NCBI GenBank assembly: GCA_963826525.1 | Contig: CAWGXH010000004.1 | Coordinates: forward strand, 1,408,001 to 1,472,000 | Length of the DNA: 64,000 bases | Direction of reading: 5' to 3' | Origin: an uncultured Methanomicrobiaceae archaeon | GTDB taxonomy: Archaea > Halobacteriota > Methanomicrobia > Methanomicrobiales > Methanoculleaceae | In this document: positions 1-64,000 of the stretch, one piece after another | How the letters are laid out: the number at the start of each line of letters is the position of its first letter | How positions within the stretch are numbered: position 1 is the first letter of the stretch | Program-made: the position numbers and the translations under genes | Notes under the pieces: model-generated | Seen by the model: only the letters and a program-made list of their open reading frames with translations | The model's database searches: none | Told to the model about the DNA's origin: nothing

Positions 1-1
1 C

Positions 2-712
2 ATCAAGGTTGTTCTCGACGCTTTCCCCGGAAAACCTGTCTGGGTGCGGACACTCGATGCCCCTACCGACGAGTTCAGGAACATGGAGGGCGGTGAGGAA
101 GAGCCTGTCGAGCACAACCCCATGCTCGGGTGGCGCGGCATCCGGCGTGACCTCAATAGCCCCGAGCAGTTCCGGATGCAGGTCGAATCCTTCAAGCGCC
201 TCTGGTCTGCAGGGTACGACAATCTCGGCGTGATGTTCCCGCTCGTGAATCACCCCGACGAGTTCAGCCAGGCGAAGGCAATGATGAAGCGCTGGGGCGT
301 CGACGTGGAGAATGTGACCCTCGGCATCATGGTCGAGATCCCGAGCAGCGCTATCCTGATCGAGGAGTTCATCGAGGCCGGGATTAAATTCGCCTCCTTC
401 GGGACGAACGACCTCGTGCAGTACACCCTCGCCATCGACCGGAACAACGAGAACGTCGCCGATATGTACAAGCCGAAGCACCCTGCGGTGCTCCGCCTCA
501 TCGACCAGGCTATCAAAGCATGCCGTGCGCACGACGTCGAGTGCTCCATCTGCGGTCAGGCAGGCTCCGACCCGTCGATGGCGACATGGCTCGTCGAGCA
601 CGGCATCTCCAGCGTCTCCGCGAACATCGACGCGGTGCCCCGGATACGCGAGGCCGTAGCCCGGAAAGAGAAACAGATGATACTTGACCTGGCGAGACGA
701 AACAATGCGTGA
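2..712 (+). CDS. ppsA: phosphoenolpyruvate synthase, C-terminal part (5' end lies outside the window)
   Basis: Frame open from base 2; PEP-utiliser motifs VRTLD, EHNPMLGWRGIR, MVEIP, FGTNDLVQY, SICGQ. Confidence 0.93.
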   Translation: MKVVLDAFPGKPVWVRTLDAPTDEFRNMEGGEEEPVEHNPMLGWRGIRRDLNSPEQFRMQVESFKRLWSAGYDNLGVMFPLVNHPDEFSQAKAMMKRWGVDVENVTLGIMVEIPSSAILIEEFIEAGIKFASFGTNDLVQYTLAIDRNNENVADMYKPKHPAVLRLIDQAIKACRAHDVECSICGQAGSDPSMATWLVEHGISSVSANIDAVPRIREAVARKEKQMILDLARRNNA

Positions 713-1802
713 ACGCGGGTGCTCTGAGGAAGAACTTTTCTCCTTCCTCTCTTCGAAGAGGAGAGAGGATCTCGGGTATCACAATATCTTAAGTTCGATG
801 TGCACCTCGCCGCACCCGGTGGCGGAACGGGTGCATGCGATGTTTCTCGAGACCAATCTCGGAGACCCGGGTCTTTTTCGGGGAACCGCGTCGCTTGAGG
901 ATCTGCTGGTTCGGCGGATCGGCGAACTGATGCACCACCCCGATGCGGGTGGATATGCGACCTCGGGAGGTACCGAGTCGAATATCCAGGCGCTCAGGAT
1001 TGCCAAGAAGCGAAAACCGGTGGCATCTCCAAACGTCGTGGTGCCGGCGTCCGCTCACTTCTCGTTCGAGAAGGCATGCGACATGCTCTCGCTCGAGATG
1101 CGGACGGCGCCGGTCGATGCCCGGTACCGGCTGGACCTCGATGTACTGGACGGTATCGTCGATAAAAACACCGTCTGCATCGTCGGCATCGTCGGGACGA
1201 CGGAGTACGGCATGATCGATCCGATCGAACGCCTCTCCGAACTTGCAGAGGAGCGTGATACCTTCCTCCACGTCGATGCGGCCTTCGGGGGCATGGTGGT
1301 GCCCTTCCTCCCGAACCCCGCGCCCTTCGACTTTCTGCTGCCCGGTGTCGACAGCATCTCGGTCGATCCTCACAAGATGGGCATGAGCACGATCCCGGCG
1401 GGCTGCCTGCTCGTCCGGGATGCCCGGATGTTCACCTGCTTAAATGTTGACACCCCATATCTTACTGTCAAGCAGGAGTGCACGCTTGCCGGAACCAGAT
1501 CCGGTGCCTCGGTCGCTGCAGCGCTTGCCGTCCTCGAATACCTCGGGAAGGACGGGATGCGTGCAATCGTTGCAGGCTGCATGGAGAATACGCGCCGGCT
1601 CATCGAAGGGATGGAGACGCTCGGCTGCCCGCGTGCGGTGACGCCCGACGTCAACGTCGCGACCTTCGTCTGCGACGAATCGCCGCCCGGGTGGCGCGTC
1701 TCCAGAACCCGGAACGGGCATATGCGCATCGTCTGCATGCCGCACGTGCACCGCGACGTCGTCGAGGCATTCCTGCGTGACATGGGTGAACTGAATGCTT
1801 GA
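705..1802 (+). CDS. mfnA: L-tyrosine/L-aspartate decarboxylase (PLP, group II)
   Basis: ILSSMCT, ETNLGDPGLF, TSGGTESN, HVDAAFGG, VDPHKMG; ATG at 705 overlaps the ppsA end. Confidence 0.92.
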   Translation: MRERGCSEEELFSFLSSKRREDLGYHNILSSMCTSPHPVAERVHAMFLETNLGDPGLFRGTASLEDLLVRRIGELMHHPDAGGYATSGGTESNIQALRIAKKRKPVASPNVVVPASAHFSFEKACDMLSLEMRTAPVDARYRLDLDVLDGIVDKNTVCIVGIVGTTEYGMIDPIERLSELAEERDTFLHVDAAFGGMVVPFLPNPAPFDFLLPGVDSISVDPHKMGMSTIPAGCLLVRDARMFTCLNVDTPYLTVKQECTLAGTRSGASVAAALAVLEYLGKDGMRAIVAGCMENTRRLIEGMETLGCPRAVTPDVNVATFVCDESPPGWRVSRTRNGHMRIVCMPHVHRDVVEAFLRDMGELNA

Positions 1803-2346
1803 AAGGCTCGTTGAATCACTGGAAGCCTCCCCGATGGTGAAACGGGGAGAGTACAACTACTTTATCCACCCGATCACCGACGGCGTCCCGCTCTGCGAAC
1901 CGGAGCTCCTCCGCGAGGTCGGGTGTGCGATGGTGCGGGTACTCGATCTCGAAGGGGTCGATAAGATCGTGGTCGCCGAGGCGATGGGGATCCATATCGG
2001 GGTCACCCTCTCGCTGATGACCGATATCCCCCTCGTGATCGTGAGAAAGCGTCCGTACCAGCTCCCCGGCGAGGTGGCGATCCACCAGACGACCGGCTAC
2101 TCGAAGGGAGAACTCTACCTCAACGGGGTGGAGAAGGGCGACCGCGTCGTGGTCGTCGATGACGTCTGCAGCACGGGCGGCACCATGCGCGCCATCCTCA
2201 GCGCCCTCGATCAGATCGGTGCCGAGGTTGCGGATATCTGCGTCGTGATCACACGGGGCGACGAGGATATCGGCCGGCCGTTCAAGACCCTGGTCAAGGT
2301 GGCTGTCTCCGAGTCCGGAGTGCGTGTCGTTGATACCTACCGATGA
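1795..2346 (+). CDS. hpt: archaeal hypoxanthine/guanine phosphoribosyltransferase
   Basis: YNYFIHPITDG, EAMGIH, PRPP-binding VVVVDDVCSTGGT. Confidence 0.85.
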   Translation: MLERLVESLEASPMVKRGEYNYFIHPITDGVPLCEPELLREVGCAMVRVLDLEGVDKIVVAEAMGIHIGVTLSLMTDIPLVIVRKRPYQLPGEVAIHQTTGYSKGELYLNGVEKGDRVVVVDDVCSTGGTMRAILSALDQIGAEVADICVVITRGDEDIGRPFKTLVKVAVSESGVRVVDTYR

Positions 2347-3277
2347 TCTCATCCTGCGGCTCGAGCGCCGCGGTATCCGAAAGGTTGCCCTCCAGTTTCC
2401 GGCAGGGCTGAAGCGGGAGGCATGGCCCGTCGCCTCGGCGCTCCGCGAGGCGGGGTTCGAGGTGGTCGTCAGCGGCGATCCCTGTTACGGCGCCTGTGAC
2501 CTCGACCGTGACGCCCTCGCGCTCGCGGAGGTGCTGGTGCACTTCGGGCACGCCCCCGTCGAAGACCGGGAGAACGTGATCTACGAAACGGTTCGTTCCG
2601 TCATCGACGTCGGCGCCCTTGCGGCAGCCCTGCCGCTCCTCTCGGGGCGATCCCTCGGCCTCGTCACCACCGTCCAGCACGTCCACCAGATCGACGAGAT
2701 GGCGGCGTTTCTCGAGGAGCAGGGGTTTCGGGTCAGCGTGGCGCCGGGCGACGGGAGAGCGCCTCTCTGCGGTCAGGTGCTCGGGTGCAACTTCCAGGCG
2801 GCACGAGCGACCGGTGCGGAAGAGATCCTCTACGTCGGAACGGGTCTCTTCCACCCCATCGGCGTACAGCTGGCGACGAAAGCCCGGGTGATCGCGCTCG
2901 ACCCCTACACCGGAACGGCGCAGGAGGTGGACGCCTCCCGCCTGATCCGCCGGCGGTTTGCCGTGATGGAGAAAGCCCGCGATGCCGGAAGTATCGGCGT
3001 CATCGTCAGCACGAAGAGCGGGCAGCAGCGGCTCGACCTTGCCCGGCGGCTCGTCAGGCTCTCCGATCGTGCCGTCCTCGTCACGATGCGCGAAGTCTGC
3101 CCGGACGAGCTCTTAAACCTTGGGTTTGACTGCTACGTCAATACGGCATGCCCGCGGCTTGCCTACGACGATCAGATCCGGTTTCCGGTGCCGGTGCTGA
3201 GCCCCTCGGAGTTTGAGATCCTCTGCGGCGTGCGAAGCTTCGACGACTACATCATCGACGAGTTCCTCTCTGCATGA
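2324..3277 (+). CDS. dph2: diphthamide biosynthesis enzyme Dph2
   Basis: VALQFPAGLK, PCYGACD, HFGH, GQVLGCNF, NTACPR (three Fe-S Cys). Confidence 0.92.
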   Translation: MSLIPTDDLILRLERRGIRKVALQFPAGLKREAWPVASALREAGFEVVVSGDPCYGACDLDRDALALAEVLVHFGHAPVEDRENVIYETVRSVIDVGALAAALPLLSGRSLGLVTTVQHVHQIDEMAAFLEEQGFRVSVAPGDGRAPLCGQVLGCNFQAARATGAEEILYVGTGLFHPIGVQLATKARVIALDPYTGTAQEVDASRLIRRRFAVMEKARDAGSIGVIVSTKSGQQRLDLARRLVRLSDRAVLVTMREVCPDELLNLGFDCYVNTACPRLAYDDQIRFPVPVLSPSEFEILCGVRSFDDYIIDEFLSA

Positions 3278-3885
3278 ACCTCCGACAGCTCGAGATCAAA
3301 CTCGCGCGCCTCGAGGGGTTCGCCCGCCCCGTCGCCAGACTCGAACAGTACCAGACGCCGGCTTCCGTCGCGGCGCGCCTTCTCTTTCACGCCTACATGC
3401 AGGGAGCGATCGAGGATAAACGTATCTGCGACCTCGGGTGCGGCACCGGTATTCTTGCATGCGGCGCCGCGATGCTCGGGGCATCCTCGGTCGTCGGGAT
3501 CGATATCGATCCGCTCGCCGTCGACCAGGCGCAGAGGAACGCCCGCCTGATCGGTGCGGAGATCGAGTTCGTCGTCGGCAACGTGGCGAGCAGGGATGTC
3601 GACTGGACGATGTTTGCCGCCGATACCGTCGTCATGAACCCCCCGTTCGGGGCGCAGAAGGTGCATGCCGACAGACCGTTCATCGATAGGAGCCTCGAGC
3701 TTGCCGGGGAGGTCTACGGTATATTCAACGCCGGTTCACGCCCCTTCGTGGAGGCGTATACCAAAGGGCGCGCCGTGATCGATGAGGTTATTGCATGCTC
3801 CTTCCCGATACCCCGCACATTCGCTCACCACCGGAAAGAGCGAGCAGATATCACCGTCGAGGTCATACACTTCCACCGTATCTGA
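3274..3885 (+). CDS. METTL5-family SAM-dependent RNA methyltransferase
   Basis: LEQYQTP, DLGCGTG, VMNPPFG. Confidence 0.88.
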   Translation: MNLRQLEIKLARLEGFARPVARLEQYQTPASVAARLLFHAYMQGAIEDKRICDLGCGTGILACGAAMLGASSVVGIDIDPLAVDQAQRNARLIGAEIEFVVGNVASRDVDWTMFAADTVVMNPPFGAQKVHADRPFIDRSLELAGEVYGIFNAGSRPFVEAYTKGRAVIDEVIACSFPIPRTFAHHRKERADITVEVIHFHRI

Positions 3886-3889
3886 TACC

Positions 3890-5062
3890 GTGACGTCGAA
3901 GGCTAAATCAGTCTGGGGGCTCTCCGCAGCTCACCTGGTGACCGATCTCTACTCGCCCGTTCTTCCGGCGATCATGCCGCTGCTCATCGCCCAGGAGGGC
4001 TACACCTACCTCCTGGCAGGCCTGATCATAACCGTCTACAACCTCACCTCCTCGCTCGTCCAGCCCCTTGTCGGGTGGGCATACGATACGAAGGGGCTCT
4101 CCATCCACGTCAGCATCAGCGTCCTCTTAAGTGCGGTATTCATCTCCATAATCGGGCTCGTCACCGACTATACCCTCGTCCTCGTCTGCGCCGGAATTGC
4201 GGCGCTCGGTCATGCCTTCTTCCACCCGAGTGCTCTTGGAGCGGTCAGCAGGCTGACGCAGGACGCAAGCAGGGGCAGGATCACTTCGTACTTCGTCGTC
4301 GGAGGGAACCTCGGGTTCGCCATCGGGCCTATCTGCGCCGGAGCGGTCGTCGCGCTCATGGGCCTGCCGGGGCTCGTGGTTCTCGTCATCCCCGGCCTTG
4401 TGATGGCCGTCGTTCTCAGGGCCGTTCTCCCCGCTCCCCGGCCACATGCACAGCATATCATCCCCGCCGCACCTCCGGGAGAGCCGGTACCCCGCCGGCC
4501 GATCGCCATCCTGGTGATCGCGTCCGCACTCCGTGCATGGGCGATATTCGCCTCCGTCGCGTTTCTTCCGACGTTCCTCACGCTGCGCGGCATCGATCTC
4601 GTGACGGCGAACCTGCTGGTATCCGGGATGCTGGTCGCCGGGGTGATCGGCCAGATCGTGGGAGGTACGCTCTCCGACCGCTACGGGCGCAAGGAGTACA
4701 CGCTCCTCGGCCTCGTCGCTGCGATACCGCTCTTTTACCTATTCCTCACGACTGCGGATTGGCTCTCGCTCATCATCCTGATGGTATTCGGGTTCACGCT
4801 CTGGTCGACGTTCTCGGTGACCATTGCGATGGCGCACGAACTGATGCCGAGGAACGTCGGCGTGATCTCCGGCCTGATGCTCGGGCTTGCGGTCGGAGCC
4901 GGCGGGATGGGAGTGGCCGCGACGGGATACATCGCCGATACGTTCTCGCTCGAGACCGCTCTCCTGACGATACCCCTGCCGGTTATCGCGTCGATTCTGC
5001 TCTTCAGTGTGGTTCCGTACCCCTGGAAAACCCTTGCACGCTTCCTTCCCGGTTACCGGTGA
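3890..5062 (+). CDS. MFS transporter (Fsr/fosmidomycin-resistance-like)
   Basis: About 12 hydrophobic helices; AHLVTD, GHAFFHP, GGNLGFAIGP, LSDRYGRK; GTG start at 3890 inferred. Confidence 0.85.
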   Translation: MTSKAKSVWGLSAAHLVTDLYSPVLPAIMPLLIAQEGYTYLLAGLIITVYNLTSSLVQPLVGWAYDTKGLSIHVSISVLLSAVFISIIGLVTDYTLVLVCAGIAALGHAFFHPSALGAVSRLTQDASRGRITSYFVVGGNLGFAIGPICAGAVVALMGLPGLVVLVIPGLVMAVVLRAVLPAPRPHAQHIIPAAPPGEPVPRRPIAILVIASALRAWAIFASVAFLPTFLTLRGIDLVTANLLVSGMLVAGVIGQIVGGTLSDRYGRKEYTLLGLVAAIPLFYLFLTTADWLSLIILMVFGFTLWSTFSVTIAMAHELMPRNVGVISGLMLGLAVGAGGMGVAATGYIADTFSLETALLTIPLPVIASILLFSVVPYPWKTLARFLPGYR

Positions 5063-5114
5063 TCGGCACGGCAGACGTACTCCTCAAGTACAGGAACTGC
5101 CGAAGAGGAGCACG

Positions 5115-6767
5115 ATGGTTACCCGGTTCCAGCGGTACGGGCAGATCGCCGATGTCCTGATCAAGTACGGGTTCGGCATCCTCGTCGAAGAGGTCTTTCC
5201 CGGCTCGGAGCGGCTGCGGGCATTTAAGCGGCGGGGGAAGAAGGAAGAACTCCCTACGTACGTGCGTGTCCGCCTTGCCATCGAAGAACTTGGGCCGACG
5301 TTCATTAAGTTCGGCCAGATCATGAGCACCCGGCGGGAATTGCTCCCGCCCGAACTGATCGTGGAGCTGCAGAAATTGCAGGATCAGGTGGCTCCCCTGC
5401 CGTACGAGGAGGTAAAGCCGGTCATCGAGGAGTACTGCCCCGACTTCGGCAGTTGCTTTGACCTCATCGAGGAAGAACCCTTCGCAGCAGCTTCGCTTTC
5501 GCAGGTGCATCGTGCCGTCCTGAAAGACCGATCCGTGGTCGCGCTCAAAATTCAGCGCCCGGGAATCGTCGACCTCATCGAGACGGATATCTTAATCCTC
5601 CAGTCGCTCGCCGACCGGGTCGAGAGCATGTACCCCGATCTCCGGGTCTACAGCCCCCGGGGTATGGTCGACGAGTTTGCCGTGCAGATCCGACGGGAAC
5701 TTGACTTTGTCCAGGACGGGCTGAACGCCGAGCGGATAGGCCACAACATGCGGGAGGTTCGTGGCGTTCGTGTTCCGAAGATCTACTGGAAGTACACCGG
5801 TACCCGCCTGCTCACCATGGAATACGTGGAGGGTGTCCGGATCGATGACATCCCGGCTATTAAGAGCATGGGGCTGCTCCCGAGGGAGATTGCGGAGCGA
5901 GGCTTTTCAGCCTATATAAAACAGATATTCGTCGACGGTTTCTTCCACGGCGACCCGCACCCCGGAAACCTTCTGGTGACGGAGAACGGTTTCATCGTCT
6001 TTCTCGACTTCGGGATCGTCGGCGTCCTGCGGCCCGAGAAGAAACGGCGTTTCATCGAGCTCCTCCTTGCCATCGTCAACGGCGATGTCAGTCGGGTTAT
6101 GAACGCATTAAGCAACCTCGGTGTCCACATAAGGCCCGAGGATCTCGACAACGTCGAGGATGAACTCTATGTCGTGCTCCTCGATTACCAGGATGCACAA
6201 ATCGGGCAGTTCGACTTCGGGCAGGCCCTGATCGGCCTGACCGATACCCTTCGCCGCTACCGGATCCGCGTCCCGCCGTCGCTCATGCTGATGATGAAGG
6301 TGATCATCATGGTGCTGGATGTCGGGACGGAGCTTGACCCGACATTCAACTTCGATAAACATGTCAGGCCCCATATCGCCGAGATAGCAGCCCGGGAGCG
6401 GTTCTCGCCGAAGAAGGTGCTCGATGCCGGGCGTGCGGTCACCGATGCTATCGAGAGCCTCGTAACGCTCCCCCGCTCCATCGCCGAGACCTTGCAAAAC
6501 GTTACCGAAGGCTCGATCGCGCTTGAGATGGAGAAGAACACCTTAAACCAGATACAGCTGATGTTCGATCACGTGACCGACAAAATCCTGGTCGGGCTCA
6601 TCGTCGCCGCCATCGTGGTCGGTTCATCGCTCGTCCTCCGGGTCTCGGACGTCACCCTCCCGAATTACATCGCGTGGCTCGCCATCGTCGGGTATACAGT
6701 TGCGGTGCTGGTTGGGTTCTATGCGATCTACCATGCTATCGTGTACGAGCCCGGGGGCAGAACCTGA
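5115..6767 (+). CDS. AarF/UbiB/ABC1 atypical kinase-family protein
   Basis: ELGPTFIKFGQ, AAASLSQVHRA, VALKIQRP, FHGDPHPGN, LDFG; two C-terminal TM helices; GAGGAG RBS before ATG 5115. Confidence 0.9.
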   Translation: MVTRFQRYGQIADVLIKYGFGILVEEVFPGSERLRAFKRRGKKEELPTYVRVRLAIEELGPTFIKFGQIMSTRRELLPPELIVELQKLQDQVAPLPYEEVKPVIEEYCPDFGSCFDLIEEEPFAAASLSQVHRAVLKDRSVVALKIQRPGIVDLIETDILILQSLADRVESMYPDLRVYSPRGMVDEFAVQIRRELDFVQDGLNAERIGHNMREVRGVRVPKIYWKYTGTRLLTMEYVEGVRIDDIPAIKSMGLLPREIAERGFSAYIKQIFVDGFFHGDPHPGNLLVTENGFIVFLDFGIVGVLRPEKKRRFIELLLAIVNGDVSRVMNALSNLGVHIRPEDLDNVEDELYVVLLDYQDAQIGQFDFGQALIGLTDTLRRYRIRVPPSLMLMMKVIIMVLDVGTELDPTFNFDKHVRPHIAEIAARERFSPKKVLDAGRAVTDAIESLVTLPRSIAETLQNVTEGSIALEMEKNTLNQIQLMFDHVTDKILVGLIVAAIVVGSSLVLRVSDVTLPNYIAWLAIVGYTVAVLVGFYAIYHAIVYEPGGRT

Positions 6768-6839
6768 CCGCGGTCTGCCTGCAGAAGAAGGGAGGGATAG
6801 AGGATATCTTGACTTGGGATGCCTGGCGGGTATCGGCCG

Positions 6840-7124
6840 TCATTCGTCCTTTTTCTTAAAGTAGAGGCTGCAGTGGCATTTGCCCGTCTCTTCTATCTCT
6901 TTGTCGTGATAGATGCAGGGGCAGATGATGATCCGGTCTTTCTCGGGCTCGCCGCTCCGCAGACGGCAGGGGCAATACGGCTCGCCGAAACGCTCCTTAT
7001 TCCGCGTCAGCCCCCGAAGGACTGCGTTCAACTGCTTCTCGTCGGGATTGAGTACCCACCCCCGCTCCTTTGCGTATCGTTTCGCCCAGATTCGCGTCCC
7101 CTCAATCGGTTCTTCTTCTGTCAT
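6840..7124 (-). CDS. ferredoxin:thioredoxin reductase catalytic subunit-like protein (FtrB)
   Basis: YCPCR, ICPCIYH, CHCSLY motifs. Confidence 0.88.
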   Translation of the reverse strand: MTEEEPIEGTRIWAKRYAKERGWVLNPDEKQLNAVLRGLTRNKERFGEPYCPCRLRSGEPEKDRIIICPCIYHDKEIEETGKCHCSLYFKKKDE

Positions 7125-7154
7125 AGTCTACTCCTTGTATCGGGTATATCGGTA

Positions 7155-7856
7155 TTATTTCTGTTGTTCGATATGCGTGATCATCGAGGTGAAGATCTTA
7201 ATGCCGGCGTCGGATCCGAGCACCTGTTCCGATGCCCGCTCGGGGTGGGGCATCATGACCATCACGTTGCACGTATCGCCGCCGAGAACTCCGGTAATAT
7301 TCTCCGTCGAGCCGTTCGGGTTGCTCCCCGGCGTGACGGTGCCGTGCTCGTCGCAGAAACGGAATGCGATACGGCCTTCCCGGTTCAGCCGGTCGACCAC
7401 GTCGGGCGCGGCCACGTACCGCCCTTCCTTGTGAGCGATGGGGACCCGGATAACCTCGCCTTTCCGGTAGCACGCGGTGAACGGCGAGGTGTCGTTCTCT
7501 ACCTTCAGGTAGACATGGCGCGAGATGAACTTCGGGTAGGCGTTGAGCGTGAACGTCCCCGGGATCAGTCCCGCCTCGGAACCGATCTGTGCCCCGTTGC
7601 AGATGCCGAGGATAAGCCGCCCTTCGCGGGCATGCCGGAGAATATCCTGCATGACCGGGGTTCGTGCGGCGATCGCTCCTGCCCGGAGATAATCCCCGTA
7701 GGAGAATCCGCCGGGAAGAACGATTCCGTCATAGTTCCGCTGCAGTCCGTCCTTGTACCAGACGAGGTCGGTATCGACGCCGCAGACCTCTTCGAGGACG
7801 TAGAGCGTATCCCGATCGCAGTTGCTCCCGCCGAACTGGACGACTGCAAACCTCAT
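7155..7856 (-). CDS. purQ: FGAM synthase glutaminase subunit
   Basis: GSNCDRD, PGGFSYGDYLRAGAI, GICNG, MMPHPER. Confidence 0.95.
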   Translation of the reverse strand: MRFAVVQFGGSNCDRDTLYVLEEVCGVDTDLVWYKDGLQRNYDGIVLPGGFSYGDYLRAGAIAARTPVMQDILRHAREGRLILGICNGAQIGSEAGLIPGTFTLNAYPKFISRHVYLKVENDTSPFTACYRKGEVIRVPIAHKEGRYVAAPDVVDRLNREGRIAFRFCDEHGTVTPGSNPNGSTENITGVLGGDTCNVMVMMPHPERASEQVLGSDAGIKIFTSMITHIEQQK

Positions 7857-8098
7857 TCTGCGACCTCAACGGTATAGTGGTGAATAACGGGGTTAGCGAG
7901 CAGGCGTTCGCACATCTTCTCTGCCTCTGCCGCTGCCTCTTCGGCGCTCGGTGCGTCCAGCGTGAGCTGGAAGAGCCGTGCAGTGCGGAGGCTTTCGGTC
8001 TCGAAACCGAGATTTGCGAGGGCATGCCGTATCGCACGCGCCTCGGGGTCGAGCATTCCTTCCTTGAGTGCAATGGTTATGGTTACATCATACTTCAT
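7853..8098 (-). CDS. purS: FGAM synthase subunit PurS
   Basis: LDPEA, MCERLLANPVI; lies between purC and purQ. Confidence 0.92.
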   Translation of the reverse strand: MKYDVTITIALKEGMLDPEARAIRHALANLGFETESLRTARLFQLTLDAPSAEEAAAEAEKMCERLLANPVIHHYTVEVAE

Positions 8099-8118
8099 GG
8101 CAATCTTCCCTCCTGTGA

Positions 8119-8822
8119 TCAAGAGATAATACGCTTCGCCACCTTTGCATATTCGGCCATAACGTCCCCTTTGTCAAACCGGTATACATCCTTGTCCATC
8201 GACTGCCGGGTCTCCTTATCCCAGAGCCGCATCGAGTCCATGCTGATCTCGTCACCGAGATAGATGACGCCGTCCCGGTGTCCGAACTCCATCTTGAAGT
8301 CGACAAGGGTGATGCCGCGTGCATCGAGGTGGTCTTTGAGCAGCTCGTTGATCGTCAGTGCATTCTCCTTGATCTGGTCGAGTTCTTCCCGGGTGGCGAT
8401 ACGGAGAGCCAGGATCAGGTCATCGTTGAGCATCGGGTCGTGCCGGGAATCATCTTTATAGTCGATCACGATCACGGGCGGGTCAAGGGGAGCTCCCTCG
8501 GTGAAGGGATACCGCCGCACAATGGAGCCGGCCGCAACGTTCCGGACGATGACTTCGAGCGGGATCATCTCAAGGTCCCGGACGACCATCGTGATCGGAT
8601 CGATCATGCCGAGGAAATGGGTCTTAATGCCGCGCTCCTCCAGGTACCGGAAGAAGAATGCGGAGACTTCGGCATTATATCGACCTTTTCCCCCAGTACG
8701 TCTTTCTTCCCGCCGTCAAACGCCGTGATGTCGTCCCGGAACTGCATGATCAGGTTACCCTGTTCGTCCGATCGGTAGACGGATTTTGCCTTGCCCTGAT
8801 ACATAAGGTCAAGCTGCTTCAT
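8119..8822 (-). CDS. purC: SAICAR synthase (one-base deletion near 8684, probably a sequencing error)
   Basis: YQGKAKSVY...FRDDITAFDG in one frame; IPLEVIVRNVAAGS, LVDFKMEFG, DEISMDSMRLWD in the next. Confidence 0.92.
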
Positions 8823-8853
8823 AGCCGGATCTCTCCTCTTTCTATAGGCCTTC

Positions 8854-9861
8854 TTATAGAATGATATTATGGTTCGCCGCCACGCTCGAAGGCATCAAGA
8901 CGGGCAGAAGCTTGTCCACCAGCGGCCTGAGCGCCGGGGATACCCACCCTTTCCCGATGAACCGGGGATAGATGCAGAGGCGCTCTTTCAGGACGGCGTC
9001 ACCCGCTACCCGGCGGAGTTCGTCTATCTGCGGCCAGGGGTGCTCCGGGTTGACGTAGTCGATGGTGAGGGGGGATACCCCGCCGAGGTCGTCCACGCCG
9101 CAGCCGATGAGGCGAGAAGCGTCGGCGAGGTTCGGGGGGATCTGCACCGCTACCTCCGGCGGGAGGATCTCCCGTGCAAGCGCGATGGTGGTGCAGAGTT
9201 CCTCGCTGCCCGGTACGCGGGCATGCTCCATCGGCGTCCCGACTTTCGGGCAGAAGTTCTGGACGATGACCTCCTGGATATGGTCGTAGCGCCGGTGGAG
9301 GTCCCGGATCACCCGGAGCGACTCTTCACGGTCGTCTTCGGTCTCGCCGATCCCGATGAGGATGCCGGTGGTGAACGGAATCCGAAGTTTCCCGGCATTC
9401 TCCATCATCTCGATGCGCACCGCCGGATCTTTTCCGGGCGATGCGGCATGCGCCGGAACGTCGGCCGTCGTCTCGAGCATCAGCCCCATGCTGGCGTTGA
9501 CCTCTGCCAGTCGCTCGAGCTCCGCGTATGACAGAATTCCGGCGTTGGTGTGCGGCAGCAGTCCCGCATCGATGCTCGCCCGGCAAAGGTCGTAGCAGTA
9601 GTCGAGGATATCGGTATACCCGAGGAGTGCGAGCCGTTCGGAGAACCCCGGAACTTTTCCCGGCCGCTCGCCGAACGTGAAAAGCGCCTCCGTGCACCCG
9701 AGGGCGGATCCACGCTCCAGTGTGGCGATGACCTCGCCCGGCTGCATGATGCATCCGTCCCCGACCGGTGTCTGAAAACAGCAGTAACTGCACCGGTTGA
9801 AGCAGACGCTCGTCAGTGGGAGGAACACGTTCTTCGAGAAGGTGATCTGCCGGTGGTGCAT
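8854..9861 (-). CDS. cofG: FO synthase subunit CofG (radical SAM)
   Basis: ITFSKNVFLPLT, CFNRCSYC, LLPHTNAG, SMGLMLE, FTTGILIGIGE, DLGGVSP, NPEHPWP. Confidence 0.93.
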   Translation of the reverse strand: MHHRQITFSKNVFLPLTSVCFNRCSYCCFQTPVGDGCIMQPGEVIATLERGSALGCTEALFTFGERPGKVPGFSERLALLGYTDILDYCYDLCRASIDAGLLPHTNAGILSYAELERLAEVNASMGLMLETTADVPAHAASPGKDPAVRIEMMENAGKLRIPFTTGILIGIGETEDDREESLRVIRDLHRRYDHIQEVIVQNFCPKVGTPMEHARVPGSEELCTTIALAREILPPEVAVQIPPNLADASRLIGCGVDDLGGVSPLTIDYVNPEHPWPQIDELRRVAGDAVLKERLCIYPRFIGKGWVSPALRPLVDKLLPVLMPSSVAANHNIIL

Positions 9862-10046
9862 GGTAGTACTTCGGCATATTTCCTCTTCAACCTTCGGACA
9901 GGCGGAGCAGCGTCCCGCGCCGCTCTTCCGCGCGACGCCCGCGGGCAGAAGTGCATCCGGGAATACACGGAGGGTTTTGCGTATCTCCGGTGTCGGTGCC
10001 GTATGGAGCGATGCCTTTTTGTTGATTACCCGACAACCGGATTTCA

Positions 10047-10688
10047 ATGTATTTTCATGCTCTCATCCCCTTCAAACCGGTCAACCCCAAGACACGACTC
10101 TCCTGCGTTCTCAGCCAGGAGGAGCGAGAGGCGTTCGCAAGGGCGATGCTCGACGATGTCATCGCCGCCGTGCTGAAATCCGGGTGCAGTGCAACGCTCC
10201 TCTGCACGAGTGCCTTCGAGCGTGACGACGCTTTGGTCGCCGTTCGCAAAGAACCACTCAACGAGGCTATCAACTGGGCGCTCGACCAGTTCCACTGCCC
10301 GGCGCTCATCATCATGTCCGATCTCCCGCTTGTCCGGGCAGGCGATATCCAGCGTCTCGTATCGACCGGGAAGGATATGGCCATCGTGCCGGGAAGGGGC
10401 GGGGGCACGAATGCGATCTTCTTAAAAAAGCCCCGCTGTTTCCACGCTGACTTCTACGGGGCGAGTTTCCTCGACCACATGCGGATCGCTGAGGAATGCG
10501 GGTTCACCGTGGATATCATCGATTCGTTCCGGATGTCGACGGATATGGATGAACGGGAGGATCTCGTGGAGATTCTCATCCACGGAAAAGGGAAGAGCAG
10601 GGAGTATCTAGAGGGGCTCGGTTTTTCCCTCTCGATCGAGAAGGGCAGGGTTAGCGTGAAGCGCAGTCCCCATGAAGAGACACTCTGA
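10047..10688 (+). CDS. cofC: 2-phospho-L-lactate guanylyltransferase
   Basis: ALIPFK, KTRLS, MSDLPL, GRGGGTN, DMDEREDL. Confidence 0.92.
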   Translation: MYFHALIPFKPVNPKTRLSCVLSQEEREAFARAMLDDVIAAVLKSGCSATLLCTSAFERDDALVAVRKEPLNEAINWALDQFHCPALIIMSDLPLVRAGDIQRLVSTGKDMAIVPGRGGGTNAIFLKKPRCFHADFYGASFLDHMRIAEECGFTVDIIDSFRMSTDMDEREDLVEILIHGKGKSREYLEGLGFSLSIEKGRVSVKRSPHEETL

Positions 10689-11420
10689 AGCATCGATCGT
10701 CGCTATCCCTGAATAGTCACCGATGGGGAGACCTGATCCGCGGACGACTGCGGCAGGGGCGCACTCATCCGCCTCTCCCATGACGAGTTCCGCCGCGGAT
10801 GCGATGCAGTCGGCGACGGCGCGCTTCGTGACGTGCAGTTCCCTGCCGAAGAGATCGGTTCTGCCGCACTCGTCGATCACCGACGGGAGTCCCGAGCACC
10901 CGATGGCGACACCGCTCGATCCGAGGCGCATCGCGTGTGTCCGACTGTCGGCCACGATGACTCCCGTATCGGCGCCGCACCGCTCCCGGATTCCTTCGCG
11001 TATCCTCGCCGCGCTCCGGTCGGAGTCGGCGGGGAGAAGGACGACCGAGCCTGGGGGGGCGTTCGATGCATCAATTCCTGCATTCGGGAGGAGCGTTCCG
11101 TTCTTCAGGCAGAGCAGGAATCCGTCGACTCCCCCGACCACCTTCTCGCTCTCGGAGAGGACGATCTCTGCGAGGCGGGGATCCATCCGGTGCCGTTCAC
11201 CGAGGACTTCTGCAAGTTCCGACGGCACTATCGAATCGAGACTGACGATCCTTCCCTCTGCTGTGGCGACCGGCGACTCGGCGACGACGATGATATCGCC
11301 GTCACGGAAGGCGCCGCACCCGGCATCACCGGACGCAGCGATGAGGTGGCCGACGATATCGTCGCCGGGATGTATGAGGCCGGTCTTGAGGCCGTATACG
11401 CAAAATGCATTATCTTTCAT
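10608..11420 (-). CDS. cofE: CofE-family (COG1478) gamma-glutamyl ligase
   Basis: IHPGDD, GDIIVVAES, NAGIDASN, DLFGREL, MGEADE; start overlaps the folP stop. Confidence 0.85.
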   Translation of the reverse strand: MKDNAFCVYGLKTGLIHPGDDIVGHLIAASGDAGCGAFRDGDIIVVAESPVATAEGRIVSLDSIVPSELAEVLGERHRMDPRLAEIVLSESEKVVGGVDGFLLCLKNGTLLPNAGIDASNAPPGSVVLLPADSDRSAARIREGIRERCGADTGVIVADSRTHAMRLGSSGVAIGCSGLPSVIDECGRTDLFGRELHVTKRAVADCIASAAELVMGEADECAPAAVVRGSGLPIGDYSGIATIDASECLFMGTALHANPALLDREGKTEPL

Positions 11421-12226
11421 GGTTTCATCATCTTCCGGTGCACGGCGAGCAGGTCTGCGGTCTCGGCGACGTCGTGAGACCTGACCACTGCCGCTCCGCG
11501 CTCGACAAGCATCATGGTGAGAGCGAGGGTGCCGGCGAGCCGCTCTTCGGGAGGTTTTCCGAGCAGATCCCCGAGGAGCGATTTTCGTGAGACCGCAGCA
11601 AGGAGCGGGCGCTCGAACGCAGAGAACTCGTGAAAGTGTCTGCAGAGTTCCCAGTCCTCCTCGCTTCCCCGCTCCGGAGTCCACCTCCCGACGCCGGGGT
11701 CGAGGACGAACTCCTCGATCCCGTACTCCTCGCAACGGCCGATGACCGCTATGAGCGCCTGCATGGTGGCGTCGAGGCCGACCGCGTCGCCGGGCCTGGA
11801 AAAACTCGCCATGGCGAAGACGGGGAGCCCTGAGTCGGCTGCAATCGCCGCATATTCCCTGTCTGCAAGCCCGCCGATATCGTTGATCGCGTGGATCTCG
11901 TGCTGTAAGCAGACGCGAAGCACCTCCGGGTGCATCGTGTCGACCGAGATGGCAAGACCACTCCCGTCGAGCTCGCCGAGTGCCGAATCGATCCGTTCCG
12001 CCTCTCCGGCCACGGTCAGGGGCGGCGAGCCGGGTGCGGTGCTTCGGGCGCCGATGTCGATCAGATCCGCCCCGCGGTCGTGCATGGAAAGAGCCCTGGC
12101 GCGAACCTCCTGTGCGGCAGTATACGATCCGCGGAAAAATGATTCGGGGCTGCAGTTGATCACGCCCATGAGGCGGACGGGGGCGCCGCCGCCTATCGGG
12201 ATCTGATTTACAGAACAGAGATGCAT
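11417..12226 (-). CDS. folP: dihydropteroate synthase
   Basis: [52 protein letters not shown]. Confidence 0.9.
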
Positions 12227-13053
12227 GCCTTCCGCTCTGCAGCCTTGAAGGTCTGCTCCATGAGCGTTGCGATCGTCATCGGGCCGACGCCGCCCGGCAC
12301 CGGGGTGATGGCGCCTGCTCGATCCTGCACGGCTTCAAAGTCCACATCGCCGCAGAGCTTGCCGTTCTCGTCGTAGTTGATCCCGACGTCGATGACCGTT
12401 GCCCCTTCTTTCACCATCTCCGGTCCGACGAACCGTGCTTTTCCGACGGCACTGACGAGGATGTCGGCAGAACGCATCTCGTCTGCAAGGTTCCGGGTTT
12501 TGCTGTGGCAGATGGTCACCGTTGCGTCGGCGTTGAGGAGGAGGGCCGCCATCGGGCGGCCGACGTCGATGCTCCGCCCGACGACGACTGCGCGCTTCCC
12601 GGCGGTCTCGATCCCGTATTCGGCGAGGATGGTCATGATCCCCTGCGGGGTGCAGGGGGCATAGACGGGAGTTCCGGCGAGGAGGCGTCCGAGGTTATAG
12701 GGGTGGAATCCGTCGACATCCTTCTCCGGCGAGACCGCTTCGATCACGCGGGTGGTGTCGATCTGCTTCGGGAGGGGGAGCTGCACCAGGATGCCGTTGA
12801 TGTCGGGGTCGGCATTGAGGCGGGCGACCGTCTCGAGCACCCGCTCGGTGGTGGCGTCCTCGGGCAGTTCGATCCCGATGGATCCGATCCCCACCCGTTC
12901 GCAGGCCCGGTGCTTCATCCGGACGTAGAGCTTCGATCCGGGGTCTTCGCCGACGATGACGGTTGCGAGGCGGGGGTAGAGCCCGGACTCCTCGATCCGC
13001 TCCTTGAGTATCTCGAGCCTCTTCTCAGAGACTTTCTTGCCGTCGAGGATCAT
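12208..13053 (-). CDS. folD: methylenetetrahydrofolate dehydrogenase/cyclohydrolase
   Basis: [34 protein letters not shown]. Confidence 0.96.
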
Positions 13054-14322
13054 ATCATTTCAGGATACAGGGGATACCTGCTTGCGAGGGCCGTGACTTC
13101 CGCCTTCACTTCGCCGATGGCCTTCTTTGAAGTCTTGTCCCGTGCGATGTCTTTGAGGACGCGGGCGATCCAGTATGCGATCTGCTTCATCTCCGCTTCT
13201 TTCATGCCGCGCGAGGTCACTGCCGGCGTTCCGACCCGGAGGCCGCTCGTGACGAAGGGGCTGAGCTGTTCGCGGGGGATGGTATTCTTGTTGACGGTGA
13301 TACCTGCTTCGCCGAGGGCGTTCTCAGCCGCAAGCCCGGTCAGGTGATCCCCGTTCGTGGAGAGGCCCGTCAGGTCGAGGAGGATCAGGTGGTTGTCGGT
13401 GCCGCCGGAGACGATATCGAGCCCTTCCTCGGCAAGAACCTCTGCCATCACTTTAGCGTTCCTGACGACCTGGCCGCAGTAGTCCTTGAACGACGGGTGC
13501 AAGGCCTCCTTGAAGCAGACTGCCTTTGCCGCGATGATGTGCATCAGCGGGCCGCCCTGCATACCCGGGAAGACTGATTTGTCGATGGCGGGAGCGTCCT
13601 CTTTTCTGCACATGATGGCACCGCCGCGAGGCCCGCGGAGGGTCTTATGCGTTGTGGTCGTCACGAAGTCGACCACGCCGACCGGTGAATTGTGGTATCC
13701 GGTTGCGCAGAGGCCCGCGATGTGGGCGATGTCGGCCATACAGTATGCATCGACGGAATCGGCGATCTCCTGGAATGCCTTGAAATCAATCTCCCGCGGG
13801 TAGGCGCTCGCGCCGCAGACGATCATGGCTGGCTTGACGATCCGCGCCATCGCTTCGAGGTTTGCGTAGTCGAGTGTCTCGGTCTCGGGATCGACACCGT
13901 ACTGGAAGATCGAGTAACCACTTGCCGCTGATATTGACGGGTGAACCGTGGGAGAGGTGGCCGCCCTGTGAGAGGCTCTGGCTCATTATCCTGTCCTTGT
14001 AGTTCAGGTATGCAAAGTATACTGCCTGGTTTGCCTGGCTCCCGGAGTGGGGCTGCACATTGGCGTGCTCTGCTCCGAAGAGTTTACACAGCCTGTCGCG
14101 CGCCAGATTTTCCACGACATCGTGAAACTCGCAACCGCCGTAGTATCGCTTGCCGGGGTACCCCTCCGCATATTTATTGGTCATTATTGACCCCATTGCC
14201 TCAAGGACGTTCTTACTGACGACGTTTTCGGAGGCAATAAGCTCCAATCCATTGAGCTGACGCAGACGCTCGCACTCGATGAGATCTGCAACTTCTGGAT
14301 CGAATTCAGCCAGACTAGACAT
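13050..14322 (-). CDS. glyA: serine hydroxymethyltransferase, bacterial type (one-base insertion near 13918)
   Basis: [31 protein letters not shown], then [26 protein letters not shown] in a shifted frame. Confidence 0.94.
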
Positions 14323-14422
14323 GTAAAAAAAGGTTGCCTTGAAGAGGTAATAGTCTTTCTTCCCCGGATTCAAATGAAATATTAATACGTTATCACCATC
14401 AAGGTTAATTTCGAGGGAAATA

Positions 14423-15103
14423 ATGGCACAGAAAGATGCGCGAATCCGGTTTCTTGAGCGGGAACTTGCAGAGCGAGAAGGGGAAATGGAAAGGTTAAAA
14501 GGGGTGGAACCGATGGAATTTTCAGACAATGATGACGAGCGCCTGCGCGGCGTTGAGCGGAAGATAAAGGAGATTGAAGCATTGATGAAGGGTCTGACCG
14601 AGGAGATGCTTGATATCAAATCGATCGTCATGAAGATGCAGCGTCAGGTCGAGGAGCGCGGGAAGGCCGTCCCTGCTGCAGTGCCGCGGAGCGTCGAGCC
14701 GGAGATCCGCAAGCCCGTCCGTTCGGCAGAGCCGGAGCGGGCAGCGCCGACACAGGATATCAGGCGTGTCAGCCGCTCCGACCCGCTGGTCAGGCCGACG
14801 GCGGTGCCGCGACAGAGTCTGGTGTCGCCCCAGGTACGCGCCGCCCCTCCCCGGCCTGAGCCGGAAAACGACGCCGATATGGAACTCATCATGCAGAACG
14901 ACGGAACGCTGAGGCCGGAGAAGAGGACGAGTTCCGAGTATATCGTTGCGAGCAACAAGTATCAGGATAAGGTTCTGGGTGGCAAGAGGAAGGGCTCGTC
15001 CGACCGTATCGTCGTCGCGGAGCCGGGACGGGCGAAGAAAGAAGTCGACAGCATTATTCATGCAGACGAAGACGATACTATCGAATTTGATTCGAAGAAG
15101 TAA
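14423..15103 (+). CDS. hypothetical coiled-coil/low-complexity protein upstream of smc
   Basis: 226 aa ORF; N-terminal heptad region, Pro/Arg-rich linker, acidic tail; ends 14 bp before smc. Confidence 0.8.
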
Positions 15104-15117
15104 GAGGAGCCTGATCC

Positions 15118-18100
15118 TTGTATATTACGCAGCTTGAGATCGACAACTTCAAGTCTTTCGGAAGAAAGACGAAAATCCCATTTCTTGAAGGTTTTACCGT
15201 CGTATCAGGCCCGAACGGTTCAGGGAAGAGCAATATCATCGACAGTGTCCTTTTTGTTCTCGCACTCTCCGGCGCTCGCGGCCTGCGAGCGGAGAAGCTG
15301 ACCGATCTGATCAACGTCAACACCGGCAAGAGCACCGCTGAGGTGATGATCACCTTCTCGGACGGCACCACGATACGGCGGAAGATCAAGCAGACGCCGA
15401 CCGGCTACTATAGTTATAATTATCTCAATAACCGGCTCTGCAAGCAGGGCGAGGTCATTGGGTTCCTGGCGAAGTTCGGTATCAAGCCGGAGGGCTACAA
15501 CGTCGTGATGCAGGGTGATATCACCCGCATCATGGAGATGAGCAATACCGAGCGGCGTAAGATCATCGATGAGATCGCCGGTGTTGCGGAGTTCGAGCAC
15601 AAGCGCGAGCAGTCGTTCTCGGAACTTGAGATCGTCCGGGAGCGGATCGAGCGCGAGGAGATCATTCTCCACGAACTTGCCGCGCGCCTTGACGAGCTGC
15701 AGCAGGAGCGTGAGCAGGCGCTCGAGTATCAGCGGTGGCAGGGCGAACTGGAACGGCTGGAGCGGTGTCGCGGAGCCGCTCTCGTCCGGCGCAAGGAGCA
15801 GGAGGTCGCGACGCTGCAGGAGCTCGTGCAGGGGCAGAACGCCTCGCTTCTCCGGACCGGCGAAGAGATCGAGGAGCGGAAGGCGGAACTCTCCGGGGCG
15901 CGCGTCGAGCTCGGGGATCTCGACCTTGAGATCGGCAGAAAGAGCGGCACCGAGTACCTGCAGATCGTAGCAAGGCTCGAAGAGGCGCGAAGCGGGATTA
16001 AGCTTGCTGAAAAGACGATAGAACGCTTGAAGCGCGAGAAGGAGGAGAACCTCGAGGCGGGCAAACGTATCTACATGGACAGCAGGCGGGCTGAGTCGCG
16101 GGTGAATGAGTGCGTGGATCAGATCCGCAGCCTGAGTATCGACCGGGCGAATCTCGCGATGGAGCTCTCCGCCAGCAGAGAGCGGATGAGCGAGGTCGAG
16201 GCGCGGATCGAGGCCGAAAGCAAGGAAGTCGAGGGGGTGAAGGATCAGCTCTTCGCCGGGATGGAGGCCCTCGAACGCGAAAAAGAGGTCCGGGCGAATC
16301 TGCTCCACGAGCAGGATATTATCATCGAAAAGAGCAGGATGCGCACCTCCGAGCGGGAACGCCTCGAAGGGCGCCTCCGGCAGATCGACGAGGAACTCGC
16401 AAGCAAGCACGCCCAGCTTGCGGAATACTCCGGGAGCATCGCGGATGCCGAGGCGGAGAAACGTCGGGTCGAGCGGGAGCTCTCCGATGCCGAGAGCTCG
16501 CTCTTTGCGAAACGTTCGACACTGGATCGCTTAAAGAAAGAGATCCGGGCGCACGAACAGGAGATCATCCGTTTCGAGGCGCAGCAACAGGCAGGCGGGG
16601 ATGCGGGCGGACGGGTGATGGAGGAGATCCTCGGTATGGAGGGGGTCTACGGAACCGTCGCGCAGCTCGGCCGCGCCCCCCCCGAGTACGCCACGGCACT
16701 CGACGTCGCGGCGAGCGGACGCCTCCGGTACGTCATCGTCGATGACGATGCGGTTGCCTCGGGGGCGATCCGGTTCCTGAAGGAGAACCGTCTCGGCCGG
16801 GTTACGTTCCTGCCGCTCAATAAACTTCGGCCGCCGATCATATCGCCGCTTGACGCCGACCCCGGCGTGATCGGGTACACGGTCGATCTTCTCGAGTACG
16901 ACCCCGAGTTCGATCGGGCCTTCAGGGTGGTCTTCGGCACGACGGTCGTGGTGGATACCCTCGAGCGCGCCCGGAGGATGATGGGCAGGTACAAGATGGT
17001 GACGCTCGAGGGGGAGGTCCTTGAGAAGGCCGGCGCGATGACCGGGGGCGCCCAGCAGAAGAAGATGAAGGGGTTCGGTGTCGCGGTCGAGGATGAGATC
17101 GCCCGCCTGCGGGCTCTTCTCGGAGAACTCGAGGCCGAGGCGGCGGAGGTCGATGCCGCTATCCGACGCTCCTCTTCATTTTCGGAGGATCTCAGGAGCA
17201 AAAGGACGAACCTTGACGAGCAGCTCTCCCGCTACCGGATGCTGGCGGAGGAGTATCGTAAGCGCGTCGATGTCCTCGGCAGCGAGAAGGAGGAGCTCGA
17301 GTCTGCGCTTGCCGAGATGCGCGACGGCACGAGGACCGGCGGGGCGGAGCTCGCACGGATCGAGAGCGAGCTTGCCGCTGCCAATGCCGGGATCGCCCGC
17401 ATCAGCGGGGAGATTGCAGATCTCAAGGCGAAGCTCGACGATACCGGGATCCCTGCGCTGACCGGGGACTACGAGCGCTACCGGAAAGAGGTCGACGAGA
17501 CCGAGAAAAGGCTCCGGAACAAGGATGCCGATATTGCGGATGCCAAGCGGGAGCGGCAGCATTTCGCAAACCGCTTCGAAGAACTCGCGGCCGACCGCGA
17601 ACGGATTGCGGCAAAGAACCGGGAGATCGATGGCGAGGTAACCGCATCCGGTGCCGAGATCGACGGGCACCGCCGGTCTATCGAGTCCCTTGAGGCCAGG
17701 CAGCAGGAGTTCTCGCAGGAACTTGCCGATCTCCGCATGAAGCGGGATCAGATCGTCGCCCGTATCCAGGAGTTTGAGAAAGGTATCGTCGGGCTCGAGG
17801 GTGCTGCAGAACGGATCCGGATGCAGATCGAGGCTTTTGCCGAACGTGAACGCTCGCTGTTGCAGGAGCTTTCGCATCTCCGTGAGCAGGCAGGAACTGT
17901 CGAGTCCGAGCTCGATCTCGCCGAGATCGATGCCGGTATCGATGCCGCCGAACGCGCACTCCGGAAGATCGGCGCGGTTAATATGCTGGCGATCGAGGAG
18001 TGCGACCGGGTGTCCAGGCGCGTCCTTGAGCGGACGGAGAAGAAAGAGGTTCTCTCCCGGGAACGGACGATGCTTCTTGAGCGTATCGAGCGGTTCGCGA

Positions 18101-18561
18101 AGATGAAGTACGATGCGTTCATGACTGCTTATACGGCGATAGATGCGAACTTCCGGGAGATCTTTGCGCGCCTGACGGATGGAACCGGACGGCTGGTTCT
18201 CGAGAATGAGGAGGATCCCTTCTCGGGAGGCATGACGTTTGCCGTTCAGCCGCGGGATAAGAAGGTCCACCTCCTCTCGTCTCTCTCGGGGGGGGAGAAG
18301 TCTCTGACGACCCTTGCGTTCATCTTCTCGATCCAGAAGTATATGCCCGCCCCGTTCTATGCCCTCGACGAGGTCGATATGTTCCTCGACGGGAATAATG
18401 TGGAGCGTATTGCCTCCCTGATCAAGGAACTCTCGTCACAGGCACAGTCGGTGATTGTCTCGCTCCGGAAGCCGATGATAGAGCGTGCTGATAGTATCGT
18501 CGGCGTGACCATCCGGCCGGACAAGAGCACGTACGTGACCGGTGTGAAGAACAATGGATGA
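15118..18561 (+). CDS. smc: chromosome segregation protein SMC
   Basis: NFKSFG, GPNGSGKSN, VMQGD, hinge GRVTFLPLN/GAMTGG, LSGGEKS, LDEVD. Confidence 0.97.
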   Translation: MYITQLEIDNFKSFGRKTKIPFLEGFTVVSGPNGSGKSNIIDSVLFVLALSGARGLRAEKLTDLINVNTGKSTAEVMITFSDGTTIRRKIKQTPTGYYSYNYLNNRLCKQGEVIGFLAKFGIKPEGYNVVMQGDITRIMEMSNTERRKIIDEIAGVAEFEHKREQSFSELEIVRERIEREEIILHELAARLDELQQEREQALEYQRWQGELERLERCRGAALVRRKEQEVATLQELVQGQNASLLRTGEEIEERKAELSGARVELGDLDLEIGRKSGTEYLQIVARLEEARSGIKLAEKTIERLKREKEENLEAGKRIYMDSRRAESRVNECVDQIRSLSIDRANLAMELSASRERMSEVEARIEAESKEVEGVKDQLFAGMEALEREKEVRANLLHEQDIIIEKSRMRTSERERLEGRLRQIDEELASKHAQLAEYSGSIADAEAEKRRVERELSDAESSLFAKRSTLDRLKKEIRAHEQEIIRFEAQQQAGGDAGGRVMEEILGMEGVYGTVAQLGRAPPEYATALDVAASGRLRYVIVDDDAVASGAIRFLKENRLGRVTFLPLNKLRPPIISPLDADPGVIGYTVDLLEYDPEFDRAFRVVFGTTVVVDTLERARRMMGRYKMVTLEGEVLEKAGAMTGGAQQKKMKGFGVAVEDEIARLRALLGELEAEAAEVDAAIRRSSSFSEDLRSKRTNLDEQLSRYRMLAEEYRKRVDVLGSEKEELESALAEMRDGTRTGGAELARIESELAAANAGIARISGEIADLKAKLDDTGIPALTGDYERYRKEVDETEKRLRNKDADIADAKRERQHFANRFEELAADRERIAAKNREIDGEVTASGAEIDGHRRSIESLEARQQEFSQELADLRMKRDQIVARIQEFEKGIVGLEGAAERIRMQIEAFAERERSLLQELSHLREQAGTVESELDLAEIDAGIDAAERALRKIGAVNMLAIEECDRVSRRVLERTEKKEVLSRERTMLLERIERFAKMKYDAFMTAYTAIDANFREIFARLTDGTGRLVLENEEDPFSGGMTFAVQPRDKKVHLLSSLSGGEKSLTTLAFIFSIQKYMPAPFYALDEVDMFLDGNNVERIASLIKELSSQAQSVIVSLRKPMIERADSIVGVTIRPDKSTYVTGVKNNG

Positions 18562-19279
18562 AGAACCGGTCGAGATCCTCGTCGGTATGGCCGAGCGGGG
18601 CGAGGTCGATCCGTGGAATATCGATATCGTCGATGTGACGGACCGGTTTCTCGCCGAGATGGAGCGGCGCAAAGAACTTGACCTCCGGATATCCGGGAGG
18701 ACACTCTTTTACGCTGCGACGCTCCTTCGCATGAAGTCGGAGTATCTGGACGAGACGGACGACGGGGAGGACGGAGAGTTCCTGCCCGAAGATGACCTAC
18801 TTGTCGATCTTGACTTTGATTTCGATCCGGGGCAGCGCGGCGAGCCGATGGATCGGCTTGAGCGGGAGATCCAGCGTCGGATAGGGCGGAAGAGTATCCG
18901 GAAGCGCCCGCCGGTCACCCTGTACGAACTCTTGAAGCAGCTCAAGACTGCCGAACGGGAGCAGCGGCGCAGGCAGCGAAGAAGAGCCCCGGCCATCAGG
19001 GAGCCCGAGTTTGAGATCGGGGCGGATGAGGTCGTTTCGCTTGCCCATGACGAAGGGTATCAGGTGGCGGTCTCGACGGTGCTTGAGGGGTACCTCCGCA
19101 CCGCCCATGGCGGTGTGCCCCAGACCCTCGGGAAACTCTCGTCGCAGATGGGGTGGACGACGCGCGATGTGTATATCCCGCTGCTCTTCCTGATGCTCGA
19201 AGGGAAGGTTGCTCTCTGGCAGGATGAGTTCTTCGGGGAGATCTACGTCGGTGAACACGGACCCGGGGAAGAGGGGTGA
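18554..19279 (+). CDS. scpA: kleisin ScpA
   Basis: GEVDPWNIDIV, AATLLRMKSE, C-terminal QDEFFGEIYV; overlaps the smc stop. Confidence 0.92.
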   Translation: MDEEPVEILVGMAERGEVDPWNIDIVDVTDRFLAEMERRKELDLRISGRTLFYAATLLRMKSEYLDETDDGEDGEFLPEDDLLVDLDFDFDPGQRGEPMDRLEREIQRRIGRKSIRKRPPVTLYELLKQLKTAEREQRRRQRRRAPAIREPEFEIGADEVVSLAHDEGYQVAVSTVLEGYLRTAHGGVPQTLGKLSSQMGWTTRDVYIPLLFLMLEGKVALWQDEFFGEIYVGEHGPGEEG

Positions 19280-19654
19280 TCCTCGCGTGGGTCATCCGCT
19301 GCCGGGCTGGCGGCGGCACTTGGTATGCGCGATCAGTGCCCGCCCGTAATCCTCGTTTGTAATTCCCGTATTTTCTGTTGATTCGGGTAATTTTTCGCAG
19401 ATTCTTCTATCGGGGCTACGCGCGTGGCAGATTTCTTGTCTCAAAGGTACTTGTATCGAAGGTTTTTTCGCCAATTCCTCTTCATTTCGGGTTTTTCTCC
19501 GGGGAAACATCTCTCTTCCTGGTTATGGGTGGCGGTTGCTCCCCTGATCTTCTCGTGATGGTCGGTTTCTGCGGTTTATGCAGGTTTTATCTTAAATCAA
19601 GGCATTTATGCCCGTTTGTTTGTCTCCGGTGGGCTGGTCTGATCAGGGCTAATG

Positions 19655-20043
19655 CTTATATGCTACTACCTCTAACATATGGAGGCTGCGTTGGTATGAA
19701 GCCCGGTCGTGCAGCCCTTCGGGGTGGTCTGGCCGCGGCGCTATCAGGGACGCAACTATGAGGGTCCGAGTCGTTCTGCTCGGATCTGATGCGGGAACAA
19801 CGTTTATATGGGAGCAAAACCAACATAGTTTCCTGCGCAGGCTCGCGCCGCGAACGAGAATCTCGACGATCCTCGGGACACGGGTCGAACGCTGCCGGGA
19901 ACAGTTGGTTTTGTCCCCGCATGCAGGGTTGTGCGAGACACAACCTTTATATGCGATGAACGACAAATACTGTTCCTCACACGATGAAGGCACGCATCCT
20001 GCGCCCGGAAGTATTCCGGGCGCAGGATGCAGAGCCTTAAATA
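19655..20043 (+). promoter_or_regulatory. four tandem TATA-box promoters of the rRNA operon
   Basis: CTTATATG 19655, TTTATATG 19803, TTTATATG 19946, CTTAAATA 20036; each followed about 10 nt later by a similar AACATA/AAATA element. Confidence 0.7.
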
Positions 20044-20109
20044 ACTGTAATACCAAATATTAGTTCTCTTCGATGGAGAATCAACGTGACCGTCATTGAG
20101 CGGGTTGAT

Positions 20110-20168
20110 TCTGACGTTGGCATTGGCAATGCGGAAATTTGTTTAGTAACCGCTAATTCCACCCAAGT
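20110..20168 (+). other. 5' arm of the 16S processing stem (BHB-like), pairs with ~21683-21733
   Basis: TTTGTTTAGTAACCGC pairs with GCGGTTGCTAAACAAA; GGCAAT pairs with ATTGCC; 3-nt bulges AAA/AGA flank an imperfect 4-bp helix. Confidence 0.75.
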
Positions 20169-20204
20169 TATCAGTAAGTAAGTAGTGTGCGTATTTCGAG
20201 AAGA

Positions 20205-21673
<1,469 letters not shown>

Positions 21674-21744
21674 ATGACATTTCTTGGGTCTAAGCATGCG
21701 GTTGCTAAACAAAACGTAGAATTGCCGATGTCAACGGATATCTA

Positions 21745-21817
21745 GGGCTCATAGCTCAGTTGGAAGAGCGCGGCGTTTGCAACGCCGAGGCCGGGGGTTC
21801 AAATCCCCCTGAGTCCA
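21745..21817 (+). tRNA. tRNA-Ala(TGC)
   Basis: GGGCTCA/TGAGTCC acceptor with G3-U70, anticodon loop TT TGC AA, GTTCAAATC; in the 16S-23S spacer. Confidence 0.97.
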
Positions 21818-21890
21818 CTGTCAATGCACCCGGGAATGTGAGTCCCCGGGGAAGGGCTGAAGGTCTTTTGACCTGACGAAGCCGTGTATA

Positions 21891-21919
21891 GGTGTGTACT
21901 CTGGACGTTAAATGAGTTC
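21891..21919 (+). other. 5' arm of the 23S processing stem with canonical bulge-helix-bulge, pairs with 24843-24871
   Basis: CTGGA-CGTT-AAA-TGAGTTC pairs with GAACTCA-GACG-AAA-TCCAG: 4-bp helix with two 3-nt bulges. Confidence 0.85.
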
Positions 21920-21926
21920 AGCGGAA

Positions 21927-24836
<2,910 letters not shown>

Positions 24837-24937
24837 TCCGCCGAACTCAGACGAAATCCAGAGTGCACACCAAACCGTTCAGCAGACAAAGGGTTTATAC
24901 CCGATGAACGCATGAACCTACCAAATACACACGGCTT

Positions 24938-25009
24938 GCCAAGGTGGCGGAGCGGCTACGCGGTTGACTGCAGATCAGCTACACCCCGGTTCAAGTCCGG
25001 GCCTTGGCT
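24938..25009 (+). tRNA. tRNA-Cys(GCA)
   Basis: GCCAAGG/CCTTGGC acceptor, U discriminator, anticodon loop CT GCA GA, GGTTCAAGTCC. Confidence 0.96.
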
Positions 25010-25011
25010 TT

Positions 25012-25138
25012 GGTAATAGCGGCCATAGCAGTGGGGAAACACCTGGACCCATTCCGAACCCAGCAGTGAAGCCCACTCACGTATCATGTTGTACTGAGGT
25101 ACGCGAGTCCTCGGGAAGCATGATTCGCTGCTATTACC
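25012..25138 (+). rRNA. rrf: 5S rRNA (ends approximate)
   Basis: GGTAATAGCGGC/GCTGCTATTACC terminal helix; CCCATTCCGAACCC. Confidence 0.96.
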
Positions 25139-25338
25139 TTCCTCTATCTTAGCACACGAATCACTTCTTCGCAACGTTTCTTTCCAGAGACACACCGCAC
25201 ACTTCTGCTTCCAACTATTCATCACAGAGCGTTAAGCCTTACGAAAAAGTATGGAACCTATTTCTCTTCTGCACTCATGCAACCCCGCGGATCAATTCCC
25301 GGGAGTGAGTCCGGTTGCCTCCCGGCCGATGCCGTCCC

Positions 25339-25773
25339 TTATCGCGTATACTGTGCCATAACGCCTTTTTCCATCTGGAACTGTTCGTACATCTCGTAGC
25401 GATCCACCTGCGAGAGCAGATCCGCCGCCCGCTTCAGAAGAAGATCCTCCTCTCCGTTGAAGTGGTCTTCGATGCTGCTTCGCAGCTCGCTGAGGTGCCG
25501 TGTCCACATCTCATTATCGAACGACGCCGTATCCAGTGTCCCGAGCAGGCGGCGCATTTGGTTATGCTCCTCGATCGAACGCTCGATAGTCTCCGGTATA
25601 TCCGTAAGGAGGCGCTGGTAGATCGTTGCCTCCTCCGCATGCATATGCATCTGGAGTTCCCGTTTCAACGTCACATATCGGATATCCCGTACATCGGGAT
25701 GGTTCTCCAGATCATCAAGCAGTCTTCGGATGAGTGAGTGATCTTCCCGTATCATTTCAATAACATCTGCCAT
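25339..25773 (-). CDS. hemerythrin/HHE cation-binding domain protein
   Basis: IREDH, HMHAEE, EEH, HFNGEE. Confidence 0.85.
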   Translation of the reverse strand: MADVIEMIREDHSLIRRLLDDLENHPDVRDIRYVTLKRELQMHMHAEEATIYQRLLTDIPETIERSIEEHNQMRRLLGTLDTASFDNEMWTRHLSELRSSIEDHFNGEEDLLLKRAADLLSQVDRYEMYEQFQMEKGVMAQYTR

Positions 25774-25872
25774 GATTCTCTCCACCGGTATCGGCGGACA
25801 AAAGAGCATGTACAGGTATGTAAGGATTTCGCCGTCGGCACCGGAGTGCCGGATGCCGCTCGTCCTGCGACG

Positions 25873-26318
25873 TTACCCGTCCCGTCCCGAAGCCATCCTG
25901 ATCATCGCCCGTTTCGCCCGCTCGAAGTGATCTCCCATCTCGAACAGTTCCGCCTTCCCGATACCCGTAGCGCTCCTTCGAGGTTCGCCCCTTCACCACC
26001 GATATGGCGGTGCACGGCCTGCCGCAGCTCCACCAGATCCACAAGCCACGCCCCCTGTTCTATCGGAGTTCTGTCGAGCCGGCCGAAGATCTTCCGAAAA
26101 GAGTTATGCTCCTCGTTCGACGCTGCGATCCGCTCGTGCATCCTCCGCTCCATCCGCCGGTACAGCGTCGCCTCTTCACCGTGCATGTGGCCCTGCAGTT
26201 CATGCTTCATCGTCTTGCAGTCACACCTGCACCGGTCATCCCGTTCCTCGAGTGCCTTGAGCAGCTGCAGCACCAGGGCGTGGTCATGACGGATCATGTC
26301 GACGATATGCAGATTCAT
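25873..26318 (-). CDS. hemerythrin/HHE domain paralog (frameshift near 25960)
   Basis: IRHDH, HMHGEE, EEH, HIGGE; shifted frame AELFEMGDHFERAK aligns with the neighbour's C-terminus. Confidence 0.75.
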
Positions 26319-26536
26319 ACCGATACCTTACCTGCGGGTGTATGACGATCGCAGGGAGAATAAAGTATCCGTGCTCTCTTTTTCGTTCCCACGGCCGGGC
26401 TACTGCCATCGACGGTTCCCCCCTCCGGAGTGCCATGTCCCGTACCTGCAGACGATATGCTCGCTTCCCCGGGGAATGCAAGATCGGGGGCTCCTGACTG
26501 ATATACATAAATGGGGGCTGTACCTATTCTGTTGCT

Positions 26537-27842
26537 ATGCAGGAGAAACGGCCGGAGATACTGCGGACGAAGGTGCCTCTCCGGCGGGAGCTCGGCCTTG
26601 TCGCGATCACCCTCTCCGGAGTCGGGATCATCCTCGGGGCAGGGATCTATGCGCTCCTCGGAGAGGCGACCGCGCTTGCCGGAAACGCCGTCTGGCTGAC
26701 ATTTGCGATCTCGGCGCTGATAGCCGGTTTCACCGCCCTCAGTTATGCCGAGCTCTCCTCGATGTATCCGCGGGCAAGCGCCGAGTACCGAGTACGTCTC
26801 GAACGCAATCGGCAGGAGAGTCGCCTTCGTCATCGGGTGGCTGATCATCCTCTCCGGCATCTTCGGTGTCGCAACCGTCTCGCTCGGGTTCGGGGGATAC
26901 TTCTCCGATCTCGTGGGCGTCCCTCTTCTCGCATCGGCAGTCGCTCTCGTCCTGGTTCTCTCGGCGATTCTTCTGTACGGCATCCGCGAGACGGCCACGG
27001 TCGCCATCATCCTGACGCTCATCGAGGCCGCCGGCATCGTAATGATCATTCTTATCGGTCTCCCGTACCTCGGCAGCGTCGATTACCTGGAGATGCCGTT
27101 CGGTTTTTCGGGCATCTTTCAGGCATCGGCGCTCGTCTTCTTCGCATATATGGGATTTGAGGAGATGGTCAAACTCTCGGAGGAAGTACATGACCCGGAG
27201 CGCACTATCCCGCTCGCACTGATCCTGGCACTCGGGATAACGATCGTCCTCTATATTCTCGTCTCGCTCGCAGCGGTCTCCGTCGTCGGGTGGGAACATC
27301 TCTCAGCCTCCCGCGCTCCCTTTGCCGACGTGGCGTACGTAGCGCTCGGGAGTCCCGCCTTTACCATCATCTCCGTTATCGCTCTCTTTGCTACCGCCAA
27401 CACTGCTCTTCTTATGCTGGTCGCCGCATCGAGGATTACTTATGGAATGGCGGAGTCGTACTCCCTGCCCCGCCTGCTGGCACGCGTCAGCCCCAAAACC
27501 CGTACTCCCTGGGTAGCAATCCTCGCTATCATGCTCCTTTCCATCGCCTTTATCTTCGCCGGGGAGATCTCCTTTGTCGCGAACGTCACGAACTTCATGC
27601 TCTTTCTGACGTTCATCGTCATCAACGCGGCCGTCATCCTGCTGCGCCTGCGGGCTCCCGGGCTTGAACGGCCTTTCAGGACTCCGGGAACGATCGGCCG
27701 GGTGCCGGTCCTTCCCGTGCTCGGCATCATCACCAGTTTCGCGTTGCTCACGCAGCTCGAACCCGCTGTCCTGCTCATCGGCGGTGCACTGACTATACTC
27801 GGGATGCTGCTCTCGATAATCGAACTCGGGCGTGAGCCATGA
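26537..27842 (+). CDS. APC-family amino acid permease (one-base insertion near 26789)
   Basis: GIILGAGIY, SYAELSSMYP, FFAYMGFE, SRITYGMA. Confidence 0.9.
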
Positions 27843-27945
27843 TCCGGAAGTCCTATTGTCACTCTATTGATGTATTGTTGGCCTATATTTGGATATATTC
27901 TCATTCGAGAACTGATATATCTCTCTCCTGCCCATGCTTTTGTGC

Positions 27946-28820
27946 ATGAAACTTTCATCTCCACCTCGTAACGCTGGTGCGGCGCTGAGCGCGCTCGCTA
28001 TTCTTGTGATCGCTGCAACGCTCTTTGCCGGGTGTACCGGAACCGGCACCGAGCAGCAGCAGACTGCAGAACCGCAGACGATCTCGGTGACGGGATCGAC
28101 GACCGTGCTTCCCATCGCACAGGCCGCAGCGGATGCCTATATGAGCAAGGACTCCCTGGCCGACATTCAGGTCAGCGGTGGTGGGTCAGGCGTCGGTGTT
28201 CAGGCTGTCGGTGAAGGCACCGCCGATATCGGCATGTCCTCCCGCGATGTGAAGGCCGCCGAGAAAGAGAAGTACCCGAACCTTGTAGAGCAGGTCGTTG
28301 CCATCGACGGCATCGCCGTGATCGTCAACCCGAGCAACCAGGTCGCCAGCCTGACGCTCGACCAGGTGAGAGGCATCTACAACGGCACCTACACGAACTG
28401 GAATGCAGTCGGCGGCTCCGCCGGCGAGATTGTCGTCATCGGCCGTGACAGTGCTTCCGGCACCCGTGAATACTTCTCCGAATCGGTCATGCAGACGGAA
28501 GACTTCGTCCAGACACCAGCTCGAGAAGAACTCGAACGGTGCAGTGCAGCAGACCGATCGCCCAGACCCCCGGTGCCGTCGGGTATGTCGGTATCGGATA
28601 CCTTGACGCGACCGTGAAGGGTGTCCCGCTTGTGGTGAACGGCAAGACCGTGGCACCGACCCTCGAGACCGTCAAGAGCAATGAGTACCCGGTTTCCCGG
28701 TCGCTGTATATGCTCACGGTGGGCGAGCCGACCGGTCTTGCAAAGGATTACATCGACTTCATCCTCAGTGATGAAGGCCAGGCAATCGTTGAAGAGGAAG
28801 GATTCGTTCGCATCGACTGA
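27946..28820 (+). CDS. pstS: phosphate ABC transporter substrate-binding lipoprotein (insertions near 28515 and 28556)
   Basis: Lipobox LFAGC; GSTTVLP, GGGSGVG, DIGMSSR, RDSASGTR, YPVSRSLY; no pstCAB adjacent. Confidence 0.9.
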
Positions 28821-28957
28821 AGCAGCAGAGACCTGCTCACCTCCCCCTTTCTCTCTCTCGTATCTCCCCCTTTGGTTCTGTATGCCGGGTGCAGAGGCCG
28901 CACGACGATCGAAACGCCAAAATTTGCAAACTCCGGGCACCGTCCTTCCGGACGCAC

Positions 28958-30488
28958 CTATGATCCCGGCATCCGGCTCCCGGTGCCTGCCCGGTACTGC
29001 TCGATCTCGCCGTAGGCCTTCAGTTTTCTTCCTTCGAGGATGGAGACTGCTCCGTGGCCGCAGCAGATGATGCACGGCCTTTCGGAATGACGTAACGATG
29101 CATCCCGGCTGCCGACCAGCTCGAGCAGGGCTCTTCGCTCCATGCGGGCGCGGTCGCTGTCGACGTTGACCGACGTCACCAGAAAATCTGCGAGTGCATT
29201 ATACCTGCTCCGCCTCTCGTCGAGGCTGTCGAAGTTGATCAGAGTATCGCTGGTAAAGAGCAGGCCCTGCTCTCTGCAGTAGAGATAGAACAGGCCGTGG
29301 AGGTGCCCGCCGAGGCTCTCCAGAACCTCAAACTCCAGATCGCCGATAGTAACCCGGTCGAGGATCGGGAAGATCGACCGCTTCTCCTCCGACTCTGTAG
29401 GAAAGAGCACCAGATCTTCGGGCGGCCGGAACTCGGAGAAGAGGTTGATGACGGTGGTATAGACTTCTTCGAGGATGGAACTCTCGCTCCGCGAACCGTA
29501 CGCCCGGTTTGCCTCCCTGATGACCTCGATCGAGCCCGGATGCAGCAGCGACGGAGCCTGCAGGTATCCCGCCCCGCCGCAGTGGTCGGCATCCGCATGC
29601 GTGATGAAGACTCTCCCGGGCGCCCCCGTATCGCAGAGCCCGTAATGCCGCAGCATCGCTGCAATCTCCCGGTGGTAGATGCCGTAGCCGGTGTCGACCA
29701 TCACCGTCTCGTCGGGCGTCCGGAGGAGGTAGACGTTCCCACCGCAGGGCATCTGGAAACAGAAGAGATCGGTATCTCCGGTGACGGGTATCCGCTGTAC
29801 ATCGGCGTAGAAGTTTTCGCCGCGTGTGCTCTGCAGCGTCTTTCCGGTGAGAAGAATGGTCCTGAAGACTTCCGCGGGGTCGGTTCCGCGGCTCTGGAGC
29901 TCCTGGACGATGTGGTTGATGTCGTGGAGGAGCTGCAGGAGGAACTCGTCCTCCGCCTCGCCGATAAGTTCCCGAAGCTCCTGGGCGAACTTGACGTAGA
30001 AGACCGTATCGTCGAGGTGCTTTCCGGTCGTGTCGTACTCGATGATCTCGAGGCGGTATCGGGGTTTGAGCTCGATTAAGGAGGTGATTGACGACGGTGG
30101 TCTCCTCGACGTTCAGGCTCACTTTCAGCCGGTCTGGGTGTTTTCCACGATCGTCGAAGTTGATGTACGCGATGTTTGCCCGACTGGCCGTGATGTACTC
30201 GAGAAAATCAAAGAGGGCGCCGGACTGGTGCGGCAGGTAGACGTAAAACGTGAGAACCCCAAGCGTTGGAAGGGACTTCTGCAGATATCCGATGGCGTGC
30301 AGATCGTCCTTCATCGCCCGGTATATTTCCTCTGTTGTCGTCACTTCAAAGAAAACCGTGGCTGTGTCGATCCTTCGGTCGTAGTGAACCCGGTTGATAT
30401 TGCCGTCGTACTGCTTGACGATCTCGGCTGCTCTATGGAGAGCACCCGGCTTGTCAGGCATGTGAGCTATGAATGAATATCTCTTCAA
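28958..30488 (-). CDS. ACT-ACT-metallo-beta-lactamase-fold protein (insertion near 30075)
   Basis: N-terminal MPDKPGAL and LPHQSGAL ACT-like starts; VDTG, THADADH, GGH, FTSD, CGHG MBL motifs. Confidence 0.8.
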
Positions 30489-31228
30489 CCTGCCTCTCCC
30501 TCGAAATTCGTGAATGGTACGTTTGTGTTTGTTCTATTTATCTCGTAGGGGTGACAGGGTGAAGCGGAACGACTTGGGAAAGCAGATGCGGAACATTCCG
30601 CGCCTATTTCGCGGATCGGGTTCATCTCTGCCGGCCCATGCTCCACGCCGCAGCGAAAGAGGGCCGGGGTGCGGCATTCAACGCCTGAATAAGTAGAAGC
30701 AACGGGCTTTCGGCGTTACTCTGACGGGAAGCGGCCGACGGTCTGCGGCTTTGCCTGCCGGACGGCCTGTTTCGTCCGTAGGAGCGCCCGAAGTCCGGTT
30801 GCGAAAGCTACGACCAGCACGATGCAGAAGCGGACTGCCGCATCCCGGAGAACGAGGGAAACCTTTCTCGGTATAGGGTCACTCCGGTCGATCTCTCTGC
30901 GGAAAACGGTTATTTGTATCATGCGAGGAGATGCCTGCTTCTGGTATATCAACGTTGTGCGAAATGGCGGGGTGGAGCAGTCCTGCGAGTCTCGATTCCC
31001 ACACGTTTGCCCGCACCGATACGGAAAGCGAGTAGGGCCGTCCTTCCGGTCGGGTGCGGACGAGCAGGACGGAGAGGCAGTTTTAGTATAGGTCTCCCGC
31101 CCCGGTGCACGGGTCTGCAGGCGATCCCGTAGGCTGGAGAGGCGGTGTCCGTGTGAAAAGGTTTTTATGGTCGGAGAGATACTTCCTCACGTTTCGGCAG
31201 GCCCCACCGTCCCGGGAAGGCACCCTTC

Positions 31229-31729
31229 TTATCTGATTTTCTCGATGAGCCCTGACGCCCAGGTGTGGATCTCGTCCCAATTCCGGTAGTCGCCGCTTGG
31301 AGCCCGGATGAGGGTGATGATCGCCCGGTCGGGGAGTGACAGTCGGAAGGTTCCAGTCTTCCTGCGAAGAGTCCGATCTCGATCGGCTGCACAAGAAGCC
31401 TGACCTGATCCATCGAGGCTTCCGCCCGCCGGTAGCCGTCCTCGGTCTTATCGGCAACCGTCATACCGACAGCAAAGAAGGCGACCGGCATCCGGCGGAG
31501 TTCTGTCTGCCTCCGTTCGATAAAGAGTCTGTGCATCGGAGAGCCACTTGCCCATGTATATCGGGCTTCCGACGACCGCTGCCCGGTAACGGCCGAGATC
31601 GGTGACTTCCTCAACGGGCAGGAGATCGACGCTCTCCCCGCCGGAGCGGAGGGTATCGGCAATGGCACTGGCAATCTCTTTTGTGGAGCCGTACCGGGTT
31701 GCATAAGCAACCAGAATTGTATCGTCCAT
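31229..31729 (-). CDS. flavodoxin-domain (HemG-like) protein (indels near 31528 and 31345)
   Basis: ILVAYATRYGSTKEIA, VVGSPIYMGKW, FAGRL; reconstructed C-terminus GDYRNWDEIHTWA. Confidence 0.8.
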
Positions 31730-31849
31730 ACTGGTTCTCATTTTTATCCCGCAGGTATATATGCATACCTTCCGGTATCGGAGAGAGGAGCGAACCGTCA
31801 CGAATCTCCGCCCCGGGGGTATCGGTTAATGTTATTACATGCAAAACCC

Positions 31850-32515
31850 ATGTCAGGGACGATGGCAGGGAACTCTCAGGAAGCCAATACATGGTACAAC
31901 CGGGGCAGATATTTCAGCGATGCAGGAGCGTACGACCAGGCCGCCCTCTGTTTTGGCCGGGCACTGGAGTATAATCCGGGAGATGCCCGCGCCTGGCGAC
32001 GCCGGGGTTTTGCTCTCCTCAAACTACAGCGATATGAAGAGAGCGAGGCCTGCTACGACAGAGCCCTCGAGATCGACCCGGAGGACGCCGTATCCTGGCA
32101 GCGGAAGGGTTTCCTCTGCGCGAAGTTGCACCGGCCCGAAGAAGCACTGGCCTGTTCCGACCGCTCCCTCCGGCTCAACCCTGCGTCCGTCACGGCACTC
32201 CATACCAGAGGATGGGTGTTCGTTGCGGAACGGCGATACGATGAGGCCGTGGAGTGCTACGACAGGATCCTCGAGATCGATCCCGATCGGGATTTTGCCC
32301 GGCGGAACCGGGAGCAGATCCTCGCACACAAGGCGTTTCGCAAGCTCGCTGCCGATGTCAGCGAGGCGGAGAAGGTCGTCGAGATTCCCCCGTTCATTTG
32401 TGAGATCCTGAGAACCCGCGACTACGGTGGCATCGACCGGGCATATGAGGCGCTCTCTGAACTGCTCGCCGACAAAAAAACCTGTGCCTGCGCTCAGAGT
32501 GCAATGCTCCGCTGA
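31850..32515 (+). CDS. tetratricopeptide repeat protein
   Basis: Four repeats of W..RG...Y..A...DRAL..P. Confidence 0.85.
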   Translation: MSGTMAGNSQEANTWYNRGRYFSDAGAYDQAALCFGRALEYNPGDARAWRRRGFALLKLQRYEESEACYDRALEIDPEDAVSWQRKGFLCAKLHRPEEALACSDRSLRLNPASVTALHTRGWVFVAERRYDEAVECYDRILEIDPDRDFARRNREQILAHKAFRKLAADVSEAEKVVEIPPFICEILRTRDYGGIDRAYEALSELLADKKTCACAQSAMLR

Positions 32516-32743
32516 CATATCACTTATCTTCCGTTGTATTCCGGAGCATGCTATCCCGGGGGTGACCTGAGAAGTTTGCTCTCCAGGGTATCTCCCCCAC
32601 TACGAGCCCGGGTGTCGAGGGCGTCTGCACCCCCATATCATCAGAGGGCGTGAATACTCCAAAAGGGTGAGGTGCCGGCAATCATGACCGGAGCGTTCGA
32701 GAGGGCGTGAAAAAGATGAGGATGGTCTCTTCTCTGCAGCGCT

Positions 32744-34429
32744 TTACCGGTGGGCGAAGAAAGCCTCGACACCGTTCTTCCCCGCCGCATCGATACGTGC
32801 AAACCCGATGCGCTCGAACTGAACGACATTCCCTGCCTCTTTCCCTACCAGCTCTTCGCAGAACCCCGTAAGATCGCCGTCCTGCGTATGGAGGGTGCAT
32901 GGAATCTTTGCATCCGCAGGCAGCCACTGGATGATAGGCGCTTTTGCCCGGCGTGCATCCTCGAGGGAATCGCCGGCATAAGCCACTGTGGGAACGCCGT
33001 CCGACCAGTCGATGCTGATATTATAGAGGTCTTTCAAGCGCACCGTGGTCTTCCCTTCGATATCGGCTCGCGGCAGGAGCACCCGCCCGTCGCAGGTGAG
33101 CGTCCGGTATCCGCGTGCCGGATCGTTCGGGTGCAGCGGTGCCTGCGCTGTCCGGAGCGGAGCACCTGCAATCGAGACCTCGATGGGATCAGGCACGAAG
33201 AAGAACCTGTTTGCTTTCGGATCGATGACCGCTTTATTCTGGGCGTAGAGATTCTCCCACGAAAACGATATGTCGGTCTCACCGGTTCCGATATCGATCA
33301 TGGCATCCCGCACGCCCTCTGCCTGGATACCGCGCCTCGCGATCGCCCGGAGCGTCCCGAGGTGAATATCGTCCCACCCGGTATACGTCCCGGCCGCTAT
33401 CCCTTCCCGCATCCCGGAGGTAGAGAGGACGACTCCTGATATCGACATCCGGCCGTAGTGCCGGTACACCGGTGGCTTCCACCCGAAGTAGTCGAAGATA
33501 TACCGCTGCCTGCGTGTATTGGCGATATGGTCCTTACCGCGGATGACATGTGTTATACCGAGAAGATGATCGTCTATGGTCACCGAGAAGTTCATCAGCG
33601 GATAGACGGTCGCATCGATCCGCGGATGCAGCGGTGAGGCGACGATCCGGAAGATGGAGAAGTCCCGCATGGCGGGGTCAGGGTGCGTAAGGTCGGTCCT
33701 GACCCTGACCGTCACCGCGCCCTCGTAGAACTCGCCGGCAAGCATCTTCTGCCAGAGTTCCAGGTTCTCCTCGATACTCAGGTCCCTGCAGGGGCACGCC
33801 TTCCTGGCGAGTTTCAGGTCGCGGAAGACCTCCTGATCGCAGACGCAGACATACGCACCGCCGAGTTCTATCAGCTTCTCGCAGTACTCGTAGTACGTCT
33901 CGAGCCGGTCGCTCTGGTAGACGATATCGGTGATCCCAAGACCGAGCCAGTCGATATCCTCCTGAACCATCCGGTAGGCTTCGGGGTCGACCCTGCGGGG
34001 ATCGGTATCCTCGATCCGGAGAATGTATCTCCCGCCGTATCGGCGCACGTAGTAGTCGTTCAGGATCGCCGCCCGTGCATGCCCGAGGTGTAACGGTCCG
34101 CTCGGGTTCGGCGCAAACCGCATCACGACGCCGTTCTCAGCACCCTCGAGCGCGGGGAGTTCCCGTACCCGCTCATGGGTCTCGGAGAGCTCCAGAAGGA
34201 GTTCCGGAGCCAGTGCTTCGAGCCGTGCTCTCCGCTCGTCCCCGGTCATGCCCGCGACTTCGGCTATGACCTCCGCGGCGATAGGCCCCAGCTCACGTGC
34301 ACGGCTCCGGTATTCGGGATGCTTCCCGAGGACGGTTCCGATGACTGTCCCGCTCTTTGGCGTGCCGGTATGTTTTACGGCGTTCTGGAGCGCATAGACG
34401 AAGAGGAGCCGGTGGAGCTCGGTATCCAT
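32744..34429 (-). CDS. gltX: glutamyl-tRNA synthetase (archaeal)
   Basis: RFAPNPSGPLHLGH, RIEDTDP, THVIRGKDH, VQFERIGF. Confidence 0.96.
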   Translation of the reverse strand: MDTELHRLLFVYALQNAVKHTGTPKSGTVIGTVLGKHPEYRSRARELGPIAAEVIAEVAGMTGDERRARLEALAPELLLELSETHERVRELPALEGAENGVVMRFAPNPSGPLHLGHARAAILNDYYVRRYGGRYILRIEDTDPRRVDPEAYRMVQEDIDWLGLGITDIVYQSDRLETYYEYCEKLIELGGAYVCVCDQEVFRDLKLARKACPCRDLSIEENLELWQKMLAGEFYEGAVTVRVRTDLTHPDPAMRDFSIFRIVASPLHPRIDATVYPLMNFSVTIDDHLLGITHVIRGKDHIANTRRQRYIFDYFGWKPPVYRHYGRMSISGVVLSTSGMREGIAAGTYTGWDDIHLGTLRAIARRGIQAEGVRDAMIDIGTGETDISFSWENLYAQNKAVIDPKANRFFFVPDPIEVSIAGAPLRTAQAPLHPNDPARGYRTLTCDGRVLLPRADIEGKTTVRLKDLYNISIDWSDGVPTVAYAGDSLEDARRAKAPIIQWLPADAKIPCTLHTQDGDLTGFCEELVGKEAGNVVQFERIGFARIDAAGKNGVEAFFAHR

Positions 34430-34430
34430 A

Positions 34431-35393
34431 TCAGAACCCTCGAGTGATGAAGTAATCCGTAATATCTGTCAGGAGCTGTTTCTCTTCGGAGTCGGGAAGG
34501 ATGGAGAGTGCCTGTTTCGCCACGTTTGCCCGCTCGAGGGCGACGGCTCTGACCTCGTCGATGACCCCCGCCTCGCGGAGACGTGCGATAACCTCGTCGA
34601 TATCGGAGGCAGAGAGTTCCCTCCTGTACGGCGTAAGATCAAGCCCCTTCTCCCGTGCCCTGATCGCGAGCAGGGTCTGTTTCCCCTCGCGGATATCCGA
34701 TGCACGATCTTTTCCCGTCGCCTCGGCGCTTGCCAGAAGGTCGATGAGGTCGTCCTGGATCTGGAAGGCAATACCGCTGTTGATGCCCCACTGGTAGAGC
34801 GCGTCGTTCTCCACGGGGGAAGCGCCCACGAGGATCCCCCCGATGGCAGCGGATGCTCCGTAGAGCACACCCGTCTTCTTCTGCACCATCTCGAGGTACT
34901 CCGCCTCGGTCACGTCGTTGCGCTTCTCGAACGACATATCGAGGCTCTGGCCTTCACAGATCTCAGCGCAGGTTCTGCCGAGCATCCGTACCGCATGCAC
35001 CTTGGCGCGGTCGCCTGCTTCCGCCGTGATGAGGAACTCGAAGGCCTTTGCATACAGGACATCCCCTGCGAGGATCGCGGTCGGTTCGTCCCAGACCGTA
35101 TGCACCGTCGGCACTCCCCGCCGCGAGGTGTCGCCGTCCATGATATCGTCGTGGATGAGCGTGAAGGTGTGCGTCAGTTCGAGCGCGACTGCCGCAAGAA
35201 CCACATCGTCGGAGCTACCCTTCTTCACGGCATCGGCCGATAAAAGAACGACGGCCGGCCTGAGGCGTTTCCCGCCTGCAAGCAGCAGGTGGGCGCTGGC
35301 CCGGAAGAGATCGCCAAAGACGTCTCCGAAGTAGCGGTAGATCACTTTATCGACACGGTCTGCGGTTACATCAAGATACTGCGTCAGCTCCAT
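34431..35393 (-). CDS. idsA: geranylgeranyl diphosphate synthase
   Basis: GGKRLRP, LIHDDIMD, GQSLD, FQIQDD. Confidence 0.93.
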   Translation of the reverse strand: MELTQYLDVTADRVDKVIYRYFGDVFGDLFRASAHLLLAGGKRLRPAVVLLSADAVKKGSSDDVVLAAVALELTHTFTLIHDDIMDGDTSRRGVPTVHTVWDEPTAILAGDVLYAKAFEFLITAEAGDRAKVHAVRMLGRTCAEICEGQSLDMSFEKRNDVTEAEYLEMVQKKTGVLYGASAAIGGILVGASPVENDALYQWGINSGIAFQIQDDLIDLLASAEATGKDRASDIREGKQTLLAIRAREKGLDLTPYRRELSASDIDEVIARLREAGVIDEVRAVALERANVAKQALSILPDSEEKQLLTDITDYFITRGF

Positions 35394-35404
35394 GGACAAA
35401 CCTC

Positions 35405-36742
35405 TTACTTTATCAGTACACTCTTTCCGTTCCTGAGAATGTGCATATCGTTTCCGATCGTGTACCCGATCTCCTCACCGAACCGTGCATACCCTCCGGT
35501 CATGCCGATATCCCCGTGGGAGGGGATGACATGCTGCGGGTTTAAGATATGCAGAAGTTCGTAGTGATCCTCGCGGTATGCGTGACCGGAGACGTGCAGT
35601 TCATCGAATATCCGTACACCGGACATTTTGGCGCGCGCCTCGACGAGATACCGCTGGCCGTAGTTCATGGGATTTGGGATCACCTTTGCCGAGAAGAGGA
35701 TCTTGTCGCCCTTCTCCAGTTTGTAGGGCGTATCCCCCATCACAATTCGGGTGAGGATTGCTCCCGTCTCGCCCTGGTGTCCGGTGACGATCGGGAGGAA
35801 CTTCTCTTTCCCCGACTTTATAATCCGCCGCAGCGTCCGGTCGACCGTCCGGCGATTTCCGAACATGGAGAGCGTCTCCGGAAACGCGACGAGTTTCATC
35901 TGCTCCGCCGCCGAGCTGTAGCGCTCCATCGAACGGCCGAGGAGAACGGGTTTCCTGCCGATCTCGTGGGCGCATTCGGCGATGGTCTTGACACGGGCAA
36001 TATGCGATGAGAAGGTGGAGACGAAGATTGCGTTCTTGTCGTCCTCGTAACTCGTGATCGTATCGCGGACAAGGTCGCGTGCAATCTTCTCGCTCGGGCA
36101 CCGCCCCCTATCCTCCACGTTGACACTCTCAATGACGAGTGCGAGCACACCCTCCTTGCCGATCTGCCGGAGACGTGCGAGGTCCGGCGGGTCGCCGAGC
36201 ACGGGCGTCCGGTCGAGCTTGAAGTCGTTCGCGTAGATCACCGCACCGCGGGGTGTGTGGAGCACGCACATGACCGTATCGATGATACTGTGCTGGGTCT
36301 TGACGAACTCAAGCGTAAGTGTCGGCGAGATGGTATAGCGCTGCCCGGCTTTGAGGGCAAAGAGCTTGTTGTTGACGCCGAACTTCTGCTCCCCGGCGAT
36401 CTGCTGCCGGATGAGTTCCGTGGTATAGGGCGTGCCGATGATCGGTGCGTTGTAGCGGTGGGCGAGTTTCGGTATTGCGCCGATGTGATCGAGGTGACCG
36501 TGCGAACAGACGATTGCCTTGACACTTCCCTCCACCGTGTTCATTATTGTGTCGTCGGGGATCGCCTTCATCTCGATCAGGTCGAGAGAATGCATATTTT
36601 CGATGTCTGCATCCTCGTGGATCATGACCTGATCCAGGCGGAGACCCATATCAAAGACGACGATCTCTTTTCCGCAGCGGACGGCAGTCATATTTCTGCC
36701 GACTTCGTTATAACCGCCCACTGCCAAAATCTCTATATCCAT
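35405..36742 (-). CDS. rnj: ribonuclease J (beta-CASP)
   Basis: GGYNEVGRNM, HGHLDH, DFKLD, HVSGH, IPSHG. Confidence 0.92.
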   Translation of the reverse strand: MDIEILAVGGYNEVGRNMTAVRCGKEIVVFDMGLRLDQVMIHEDADIENMHSLDLIEMKAIPDDTIMNTVEGSVKAIVCSHGHLDHIGAIPKLAHRYNAPIIGTPYTTELIRQQIAGEQKFGVNNKLFALKAGQRYTISPTLTLEFVKTQHSIIDTVMCVLHTPRGAVIYANDFKLDRTPVLGDPPDLARLRQIGKEGVLALVIESVNVEDRGRCPSEKIARDLVRDTITSYEDDKNAIFVSTFSSHIARVKTIAECAHEIGRKPVLLGRSMERYSSAAEQMKLVAFPETLSMFGNRRTVDRTLRRIIKSGKEKFLPIVTGHQGETGAILTRIVMGDTPYKLEKGDKILFSAKVIPNPMNYGQRYLVEARAKMSGVRIFDELHVSGHAYREDHYELLHILNPQHVIPSHGDIGMTGGYARFGEEIGYTIGNDMHILRNGKSVLIK

Positions 36743-36760
36743 GTATCCTCCTATTCTGTC

Positions 36761-37813
36761 TCAATAGTTGTTTTCAATCATCTCTCGGGATAGTCCGGTT
36801 ATGTACACATGCGTCCTCGTCAGGTCCTGGAGAGTCCTTGAACCTGTCAGGAACATTGCTACCCGGAGCTGCCGGTGGATCGTATCGATGGCTGCAAAGA
36901 GGTCGTCTTCACCTTGCATCGCCGGTTTGAGCAGCGGGAGCGCCATGCCTCCGAGGCATGCCCCGAGGGCGACGGACTTTGCAATATCAATGCCGCTTCG
37001 AAGACCCCCGGTCGCGATGACGGGGCCGCCGGTGCCGCAGACTTCACGTAAACTTACGACGGTCGGAATTCCCCATCCGAGGAAATCCTCGCCGAGCCGG
37101 GCAAGATTGGCGTTGGGCGCACGAAGACACTCGACGGCCGCCCAGTTCGTTCCTCCCCATCCACCGATATCTATGGCAGCCGCTCCGGCACCGAAGATCG
37201 CTCCGGCAGTCGCTGCCGATATCCCTGAACCGGTCTCCTTCACGATGATCGGGTGCTTAAACTCCCTGCAGAGGTCCCGGAGTGCTTCCAGGCATCCTCC
37301 CGCATCGTGATCTCCTTCCGGCTGGATAGCCTCCTGGAGCGGGTTTAAGTGGATGGCGATGGCCTGTGCATCGATCATCTCGACCGCCCGCTCCGCCCAT
37401 TCTATACCGTGATCGCGCAACTGGATGATTCCGAGGTTCGCGCAGAGAAATGCACTCGGCGCCTCCTCACGAACCACGGAGAAGCTATCCGCGAGATCCG
37501 GGTTTTCCAATGCCGCTCGCTGAGAACCTACACCCATGCCGAGGTTAAAATGCTCCGCGGCACGTGCCAGGAGCCGATTGACCTCCGTGGTGTCGGGGTG
37601 TCCTCCGGTCATCGCTGCAATGAATAACGGTGAGCCAAGGGGTGTATTGAGAAAGCGGGTGCCGGTATCGATCCGCTCCATATCGCACTCGGGAAGAGCG
37701 TTGTGCGCCAGGCGCACGTCGCCAAAACCGGTATCCCCCGTTTCGACGGCTCTCTCGCAGCAGATATTCAGGTGCTCACGCTTCCGTGAGGATGTTGCCG
37801 TACCTCTCTCCAT
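36761..37813 (-). CDS. fni: type 2 isopentenyl-diphosphate isomerase
   Basis: RKREH, AMTGG, GVGSQR, HLNPLQE, VKETGSG, GGTNW. Confidence 0.95.
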   Translation of the reverse strand: MERGTATSSRKREHLNICCERAVETGDTGFGDVRLAHNALPECDMERIDTGTRFLNTPLGSPLFIAAMTGGHPDTTEVNRLLARAAEHFNLGMGVGSQRAALENPDLADSFSVVREEAPSAFLCANLGIIQLRDHGIEWAERAVEMIDAQAIAIHLNPLQEAIQPEGDHDAGGCLEALRDLCREFKHPIIVKETGSGISAATAGAIFGAGAAAIDIGGWGGTNWAAVECLRAPNANLARLGEDFLGWGIPTVVSLREVCGTGGPVIATGGLRSGIDIAKSVALGACLGGMALPLLKPAMQGEDDLFAAIDTIHRQLRVAMFLTGSRTLQDLTRTHVYITGLSREMIENNY

Positions 37814-37814
37814 G

Positions 37815-38573
37815 TTATCTGCTCCTCCCGACGATTGTCCCGCCGTGGTCGACTCCGTCCAGGAATGCGCCGACCTTCGATACGTGGAAGATATTCGATT
37901 CTATTCCGTCATCTGCCAGCGTCAGCAGTTCGGTAATCTTCCCCTGCATCCCGCCGGTTACGTCGGTATTGCCCGATCCGCCGATCGCGATTGCCCCGAT
38001 GCCGGTCCGGTCGATGGCCGGAATAACGGCGCCCTCTTTCAGGACGCCCGGAACGTCGGTTGCAAGCCCGACCCGGCTGCTCTTCAGCCGGCGTGCCAGG
38101 TACAGGACGAGCTGGTCTCCGGAGACGATGCAGGCTCCCCGGCTTCGGTCCATGACGACATCGCCGTGGAGCACCGGTACGATACCGTGCCTGATCATCT
38201 CCTCGATATGCCCGGTCTCGAACGCGACCAGCCTGCCGTTCTCGGCAAGTCCCAGATCCAGCGGGTGAAGACCGACAGCCTCAAGCCCCGCGGCGCGCAG
38301 CGTCTCGACGATTGCGGTATTGAGCCTGCAGACGGCGGTATGGGTATGGTAGATGCCGGGAGTGTTCCCGGGCGTGATACCCTCCCCGAGACGATAACGG
38401 CGTGCTTCCGGATGGCCGCAGGAGCCTGCCCCGTGGATCAGGACGATCGCCTCCGCTCGGCGTGCGGCGATCTCCGATGCGATCGCCGTGATGCGAGCGT
38501 GATCTATCGCGCAGTCTCCCGTTTTATCGGTGACCACGCTGCCACCCAGTTTCAATACCACGGTTTCAGTCAT
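37815..38573 (-). CDS. ipk: isopentenyl phosphate kinase
   Basis: LKLGGSVVTDK, HGAGSCGH, VLHGD, SGDQ, DVTGGM. Confidence 0.92.
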   Translation of the reverse strand: MTETVVLKLGGSVVTDKTGDCAIDHARITAIASEIAARRAEAIVLIHGAGSCGHPEARRYRLGEGITPGNTPGIYHTHTAVCRLNTAIVETLRAAGLEAVGLHPLDLGLAENGRLVAFETGHIEEMIRHGIVPVLHGDVVMDRSRGACIVSGDQLVLYLARRLKSSRVGLATDVPGVLKEGAVIPAIDRTGIGAIAIGGSGNTDVTGGMQGKITELLTLADDGIESNIFHVSKVGAFLDGVDHGGTIVGRSR

Positions 38574-39435
38574 TCTTCTCTCTTCGGGCGCCTTCCGTAT
38601 CGATGGAGGTGATGATGGCTTTGCCCTCGCAGGATTCGATGGCACCCGCGACCCGGCTCTTTGCACGCCGCGGGCAGAGTGCGATGATGCTGCCTCCGCC
38701 GCCGGCACCGGTGATCTTCGCTCCGTATGCGCCGGTCGTCCGTGCTGCAAGGATCAGGCGGCTGCTCGCCGGATGGCCGACGCCCAGCGCCTCAAGGAGG
38801 GCGTGGTTGATGTCCATGCACCGTCCGAGCTCTTTGGGATCGGTAATGTTGTGCAGGGCGGTCATCGTGACCGCTCCGATAGCGTCGAGGATAGGGTTTA
38901 CGATATCGGGATGCCTTTTGCGGAGGCTCCCGACCATCTCGACCATCTTCGACGTGCTGTGCGAGACAAGAGTGTTCCCGACGACAAGCTGTAGGTTCTG
39001 CGGTGGAAGTCTGCGCTTGGACGAACCGGTGATCAGCACCAGTCCTCCGGTTGCGGAGACATAGGTGTCCGTAGGGCTTGCACGCCCTCTCTGGACCTTT
39101 TTTTCGATATTGAAAGCAATATCTGCGATGGCATCCCGCGAGTGACCGATATTGTACTCGTCGTTGATCGCACAGAGCGTCGCGACGGTCACGGCCGCGG
39201 ACGATCCGAGCCCGCTTGAACTCTGCAGCTGGGAATGGACGTATACACTCCCGCGCACGCCCATCTCTTTGAAACACTCGTCAATGTAGGGAGACTTCGC
39301 ATGCGTGGGGTTTTTCGATTTGCGTACGGTGACATACACACGCGGTTTGATAGCCATCGCTACTCCCGGCTTGCCGTAAACGACAGCATGCTCGCCGAAG
39401 AGGAATACCTTCCCCGGCGCGCTCCACGTTGCCAA
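38566..39435 (-). CDS. mvk: mevalonate kinase
   Basis: APGKVFLFGEHAVVYG, GLGSSAA, KITGAGGGG. Confidence 0.95.
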   Translation of the reverse strand: MATWSAPGKVFLFGEHAVVYGKPGVAMAIKPRVYVTVRKSKNPTHAKSPYIDECFKEMGVRGSVYVHSQLQSSSGLGSSAAVTVATLCAINDEYNIGHSRDAIADIAFNIEKKVQRGRASPTDTYVSATGGLVLITGSSKRRLPPQNLQLVVGNTLVSHSTSKMVEMVGSLRKRHPDIVNPILDAIGAVTMTALHNITDPKELGRCMDINHALLEALGVGHPASSRLILAARTTGAYGAKITGAGGGGSIIALCPRRAKSRVAGAIESCEGKAIITSIDTEGARREKND

Positions 39436-39436
39436 T

Positions 39437-40219
39437 CTAGATCACCGCTATCGCTGCGTACCCCACCACCTGATCATAGTCTCCTGTCACATCACCGCTG
39501 GTCGTATACCGAAGGAGGTGTCCTTTCGTTGCCCCGAGCGACCGGGATGCAATGCACATGGCTGCAATCGGTCCATACCCGCATGCGCTTGCTCCCACCT
39601 CGGCCAGGCGTCGGTAAAACTCCGGGATATCGAGCGTTTCAAGCGCCTCGATCGCATAGAGGTCGTGTTTCCGGGCAGTGGCGTCCGGAACATAATGTGA
39701 AAAGTCACTCGAAGCAACGATTCTGACGTCACGCCCGGTATGGCCGATCGCCTGCACGATATGCTCGGCAAGGCCGACCGCTCCCTCTATGCTCTGATCA
39801 CCCATCATAATCGGTGCGACCCGTGCGCGGGGGAACCGGTATTTGATGAACGGCATCTGCACCTCGAGAGAGTGCTCGCTCTGTTGCGACGCCTCGTCGA
39901 TGACAATATCGAGTGTTTCGACAAAGGCTGTATCGGTGTTGACAAGGCCGAGGGGCGTCGCCCACGGTATGGCGGAGGCACTGGTCATGTACCCCCGGTG
40001 ACTGGGACCAATAAGGACGAATGTACCGTCGAATTCAGGCGGTATGGCTGAAAAGGCACAGGCTGATGTCTCACCCGAATACACGTATCCGGCGTGGGGT
40101 GAGACAATGCCCCGTGCATCGAGACCCGCTGCCCTGGTTTTGAAGAACTTCTCAAGCAGCTGCTCGAGGTGGCGGGGCTCCGCAGGATAAAACGTACCTG
40201 CAACACTGCATGGGCGCAT
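39437..40219 (-). CDS. MEMO1-family protein (AmmeMemoRadiSam protein B)
   Basis: VAGTFYP, PHAGYVYSG, EHSLEVQ, SSDFSHY, CGYGP, VVGY. Confidence 0.92.
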   Translation of the reverse strand: MRPCSVAGTFYPAEPRHLEQLLEKFFKTRAAGLDARGIVSPHAGYVYSGETSACAFSAIPPEFDGTFVLIGPSHRGYMTSASAIPWATPLGLVNTDTAFVETLDIVIDEASQQSEHSLEVQMPFIKYRFPRARVAPIMMGDQSIEGAVGLAEHIVQAIGHTGRDVRIVASSDFSHYVPDATARKHDLYAIEALETLDIPEFYRRLAEVGASACGYGPIAAMCIASRSLGATKGHLLRYTTSGDVTGDYDQVVGYAAIAVI

Positions 40220-40251
40220 GTCTATCAGCTTGTGTCTCTATGCCTGCTATC

Positions 40252-40860
40252 TTATAACTCTGTCTCAAAGTCTTCCTGGGTGAGGGAGGTAGAGATCCCC
40301 CGGGAGCGCAGTATCTCCTTGGTGAGGAGGTAGTAGATCATACTGAGCGCCTTTCTACCCTTGTTATTGGTGGGAATGACGATGTCGACGAACTTGGTCA
40401 TGTTGTTGGTGTCGCAGAGAGCGACGATCGGGATGCCGGTCTGAACCGCCTCGGTGATGGCCTGGTGATCGCCGATGGGGTCGGTCACGACGATGACGTC
40501 GGGTTCGATGTATTTGTTCAGGCGCTGGTTTGTCAGCATACCGGGGATAAACCTGCCGACGACGGCCATGCCGCCGACAGTCTCCGCAAACTTCCTTGCC
40601 GGGTACTGACCGTACTGCCGGGAGGTGACGACCAGAATCTTCGTCGGGTCGAACTGGGAGAGGAACGTTGCGGCGGTCTTAATCCTCTCGTCGGTAGCCT
40701 GAATGTCTAAGATATACAGTCCGTCTCCGCGTACCCGGTAGATGAACGTCTTCATGTCCTTGCTCTTCTGCTGGGTACCGATGTGCACACCCGCTGCCAG
40801 ATACTCTTCGACTGGGATGAGTGGCTCTTTTAACTCAATTTCCATCTCGCTTCCGCTCAT
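40252..40860 (-). CDS. rps2: 30S ribosomal protein S2
   Basis: [25 protein letters not shown]. Confidence 0.97.
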
Positions 40861-42047
40861 TAAATCAGCTCCTCAATGCGTATTAGTTCGTTCAGTTTGC
40901 TCGTTCGCTCGCCGCCTACGACACCGGTCTTTAAGAAAATACATTCAAACGCGGTGGCAAGGTGAGCGATGGTGTTATCGGTTGTCTCGCCCGACCGGTG
41001 GCTCATGACGGTCTCCATGCCGCTTGACTGTGCGAGGTGAATGGCCTCGAACGTATCAGTGAGCGTTCCGATCTGGTTTGGTTTTATCAGCACGCAGTTT
41101 GCCGCACCCCTCTCGATACCACGCATGATGCGGTCGACGTTTGTCACGAAGAGGTCGTCTCCGCAGACGAGGCAGCGATCCCCGACTGCATCGGTCAGGT
41201 CTGCAAACCCGTCGAAGTCTTCTTCCGCCAGCGGGTCTTCGACGAATACAAGATCGTACCGGTCGACAAGGTCGACCATGTAGGCGACCTGGTCTTCGGG
41301 GCTCTTCGCACCGTCACGGTAGCGATACTGCTCGCCGTCGAAGAGTTCGCTTGCGGCAACGTCGATACCCATGTTGATCTCGACGTTCATATCGTCGGAT
41401 ACGGTGCCGATAGCTTCACTGACAATCTCGAATGCCTCTGCATCTGCAATCCGGGGTGCCCATGCACCCTCGTCGCCCTTTCCGCAGCCCTTGCCCTGCT
41501 TCCTCAGGATATCCCTGACCGTCCTGTGAACGGCTGCATTTGCAAAGACTGCTTCCTGTGCATCTGCAGCGCCCGTGGAGACGACGAGAAACTCCTGGAT
41601 CTCGGTGGCGTCGGTGGCATGGGCTCCGCCCCCGATGACATTCCCGAGAGGCAGGGGTGTCTTGCTGGAGAATGCTCCGCCGAGGTACCTGAAGAGTTCG
41701 AGGTCAAGAGAAGATGCGGCGGCCTTCGCACAGGCAAGTGAGAGTGCTACTGCGACGTTCGCGCCGATAGAACTGAAATCTGCAGTACCGTCGAGCTCCC
41801 GGAGCAGTGCGTCGAATGTGATCTGATCGCGAGTATCCTCGCCGATGAGTGATGGAATCAGGTGCTCCCGTGCGTTCTCTGCCGCATCCCGGGCAGGCCG
41901 AACTTTTGCCTCATACATTCCGGTACTGGCGCCGCTCGGAGCTGCTGCTCGTCCGAATCCGCATCCTGTATAGATGTCGGCTTCGACGGTGGCATTTCCG
42001 CGACTATCAAGAATTGTTCTTACGGTAATCTGTTCTATGGACGTCAT
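40860..42047 (-). CDS. eno: enolase
   Basis: ILDSRGN, PSGASTG, GDEG, GDDL, KPNQIGT, SHRSGET. Confidence 0.97.
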
Positions 42048-42051
42048 CAGA

Positions 42052-42225
42052 TCACGACTTTCTCTTCACGGTGATAGGGATTACGCCGCACTCAAACTCC
42101 TCGAGTGCAATCTCAAGCGGTTCATTTTTAGCGGTGGTTATCAGGAGCGGCGCACCCATCGATATCTGTAGAGCCCGGGCACCAACGATCCGCGCTCGTT
42201 CATATCGAGTATACGATTCCATCAT
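42052..42225 (-). CDS. rpoK: RNA polymerase subunit Rpo6/K (missing from the ORF track)
   Basis: Hand translation [26 protein letters not shown]...IPITVKRKS*. Confidence 0.95.
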
Positions 42226-42254
42226 ACGTCCTCAAAATTCGTTAATAATGAAAA

Positions 42255-42328
42255 TGGGGTCGCTGAGATTTGAACTCAGGTCACAGCATCCCGAACGCCA
42301 TAGGATGGCCAGGCTACCCCACGACCCC
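42255..42328 (-). tRNA. tRNA-Pro(CGG)
   Basis: Reverse complement GGGGTCG...TGGCG TT CGG GA TGCTG...GTTCAAATC...CGACCCCA. Confidence 0.95.
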
Positions 42329-42517
42329 TCACTGGTATGGATTCAAATCCTCCACAATTTCCTTGTGTGTCAGTAACATCCGCCTGCAGCAGTAGCGTTC
42401 AAGGCCGAGGTCGTCGAGGATCTGTTTAGGATCCTCGCCGGCACCCCGCCGCTCCTCGAACTCCTTCCACTTGGTGGATATGACTTTACCACAGGTAAAA
42501 CATCGTACTGGTATCAT
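42329..42517 (-). CDS. rpoN: RNA polymerase subunit Rpo10/N
   Basis: [17 protein letters not shown]. Confidence 0.97.
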
Positions 42518-42552
42518 AGTAGTGTACCTGTCTCCTTTATATCCCTTGCGAT

Positions 42553-42960
42553 TTAACGATACGACTTCTGGAATTTCTTACGAGCACCGCGGCCGTGCGG
42601 CTTTTTCGTCTCTTTCTGACGGGAGTCGTTGACGAGCAGCGTGCGATCGTAGGTCAGGAAAATGTCCTTGATCTGGGGATCGTTGTGCCAGTCGACGATA
42701 CCGCGCGCAATTGCCGTGCGGATGGCCTCTGCCTGACCCATCACGCCGCCGCCGTAGACATCGATGGTAGCATCGATGCCGTCGAGTGCGGTCGGTATGA
42801 GCAGCAGGGGCTCAGAGATCTTCATGCGGATAAGCTCGGTGCCGTAGATCTCGAGGGGCACGGAGTTGATGCGAATCCTCCCCTTCCCGCTCTTTAAGGT
42901 TGCCCTGGCGACTGCCGTCTTTCTCTTTCCGCTCGTATTTATGATTTTTGCCATTGCCAT
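42553..42960 (-). CDS. rps9: 30S ribosomal protein S9
   Basis: [18 protein letters not shown]-terminal QKSYR. Confidence 0.97.
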
Positions 42961-42971
42961 AGTATCACCGG

Positions 42972-43394
42972 TTAGTATTTGGCTCCGAGATAGGTGCTGA
43001 CCGCATCGAGGGTCACGTACGCCGAGCTGCTCAGCCGGTCGATGTGCGCCTTTGGAAGGGACTCCATTTCCTGCCCCTCGAACTCCGACGGAACACCGAC
43101 GAATACTTTGACCTTTTTGAATGCCTCGATTCCCCGCTCGCGCTTGTAGGGGAGCATACCGCGGATGGTACGCTTCACGATGTGATCGGGCCTGCGCGGG
43201 AAGAACGGGCCGCCTTCGCGCGAGCCACGCTTCCTTTTTTCGTCGTAGTGCCCAATGACATGTGCGCGGGTACCGGATATGATGGTCTTCTCAGCATTTA
43301 CGATGGCAATCTCTTCTCCCTCGAGTGACCGTTTGGCAACGGTGCTTGCCATTCTTCCAAGCAGCAGTCCGCTGGCGTCGATGATTGTAACCAT
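42972..43394 (-). CDS. rpl13: 50S ribosomal protein L13
   Basis: [18 protein letters not shown]. Confidence 0.96.
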
Positions 43395-43399
43395 GTCGT

Positions 43400-43765
43400 T
43401 CACCTGAGAATCCGCACGCGGCTTCCCGTCGGGTTGTCCCGGACGAGCTCCTCGATGCTCATGCACGTACCGTCCGCTCCGGTGATCTTGCTCACCGCAG
43501 ACTCGGAAAAGTTCAGCGCGGCAACCTTCACCGGAAGGTCTAATAAGCCGCTGCCGAGCACTTTGCCGGGTACCAGGATCGTTTCGCCCTCGTTTGCATA
43601 TCGCCTGATCTTGCTGATATTTACTTCAGCGTAGTTCTGGCGGGGGGAATCCAGTCTCTTTGCAATCTCACGCCAAATATTCGCCTCATGGGTGCGTGAT
43701 GCATCTTTGAGCATCACGATAAGGCTGGTGAGGCGTGGGTTCGTCTTGTTAACTGACTTCTTCAT
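43400..43765 (-). CDS. rpl18e: 50S ribosomal protein L18e
   Basis: [21 protein letters not shown]. Confidence 0.96.
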
Positions 43766-44591
43766 CTGCACCCTCTCCCGTTATCTCCGTCAACACTTCT
43801 ACCAAGTCGTCTGATTTATTCTGGATATATTGCAGTGCTCTCTCGATGATCTCGCGGACCGGCAGGGACCCGTCGCCTTCGACGACAAAGATGAACCTGC
43901 TTTCATCAGCCTGAACGTGGATGGCAGGCTCTTCGCCGATCCCTCCGGCAAGGCATGCCTTCTCGCAGAGTTTGCACATGGAACAGAGCTCGATGCGTCC
44001 TTCCGCGACCTTTACGCCGCCGTGTCCCGCCTCAAGCACGCCCCGCGGGCACTCTTCGACACACATGCCGCATCCGTCGCAGTTCTCGTCGATGACGATG
44101 ACCGGGTAGTTCTTAAAGCCGCAGACAATGGTCGGTTGCCATTTTGCATGCTCTTTGCCGGTCCTGACGATGGCCTGCGCCTCGAGTACTATCTTCTGGT
44201 CTCTGGCCAGTTTGATGATAGGGACATCAGCCTCTGCCGGTGCGGCTTCGGGGTCCTGGGGGATCAGATCGCTTGAGTACACGACCCGCGGCCCTTCGAC
44301 GCTGAGTGTATAGGTTGCCGTGCAGACCGGACACCCGAGTTCGTCACAGGTGCACTCGTCCTTCCTCGCATACCTCCTGAGGTCTGTCTTGAGGGGGATG
44401 AGCCCGAGCCGGTGCGTCAGCATCTCGTCGAAGAGGACGCTTGTATTGTCATAGATCCGCACATCCTCGATGGCGAGCGTCGGGACCTCGCTGATCATGG
44501 CCCGTCTGATCGTATTGGCGAACGCAGGCGTAACTCCGCTCAGGACGAACTTCGCGACTCTCTCATCAGACTGAGCAAACGCAATATCCAT
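43749..44591 (-). CDS. rpoD: RNA polymerase subunit Rpo3/D with ferredoxin-like insert
   Basis: ANTIRR, HRLGLIPL, EHAKW; CDGCGMCVEECP and CSMCKLCEKAC. Confidence 0.96.
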   Translation of the reverse strand: MDIAFAQSDERVAKFVLSGVTPAFANTIRRAMISEVPTLAIEDVRIYDNTSVLFDEMLTHRLGLIPLKTDLRRYARKDECTCDELGCPVCTATYTLSVEGPRVVYSSDLIPQDPEAAPAEADVPIIKLARDQKIVLEAQAIVRTGKEHAKWQPTIVCGFKNYPVIVIDENCDGCGMCVEECPRGVLEAGHGGVKVAEGRIELCSMCKLCEKACLAGGIGEEPAIHVQADESRFIFVVEGDGSLPVREIIERALQYIQNKSDDLVEVLTEITGEGADEEVS

Positions 44592-44985
44592 TAAACTCTC
44601 CTGCCTCTCCGTCCGCCTTTGCCACGGATCCCGTCGTGCGGCACCGGAGTGACGTCTTCGATACGACCGATCCTCATGCCTGCACGAGCGAGGGCACGGA
44701 TGGCTGCCTGACTCCGGGGCCGGGGCTGCGCTGTTTCCCGCGACCGGGTGCGCGAACCTTCACATGAACGCCGGTGATACCTTTTTCCCTGGCGTTCTGT
44801 GCGACCTGTATCGCCATCTGCATTGCCGCATATGGGGAACTTTCGTTCCTGTCCTGCTTTACCACCATACCGCCGCTGCTCTTGGTGACTGTCTCTGCAC
44901 CGGAGAGATCGGTGACGGTGATGATGGTGTTGTTGAAGGAGGCGAAGATGTGTGCGACGCCCCACTTCTCTTTATCAGCTGCCAT
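44591..44985 (-). CDS. rps11: 30S ribosomal protein S11 (one-base deletion near 44711)
   Basis: [20 protein letters not shown]; then AAIRALAR...[11 protein letters not shown]...RRGRRV in a shifted frame. Confidence 0.95.
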
Positions 44986-44987
44986 TA

Positions 44988-45539
44988 TTATCTCACTCCT
45001 GCGCGTGCAATCCGGTCACGTTCGGGGTGAACCTCGTTCGTGAGCGGGGAGGGGCCGTAGTATCCGAGTTCTGCCTCTTCACTTCTGGAGACACGGTAGC
45101 TCGGGATGGTTACTCTGCGGCCGTTGATGGCGATGTGGCCGTGGGTGATGAACTGGCGGGCCTGTTTCGAGGAGCGTGCAAGTCCTTTCCTGCAGACCAT
45201 GGTCTGGAGGCGGCGGTCGAGCTGCTGCTCGACTTTGAGCGCGAGCACGTTGTCGATGTCGGCAGTCTCCGCCACGAGGCCGTAGCGGCGCAGGTGGGTC
45301 ATGAGCTGGTCGCGCTTCTTCTCAAACTCTTCCTGGTGCGTCGCTCCGGCGGATCTCAGTGCTACGAGTTCACGTGCCGCTTTACGGTACTTTCTGAGGA
45401 CACTCTGAGCCTTCCAGAGCTCACGCTTGTTGCGCAGGCCGTATTCGATGACCAGACGCTTCTCGTCTTCGATCCGCGTCTTCTCAAAGCGCCTCTTCGG
45501 CGTGGCGTACTGTTTGTGGTTCTTTCCTGGATATCCCAT
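44988..45539 (-). CDS. rps4: 30S ribosomal protein S4
   Basis: [25 protein letters not shown]. Confidence 0.97.
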
Positions 45540-45553
45540 TGTTTACACCAGCG

Positions 45554-46003
45554 TTATGCTTTCTTCCTCTTCACACCGACAGTCGTGCCCGTTCTACCCG
45601 TGGACTTGGTGCGCTGACCTCTGACCTTCTGCCCCGTCTCGTGTCTGATGCCACGGTAGCAGCGGATCTTGCGCATGCGGTTGATGTCCTCTTCCTGCAT
45701 CATGACAAGGTCGTTGCCGAGGAGGTGTTTGGACTCGCCGGTGTAGATATCCTTCGGGCGGTTAACCATCCAGGTCGGAACCGTGGCGGTGTACGCTTCG
45801 ACGGCATCTGCAAGGCGTGCTACCGAATCGTCGTCAAGTCTTCCCATAATTGCACGCGCGTCGACCGCAGCGAGCTGGGAGATCGTCTGTGACGTGTGGG
45901 GGCCGATTCCCTTGATCCCGGTCAGCGCGATCTGCACTGCCTTGGTTCCATCGAGATCGGTGTTCCTGATCCGAACAAAGTATTTTATCTCTTCTTCATC
46001 CAT
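45554..46003 (-). CDS. rps13: 30S ribosomal protein S13
   Basis: [25 protein letters not shown]. Confidence 0.97.
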
Positions 46004-46051
46004 GAAATCGCCTCTTGACAGGTGGTGTCAGTGGTTGCAATCGTTTGGAAG

Positions 46052-46136
46052 CGCTGAGGGAGGGATTTGAACCCTCGAGTCCCAGGGGGACACAGGTTTA
46101 GCAAACCTGCGCCATACCAGGCTTGGCTACCTCAAC
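46052..46136 (-). tRNA. tRNA-Ser(GCT)
   Basis: Reverse complement GTTGAGG...CAGGT TT GCT AA ACCTG, long variable arm, GTTCAAATC...CCTCAGCG. Confidence 0.95.
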
Positions 46137-46250
46137 ATAGAATTTCGCATCACTCGATACTCGCAACACCATGAGGTGCTGCTCCAGACACAGCTTTCTA
46201 TGACTTGTGCTTTATATCGTGTGCAGGATTCGGTAATAACTGTTGTGGTG

Positions 46251-47216
46251 TTAGGGGGTCGTTCCGCCCCGCTTCACGCCACTTCCGAGCAGGCCTGAGG
46301 TGATGATGGGAAGCGCGATGGTTGCATCGCAGAAGCACTGGACACGGGGGGACTGCGGCGCTTCCTTGCCCCAGCTGATGGCTTCTTCGAATGTACACCC
46401 GGAAAGGCCGCCCCAGTGCGGTGCATCGGTGGTATACTGTATTGCATAGGCGTGCCCGCCGAGATTCTGGTCGTGGATCGATGCGATCACCTGGGTCTGC
46501 TGGATGAAGTTTTTCGGAACACCGCCGCCGATGTAGATGACGCCGGTCTTCCGCGCTTTCTCCACGATCTTCGTGATCTCGTCGGTATCGGCCAGCTGGT
46601 CGACGTCGACGGAGATGCCCCGGCGCCGCGCCATGACGAGCCCGATGCCGATAGAGGAGTCGCAGAGCGCGGGGATGAAGATCGGGACGCCGTACTCCGC
46701 GCAGGTGGCGACGAGTGACTGCCCCTCGGGCCGCTGTTCCATGAGCCACCGCCCGAGCCGCTCGATGAACTCCCGCGACGAGCCTTTGAACGGTGCGAGT
46801 TCTTCGGCGAACCGTGCGATCTCCGCATCGATCTCCCGAAACTGCCCCTCATATGCGAAGACGTCGTAAATTCGATCGATCCCCTGCTCGAAGAGCGCGG
46901 AGTCGTCGGCGTGGTGGTGTCCGAGGTAGTGGCGTACGCCGAGGTGTTCGCACGTATCGTGGAATATGTTCGCGCCTGTCGATACGATTACGTCGACAAG
47001 ACGGTTCCTGACGAGTTCGATCAGGCAGGTCTGCATGCCTGCGGGGATCATTGCGCCGGAGAGCCCCATCAGGATGGTGCACTCGGGATCTTTGAGCATG
47101 TCTGTCCATATCCCCAGAGATTCGCCGAGTTTCCTCCCCTGGAAACCTGTTTTACTCATCGACTGAAGGAGAGCCGTGACGTTGACATTCGGTTCGACTG
47201 GCTGCGTTGGCTTCAT
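46251..47216 (-). CDS. dys: deoxyhypusine synthase
   Basis: GFQG, STGAN, DSSIG, GGGVPKNF, GGLSGCTFEEAISWGK, CDATIALP. Confidence 0.93.
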   Translation of the reverse strand: MKPTQPVEPNVNVTALLQSMSKTGFQGRKLGESLGIWTDMLKDPECTILMGLSGAMIPAGMQTCLIELVRNRLVDVIVSTGANIFHDTCEHLGVRHYLGHHHADDSALFEQGIDRIYDVFAYEGQFREIDAEIARFAEELAPFKGSSREFIERLGRWLMEQRPEGQSLVATCAEYGVPIFIPALCDSSIGIGLVMARRRGISVDVDQLADTDEITKIVEKARKTGVIYIGGGVPKNFIQQTQVIASIHDQNLGGHAYAIQYTTDAPHWGGLSGCTFEEAISWGKEAPQSPRVQCFCDATIALPIITSGLLGSGVKRGGTTP

Positions 47217-47583
47217 GGCAAACTTCGCTATGGGGTTTCGATTGAGGAGTATTAATACCTGGTACGGTCGTCAACAATGGAAGACCGAAGGGGAGCTCAT
47301 GGAAAAGTGGGTTCTATCGCACCTGTCCGCAACCGGGCAGGAGTCTGCTGCGCTTTTCGGGGACGTCGCCTGTCCGGTATTCGAGCCCCGGGTTCGCTGT
47401 GAGTTTGGCCCGGCACGCTCTCCCCGGAGTCCGGGACTGCCGGTAGGAAAAGCCGTTTTATCGCCGTAAAAGGTATTTCAAAATTCTTCGGATCAAGCGC
47501 ATCGGCTGCCGGGGGTTCCCTTTCCCTTATTGCGCCTCCATCGCTTCGATATGAACCGAAACTAAAACTGCTTGATTGTGAGG

Positions 47584-48026
47584 TTACGGTATCGTCCGTA
47601 CCGGCCCGATTACCGTTAAAGTATTGTCAATGTGATCGATCGCCACGTATGCGCCGCCGTCTATCTCAGCGTAGGGCCTGCCGAAAGGTTCGCTGGTCCA
47701 CGTCCACGAGGAGTTGTTCGGCGTACAGCGGTTCGCCTCCCGCATGATGTATGCTTCGTGCGGGAGAGATGGTTTCAGCACGACGAGCCCGGTGCACGTA
47801 TTCGAAGGGTCGTCCGTGACGACGTCGCCAGTGGTGAACTTTGGCTGGATATATGGAGTGCCCGGCGGGTTTGTATCAATGCGTTCGGTTGTCGGAACTG
47901 GTGGGGGGGAGCGGAGGCGGTTGTGGTGTTTTGAATCCCTGTCCGGTCTGACATACACCCCGCCGTCAGAATGGCGCTTACCGTGATCAGAAGCAGCAGG
48001 CGTATGAGGTAATGTTTTCCGGCCAT
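47584..48026 (-). CDS. putative lipoprotein (probable frameshift in the G-run near 47903-47909)
   Basis: Signal peptide with lipobox LTAGC; Thr/Pro linker continues in another frame into a globular-looking C-terminus. Confidence 0.55.
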
Positions 48027-48194
48027 GAGAGGTGGTTCTCGCGAGGGCATATATTCGTATTGGCGATTCCGGGATAGATGCGGATGCGCTTTTTTGAAAA
48101 ATCTGGAAAACCGGTGACGTCTCGCGACGAGGGATGATCGTTGTGGCTTGCGGTTGATAGAGGGCACTCGCGCTTCGAACCGGACCACGACGGA

Positions 48195-48400
48195 CATCTC
48201 CACGGGGACCAGGGGAGGGGGCGAGCCCCTTCCCCTTGCAACCCCTTCCCGCTTGCGATTGCCCCACGGTCAACTGTATTGTCTCGGCGGCGCGTTCCTG
48301 GCCGGTGGCCGGGAGACCTTTGGCATGCTTCTCTCTCCTGTCCGCTGCATGGGGCACACACATCCTAAAGCCTCCGCTCCCGCTAAGCGATAGCCGAAAA
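48195..48400. other. GC-rich structured intergenic element (MITE-like or ncRNA)
   Basis: 11-bp hairpin at 48211-48236; TGCCCCA/TGGGGCA and GTCTC/GAGAC pairings; no credible ORF. Confidence 0.4.
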
Positions 48401-48424
48401 AAAGTAACGTTGTATTTCCGCCGC

Positions 48425-49208
48425 TTACAGCGCCTGAACCAGCGAGTTCCGGGTAACGATGCCGATCACTTTCCCGTTCTCCGTGATCGGCATTGAACTG
48501 ATGTTCCTCTTGAGCATCAGGTCGATGATCTCCGAGATACCTGTGTCCGCCGTGACGGTGATCAGGGGCGAGGTCATAATGTCCCGGACGAGGAGGTTAC
48601 GGATCCGGTGGTCCTGGTAACTTGCTCTCCACGACCTCCTTGAAGGAGAACATCGCCTTGGCGACATCCGTCTCGGTCACAATGCCGAGCGTCGTATCGT
48701 TGTCGTTGACGATGAACCGGTCGATGTTGTCGTCGAGCATCCTGCGGCGCAGGTGCACGGCACGCTCTTCTGCCTGGATGGTGTATGCAGGCACCATGAC
48801 GTCTGCAAGTGTCCCTGCCGGCCGCAGCACGCGGAGGATCTCCCCGGATCCGACCTGGCCGATGAGATGGTGTTCGCTGTCCAGCACCACGACGAGTTTG
48901 TAGCGCTGGAGCAGGGGAACCAGAACGCCGAGGTTCTGGTCGGGGTAGGCGGAGGTGAAGTCTTCCTCGACGGTATTGGCTACGTGAATGGACGTTGCCG
49001 CAATCGTGGAGTTTTTCCTGCTTCCGAGGCTCTCGGCGATAGCAGCCCGGGAGGTTGTACCGACAACGGTGCCGTTGTTGGTGACGATGAGCGGATCGGC
49101 TCCTTCATCGAGCATCTTTTTGAGGGCTTCACTGACGACTGCGGACTTTGCAATGGTGAGGGGCCGTGACATCACGTCTTTGACCTGTATCTGAAATCTC
49201 TCGCTCAT
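48425..49208 (-). CDS. CBS-domain protein (4 CBS; insertion near 48618)
   Basis: VKDVMS, GIVTETD, VRDIMTSP, GIVT repeats. Confidence 0.88.
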
Positions 49209-50044
49209 TTTGCCACTTCCTTGATGATATCATCTCGTTTGATAATTCCCTTTACTTCCTCGCCGTCGACGATGGCGAGGCTGTTGATGTGGTGCTGGAG
49301 CATGGTGGCGACTGCTTCGCCGAGGGATGTCTCCGAACCGGTGGTGATCACCGGGCGGCTCATGATATCCTCCGCGACTGCAGCCACTTCTGTGACGTAT
49401 CTGAAGCGTTTTCTCCCTGCAGGTTCGGCTTTCCGAAGATGCGTGACATCTTTGACCGGCAGGTTCCGCTTCTCGTCCAGGTATTCGAAGAAGGCGAGGT
49501 TGCTCTCTGTAATGATACCTGCCAGGCTTCCATTATCATTAACGACGATGAGTTTATCACTGTTCTCTTTTATCGTGTCGATGATGTGATCCAGCGAGTG
49601 GTAGCGGTTGACGGTGACGGGTTCCTCCATGACGGCGTCGACGCGTCCGGTCAGGCCACGGACGTGTGCGGAACGCATGAGATCGGACTTCGTTACGATG
49701 CCGGTAATGCTCCCTTCCTCGATGACCGGCAGTCCGCTTATGTCGCGTTCGAGCATTATCCGTGCAATCTTCCGGGTGGTTGTTTCAGGGGAGATTGTAA
49801 TCGGTTCCGGAGCCATCAGGATACTGACCGGGATTCGGTCGATGGGCCTTCGCCGCCAGATCGGTTCGGTATGCCGCAGGCCGTAGGCGATATCCTTCTT
49901 GGTAAGAATCCCGGAGAGGGCGGTGCCTTCCATGACCGGCAGGCGGGATACCCGGTGCCTGAGCATGAGGTTCCGGGCATGCCCGATACTCTCTGTCGGC
50001 GCCACGACATAAACCGGTGACGACATCACGTCAACTGCGTGCAT
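49205..50044 (-). CDS. CBS-domain protein (4 CBS)
   Basis: SRLPV...GILTKKD, SGLPV...GIVTKSD, GIITESN, GIIKRDD. Confidence 0.92.
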   Translation of the reverse strand: MHAVDVMSSPVYVVAPTESIGHARNLMLRHRVSRLPVMEGTALSGILTKKDIAYGLRHTEPIWRRRPIDRIPVSILMAPEPITISPETTTRKIARIMLERDISGLPVIEEGSITGIVTKSDLMRSAHVRGLTGRVDAVMEEPVTVNRYHSLDHIIDTIKENSDKLIVVNDNGSLAGIITESNLAFFEYLDEKRNLPVKDVTHLRKAEPAGRKRFRYVTEVAAVAEDIMSRPVITTGSETSLGEAVATMLQHHINSLAIVDGEEVKGIIKRDDIIKEVAK

Positions 50045-50051
50045 CTTTCTA

Positions 50052-50993
50052 TCACTCCTCTAAAAATGCCTTCACAAGATCATACTCGGTCACGAGACCG
50101 ACGAGGTGCGAGTCTTCGATGACCGGCATCGCACCGATATGCTGCCGGAGCATCTCGACGGCCGTATCGTGGATGTTCTTCTCCGGCGTTGTGGTGTGGA
50201 GATCCCCGGACATGAGGGCGCGGATAGGGAGCCCCATGACGTCGGCGGCGTCCCCGGTAACCAGTTTCTCAAAGACCTGGCCCTTCCCGAGGTAGTTCAT
50301 GATATCGGTGGCGGTGATGATGCCGCAGAGGACGTCGTCGCTGACGACCGGGAGCCGCCGGAACTGGTATTTCACCATCTTGCCGCTGACCTCGGTGACG
50401 GGGCTGTCGGGCCGGGCGACCCGTACCGACGTGTTCATGATCTCCTCCACGGTCTGGCTCGAGTGCTCAGTCGCGAGGACCTTCATGACATCCCGCTCGG
50501 TGACGATGCCTTTGAGGTTCCCATCGCCATCGACGATGGGAACGCCGCTGACGTTCCTGTTCAGGATGATGTCGACGGCATCGGCAATGTGGGCGCCATC
50601 GTTCAGGGTGATCAGGTACGGGGTCATGATCTCCCGGAGGCTCTCGTTGATCGCTGCGAGGAAGTTCCCCTTGTGCTTCACGGTAACCAGGTTGTACTTG
50701 TCGCCGCCGCCCATGAAATTGATGATATCGCTGTTCGTGACGATTCCGCGCAGTTTACCGCTTCCCGCATCGGCGACGGGGAGGCGGCGGAATCCTTCAC
50801 GGGTCATGATCTCGACGGCCTGGATGATCGGGGTCGTCTGCGGAACGGTGATGACGTCCCTGGTTGCGTAAGCCATGATCTCGCCGTCCTGCTCGGCAAT
50901 CCGTGATTTGAAGTTGACCGGGCCGCGGTGGAGTTTTCCTGGCATCTTTAACAATTTATCGGCCTGTTTCTTCTTCTGGTCATTCTGATGCAT
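50052..50993 (-). CDS. CBS-domain protein (4 CBS)
   Basis: FRRLPV...GIVTNSD, GIVTERD, GIITATD, GLVTEYD. Confidence 0.92.
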   Translation of the reverse strand: MHQNDQKKKQADKLLKMPGKLHRGPVNFKSRIAEQDGEIMAYATRDVITVPQTTPIIQAVEIMTREGFRRLPVADAGSGKLRGIVTNSDIINFMGGGDKYNLVTVKHKGNFLAAINESLREIMTPYLITLNDGAHIADAVDIILNRNVSGVPIVDGDGNLKGIVTERDVMKVLATEHSSQTVEEIMNTSVRVARPDSPVTEVSGKMVKYQFRRLPVVSDDVLCGIITATDIMNYLGKGQVFEKLVTGDAADVMGLPIRALMSGDLHTTTPEKNIHDTAVEMLRQHIGAMPVIEDSHLVGLVTEYDLVKAFLEE

Positions 50994-51010
50994 GGTGTAA
51001 CCTTCCTTTT

Positions 51011-51763
51011 TTACGTTGCAAACGATTTTAAAACGTCGTGCCGGTCGATGATGCCGACGAGGTGCGTGCCGTCTACGGCAGGAAGCCTGCTGATATTATG
51101 CCTGACCATCAGGTCGGCGGCGGTTCTGACCGGGTCGTCCGGGGAGACGGTGATGACCGGCGTCGTCATGATGCGCTCCACGGTGAAGTCGGCGCCATTT
51201 TTCACTGCGGTTCGGACACTTCCCGCACGCAGAAGGTCTCTTCTCGAGACGATCCCGATAAGTTCTTTCTTTGTCGCGACCGGGAAGGCCGAGAAACCGC
51301 TTGTGGTGATGAGACTGTATATTCCGGCTATCGGGTCATGCGGCCCGCAGGCGACGACGTCCCGTGACATGACATCTGCTACCCGGCCGCGTATCTCGTT
51401 CCGTGAAGCGAGTACCGGGAAGAGATCCGAGAGGAGCACCCCCCCGAGAACCTTCCCGTCCGTATCGACGACTGCCGCGCTGTTGGTGATAGCGCTTCTG
51501 ATTGCGTGAGCGACCTCTTCAAGAGGTGTCTCGGGATTGACTCTGGCTGCTTCCTTGACGAATCCCTCGACGGTGACGTTCGACTTCGTCCCGGTTACCC
51601 GGAGGACATCGGAGATGTCCACGTATCCGAGCAGATGTCCCCGGTCGTCAGTGACGTAGAGTTCGCGAAAGACATCGTCCCGCAGGATACTGCGTGCTTT
51701 CGTTGCGAACTCATCGTAGCGGAGTTTAGGTATACTCACCATCAGATTTTCAGCGACTTTCAT
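51011..51763 (-). CDS. CBS-domain protein (4 CBS)
   Basis: GYVDISD, VADVMSRD, GIVSRRD, GIIDRHD. Confidence 0.9.
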   Translation of the reverse strand: MKVAENLMVSIPKLRYDEFATKARSILRDDVFRELYVTDDRGHLLGYVDISDVLRVTGTKSNVTVEGFVKEAARVNPETPLEEVAHAIRSAITNSAAVVDTDGKVLGGVLLSDLFPVLASRNEIRGRVADVMSRDVVACGPHDPIAGIYSLITTSGFSAFPVATKKELIGIVSRRDLLRAGSVRTAVKNGADFTVERIMTTPVITVSPDDPVRTAADLMVRHNISRLPAVDGTHLVGIIDRHDVLKSFAT

Positions 51764-52323
51764 ATGATTCGATCCTCCTCCCGGCAGACTGGGCAGAGCA
51801 TCAGGACGTCGATACGCAGAAGGTCGTCCGACATATTCCCGCATCGGTCGCAGACACCCATTGCATACTCCTCCTCGCGGTTGATCTCGATGAGATCGGC
51901 CATGAGTTCGTTCATCTCGTTTGCTACGGTGAGGATGTCCCGGACGGTCACCATGCCGATGACGGTCTGGTTCTCGACCACGGGCAGCCTCCGAACCCGG
52001 TGCTTTACCATGATGTATGCGGCGTCGGCGACAAGTTTGTCGGCACCTATAGTGATGAGCGGGGTGCTCATTATCTCGCTGATGTATGCACTGCTCGGTT
52101 TTTTGTCCTGTGCAACCACTTTGCAGTTAATATCTTCTTCGGTGATGATCCCTATCGGGAGGTTATCTTTCAGGACGATGCAGCTGCCGACCTCGTCACG
52201 GCACATTGCCCGGGCTGCATGTGCGACCGTTTCGCCTATGTCGATTGTCGTCGGGTGGCTTCGCATCACTTCGCGGATAGGAACGCGTATCTCGAAGTGG
52301 ATTGAATCGTTGTGGTTCGTCAT
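51760..52323 (-). CDS. CBS-pair protein with C-terminal zinc ribbon
   Basis: GIITEED, VRRLPV, GMVTVRD; CDRC...CPVC. Confidence 0.9.
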   Translation of the reverse strand: MTNHNDSIHFEIRVPIREVMRSHPTTIDIGETVAHAARAMCRDEVGSCIVLKDNLPIGIITEEDINCKVVAQDKKPSSAYISEIMSTPLITIGADKLVADAAYIMVKHRVRRLPVVENQTVIGMVTVRDILTVANEMNELMADLIEINREEEYAMGVCDRCGNMSDDLLRIDVLMLCPVCREEDRII

Positions 52324-52460
52324 GAAATTCACCCTATATGGTCGCTCTTTTAGCTGATCCTTCAGGTTCACCTGTATCTAGGATTCAGCAGTATAAAAGA
52401 ATTCTCGTGGCAAGCAAAGGGACTTTCGTCCTCGAATCGGATTAAATCACCTGCAATTAC

Positions 52461-52472
52461 ATATAATTATAT
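52461..52472. promoter_or_regulatory. palindromic AT-rich box in the divergent CBS/oap intergenic region
   Basis: ATATAATTATAT is a perfect 12-bp palindrome that could act as a TATA element either way. Confidence 0.45.
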
Positions 52473-52534
52473 TTATTTACGAGTGGCATAGTGTTACTAA
52501 GTAGTGTAAAAAATAGAGGAGATGAGGGTGCAAA

Positions 52535-53177
52535 ATGACGTTCTTGGTAGCGTACAAAGCAGAAGATTTCACGGTTTCTGAAGACGTTCTTCAGGAAGCG
52601 CTCCTCCCGCATTGGCATCTACGGTCCGCCCAATGCCGGTAAGACGACGCTTGCCAACAGGATCGTGCGGGACTGGACCGGGGATGCTGTCGGGCCGGTC
52701 AGCGAAGTCCCTCACGAAACACGCCGCGTCCGCAGGAAGGAGAATATTACCATTACCGGCACCAACGGGAACTCCGTCACGATCGATATCGTCGATACGC
52801 CCGGGGTGACGACGAAGATCGACTATAACGAGTTCCTTGAATACGGCCTCGAGAAAGACGACGCGGTCAAGCGGGCGCGGGAGGCGACCGAAGGGGTTGC
52901 CGAGGCAATGCACTGGCTTCGGGAGGATATCGACGGCGTGATCTATATGCTCGACTCGACGCAGGATCCGTTCATGCAGGTCAATATCATGATGGTCGGT
53001 ATCATCGAGAGCAGGAAACTCCCCGTCATCATCGTTGCCAACAAAAACGATCTTCCCGATGCATCGGCAGCCCGGATCAAGAGCGCGTTCCCCCAGCACC
53101 CCGTCATCTCGATATCGGGTCTCGAAGGGAACAATGTGAATGATCTGTACGAGAAGATGACGGGCTACTTCGGGTGA
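52535..53177 (+). CDS. oapA: Era-like GTP-binding protein (OapA-like; insertion near 52548)
   Basis: IGIYGPPNAGKTT (upstream of the tracked ORF, same frame), HETRR, DTPG, ANKND. Confidence 0.85.
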
Positions 53178-53545
53178 TGGAAATGATACAGGGTGTACAG
53201 ATTGACCTGATCTCTGCAGAACGTCTCGACCGGCTGACGCCGATGGAGAAGATCCGACTGATCCTCGACGATGTCATGGAGGGCAACATCGTCGTCCTTG
53301 AGCGCGGTCTTGCTCCCGACGAGCAGAGCAAACTTATCGAGGTGACGATGCGGGAGATCACGCCGGACGGGTTCTCAGGCATTGAGATGGAGACATATCC
53401 CCTCAAGGAAGCGGGTGGATTTTTCGCCCGGCTTCTCGGCGGGAGTAAGAGCGAGAGTCGCCTGACCGTCATCGGGCCGGCAAATCAGCTGAAGATGCTG
53501 AAGAAGGAGAAGGATCTCATCAGCGCGTGGGTCTCCTCAAGGTGA
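53177..53545 (+). CDS. oapB: DUF2073-family protein (OapB-like)
   Basis: MEKIRLILD, LIEVTM, FSGIEMETYP, LTVIGPAN; follows the GTPase. Confidence 0.8.
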   Translation: MEMIQGVQIDLISAERLDRLTPMEKIRLILDDVMEGNIVVLERGLAPDEQSKLIEVTMREITPDGFSGIEMETYPLKEAGGFFARLLGGSKSESRLTVIGPANQLKMLKKEKDLISAWVSSR

Positions 53546-53552
53546 GTGCGGG

Positions 53553-53930
53553 ATGCCTCACAAGTGCACGCAATGCGGCAGGGAGTTTGAGGACGGTTCG
53601 ACGAAGATCCTGAAGGGATGTCCGAGCTGCGGCGGGAAGAAGTTCCTCTACATCCGCGAGGCGCACCGGCACGATGATGTGCTCGAGGAGAAGACCATCG
53701 AGGAGATTGCCGGGGATACCGGAGTGGATGTTCTCGAGGTGAAGCCTGCCGGCACCTCGCGGAACGTTGAGATCTACGATCGTGTCGAGAGCATCCGGGT
53801 TCTCGGTCCGGGCTCGTATGAACTGAATATCGAGAAGATGGCGCAGAGCGACGAGGTCGTTGTTCGTCTCGACCGTGAGGGGAAGTATATGGTGGACATC
53901 CTCTCGATGTCGAAGAAGAAGAAGGAATAG
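53553..53930 (+). CDS. oapC: Zn-ribbon protein (DUF2072/OapC-like)
   Basis: MPHKCTQCG, GCPSCGGKKF, ESIRVLGPGSYELN. Confidence 0.8.
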   Translation: MPHKCTQCGREFEDGSTKILKGCPSCGGKKFLYIREAHRHDDVLEEKTIEEIAGDTGVDVLEVKPAGTSRNVEIYDRVESIRVLGPGSYELNIEKMAQSDEVVVRLDREGKYMVDILSMSKKKKE

Positions 53931-54001
53931 CGTTCTCGGGGTACGTTAGTTCCGGAAATTACTAAAACGCTCTCTTTTTCCCGTTATTTTTATTCCGAAG
54001 G

Positions 54002-54210
54002 TATAAATCTCCTGACGACAATATATCGTGCAGAAGACTCCGATACGTGAGGCCAGGGCACGGTCGCCGTCACAGTCGCGGGGGCGCTATGCGTCTTCCG
54101 TGGTCGTTCGCGGGCAAGCTCCTTTCACTCTTCAACGATTGCCCGCCGGTTTTTGACCCATGTCGCCTCTTTCACTGGTGTATGCACGGAGAGTCACACG
54201 GAGGAAACAG
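54002..54210 (+). promoter_or_regulatory. TATA box and ~180-nt structured 5' leader of the KamA-family gene
   Basis: TATAAAT at 54002; stems GAAGAC/GTCTTC and GCGGGCAA/TTGCCCGC followed by T5; GGAGG at 54200. Confidence 0.5.
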
Positions 54211-55330
54211 ATGAAGCCCCGCTATATCTCATCACTCAATCAGATCGACGGATTTGGCGTCCATGCGCCCGGCGATCTCTCACAAATTACCGATACGTTC
54301 GCATTCCGTGCAAACGAATACTACCTCTCGCTCATCAACTGGCAGGATACGGCCGATCCTATCCGCCGCCTCATCATCCCCTGCATGGAGGAGCTCGAAG
54401 AGTGGGGAAGGCTCGACCCCTCGTCCGAAGGATCGTATACCGTCACGCCCGGACTGCAGCATAAGTACCGCGAGACCGCCCTGCTGCTCGTGAGCGATCT
54501 CTGCGGCGGGCTCTGCCGCTACTGTTTCCGGAAACGCCTCTTCATCAACGACGGGCGCGAGGTGAAGAAGGATGTCTCGGAAGGGATCGCCTATATCCGG
54601 CAGCACCCCGAGATCACCAACGTCCTCCTCACCGGGGGCGACCCGCTGATCCTGCCGACCGAGCAGACTCCGCGGGATCATCGGCGAGCTGCGGCAGATC
54701 GACCACGTCCGGATCATCAGGATCGGGTCGAAGATGCCGGCGTTCAACCCGTACCGGATCGTGGACGATCCCGCTCTCCCGGATCTCATCCGTGAGTACA
54801 GCACCGAGGAGAAACGGATCTACATCATGGCGCAGTTCAATCATCCGCGTGAACTGACCGAGATCGCCCGGCAGGGGCTTTCGCTGCTGCAGGATGCCGG
54901 AGCCATGATTATGAACCAGACGCCCCTGATCCGCGGGATCAACGACGATCCGGAGGTGCTTGCCCGGCTCTTTAAGGAGCTCTCGTTCATCGGCGTCGCC
55001 CCCTACTATGTCTTCCAGTGCCGCCCGACGGTCGGCAATCGCACCTATGCCGTACCGGTCGAGGAGTCCTACCAGATCTTCGAGCAGGCACGCGGCATGT
55101 GCTCGGGCCTCGCGAAACGTGCCCGGTTCGTGATGTCCCACGCGACCGGCAAGATCGAGGTGGTGGGCAGGACGCCGGAGTATACGTTCTTCAAGTACAA
55201 CCAGGCGGCCGATCCTGCGAATATCGGGCGGTTCATGGTCTATAAGAGCAATCCGGAGGCATACTGGTTCGACGAGTATACGGAGCTCGTCGACGAGGGA
55301 CAGATTCTCGGCGAGGACGGTGACGAGTAG
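54211..55330 (+). CDS. KamA-family radical SAM/PLP aminomutase (insertion near 54667)
   Basis: PGLQHKY, CGGLCRYCFRKR, LLTGGDPL, FNHPREL, NQTPLIRGIND, PYYVFQCRP, GKI. Confidence 0.9.
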
Positions 55331-55609
55331 TTCCGTCTCCCGATGTTGCCGTCCGGACTCTCCGGCCGGTTTTCGTCCCGGATCGTGAAACTCTGCGGAT
55401 TACTGGAAGAAAATTGATATGCCGGTTCTCATGGAGAACCCTGCATCCCATGAGGCAGCGTGTACACCACCGGGCGTCTCACCGGGCGCAGCCTCCCCGA
55501 TACGGTGCAGGTGCCGACCTGCCCTCCCGCCGAGCGGAGAAGCGCACCCGGTCGTCGGACTGCCCTGCTCCGCTGCTCCTTCTCTGGTTTGCCGGACGGC
55601 TTTCCGGCA

Positions 55610-56567
55610 CTACTTTATGCGAACCGGCTTGATCTTCGAATCTTTGCCTGTTATCAATCCTATCTTCTTCAGGTCGTTCAGGACGCCGTTCGCATACTCT
55701 TCGGTCAGGATGAACGATGCAGAGTCCTGCTCCTCGTTCAGCGGGGCGTCGAAGGAGAGCGACTCTTCCAGGAGTTCCTCTCTGCTTGCGCGTCCCCGCT
55801 CTTCGAGAACGGTCATGATGCGTTCGATGATGAATTGCTTGAAGGCGATGTTCGTCCGGAGCATGTCGGCGTCGTCCTCATCGACGTCCATCTCACCGAG
55901 AATCTCAAAGAGCGGTTCAGGGTCGTCGATCAGCATGACCTCCGGTCCAAGCGAGGCGATATACCGCTCCTCCGCGATGACCGTGATCTTTACGGTCAAT
56001 CTCGTATTCGCGAAGCGTTCCGGGCTCGACTTCGACGAAGGGATACTCGGGGCAGTAGGTGTATGCCTCTTCAGGCTCGATGGTCCTGACGAGGCGGAGC
56101 CCCTCGTTGGTCTCTTCAACAAGCCCGTTCTCCTCGAGCAGGGCATTGATCCCGATCGCGGTGATGATGGCGTCGGCTTCTTCCGGGTCCGGTTTGCCGC
56201 CCTGCTCATCGGCTGCCATCTTCCCGATGATCGTGGTGAGATCCTGCATGAGGGACCGTTCGGGGATGATCCCGCCGACCGGGTGCTCTTCGAAGAACCG
56301 CCGAAGGTTCTCCCGCCTGCGCTCTATTCCTGCCTTCATAGTGACGCACAGTGCAACGAGTTCTGCCATGTCAGGGTCATCTTCGTGCCGGGCAATCTCC
56401 CTATCCAGCAGTTCGAGAATACTCCGTATCCTGCCGTGAAACATCGTCTCGGGGATGATCGCGTGCTCCGTCCTGACCTTCCCGCTGCAGCCCGCAGCGC
56501 GAACCTGTTTTACGAACTCCTCCGCATCGGCTTTATCGGAGAAGACCAATTCTTCTTCAAGAACCAT
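55610..56567 (-). CDS. acidic hypothetical protein, possible C-terminal wHTH (insertion near 55995)
   Basis: Two overlapping ORFs join with one base removed; LNDLKKIGLI tail resembles a winged helix. Confidence 0.7.
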
Positions 56568-56766
56568 TGGTCACGTCTCGGATGGATTGCGATATAACCG
56601 TATCGTATGTGGTGGGGGAGTGCACCGCCGTCCGGGACGTGCGAGCGAGGTTTCCTGTGGGCGGAGAGCTCGATCTCCCGCAGTCTCGGAAGGGATTTTG
56701 TGGTTACGGGGCGAGATCCGCCTGTTGGGGAGGGCGATGAGTGCCGGTAGCGATCGGATCTCGGGG

Positions 56767-58646
56767 TTACAACCGGGCATCTTCAACGATCCGTCGGTCC
56801 TCCACGTGATCGAGCACCTCAAGGAACCGCCTCTTTCTCGCGTGCTTGCGCCGCAGTTCCTCGATATACTCCCTCCCACGCTGGGGTTTCCATACGCGTT
56901 CGCATCTTTCTCAGGTACCGTACGGACTCCTCGTACCGACTGCGGGCGGGTTTCGGCGATGAGCCTCTCCGCCTTTTTCTTCCATATGGCAATCGCCCGC
57001 TCCGGATATGTATCGACGACCGCATCCGCGACCCGGTCCTCCAGATTATGCCTCAGGTAGCGGTCAATTATGTCTTCTTCCCACCGGTCGTACCAGCGAA
57101 GGACATCGCCCGGTTTCTTCTCCGCAATCGCGATCTCGATAAGGGTGTCGGCGACCGGAGCATTGATCTCCCATCGCGGCGCCCGAACCGCCATGCCCGT
57201 ATCGGGGAGCACTCCGGGGATCGCGCCATCTCCCGCCGTGGGCCTCTCCCCGGTGATCAGGTACTGCATCGCAGCGTCTCTGACCTCGTCCCTGACCCCG
57301 GCACGGCGTGACGCCTCCTCCAGGCACCTGAAGGCCTGGTACGTCGGTTCGCGGAAGAACTCTTCGGTACGGATGGCGGCTACGGCAGGCCAGTTACCTT
57401 CTCTCTCCCGCATCTCGCGCAGGATGGTCATGAGTTCGTCGGCAATACCGGGAGCCGTCTCCTCCGTTGCCGAGATGCCCCGATTGATCCACTGCAGCGC
57501 CTCGTCACGCCGGCCTTTGCGGAGCAGGCGTGCAGCAAGCTCCGGATAGCTATCCGTCCTGTCGGCCTCCGCCATCTGAAGGATTGTTGCCTCGTCCTGC
57601 CGGCCCGCCCTGTCAAGCGCAGCCACGGTTCTGGTCACGAGGCGTTCCCGGTGATACCGGGAGGAGAAGTCGTCGGTTTTCCGTAACGGGATGCTCTCTT
57701 CCAGCCGTTTCAGAAGCCGGTCTGCAACGATGCCCCACTCCTCTTCCGGGTAGTCTTCCGCGAGCAGTCTCCCCGCTCCCGCGCAGAGGTCGTACTCGTC
57801 TTCAAGATCGGCCTCGATCGCGGAGAGTATTTTTTCATGCGCAGGCCGCGGCGAGCCGGCGAGGGCGGAAAAGACCACATCCATGCACGACGCGATCTGT
57901 TCGGCGGTCTCGCCCTCGTCATCGACCATCTCGATCTGCCTGGTTCCCTTCCGCAGGAGAACTTCTCCGGCCAGGACCACCTCGCCCGGATACCCCATTG
58001 AGAGCAGGGCCTCCATCCTCTCCCGCACCTGCGAGTAGTCGGGGATGCCGCCGCCCCGGTAATCGCCCCACGACCTTTCATCGGTTACGGCATCGATCTC
58101 GGCGAGCAGCGCTTCAACGAGCGGGCCGGCATCCCCTGCTGCAATGGAACGCCGGTCGTCGATCGCCCTTCTTACGTGAGGATCGTGCCAGGCCAGCGTT
58201 TCGAGGAGATCGACCAGTTCTTCTTTTGTCAGCCGTTCGAGATAGGGGCGCAGGGGCGGTTCCGCCGATGGGGCAGTCTCCCTGTAATCCGGATCGAGCA
58301 GCCGCAGCCGTGGGTCGTCTTCGGCTGCGGTTGGGATGGGAAGGCCTTTCTTCACCGATTCGAGGTATTCCAGCACGACGGCGACCGCATGCTTGCACGA
58401 AGTTCCCACCGGGCAGGTGCATCGGGACTCGATAGCCTCACCGTCCGTGGAGACGGTGGTTGCATACCTCCCGGTGCCGGCCACCCACGCGATCAGGTCG
58501 CCATAGGGAAGGCACGCAAGGTCCCGCACCCGTCCTTCACGCTGGTAGCGTTTACCGCGGGAGAGCGTCTTTGCGCCAGCCCACTCAGCCAGATCTCCCC
58601 AGGTCAGCGTCCTGAAAATATTGGAACTATCGGGTTCTCCTGCCAT
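56767..58646 (-). CDS. SWIM zinc-finger protein with helical-repeat C-terminus (two insertions near 56935 and 56872)
   Basis: RGKRYQREGRV, CTCP...CKH SWIM motif; reconstructed end HARKRRFLEVLD. Confidence 0.85.
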
Positions 58647-58845
58647 GCGAACCACCTTGCCTTCTGGTAAGGTACCCGGGGCATGATGAATGCTTTGACC
58701 GGCGTCCGGGATATGGCTGTACCCGCACCTGCCGCCGAGACGCGGGCACCTATTTGGGAACACCCCCGGTTGAAAAGTTTAACCAGAATTCGCCAGAGGT
58801 GTCAGCAGTTCCGGACATTACATCGATGATTGTTTGGCAATGTCT

Positions 58846-59841
58846 TTAGAATTCGAGGCTCTGGAATCTACTCTTTTTACTAAAAGATTTTTCTTTGGGC
58901 GGTTTTTCGGGCGGTTCCTTGGGCGGAGTTATGGTTCTGCAATATTCCTGTTTGTCCGGGAGCCTGATATCGACCTTCATCATTCTCCTGACCGTAGCTC
59001 CGGGTGTTGTTTGTTTAAGTGGAATGTCCAGTTCAAAAATCTTATCGCCATCGTCCGTTCTGTCAATGCGCTCTATTAACTTTTGAGCAATTCCGTCGGG
59101 CAGGTTGAAACAAATCCTTTGACCATCCAAGTGCAAATCGAAAATGGTTCCACCGTTCCGCGCTCTTCGACTGATCTTTACGCCGGGGATTCGATCCGTA
59201 TCTGAAGGAATTCGAACCTCTTCTATCCATCCCTTATCACCAACCAATAGTACGGGATAAGCATTATCGACAATACCAACTACCAGCGTCGGCATATCTT
59301 TGAAACAATCAGCCGTAGTCTGGAAGTATTCGAATTTTTCCGTAAGGTCTTTCTTTTTAAGACTTTTCAGTATATCACTGTCAATGTCGGAAACGAATTT
59401 TTTAATTCCTTGAGTAATGTGGGTCATTTCTCTAATGCCAGAAAACGAAACAAGGAATATATTATGTGCCCATGCGTAATTCTGAGCTTCACGGGAATAC
59501 GGACCGGCACTGAATACGCACCCGACATCTAAATACCTGTGAGGAGTATTCCGTTCCTTATCCTTGCCGACGACGTAGTTTTCGGAAATATCCTGTACAA
59601 CGCCGAAAAAATTTCTTATCGTTTCGAGTCCTACGGTTCGATTGTAACACTTGGCTTCGGCCAGTAACCGGATTGGATACGTGAACGCCGTGGGAATTTC
59701 CAGCGTACCATATGTATCGATCTGGTGAGGTGCTCCTCTTCCTTCCAGCATTCCAGTATTCACGCCGACGTATCCAGCTTCTTTGAGTAAATCCCAGATT
59801 ACCTTCTCAAAGACATAACCGCGAGCTTGAAACTCCTTCAT
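58846..59841 (-). CDS. Mrr-like PD-(D/E)xK restriction endonuclease-family protein
   Basis: GYVFEKVI, QIDTY, LAEAKCY, YSREAQNYA; visibly more AT-rich than the flanking genes. Confidence 0.75.
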   Translation of the reverse strand: MKEFQARGYVFEKVIWDLLKEAGYVGVNTGMLEGRGAPHQIDTYGTLEIPTAFTYPIRLLAEAKCYNRTVGLETIRNFFGVVQDISENYVVGKDKERNTPHRYLDVGCVFSAGPYSREAQNYAWAHNIFLVSFSGIREMTHITQGIKKFVSDIDSDILKSLKKKDLTEKFEYFQTTADCFKDMPTLVVGIVDNAYPVLLVGDKGWIEEVRIPSDTDRIPGVKISRRARNGGTIFDLHLDGQRICFNLPDGIAQKLIERIDRTDDGDKIFELDIPLKQTTPGATVRRMMKVDIRLPDKQEYCRTITPPKEPPEKPPKEKSFSKKSRFQSLEF

Positions 59842-60028
59842 ATGCACCCTCGAGCTTATAGATGTCTCTCGTTGGAATTCTGTAATATACCTATGGATTG
59901 CAGGCTCAGTCGGAAACGGTGTGTTCGAGGGATTGTTCCAATCTACAGTGGAATGGAAATCTACGTATGCTTAGTATACATGATGCACATTGTGTGCTTG
60001 GCAAACCCCATGCGCTGTGGTGAGAGAA

Positions 60029-60574
60029 ATGGAAATCGGTGCTGAAGAAATTGGAAAAAACTCGTCTGACTGGAAGAACATTCGAATTAAGGAAGACACC
60101 TATACTCGTCTCTCCGCCCTTGGGTCGATGAAGGACAGCTTCGATGACGTCATCAACCGGCTCCTAGACTACTACGAATTCCCTGCGTCGAAATCTATCG
60201 ATAACCTCCGGAAGTACGCGGCGCTGCCGGAAGACGCCGGGTATGCAGAAGCCGCTCTTAAACTGCTCGAGGTTATCCTGAACCTGGGAGATGACATTTC
60301 GTTTACGCTGATGATCGACCGAAGCGACAGATCCGATCTGCCCCTTGATGAGAATCGGAAAAATCTGGCAGTCTTCAGCAGGAACAAGACTCCGTTTGTG
60401 ATTGTGAAGATGGCGAGGTTGGGTCAGGCCTATACCTACGTACCCACCAGGTACCCCGATGCCGTATCCCCCTACCGTGGATGGAAGTACCTCAACAATG
60501 TGTATGACAGAGACTCATTGGAGAGAACGGTGAAGAGTCTCCGGAATTATTACGACACGATGATCTTCGAGTAA
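60029..60574 (+). CDS. hypothetical protein with N-terminal ribbon-helix-helix antitoxin-like domain
   Basis: KNIRIKEDTYTRL...DSFDDVINRLLD matches the archaeal RHH antitoxin pattern. Confidence 0.65.
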   Translation: MEIGAEEIGKNSSDWKNIRIKEDTYTRLSALGSMKDSFDDVINRLLDYYEFPASKSIDNLRKYAALPEDAGYAEAALKLLEVILNLGDDISFTLMIDRSDRSDLPLDENRKNLAVFSRNKTPFVIVKMARLGQAYTYVPTRYPDAVSPYRGWKYLNNVYDRDSLERTVKSLRNYYDTMIFE

Positions 60575-60609
60575 ATCGACGATTTTCCTACGGGATGCCG
60601 GGTTGAGCG

Positions 60610-60880
60610 GTGGGTACGGGAGACCCACCCTCTCAATGCCTGAAAAGATGGCTAAATTAACGTTACTTTTCGATTTTACCGCCTGTTTCAGATGGTGAAT
60701 CTCGGCCCTGGAATTAATTGCAGGATATCGTCCCGATTCCTGGAATATGGCAGGATCGCAGGGCTATGTTGGTCGTATGAGCGCCAGTAATTTTCAGGGG
60801 GTGGATACTATGCCTCGCCTTGAGATCGGCCGTCTGCGGCCGTCTGTGGGCGTGTTTTTTGGGGGGATTGGGGGTTTCGA
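60610..60880. repeat. diverged ~270-bp direct repeat, copy 1
   Basis: Colinear with ~63728-64000; identical 27-mer GAGATCGGCCGTCTGCGGCCGTCTGTG at 60822 and 63938. Confidence 0.8.
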
Positions 60881-62245
60881 TCACTCCAGCACCTCCCAGT
60901 GACCGCCCCGAGCAGAGCCGATACGGCATAGCCGACCATCGGCACGAAGTTTGGCGATCTGCTTCTCGACCGCTCTCTGCGTGATTCCCAGCCTTTCTCC
61001 AATCTCTCTTGCCGCAAGCTCCGGTTCGGACTTCAGGAGAGCAAGAATTTTCTCCGAACTTTTCTCCGAACTTTTCTCCGAACTTTTCTCCGCCTTTCGG
61101 CGAATAGTGACGGTGAAGAGGCACCCGTCCCGATCGTCATTAAAGTCGATATCCGGCCAGTCCTCAAGTGCCCGCTTGATGCCGGAGCCGAGACCACGAT
61201 ATGGCAGCAGTCCCTTTGCGACGTACGATGCCAGAATTGGATTGCGGATGTTGGAATTCCCTGTCCGGATCTGCGCCACCGTCAGGTTGTTCGGGAGGTG
61301 GCCGGGGCTAACGATCTCGATCCGGTTATCGAAGATGAACAGTCGGATCGGTGCGCTGATCAGATAGTCCCGGTGCACCAGGGCGTTGACCAGCAGCTCC
61401 TCAAAGACCGCCTGCGAAATCTCCGGAACTCCCGGGGCATTGATCCCCTTGCCGCCCTGGATTTTCCGGAGATTGCGCATGACAAAGGCCATGGCACCCT
61501 CGAAGATGTCGGGGAGCGTTCCCGTGAAATCCTCGGTGTCGAGATACTCACGTACGTGAATGGCATTGCCGGGATAGCGGATGGCCTTGATGATGAACTG
61601 CGGTTTGATCCACTCGGGCTTCTCAGCAAAGAGGAGCACGCCGGCAAGGTTCAGCATACCGTCGTCCGTGGTCAGGTTCATGTTCCGCAGGAGTGTCACA
61701 AGTTCTTCGGGTGAGTCCGGAAAAGGCTGATTATAGACATCTCGCAGGAAGTCCCGAAATCGCAGCCGGTCAAGTTTGTCAATACCTGCTCTGGTCGGTA
61801 GTCCGTCGCCATGGAACTGATCGACGCTCTGGAAGAGGCGGCGAAGTTCTTCCCGGGAGTTTACTCGTCGTTTGTCCGCGCCGTTTTTGAACCAGATCAC
61901 GCCGTTTTTATCAAAGTAGGGTTTATCCTGCCCCTTCGGAACGGTGAGCACGATGACGATGCGATCGTCGCCTACCTGAATATTCTCGGTCCGCACTGTC
62001 AGCGGGCTCTTCACATGCTGCGAGGCCGCATTGCTGATAAGCTGGTTGATCCGATTCACATCCGTGCGCGAAAGGCCCGGTACGGAACCATCATCAGCAA
62101 CGCCGAGAAAAAGCGTGCCTCCTTCGGCGTTGGCAAATGCCGCCATCTCCGCCGCCAGGGCGTCGGCATTGGTGATATCACGCTTGAACTGGTGGCGGCT
62201 GTCTTCGCCGGAGGTGATCTGGGCTCGAAGGGTTTCAGGGATCAT
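60881..62245 (-). CDS. Schlafen/AlbA_2 + HATPase_c_4 (RecG-C-like) + HTH protein
   Basis: GEDSRHQFK, AFANAEGGTLFLGVADDG, ELLVNALVHRDY, RIEIVSPG, RNPIL, GLGSG, C-terminal HTH GGHWEV. Confidence 0.88.
   Translation of the reverse strand: MIPETLRAQITSGEDSRHQFKRDITNADALAAEMAAFANAEGGTLFLGVADDGSVPGLSRTDVNRINQLISNAASQHVKSPLTVRTENIQVGDDRIVIVLTVPKGQDKPYFDKNGVIWFKNGADKRRVNSREELRRLFQSVDQFHGDGLPTRAGIDKLDRLRFRDFLRDVYNQPFPDSPEELVTLLRNMNLTTDDGMLNLAGVLLFAEKPEWIKPQFIIKAIRYPGNAIHVREYLDTEDFTGTLPDIFEGAMAFVMRNLRKIQGGKGINAPGVPEISQAVFEELLVNALVHRDYLISAPIRLFIFDNRIEIVSPGHLPNNLTVAQIRTGNSNIRNPILASYVAKGLLPYRGLGSGIKRALEDWPDIDFNDDRDGCLFTVTIRRKAEKSSEKSSEKSSEKILALLKSEPELAAREIGERLGITQRAVEKQIAKLRADGRLCRIGSARGGHWEVLE
61048..61092. 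repeat. 12-bp tandem repeat (TTTTCTCCGAAC x3.75) encoding an SSEK linker
   Basis: Read directly from the sequence. Confidence 0.95.
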
Positions 62246-62372
62246 GGGGTGCCTCGTTGTGCGATGCCAGCATGGTGGTAATGGCTTTGGTGAAGGTTAT
62301 GCCCGCGGTACCTTGTCCGATCCTCTTCAGGGCGCCCGCTACATCGGAGAGGTAAAGGATATACAATCTCAT
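62235..62372 (-). pseudogene. truncated HepT/DUF86 HEPN toxin
   Basis: MRLYILYLSDVAGALKRI..TAGITF resembles a DUF86 N-terminus; overlaps the MNT stop; no RX4HXY motif. Confidence 0.6.
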
Positions 62373-62662
62373 GCGACGAGGAGGTTCCGGGTAACCTGGC
62401 TTGGGATCTCCGGACGGAGTGCTGTCTCCGGCACGATATACACGCAAAGGCCGAGTTTCTCTTCAAGGTACTGCGACAACCCGACGAGATCAAAGAGATC
62501 CGCATCGGCACTGAACCGGGCGAGTACATCGATGTCGCTGCCCTCTTCCTGTTCCTCACGGGCATACGAGCCGAAGAGGGCAATACGCTCGACATGGTAC
62601 CGCTCGCTGATTTCGTCTTTCAGCGACCGGAGAATATCGAGGACTTCGGTGCGGGTTTTCAT
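62369..62662 (-). CDS. minimal nucleotidyltransferase (MNT/MntA antitoxin)
   Basis: IALFGSYAREEQEEGSDIDVL (GSx10DxD); 97 aa. Confidence 0.9.
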   Translation of the reverse strand: MKTRTEVLDILRSLKDEISERYHVERIALFGSYAREEQEEGSDIDVLARFSADADLFDLVGLSQYLEEKLGLCVYIVPETALRPEIPSQVTRNLLVA

Positions 62663-62754
62663 ATGCTGCAGATCTCCTGCGTTCAGTCTCCTTTTGCTGC
62701 CGGAGCGCTTTAAGGTATTGCTCTCCTTTGAGTCTGCCCCGAACCCGGCACCAG

Positions 62755-63107
62755 CGTCGCCGCCGGAGTTTCGACAGAATGGCGGGCAGTTCGTCCAGAT
62801 CCTCTGGAGGCCGAAGCGGGGTATCAGCGTGGATGTTGAGCCCGAGAGTCTGGTCGGGACCAAGTGGGGACTAAGTCGGGACCAAGTGGAGGTGCTGGGT
62901 GCCTGCATGACGGAGAAGTCCATACCCGAGCTTATGGGGGCTGTCGGCAGGACAAATCGTACGAAGTTCAGGAACTCCGTGTTAAAGCCACTGATGCATG
63001 GTGGGCTGATCGAGATGACCGTTCCGGATAGGCCTCAGAGCAGCAATCAGAAGTACCGGCTCACGGAAAAGGGGCGCGCCCTGCTTGCCGGGAGGGACCC
63101 GTTGTGA
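62755..63107 (+). pseudogene. 5'-truncated C-terminus of a RecG-C/Fic-type protein (linker + wHTH)
   Basis: PEFRQNGGQFVQILWRP, 12-bp repeat linker GTKWGLSRDQV, LKPL..GLIEMTVPDRPQSSNQKYRLT; no convincing in-frame start upstream of this segment. Confidence 0.65.
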
Positions 63108-63340
63108 TTGCCTGCATCACGCAGGAGTAACCCGGGCCTTACCGCCGGGGTGTGTGCCCCTCGGGGAACTGCCGCTGCAACCGCGATGGACGGCGGGGTC
63201 GCCCGGGACGCCGGGTACGATACCTGCTCGTGCCACGATCCGTCCGGTGGGGTATCCGGGCTTGAGTAGTCCCCGGTCATCGCTGTGTCGATGCCACGAT
63301 GACCGAGGGCAGGGCTGCACGGTGCGGTTTTACGGCGGCG

Positions 63341-63679
63341 ATGCTCGTTGCAACATTGCAGCAGGGTTGCAGCAGGTTTCAAGCATCTGCTGCAAAGAAG
63401 GGAAAGGTCGGAGCAGGGGGCTGATGGGAAACGAGCTGCGGAAAAGAGAGATCATACACACACATGTACAGATGTACAGCAGAATGAGATAGCACACAGC
63501 ACGGTATCTGCAGATGCCTCTCCTGGTGACTGTGCCTGTGATCTGCCGGATGCTGTAATCGAACTCACGATAGAGCCACCCTGGCGCTCGATGGTGAAAC
63601 CAAGTTCCTTACGTCCTCAGAATGATTGCGGCAGATGCTGTAACTCTGCTGCAACCGTGCTGCAGGTTGTACATCGCAT
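63341..63679. repeat. ~54-bp imperfect inverted repeats enclosing ~230 bp (MITE-like)
   Basis: 63341-63394 matches the reverse complement of 63627-63679, sharing TGCAGCA.GGTTGCAGCAG......AGCATCTGC.GCA. Confidence 0.7.
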
Positions 63680-63727
63680 GGGGAAGATCCCGGCCCTCCC
63701 CGGGCTGTCCGGCTACTGGGGGGTTAC

Positions 63728-64000
63728 GCAGGTGCGGGGGATGCCCCCTCCCGGTCATGAAAAACGGTCGATTTGCGGGTATTTTCCGATTTTGAGGCCG
63801 GTTTCAGAGGGCGGCTCTTGCCAAAATAATTCTGGTGGTATATGTCGCTCCGATGGTGGAAAGGGGAAAAATCCGGGAGGTATACTGGCCGTATGAGCGG
63901 GGGTAATTTTCGGAGGTGCTTTCCTATGCCCCGCCTCGAGATCGGCCGTCTGCGGCCGTCTGTGAGGGTGGTTTTTTCGGCGGGATTTGGGCGGGATTGG
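63728..64000. repeat. diverged ~270-bp direct repeat, copy 2 (runs to window end)
   Basis: Shares CGATTTT, GTTTCAGA, CGTATGAGCG, GTAATTTTC and the 27-mer core with 60610-60880. Confidence 0.8.

Follow-up and report, generated by a model that had tools for sequence, protein, structure and literature searches.

The question raised by this locus is what a CofE-family gene, of a family whose members are named as F420 ligases, does at the end of a run of folate genes. In the stretch analysed here (64,000 nt from an uncultured Methanomicrobiaceae archaeon, hereinafter designated the window), the open reading frame table and family scans place glyA, folD, folP and the CofE-family gene (hereinafter designated cofE2) head-to-tail with overlapping stop and start codons. 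glyA and folD share 4 nt (13050–13053), folD and folP share 19 nt (12208–12226), and the folP stop and ligase start overlap in an ATGA (11417–11420). The last 81 nt of cofE2 are overlapped by the convergent cofC, beyond which cofG, divergent from cofC, lies in a separate unit. Gene order, overlaps and the placement of cofC and cofG all reproduce those given in a preliminary description of this DNA. Comparative genomics suggests that cofE2 probably encodes a FolC2-like dihydropteroate/folate γ-glutamyl ligase.

Table 1 Features of the folate gene run and its flanks, in window coordinates
Feature	Coordinates	Strand	Evidence
cofG, beyond cofC	8854..9864	-	TIGR03550 431.2 bits
cofC, convergent to ligase gene	10047..10688	+	PF01983 5.7e-48; TIGR03552 169.2 against cut-off 105
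CofE-family paralogue CofE2, 270 aa from ATG at 11420	10608..11420	-	PF01996 E 1.8e-75
Motif DSRTHAMRLG, residues 158–167, aligned to A. fulgidus CofE DTNGRCFRRG	10920..10949	-	Translation and PDB-chain alignment
folP, dihydropteroate synthase (DHPS), 269 aa	11417..12226	-	PF00809 1.4e-42; TIGR01496 193.3 against cut-off 162.6
folD, methylene-H4F dehydrogenase/cyclohydrolase	12208..13053	-	PF02882 and PF00763; NF010775 536.5 bits against cut-off 465
glyA, serine hydroxymethyltransferase (SHMT, PF00464), two frames in assembly	13050..14322	-	Profile scan
One-base insertion breaking glyA, TT where relatives have T	13916..13917	-	Comparison with relatives
AT-rich TATTAATATTT, 55–65 nt upstream of glyA ATG	14377..14387	-	Read by eye

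The AT-rich element upstream of glyA may serve the four genes as an archaeal TATA box. The folP product matches bacterial DHPS structures (E 2.5e-35) and retains the SRKS stretch. At the glyA break, the nearest named relative reads GGCAAGTGGTACTCG and the window GGCAAGTGGTTACTCG; the N-terminal part of the gene product matches positions 1–132 of the SHMT profile and the C-terminal part positions 165–399. Because other genes are split alike (purC, 8119–8822, and a phosphate-binding protein gene, 27934–28820, in the window, and purN elsewhere on the same contig), because glyA is intact in 63 of 67 related loci covering its full length, and because the host genome is just 87.6% complete despite its 16 contigs, the break is most likely an assembly error.

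A profile search of the host contigs returned two PF01996 genes, so the window gene is not the sole cofE of its genome. The other copy, on contig C5, carries the canonical motif DTCGRAFRRG and exceeds the cut-offs of both TIGR01916 and the strict CofE model NF009809 (290.7 bits against 274). The window copy, 39% identical to it, covers the PF01996 profile completely (positions 1–218 of 218) and scores above the cut-off of TIGR01916, the NCBI CofE model (216.4 bits against 180.65), and below that of NF009809 (204.6 against 274). It also lies outside the chlamydial FolC2 equivalog TIGR04132, since its 87.5 bits fall short of the 350 required; on this model 16 non-canonical family members score slightly higher (84–143 bits) than 12 canonical ones (63–103 bits). 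Its family matches are of the PF01996 type alone, with none to TIGR01499 or the Mur ligase middle domain, and every name given to its best 120 relatives is either F420 ligase or a term connected with F420. The F420 ligase role in this host is best assigned to the canonical CofE on contig C5 and not to cofE2.

The two copies belong to different halves of the family. In a FastTree phylogeny of 187 PF01996 rows, a non-canonical class of 104 rows, defined by the signature D-S-[RH]-x-x-P-[LM]-R, separates from 83 canonical-side rows with SH-like support of 94. After removal of the motif columns, an 85-row tree recovers the split with ultrafast bootstrap and SH-aLRT values of 100 each and places the window gene outside the canonical F420-0 ligase side; in this tree, built without CT611, MJ0768 and AF2256, G181 with its near-identical motif (DTNGRCFRRG) stands in for AF2256/MJ0768. 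Eleven other genomes with both copies in the tree (G281, G211, G277, G155, G175, G197, G191, G151, G180, G225 and G253) have them on opposite sides. A single clade for all copies of this phylum was rejected by the AU test (ΔlnL 162, p 1.4e-5). Named non-canonical members come from Methanomicrobiales, Hadesarchaea, Heimdall-, Thor- and other Asgard archaea, Methanomethylicota and Nitrososphaeria. On the best reading of these sequences, the window gene represents an ancient CofE/PF01996 branch alongside the canonical one.

The AlphaFold model of the window protein (pLDDT 94.5) matches A. fulgidus CofE (7uld/2phn) in Foldseek with E 5e-26, TM 0.78–0.87, rmsd 1.8–2.3 Å and 37–41% identity, and the sequence itself matches the A. 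fulgidus CofE PDB chains at E 3.4e-40. Residues common to both classes comprise D42, N113-A114-G115, D117, N120, D158, R165, D189, D204, G215 and P222 (numbering of the window protein); by their roles in CofE structures, the acidic and Asn/Arg residues among them may form the scaffold for metals, nucleotide and glutamate. In A. fulgidus CofE, according to PMC10861534, the F420 chromophore is held by F92, G153–C155 and R234 of the partner chain, and G153, R154 and R234 are conserved in 96%, 100% and 77% of canonical-side members, respectively. At the G153–C155 positions the window protein has T161, H162 and A163; I242 replaces R234, and G100 aligns to F92; positions matching G153, R154 and R234 are variable across the non-canonical class. 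A class-specific cysteine (C247 in the window protein), 88% conserved, lies in a C-terminal stretch missing from canonical members. The dual folate/F420 ligase entertained in the preliminary description does not fare well, as a second F420 role is not needed where a canonical CofE is present and is made unlikely by the replacement of the chromophore contacts G153, R154 and R234.

Gene neighbourhoods tie cofE2 to folP. In 79 of the 80 related loci from Methanomicrobiales, folP ends no more than 60 nt from where the ligase gene begins, the 80th having just 156 nt available upstream of the match, and the ligase gene is downstream of folP in every Methanomicrobiales locus examined, an order far above chance. 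Other families of the phylum contributed 20 loci, of which nine have folP next to the ligase gene and six have it 3–6 kb away, and in the loci of one family (f7) the verified order is glyA-folD-folP-metV-metF-thiC family-cofE2. The synteny of folP with the CofE-family gene is strongly positive both in Methanomicrobiales and in these other families. This linkage does not extend to the whole non-canonical class: in a Nitrososphaeria-like sister subclade, folP, folD and glyA were found within 4 kb in 0 of 80 metagenome loci, and 19 such loci with scanned neighbours contained gcvT in three and thyX in one. On the canonical side, the fusion partners are CofC, F420-dependent oxidoreductase or nitroreductase domains. 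The non-canonical protein P0146 (555 aa, on a single 4.4-kb contig) is fused to a DHPS domain, the sole such fusion seen; a search among longer proteins gave 11 fusions, none of them with DHPS.

The gene also occurs where FolC is lacking. No FolC was found by TIGR01499 in the host genome (87.6% complete), nor any Mur-ligase middle domain above cut-off, and the 26 genomes sampled from the order, all listed as 97–99% complete, likewise yielded no FolC, which extends the absence previously noted for the window. Across 161 sampled genomes of the phylum, a CofE2-type second copy is present in 62 of 63 with DHPS and without FolC, in 1 of 70 without DHPS and in none of the 28 that bear FolC, the assignment being motif-checked in 20 genomes and made by E-value in the remainder; since the counted genomes are kin, these counts stand for few independent events. 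The FolC of those 28 is mostly part of one 800–980-aa frame with DHPS. Within one family (f8), the copy is found in three of four genomes with DHPS and in none of 22 without it. As controls, M. acetivorans gave matches for DHPS, MTHFR, PurN and PF01996 and none for FolC, and M. jannaschii has no TIGR01496 DHPS, yet makes methanopterin. The preliminary claim that the gene completes a methanogen folate pathway goes too far: neither a DHFR_1 family gene nor an MTHFR gene was found in the host genome, which leaves a further gap in the pathway.

As a folate ligase, CofE2 would attach L-glutamate to the 7,8-dihydropteroate made by FolP, whose gene immediately precedes its own, and perhaps add further γ-glutamates, standing in for the absent FolC (dihydrofolate synthase/folylpolyglutamate synthase) and serving a small tetrahydrofolate pathway of GlyA, FolD, PurN and ThyA. 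If it works as solved CofE does, the enzyme is dimeric, carries two divalent metal ions and uses GTP to convert the carboxylate of its substrate into an acyl phosphate, which is then attacked by the amino group of a glutamate held in a conserved pocket. Substrate, nucleotide used and number of glutamates added are here what we infer.

It is unlikely that CofE2 is instead a second F420 γ-glutamyl ligase, for example a tail starter or extender working beside the canonical CofE. Although cofC is convergent and adjacent in 40 of the 80 related loci (and present anywhere in the locus in 60), with cofG beside it in the window, this adjacency is gone in Methanoregula-type loci and in other families, in which the folP linkage persists. 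The CofE fold with its 37–41% identity, the TIGR01916 score and the F420-ligase name in every source would suit such a role, but the contacts that are 96–100% conserved in canonical members are lost, and the gene is missing from 69 of 70 sampled F420-ligase-bearing genomes without DHPS and from all 28 with FolC. As to tail length, Methanomicrobiales belong to the short-tail group and the relatives of Methanosarcina to the long-tail group. The gene occurs in both, a distribution that argues against a tail-specific ligase as far as this general grouping holds, with other families placed in it by Methanosarcinaceae-type gene order alone. Short tails (2–3 glutamates) are described for methanogens without cytochromes and long tails (4–5) for those with cytochromes in PMC8498797.

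We also regard as improbable an action on a methanopterin-type cofactor or other carboxylate, such as addition of the glutamyl residues of sarcinapterin or tatiopterin, in place of pteroate. Sarcinapterin and tatiopterin are methanopterin-type compounds with glutamyl residues, and glutamylated methanopterin derivatives are reported from Methanomicrobiales and the relatives of Methanosarcina, which are the lineages that carry the gene; a pocket differing from that of CofE is likewise consistent with such a substrate. Against this, the gene is translationally coupled to folP and not to methanopterin genes, it tracks DHPS in family f8, a DHPS fusion exists, and M. jannaschii makes such a cofactor without a TIGR01496 DHPS. 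The sarcinapterin glutamate of M. jannaschii is added by the ATP-grasp enzyme MptN.

Very improbable is a reversed order, in which the ligase joins glutamate to pABA and FolP condenses the resulting p-aminobenzoyl-glutamate with pterin diphosphate to give dihydrofolate directly: the genomic pattern would be identical, and the FolP arylamine site may differ, since the FolP loop has STAPG in place of the STRPG of bacterial DHPS, but the ligase gene is downstream of folP in every locus seen and CT611 substitutes for FolC in E. coli, where DHPS yields dihydropteroate (PMC1971073).

In PMC3261824 and PMC9012536, tetrahydrofolate-specific enzymes are reported in Methanosarcina, and PurN-bearing archaea, Methanomicrobiales included, are expected to contain tetrahydrofolates. 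Our full-text literature search, of incomplete coverage, found no gene assigned to folate glutamylation in these methanogens. If CofE2 has this function, one gap in the small methanogen folate pathway is closed, a systematic mis-annotation as F420 ligase is corrected, and the signatures D-S-[RH]-x-x-P-[LM]-R and D-[ST]-x-G-R-x-[FW]-R separate two functions. A broader reading, possible and on balance doubtful, is that the non-canonical half of PF01996 (104 of 187 rows) is the main archaeal route for folate glutamylation, an ancient GTP-dependent dihydrofolate/folylpolyglutamate synthase family, kin to chlamydial FolC2, that replaces FolC in most FolC-less archaea. Were it true, thousands of database entries would be wrongly named "coenzyme F420-0:L-glutamate ligase" and the F420 capacity inferred from cofE matches would be over-counted.

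Compared with canonical CofE (AF2256, PDB 2PHN/2G9I/7ULD; M. jannaschii MJ0768), CofE2 has the same fold and the same metal, nucleotide and glutamate scaffold, whereas it lies across the deepest split of the family tree, fails NF009809, replaces G153, R154 and R234 by T, H and I, and is linked to folP in place of showing cofD or cofC fusions. With FolC (Mur ligase family, TIGR01499) it shares the proposed ligation of L-glutamate to dihydropteroate and folates, but the folds are unrelated and FolC never co-occurs with a CofE2-type gene in the 161 genomes; the literature has CofE using GTP (PMC1971073) and FolC family enzymes binding ATP (PMC10861534). [quoted passage not shown] By contrast, the window holds a reduced glyA-folD-folP-cofE2 set, and the genome search gave no MTHFR. 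CofE2 shares its proposed function with Chlamydia trachomatis CT611 (FolC2, COG1478), which can complement a folC mutant of E. coli (PMC1971073 and PMC4161248). Unlike the chlamydiae, described as being without other cof genes (PMC1971073), the window host makes F420 and has cofC, cofG and a separate canonical cofE; like chlamydial FolC2 (TIGR04132, "intra_fol_E_lig"), CofE2 falls in PF01996/COG1478 and has its gene clustered with folate genes in a FolC-less host.

The genes glyA, folD, folP and a PF01996 (CofE-family) ligase gene run head to tail on one strand of the window, with overlaps of 4 nt (glyA/folD), 19 nt (folD/folP) and 4 nt (folP/ligase), an order and spacing that the ORF table and family scans reproduce as the preliminary description gave them. 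At its other end, the ligase gene overlaps the convergent cofC tail to tail by 81 nt (window 10608-10688), with a comparable convergent overlap, ~65 nt long, also seen at related loci of Methanoculleus type. Elsewhere in the window, a 6-kb ORF-free, lower-GC stretch is accounted for by a complete archaeal rRNA operon, and the genes of the origin-associated proteins OapB and OapC (PF09846 and PF09845) suggest a replication origin nearby.

Coordinates of features in the window and, where a contig (C) or locus (L) handle precedes them, in the rest of the genome or in related loci
Feature	Location	Strand	Evidence or remark
glyA	14322-13050	minus	family scan; first of four head-to-tail genes
Surplus T in glyA	13917/13916		
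folD	13053-12208	minus	family scan
folP	12226-11417	minus	family scan
PF01996 ligase gene	11420-10608	minus	270 aa, counted from the ATG overlapping the folP stop
Ligase motif DSRTHAMRLG	10920-10949		translation
cofC	10047-10688	plus	convergent to ligase gene
cofG	9864-8854		divergent from cofC
purC	8119-8822		one-base break
rRNA operon	20205-25136	plus	complete, archaeal
16S rRNA	20205-21672	plus	
tRNA	21745-21817	plus	
23S rRNA	21921-24842	plus	
tRNA	24938-25009	plus	
5S rRNA	25015-25136	plus	
PBP_like_2 phosphate-binding protein gene	27934-28820		one-base break
OapB and OapC genes	53174-53930		PF09846, PF09845
purN frameshift	C4:1251921-1251934		one base
ThiC-family radical SAM gene	L089:6025-7272; L093:10397-11644		PF01964, 501-519 bits
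ThiC-family radical SAM gene	L091:6117-7388		ORF read by eye only
Long FolP	L089:3195-4430; L093:8202-9446; L101:6251-7513		411-420 aa
Ligase-deaminase fusion	L101:7515-8681		family f23

The glyA frame is disrupted by one surplus T, which is absent from the nearest named relative; of 67 related loci covering the gene in full, 63 carry it uninterrupted. Similar one-base breaks affect purC and the phosphate-binding protein gene in the window, and purN is likewise split elsewhere in the genome. Because of these breaks in other genes and a completeness score that reaches just 87.6% despite an assembly of 16 contigs, the glyA break is probably an assembly error, and the frameshifts and the completeness together point to an indel-prone assembly. 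True pseudogenisation of folate genes, with glyA and purN broken, was set aside, since purC and the phosphate-binding protein gene are broken alike. A TAC codon adjoins the insertions in both glyA and purN.

The genome carries two PF01996 genes, which share 39% identity. The copy on contig C5 (251 aa) bears the motif DTCGRAFRRG and passes the CofE model NF009809 (290.7 against a cut-off of 274). The window ligase fails this model (204.6) and passes the looser TIGR01916 (216.4 against 180.65); it is not the organism's CofE, the F420-0:L-glutamate ligase. Two copies are the rule within Methanomicrobiales, with at least two PF01996 matches in 144 of 151 sampled genomes and the remaining seven being 62-88% complete.

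A 187-row tree of the family was assembled from the 150 best 50%-identity representatives less seven under 200 aa, both genome copies, four named relatives and 38 proteins taken from the phylum's genomes; CT611 (the chlamydial FolC2), MJ0768, AF2256 and the two fusion proteins of loci L084 and L085 are not among its rows. It divides into a canonical side of 83 rows, with D-[ST]-x-G-R-x-[FW]-R in 80 and S or N replacing G in three, and a non-canonical side of 104 rows, with D-S-[RH]-x-x-P-[LM]-R, to which the window ligase belongs (SH-like support of 94, FastTree). With the motif columns removed, the split receives an ultrafast bootstrap and an SH-aLRT of 100 each over 85 rows, which sets the gene apart from canonical F420-0 ligases. 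The copy pairs of 11 other genomes represented by both copies sit on opposite sides, and monophyly of all copies from the phylum fails an AU test (p 1.4e-5, for a group chosen after the tree had been inspected). Judged from the phylogeny, the window ligase gene is therefore either acquired or a paralogue of long standing, and no recent cofE duplicate. An ESM Atlas look-up with the ligase returned PF01996 clusters only.

The two classes also differ where CofE holds its substrate. According to a 2024 report on A. fulgidus CofE structures (PMC10861534), the F420 chromophore sits between F92, the G153-C155 stretch and, contributed by the partner chain, R234. Transferring these positions to the ligase via a PDB alignment and the family alignment places Thr at G153 (96% Gly in the canonical class; variable, 42% Thr, in the non-canonical class), His at R154 (100% Arg; variable) and Ile at R234 (77% Arg; 48% Ile). 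Position 155 is a near-fixed Pro in the non-canonical class (87%) and Ala in the order of the window's organism. The class further displays Gly at residue 96 (95%) and Cys at residue 247 (88%) in the numbering of the window ligase, while an acidic and Asn/Arg scaffold is conserved across both classes. The predicted ligase structure (pLDDT 94.5) superimposes on CofE with TM 0.78-0.87. It is likely that the ligase chemistry is kept and that the acceptor is different from that of CofE.

The synteny of folP with the ligase gene, which the preliminary description had proposed to examine across Methanomicrobiales and Methanosarcinales, is positive: 80 related loci of the order (from Methanoculleus, Methanoregula, Methanolinea, Methanospirillum, Methanogenium and other relatives) were compared, and in 79 no more than 60 nt separate the folP end from the start of the ligase gene, the 80th locus being too short for a judgement. 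Among 20 loci from other families of the phylum, folP is adjacent in nine, 3-6 kb off in six and, from coordinates, 10-14 kb off in two more. Verified orders there are glyA-folD-folP-metV-metF-ThiC family-ligase, ThiC-PurH-folP-ligase, and folP followed by a ligase fused to cytidine deaminase. Counting against a folate role, cofC is the convergent neighbour of the ligase gene in 40 of the 80 loci. The ThiC-family radical SAM gene lies inside the H4F cluster of these other families, directly before the ligase gene or purH, and at metagenome locus L178 a ThiC gene is likewise next to the ligase. FolP of these families is 411-420 aa long (three loci), its pterin-binding domain ending at about residue 257 and being followed by a C-terminal extension of ~150 aa that has no Pfam match; the window FolP (269 aa) is without this extension.

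We found no FolC (dihydrofolate synthase/folylpolyglutamate synthase) in the genome itself, which is 87.6% complete, nor in any of the 26 genomes sampled from its order. In a set of 161 genomes representing the phylum, a CofE2-type copy, one of the window ligase's type, is present in 62 of the 63 genomes with DHPS (the folP product) and without FolC, in none of the 28 with FolC (mostly in one frame with DHPS) and in one of the 70 without DHPS over the cut-off. These genomes are kin, so that few independent events lie behind the counts, and CofE2 type was motif-checked in 20 genomes and elsewhere assigned by an E-value of 1e-49 or better plus a second match. In the sole DHPS-less exception (locus L083, G260:C60), the CofE2-type gene lies beside folD-glyA and is the only PF01996 match of the genome; folP was not found in this genome, whose family otherwise has canonical CofE only and no DHPS, and the gene may reflect gene transfer or a mis-binned contig. 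Within family f8, the CofE2-type gene occurs in three of four DHPS-bearing genomes and in none of 22 without DHPS, a contrast that disfavours a role of the ligase in F420 or methanopterin synthesis. The window's own genome encodes PurN, MptE (the pterin kinase of archaea) and a ThyA-type protein; counting against the folate reading, neither DHFR_1 nor MTHFR was found in it at 87.6% completeness.

Fusion partners on the canonical side are CofC, F420-dependent oxidoreductase and nitroreductase. Among non-canonical members, a DHPS domain is the partner in one case, a single protein on one 4.4-kb contig; the longer proteins yielded no further DHPS fusion, their 11 matches being CofC, F420-oxidoreductase, nitroreductase or EAL fusions. 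In family f23, the C-terminus of the ligase is fused to a cytidine/deoxycytidylate deaminase domain (L101, L084, L085 and L102; protein P0123), in open frames of ~396-419 aa in all six sampled genomes, which may tie the ligase to the supply of pyrimidines or thymidylate.

Also weighing against the folate reading, a metagenome scan of the non-canonical branch with a 9-row alignment of a Nitrososphaeria-like subclade found folP, folD or glyA within 4 kb of the ligase in none of 80 loci. The folP link thus holds for the clade of this phylum and is not carried over to the whole non-canonical class. Among 74 neighbouring genes at 19 subclade loci, gcvT lies beside the ligase in three, with gcvH in two (L139 and L168), thyX in one (the gcvT and thyX cases being L139, L168, L173 and L193) and F420 genes in none. 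Both gcvT and thyX are folate-dependent.

Our best reading, which we favour by a modest margin over even odds, is that the gene encodes a FolC2-like dihydropteroate/folate gamma-glutamyl ligase. The gene order, overlaps and motif of the preliminary description are confirmed, and its folate-ligase interpretation is supported in part. A full-text literature search returned no paper assigning the archaeal paralogue to folate synthesis, an idea that de Crecy-Lagard 2012, Buchenau and Thauer 2004 or curated subsystems may note; an F420 review makes no mention of folate. A metF-metV-folP-folD-glyA-purN cluster is known from Methanosarcinaceae and ANME-2, and the available part of that text does not mention the ligase gene (PMC9012536). 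In Chlamydia, the COG1478 protein CT611 (FolC2) belongs to a folate cluster and complements an E. coli folC mutant, according to two reports (PMC1971073, PMC4161248). The chlamydial FolC2 model TIGR04132 speaks against the reading, giving the window ligase 87.5 bits where the cut-off is 350. Its scores are 84-143 for sixteen representatives of the non-canonical class and 63-103 for twelve canonical ones, so that the non-canonical class leans towards FolC2 without matching it. On this reading the window ligase would work like FolC2; unlike CT611, it falls outside the TIGR04132 equivalog, and its host retains F420 synthesis with a separate CofE.
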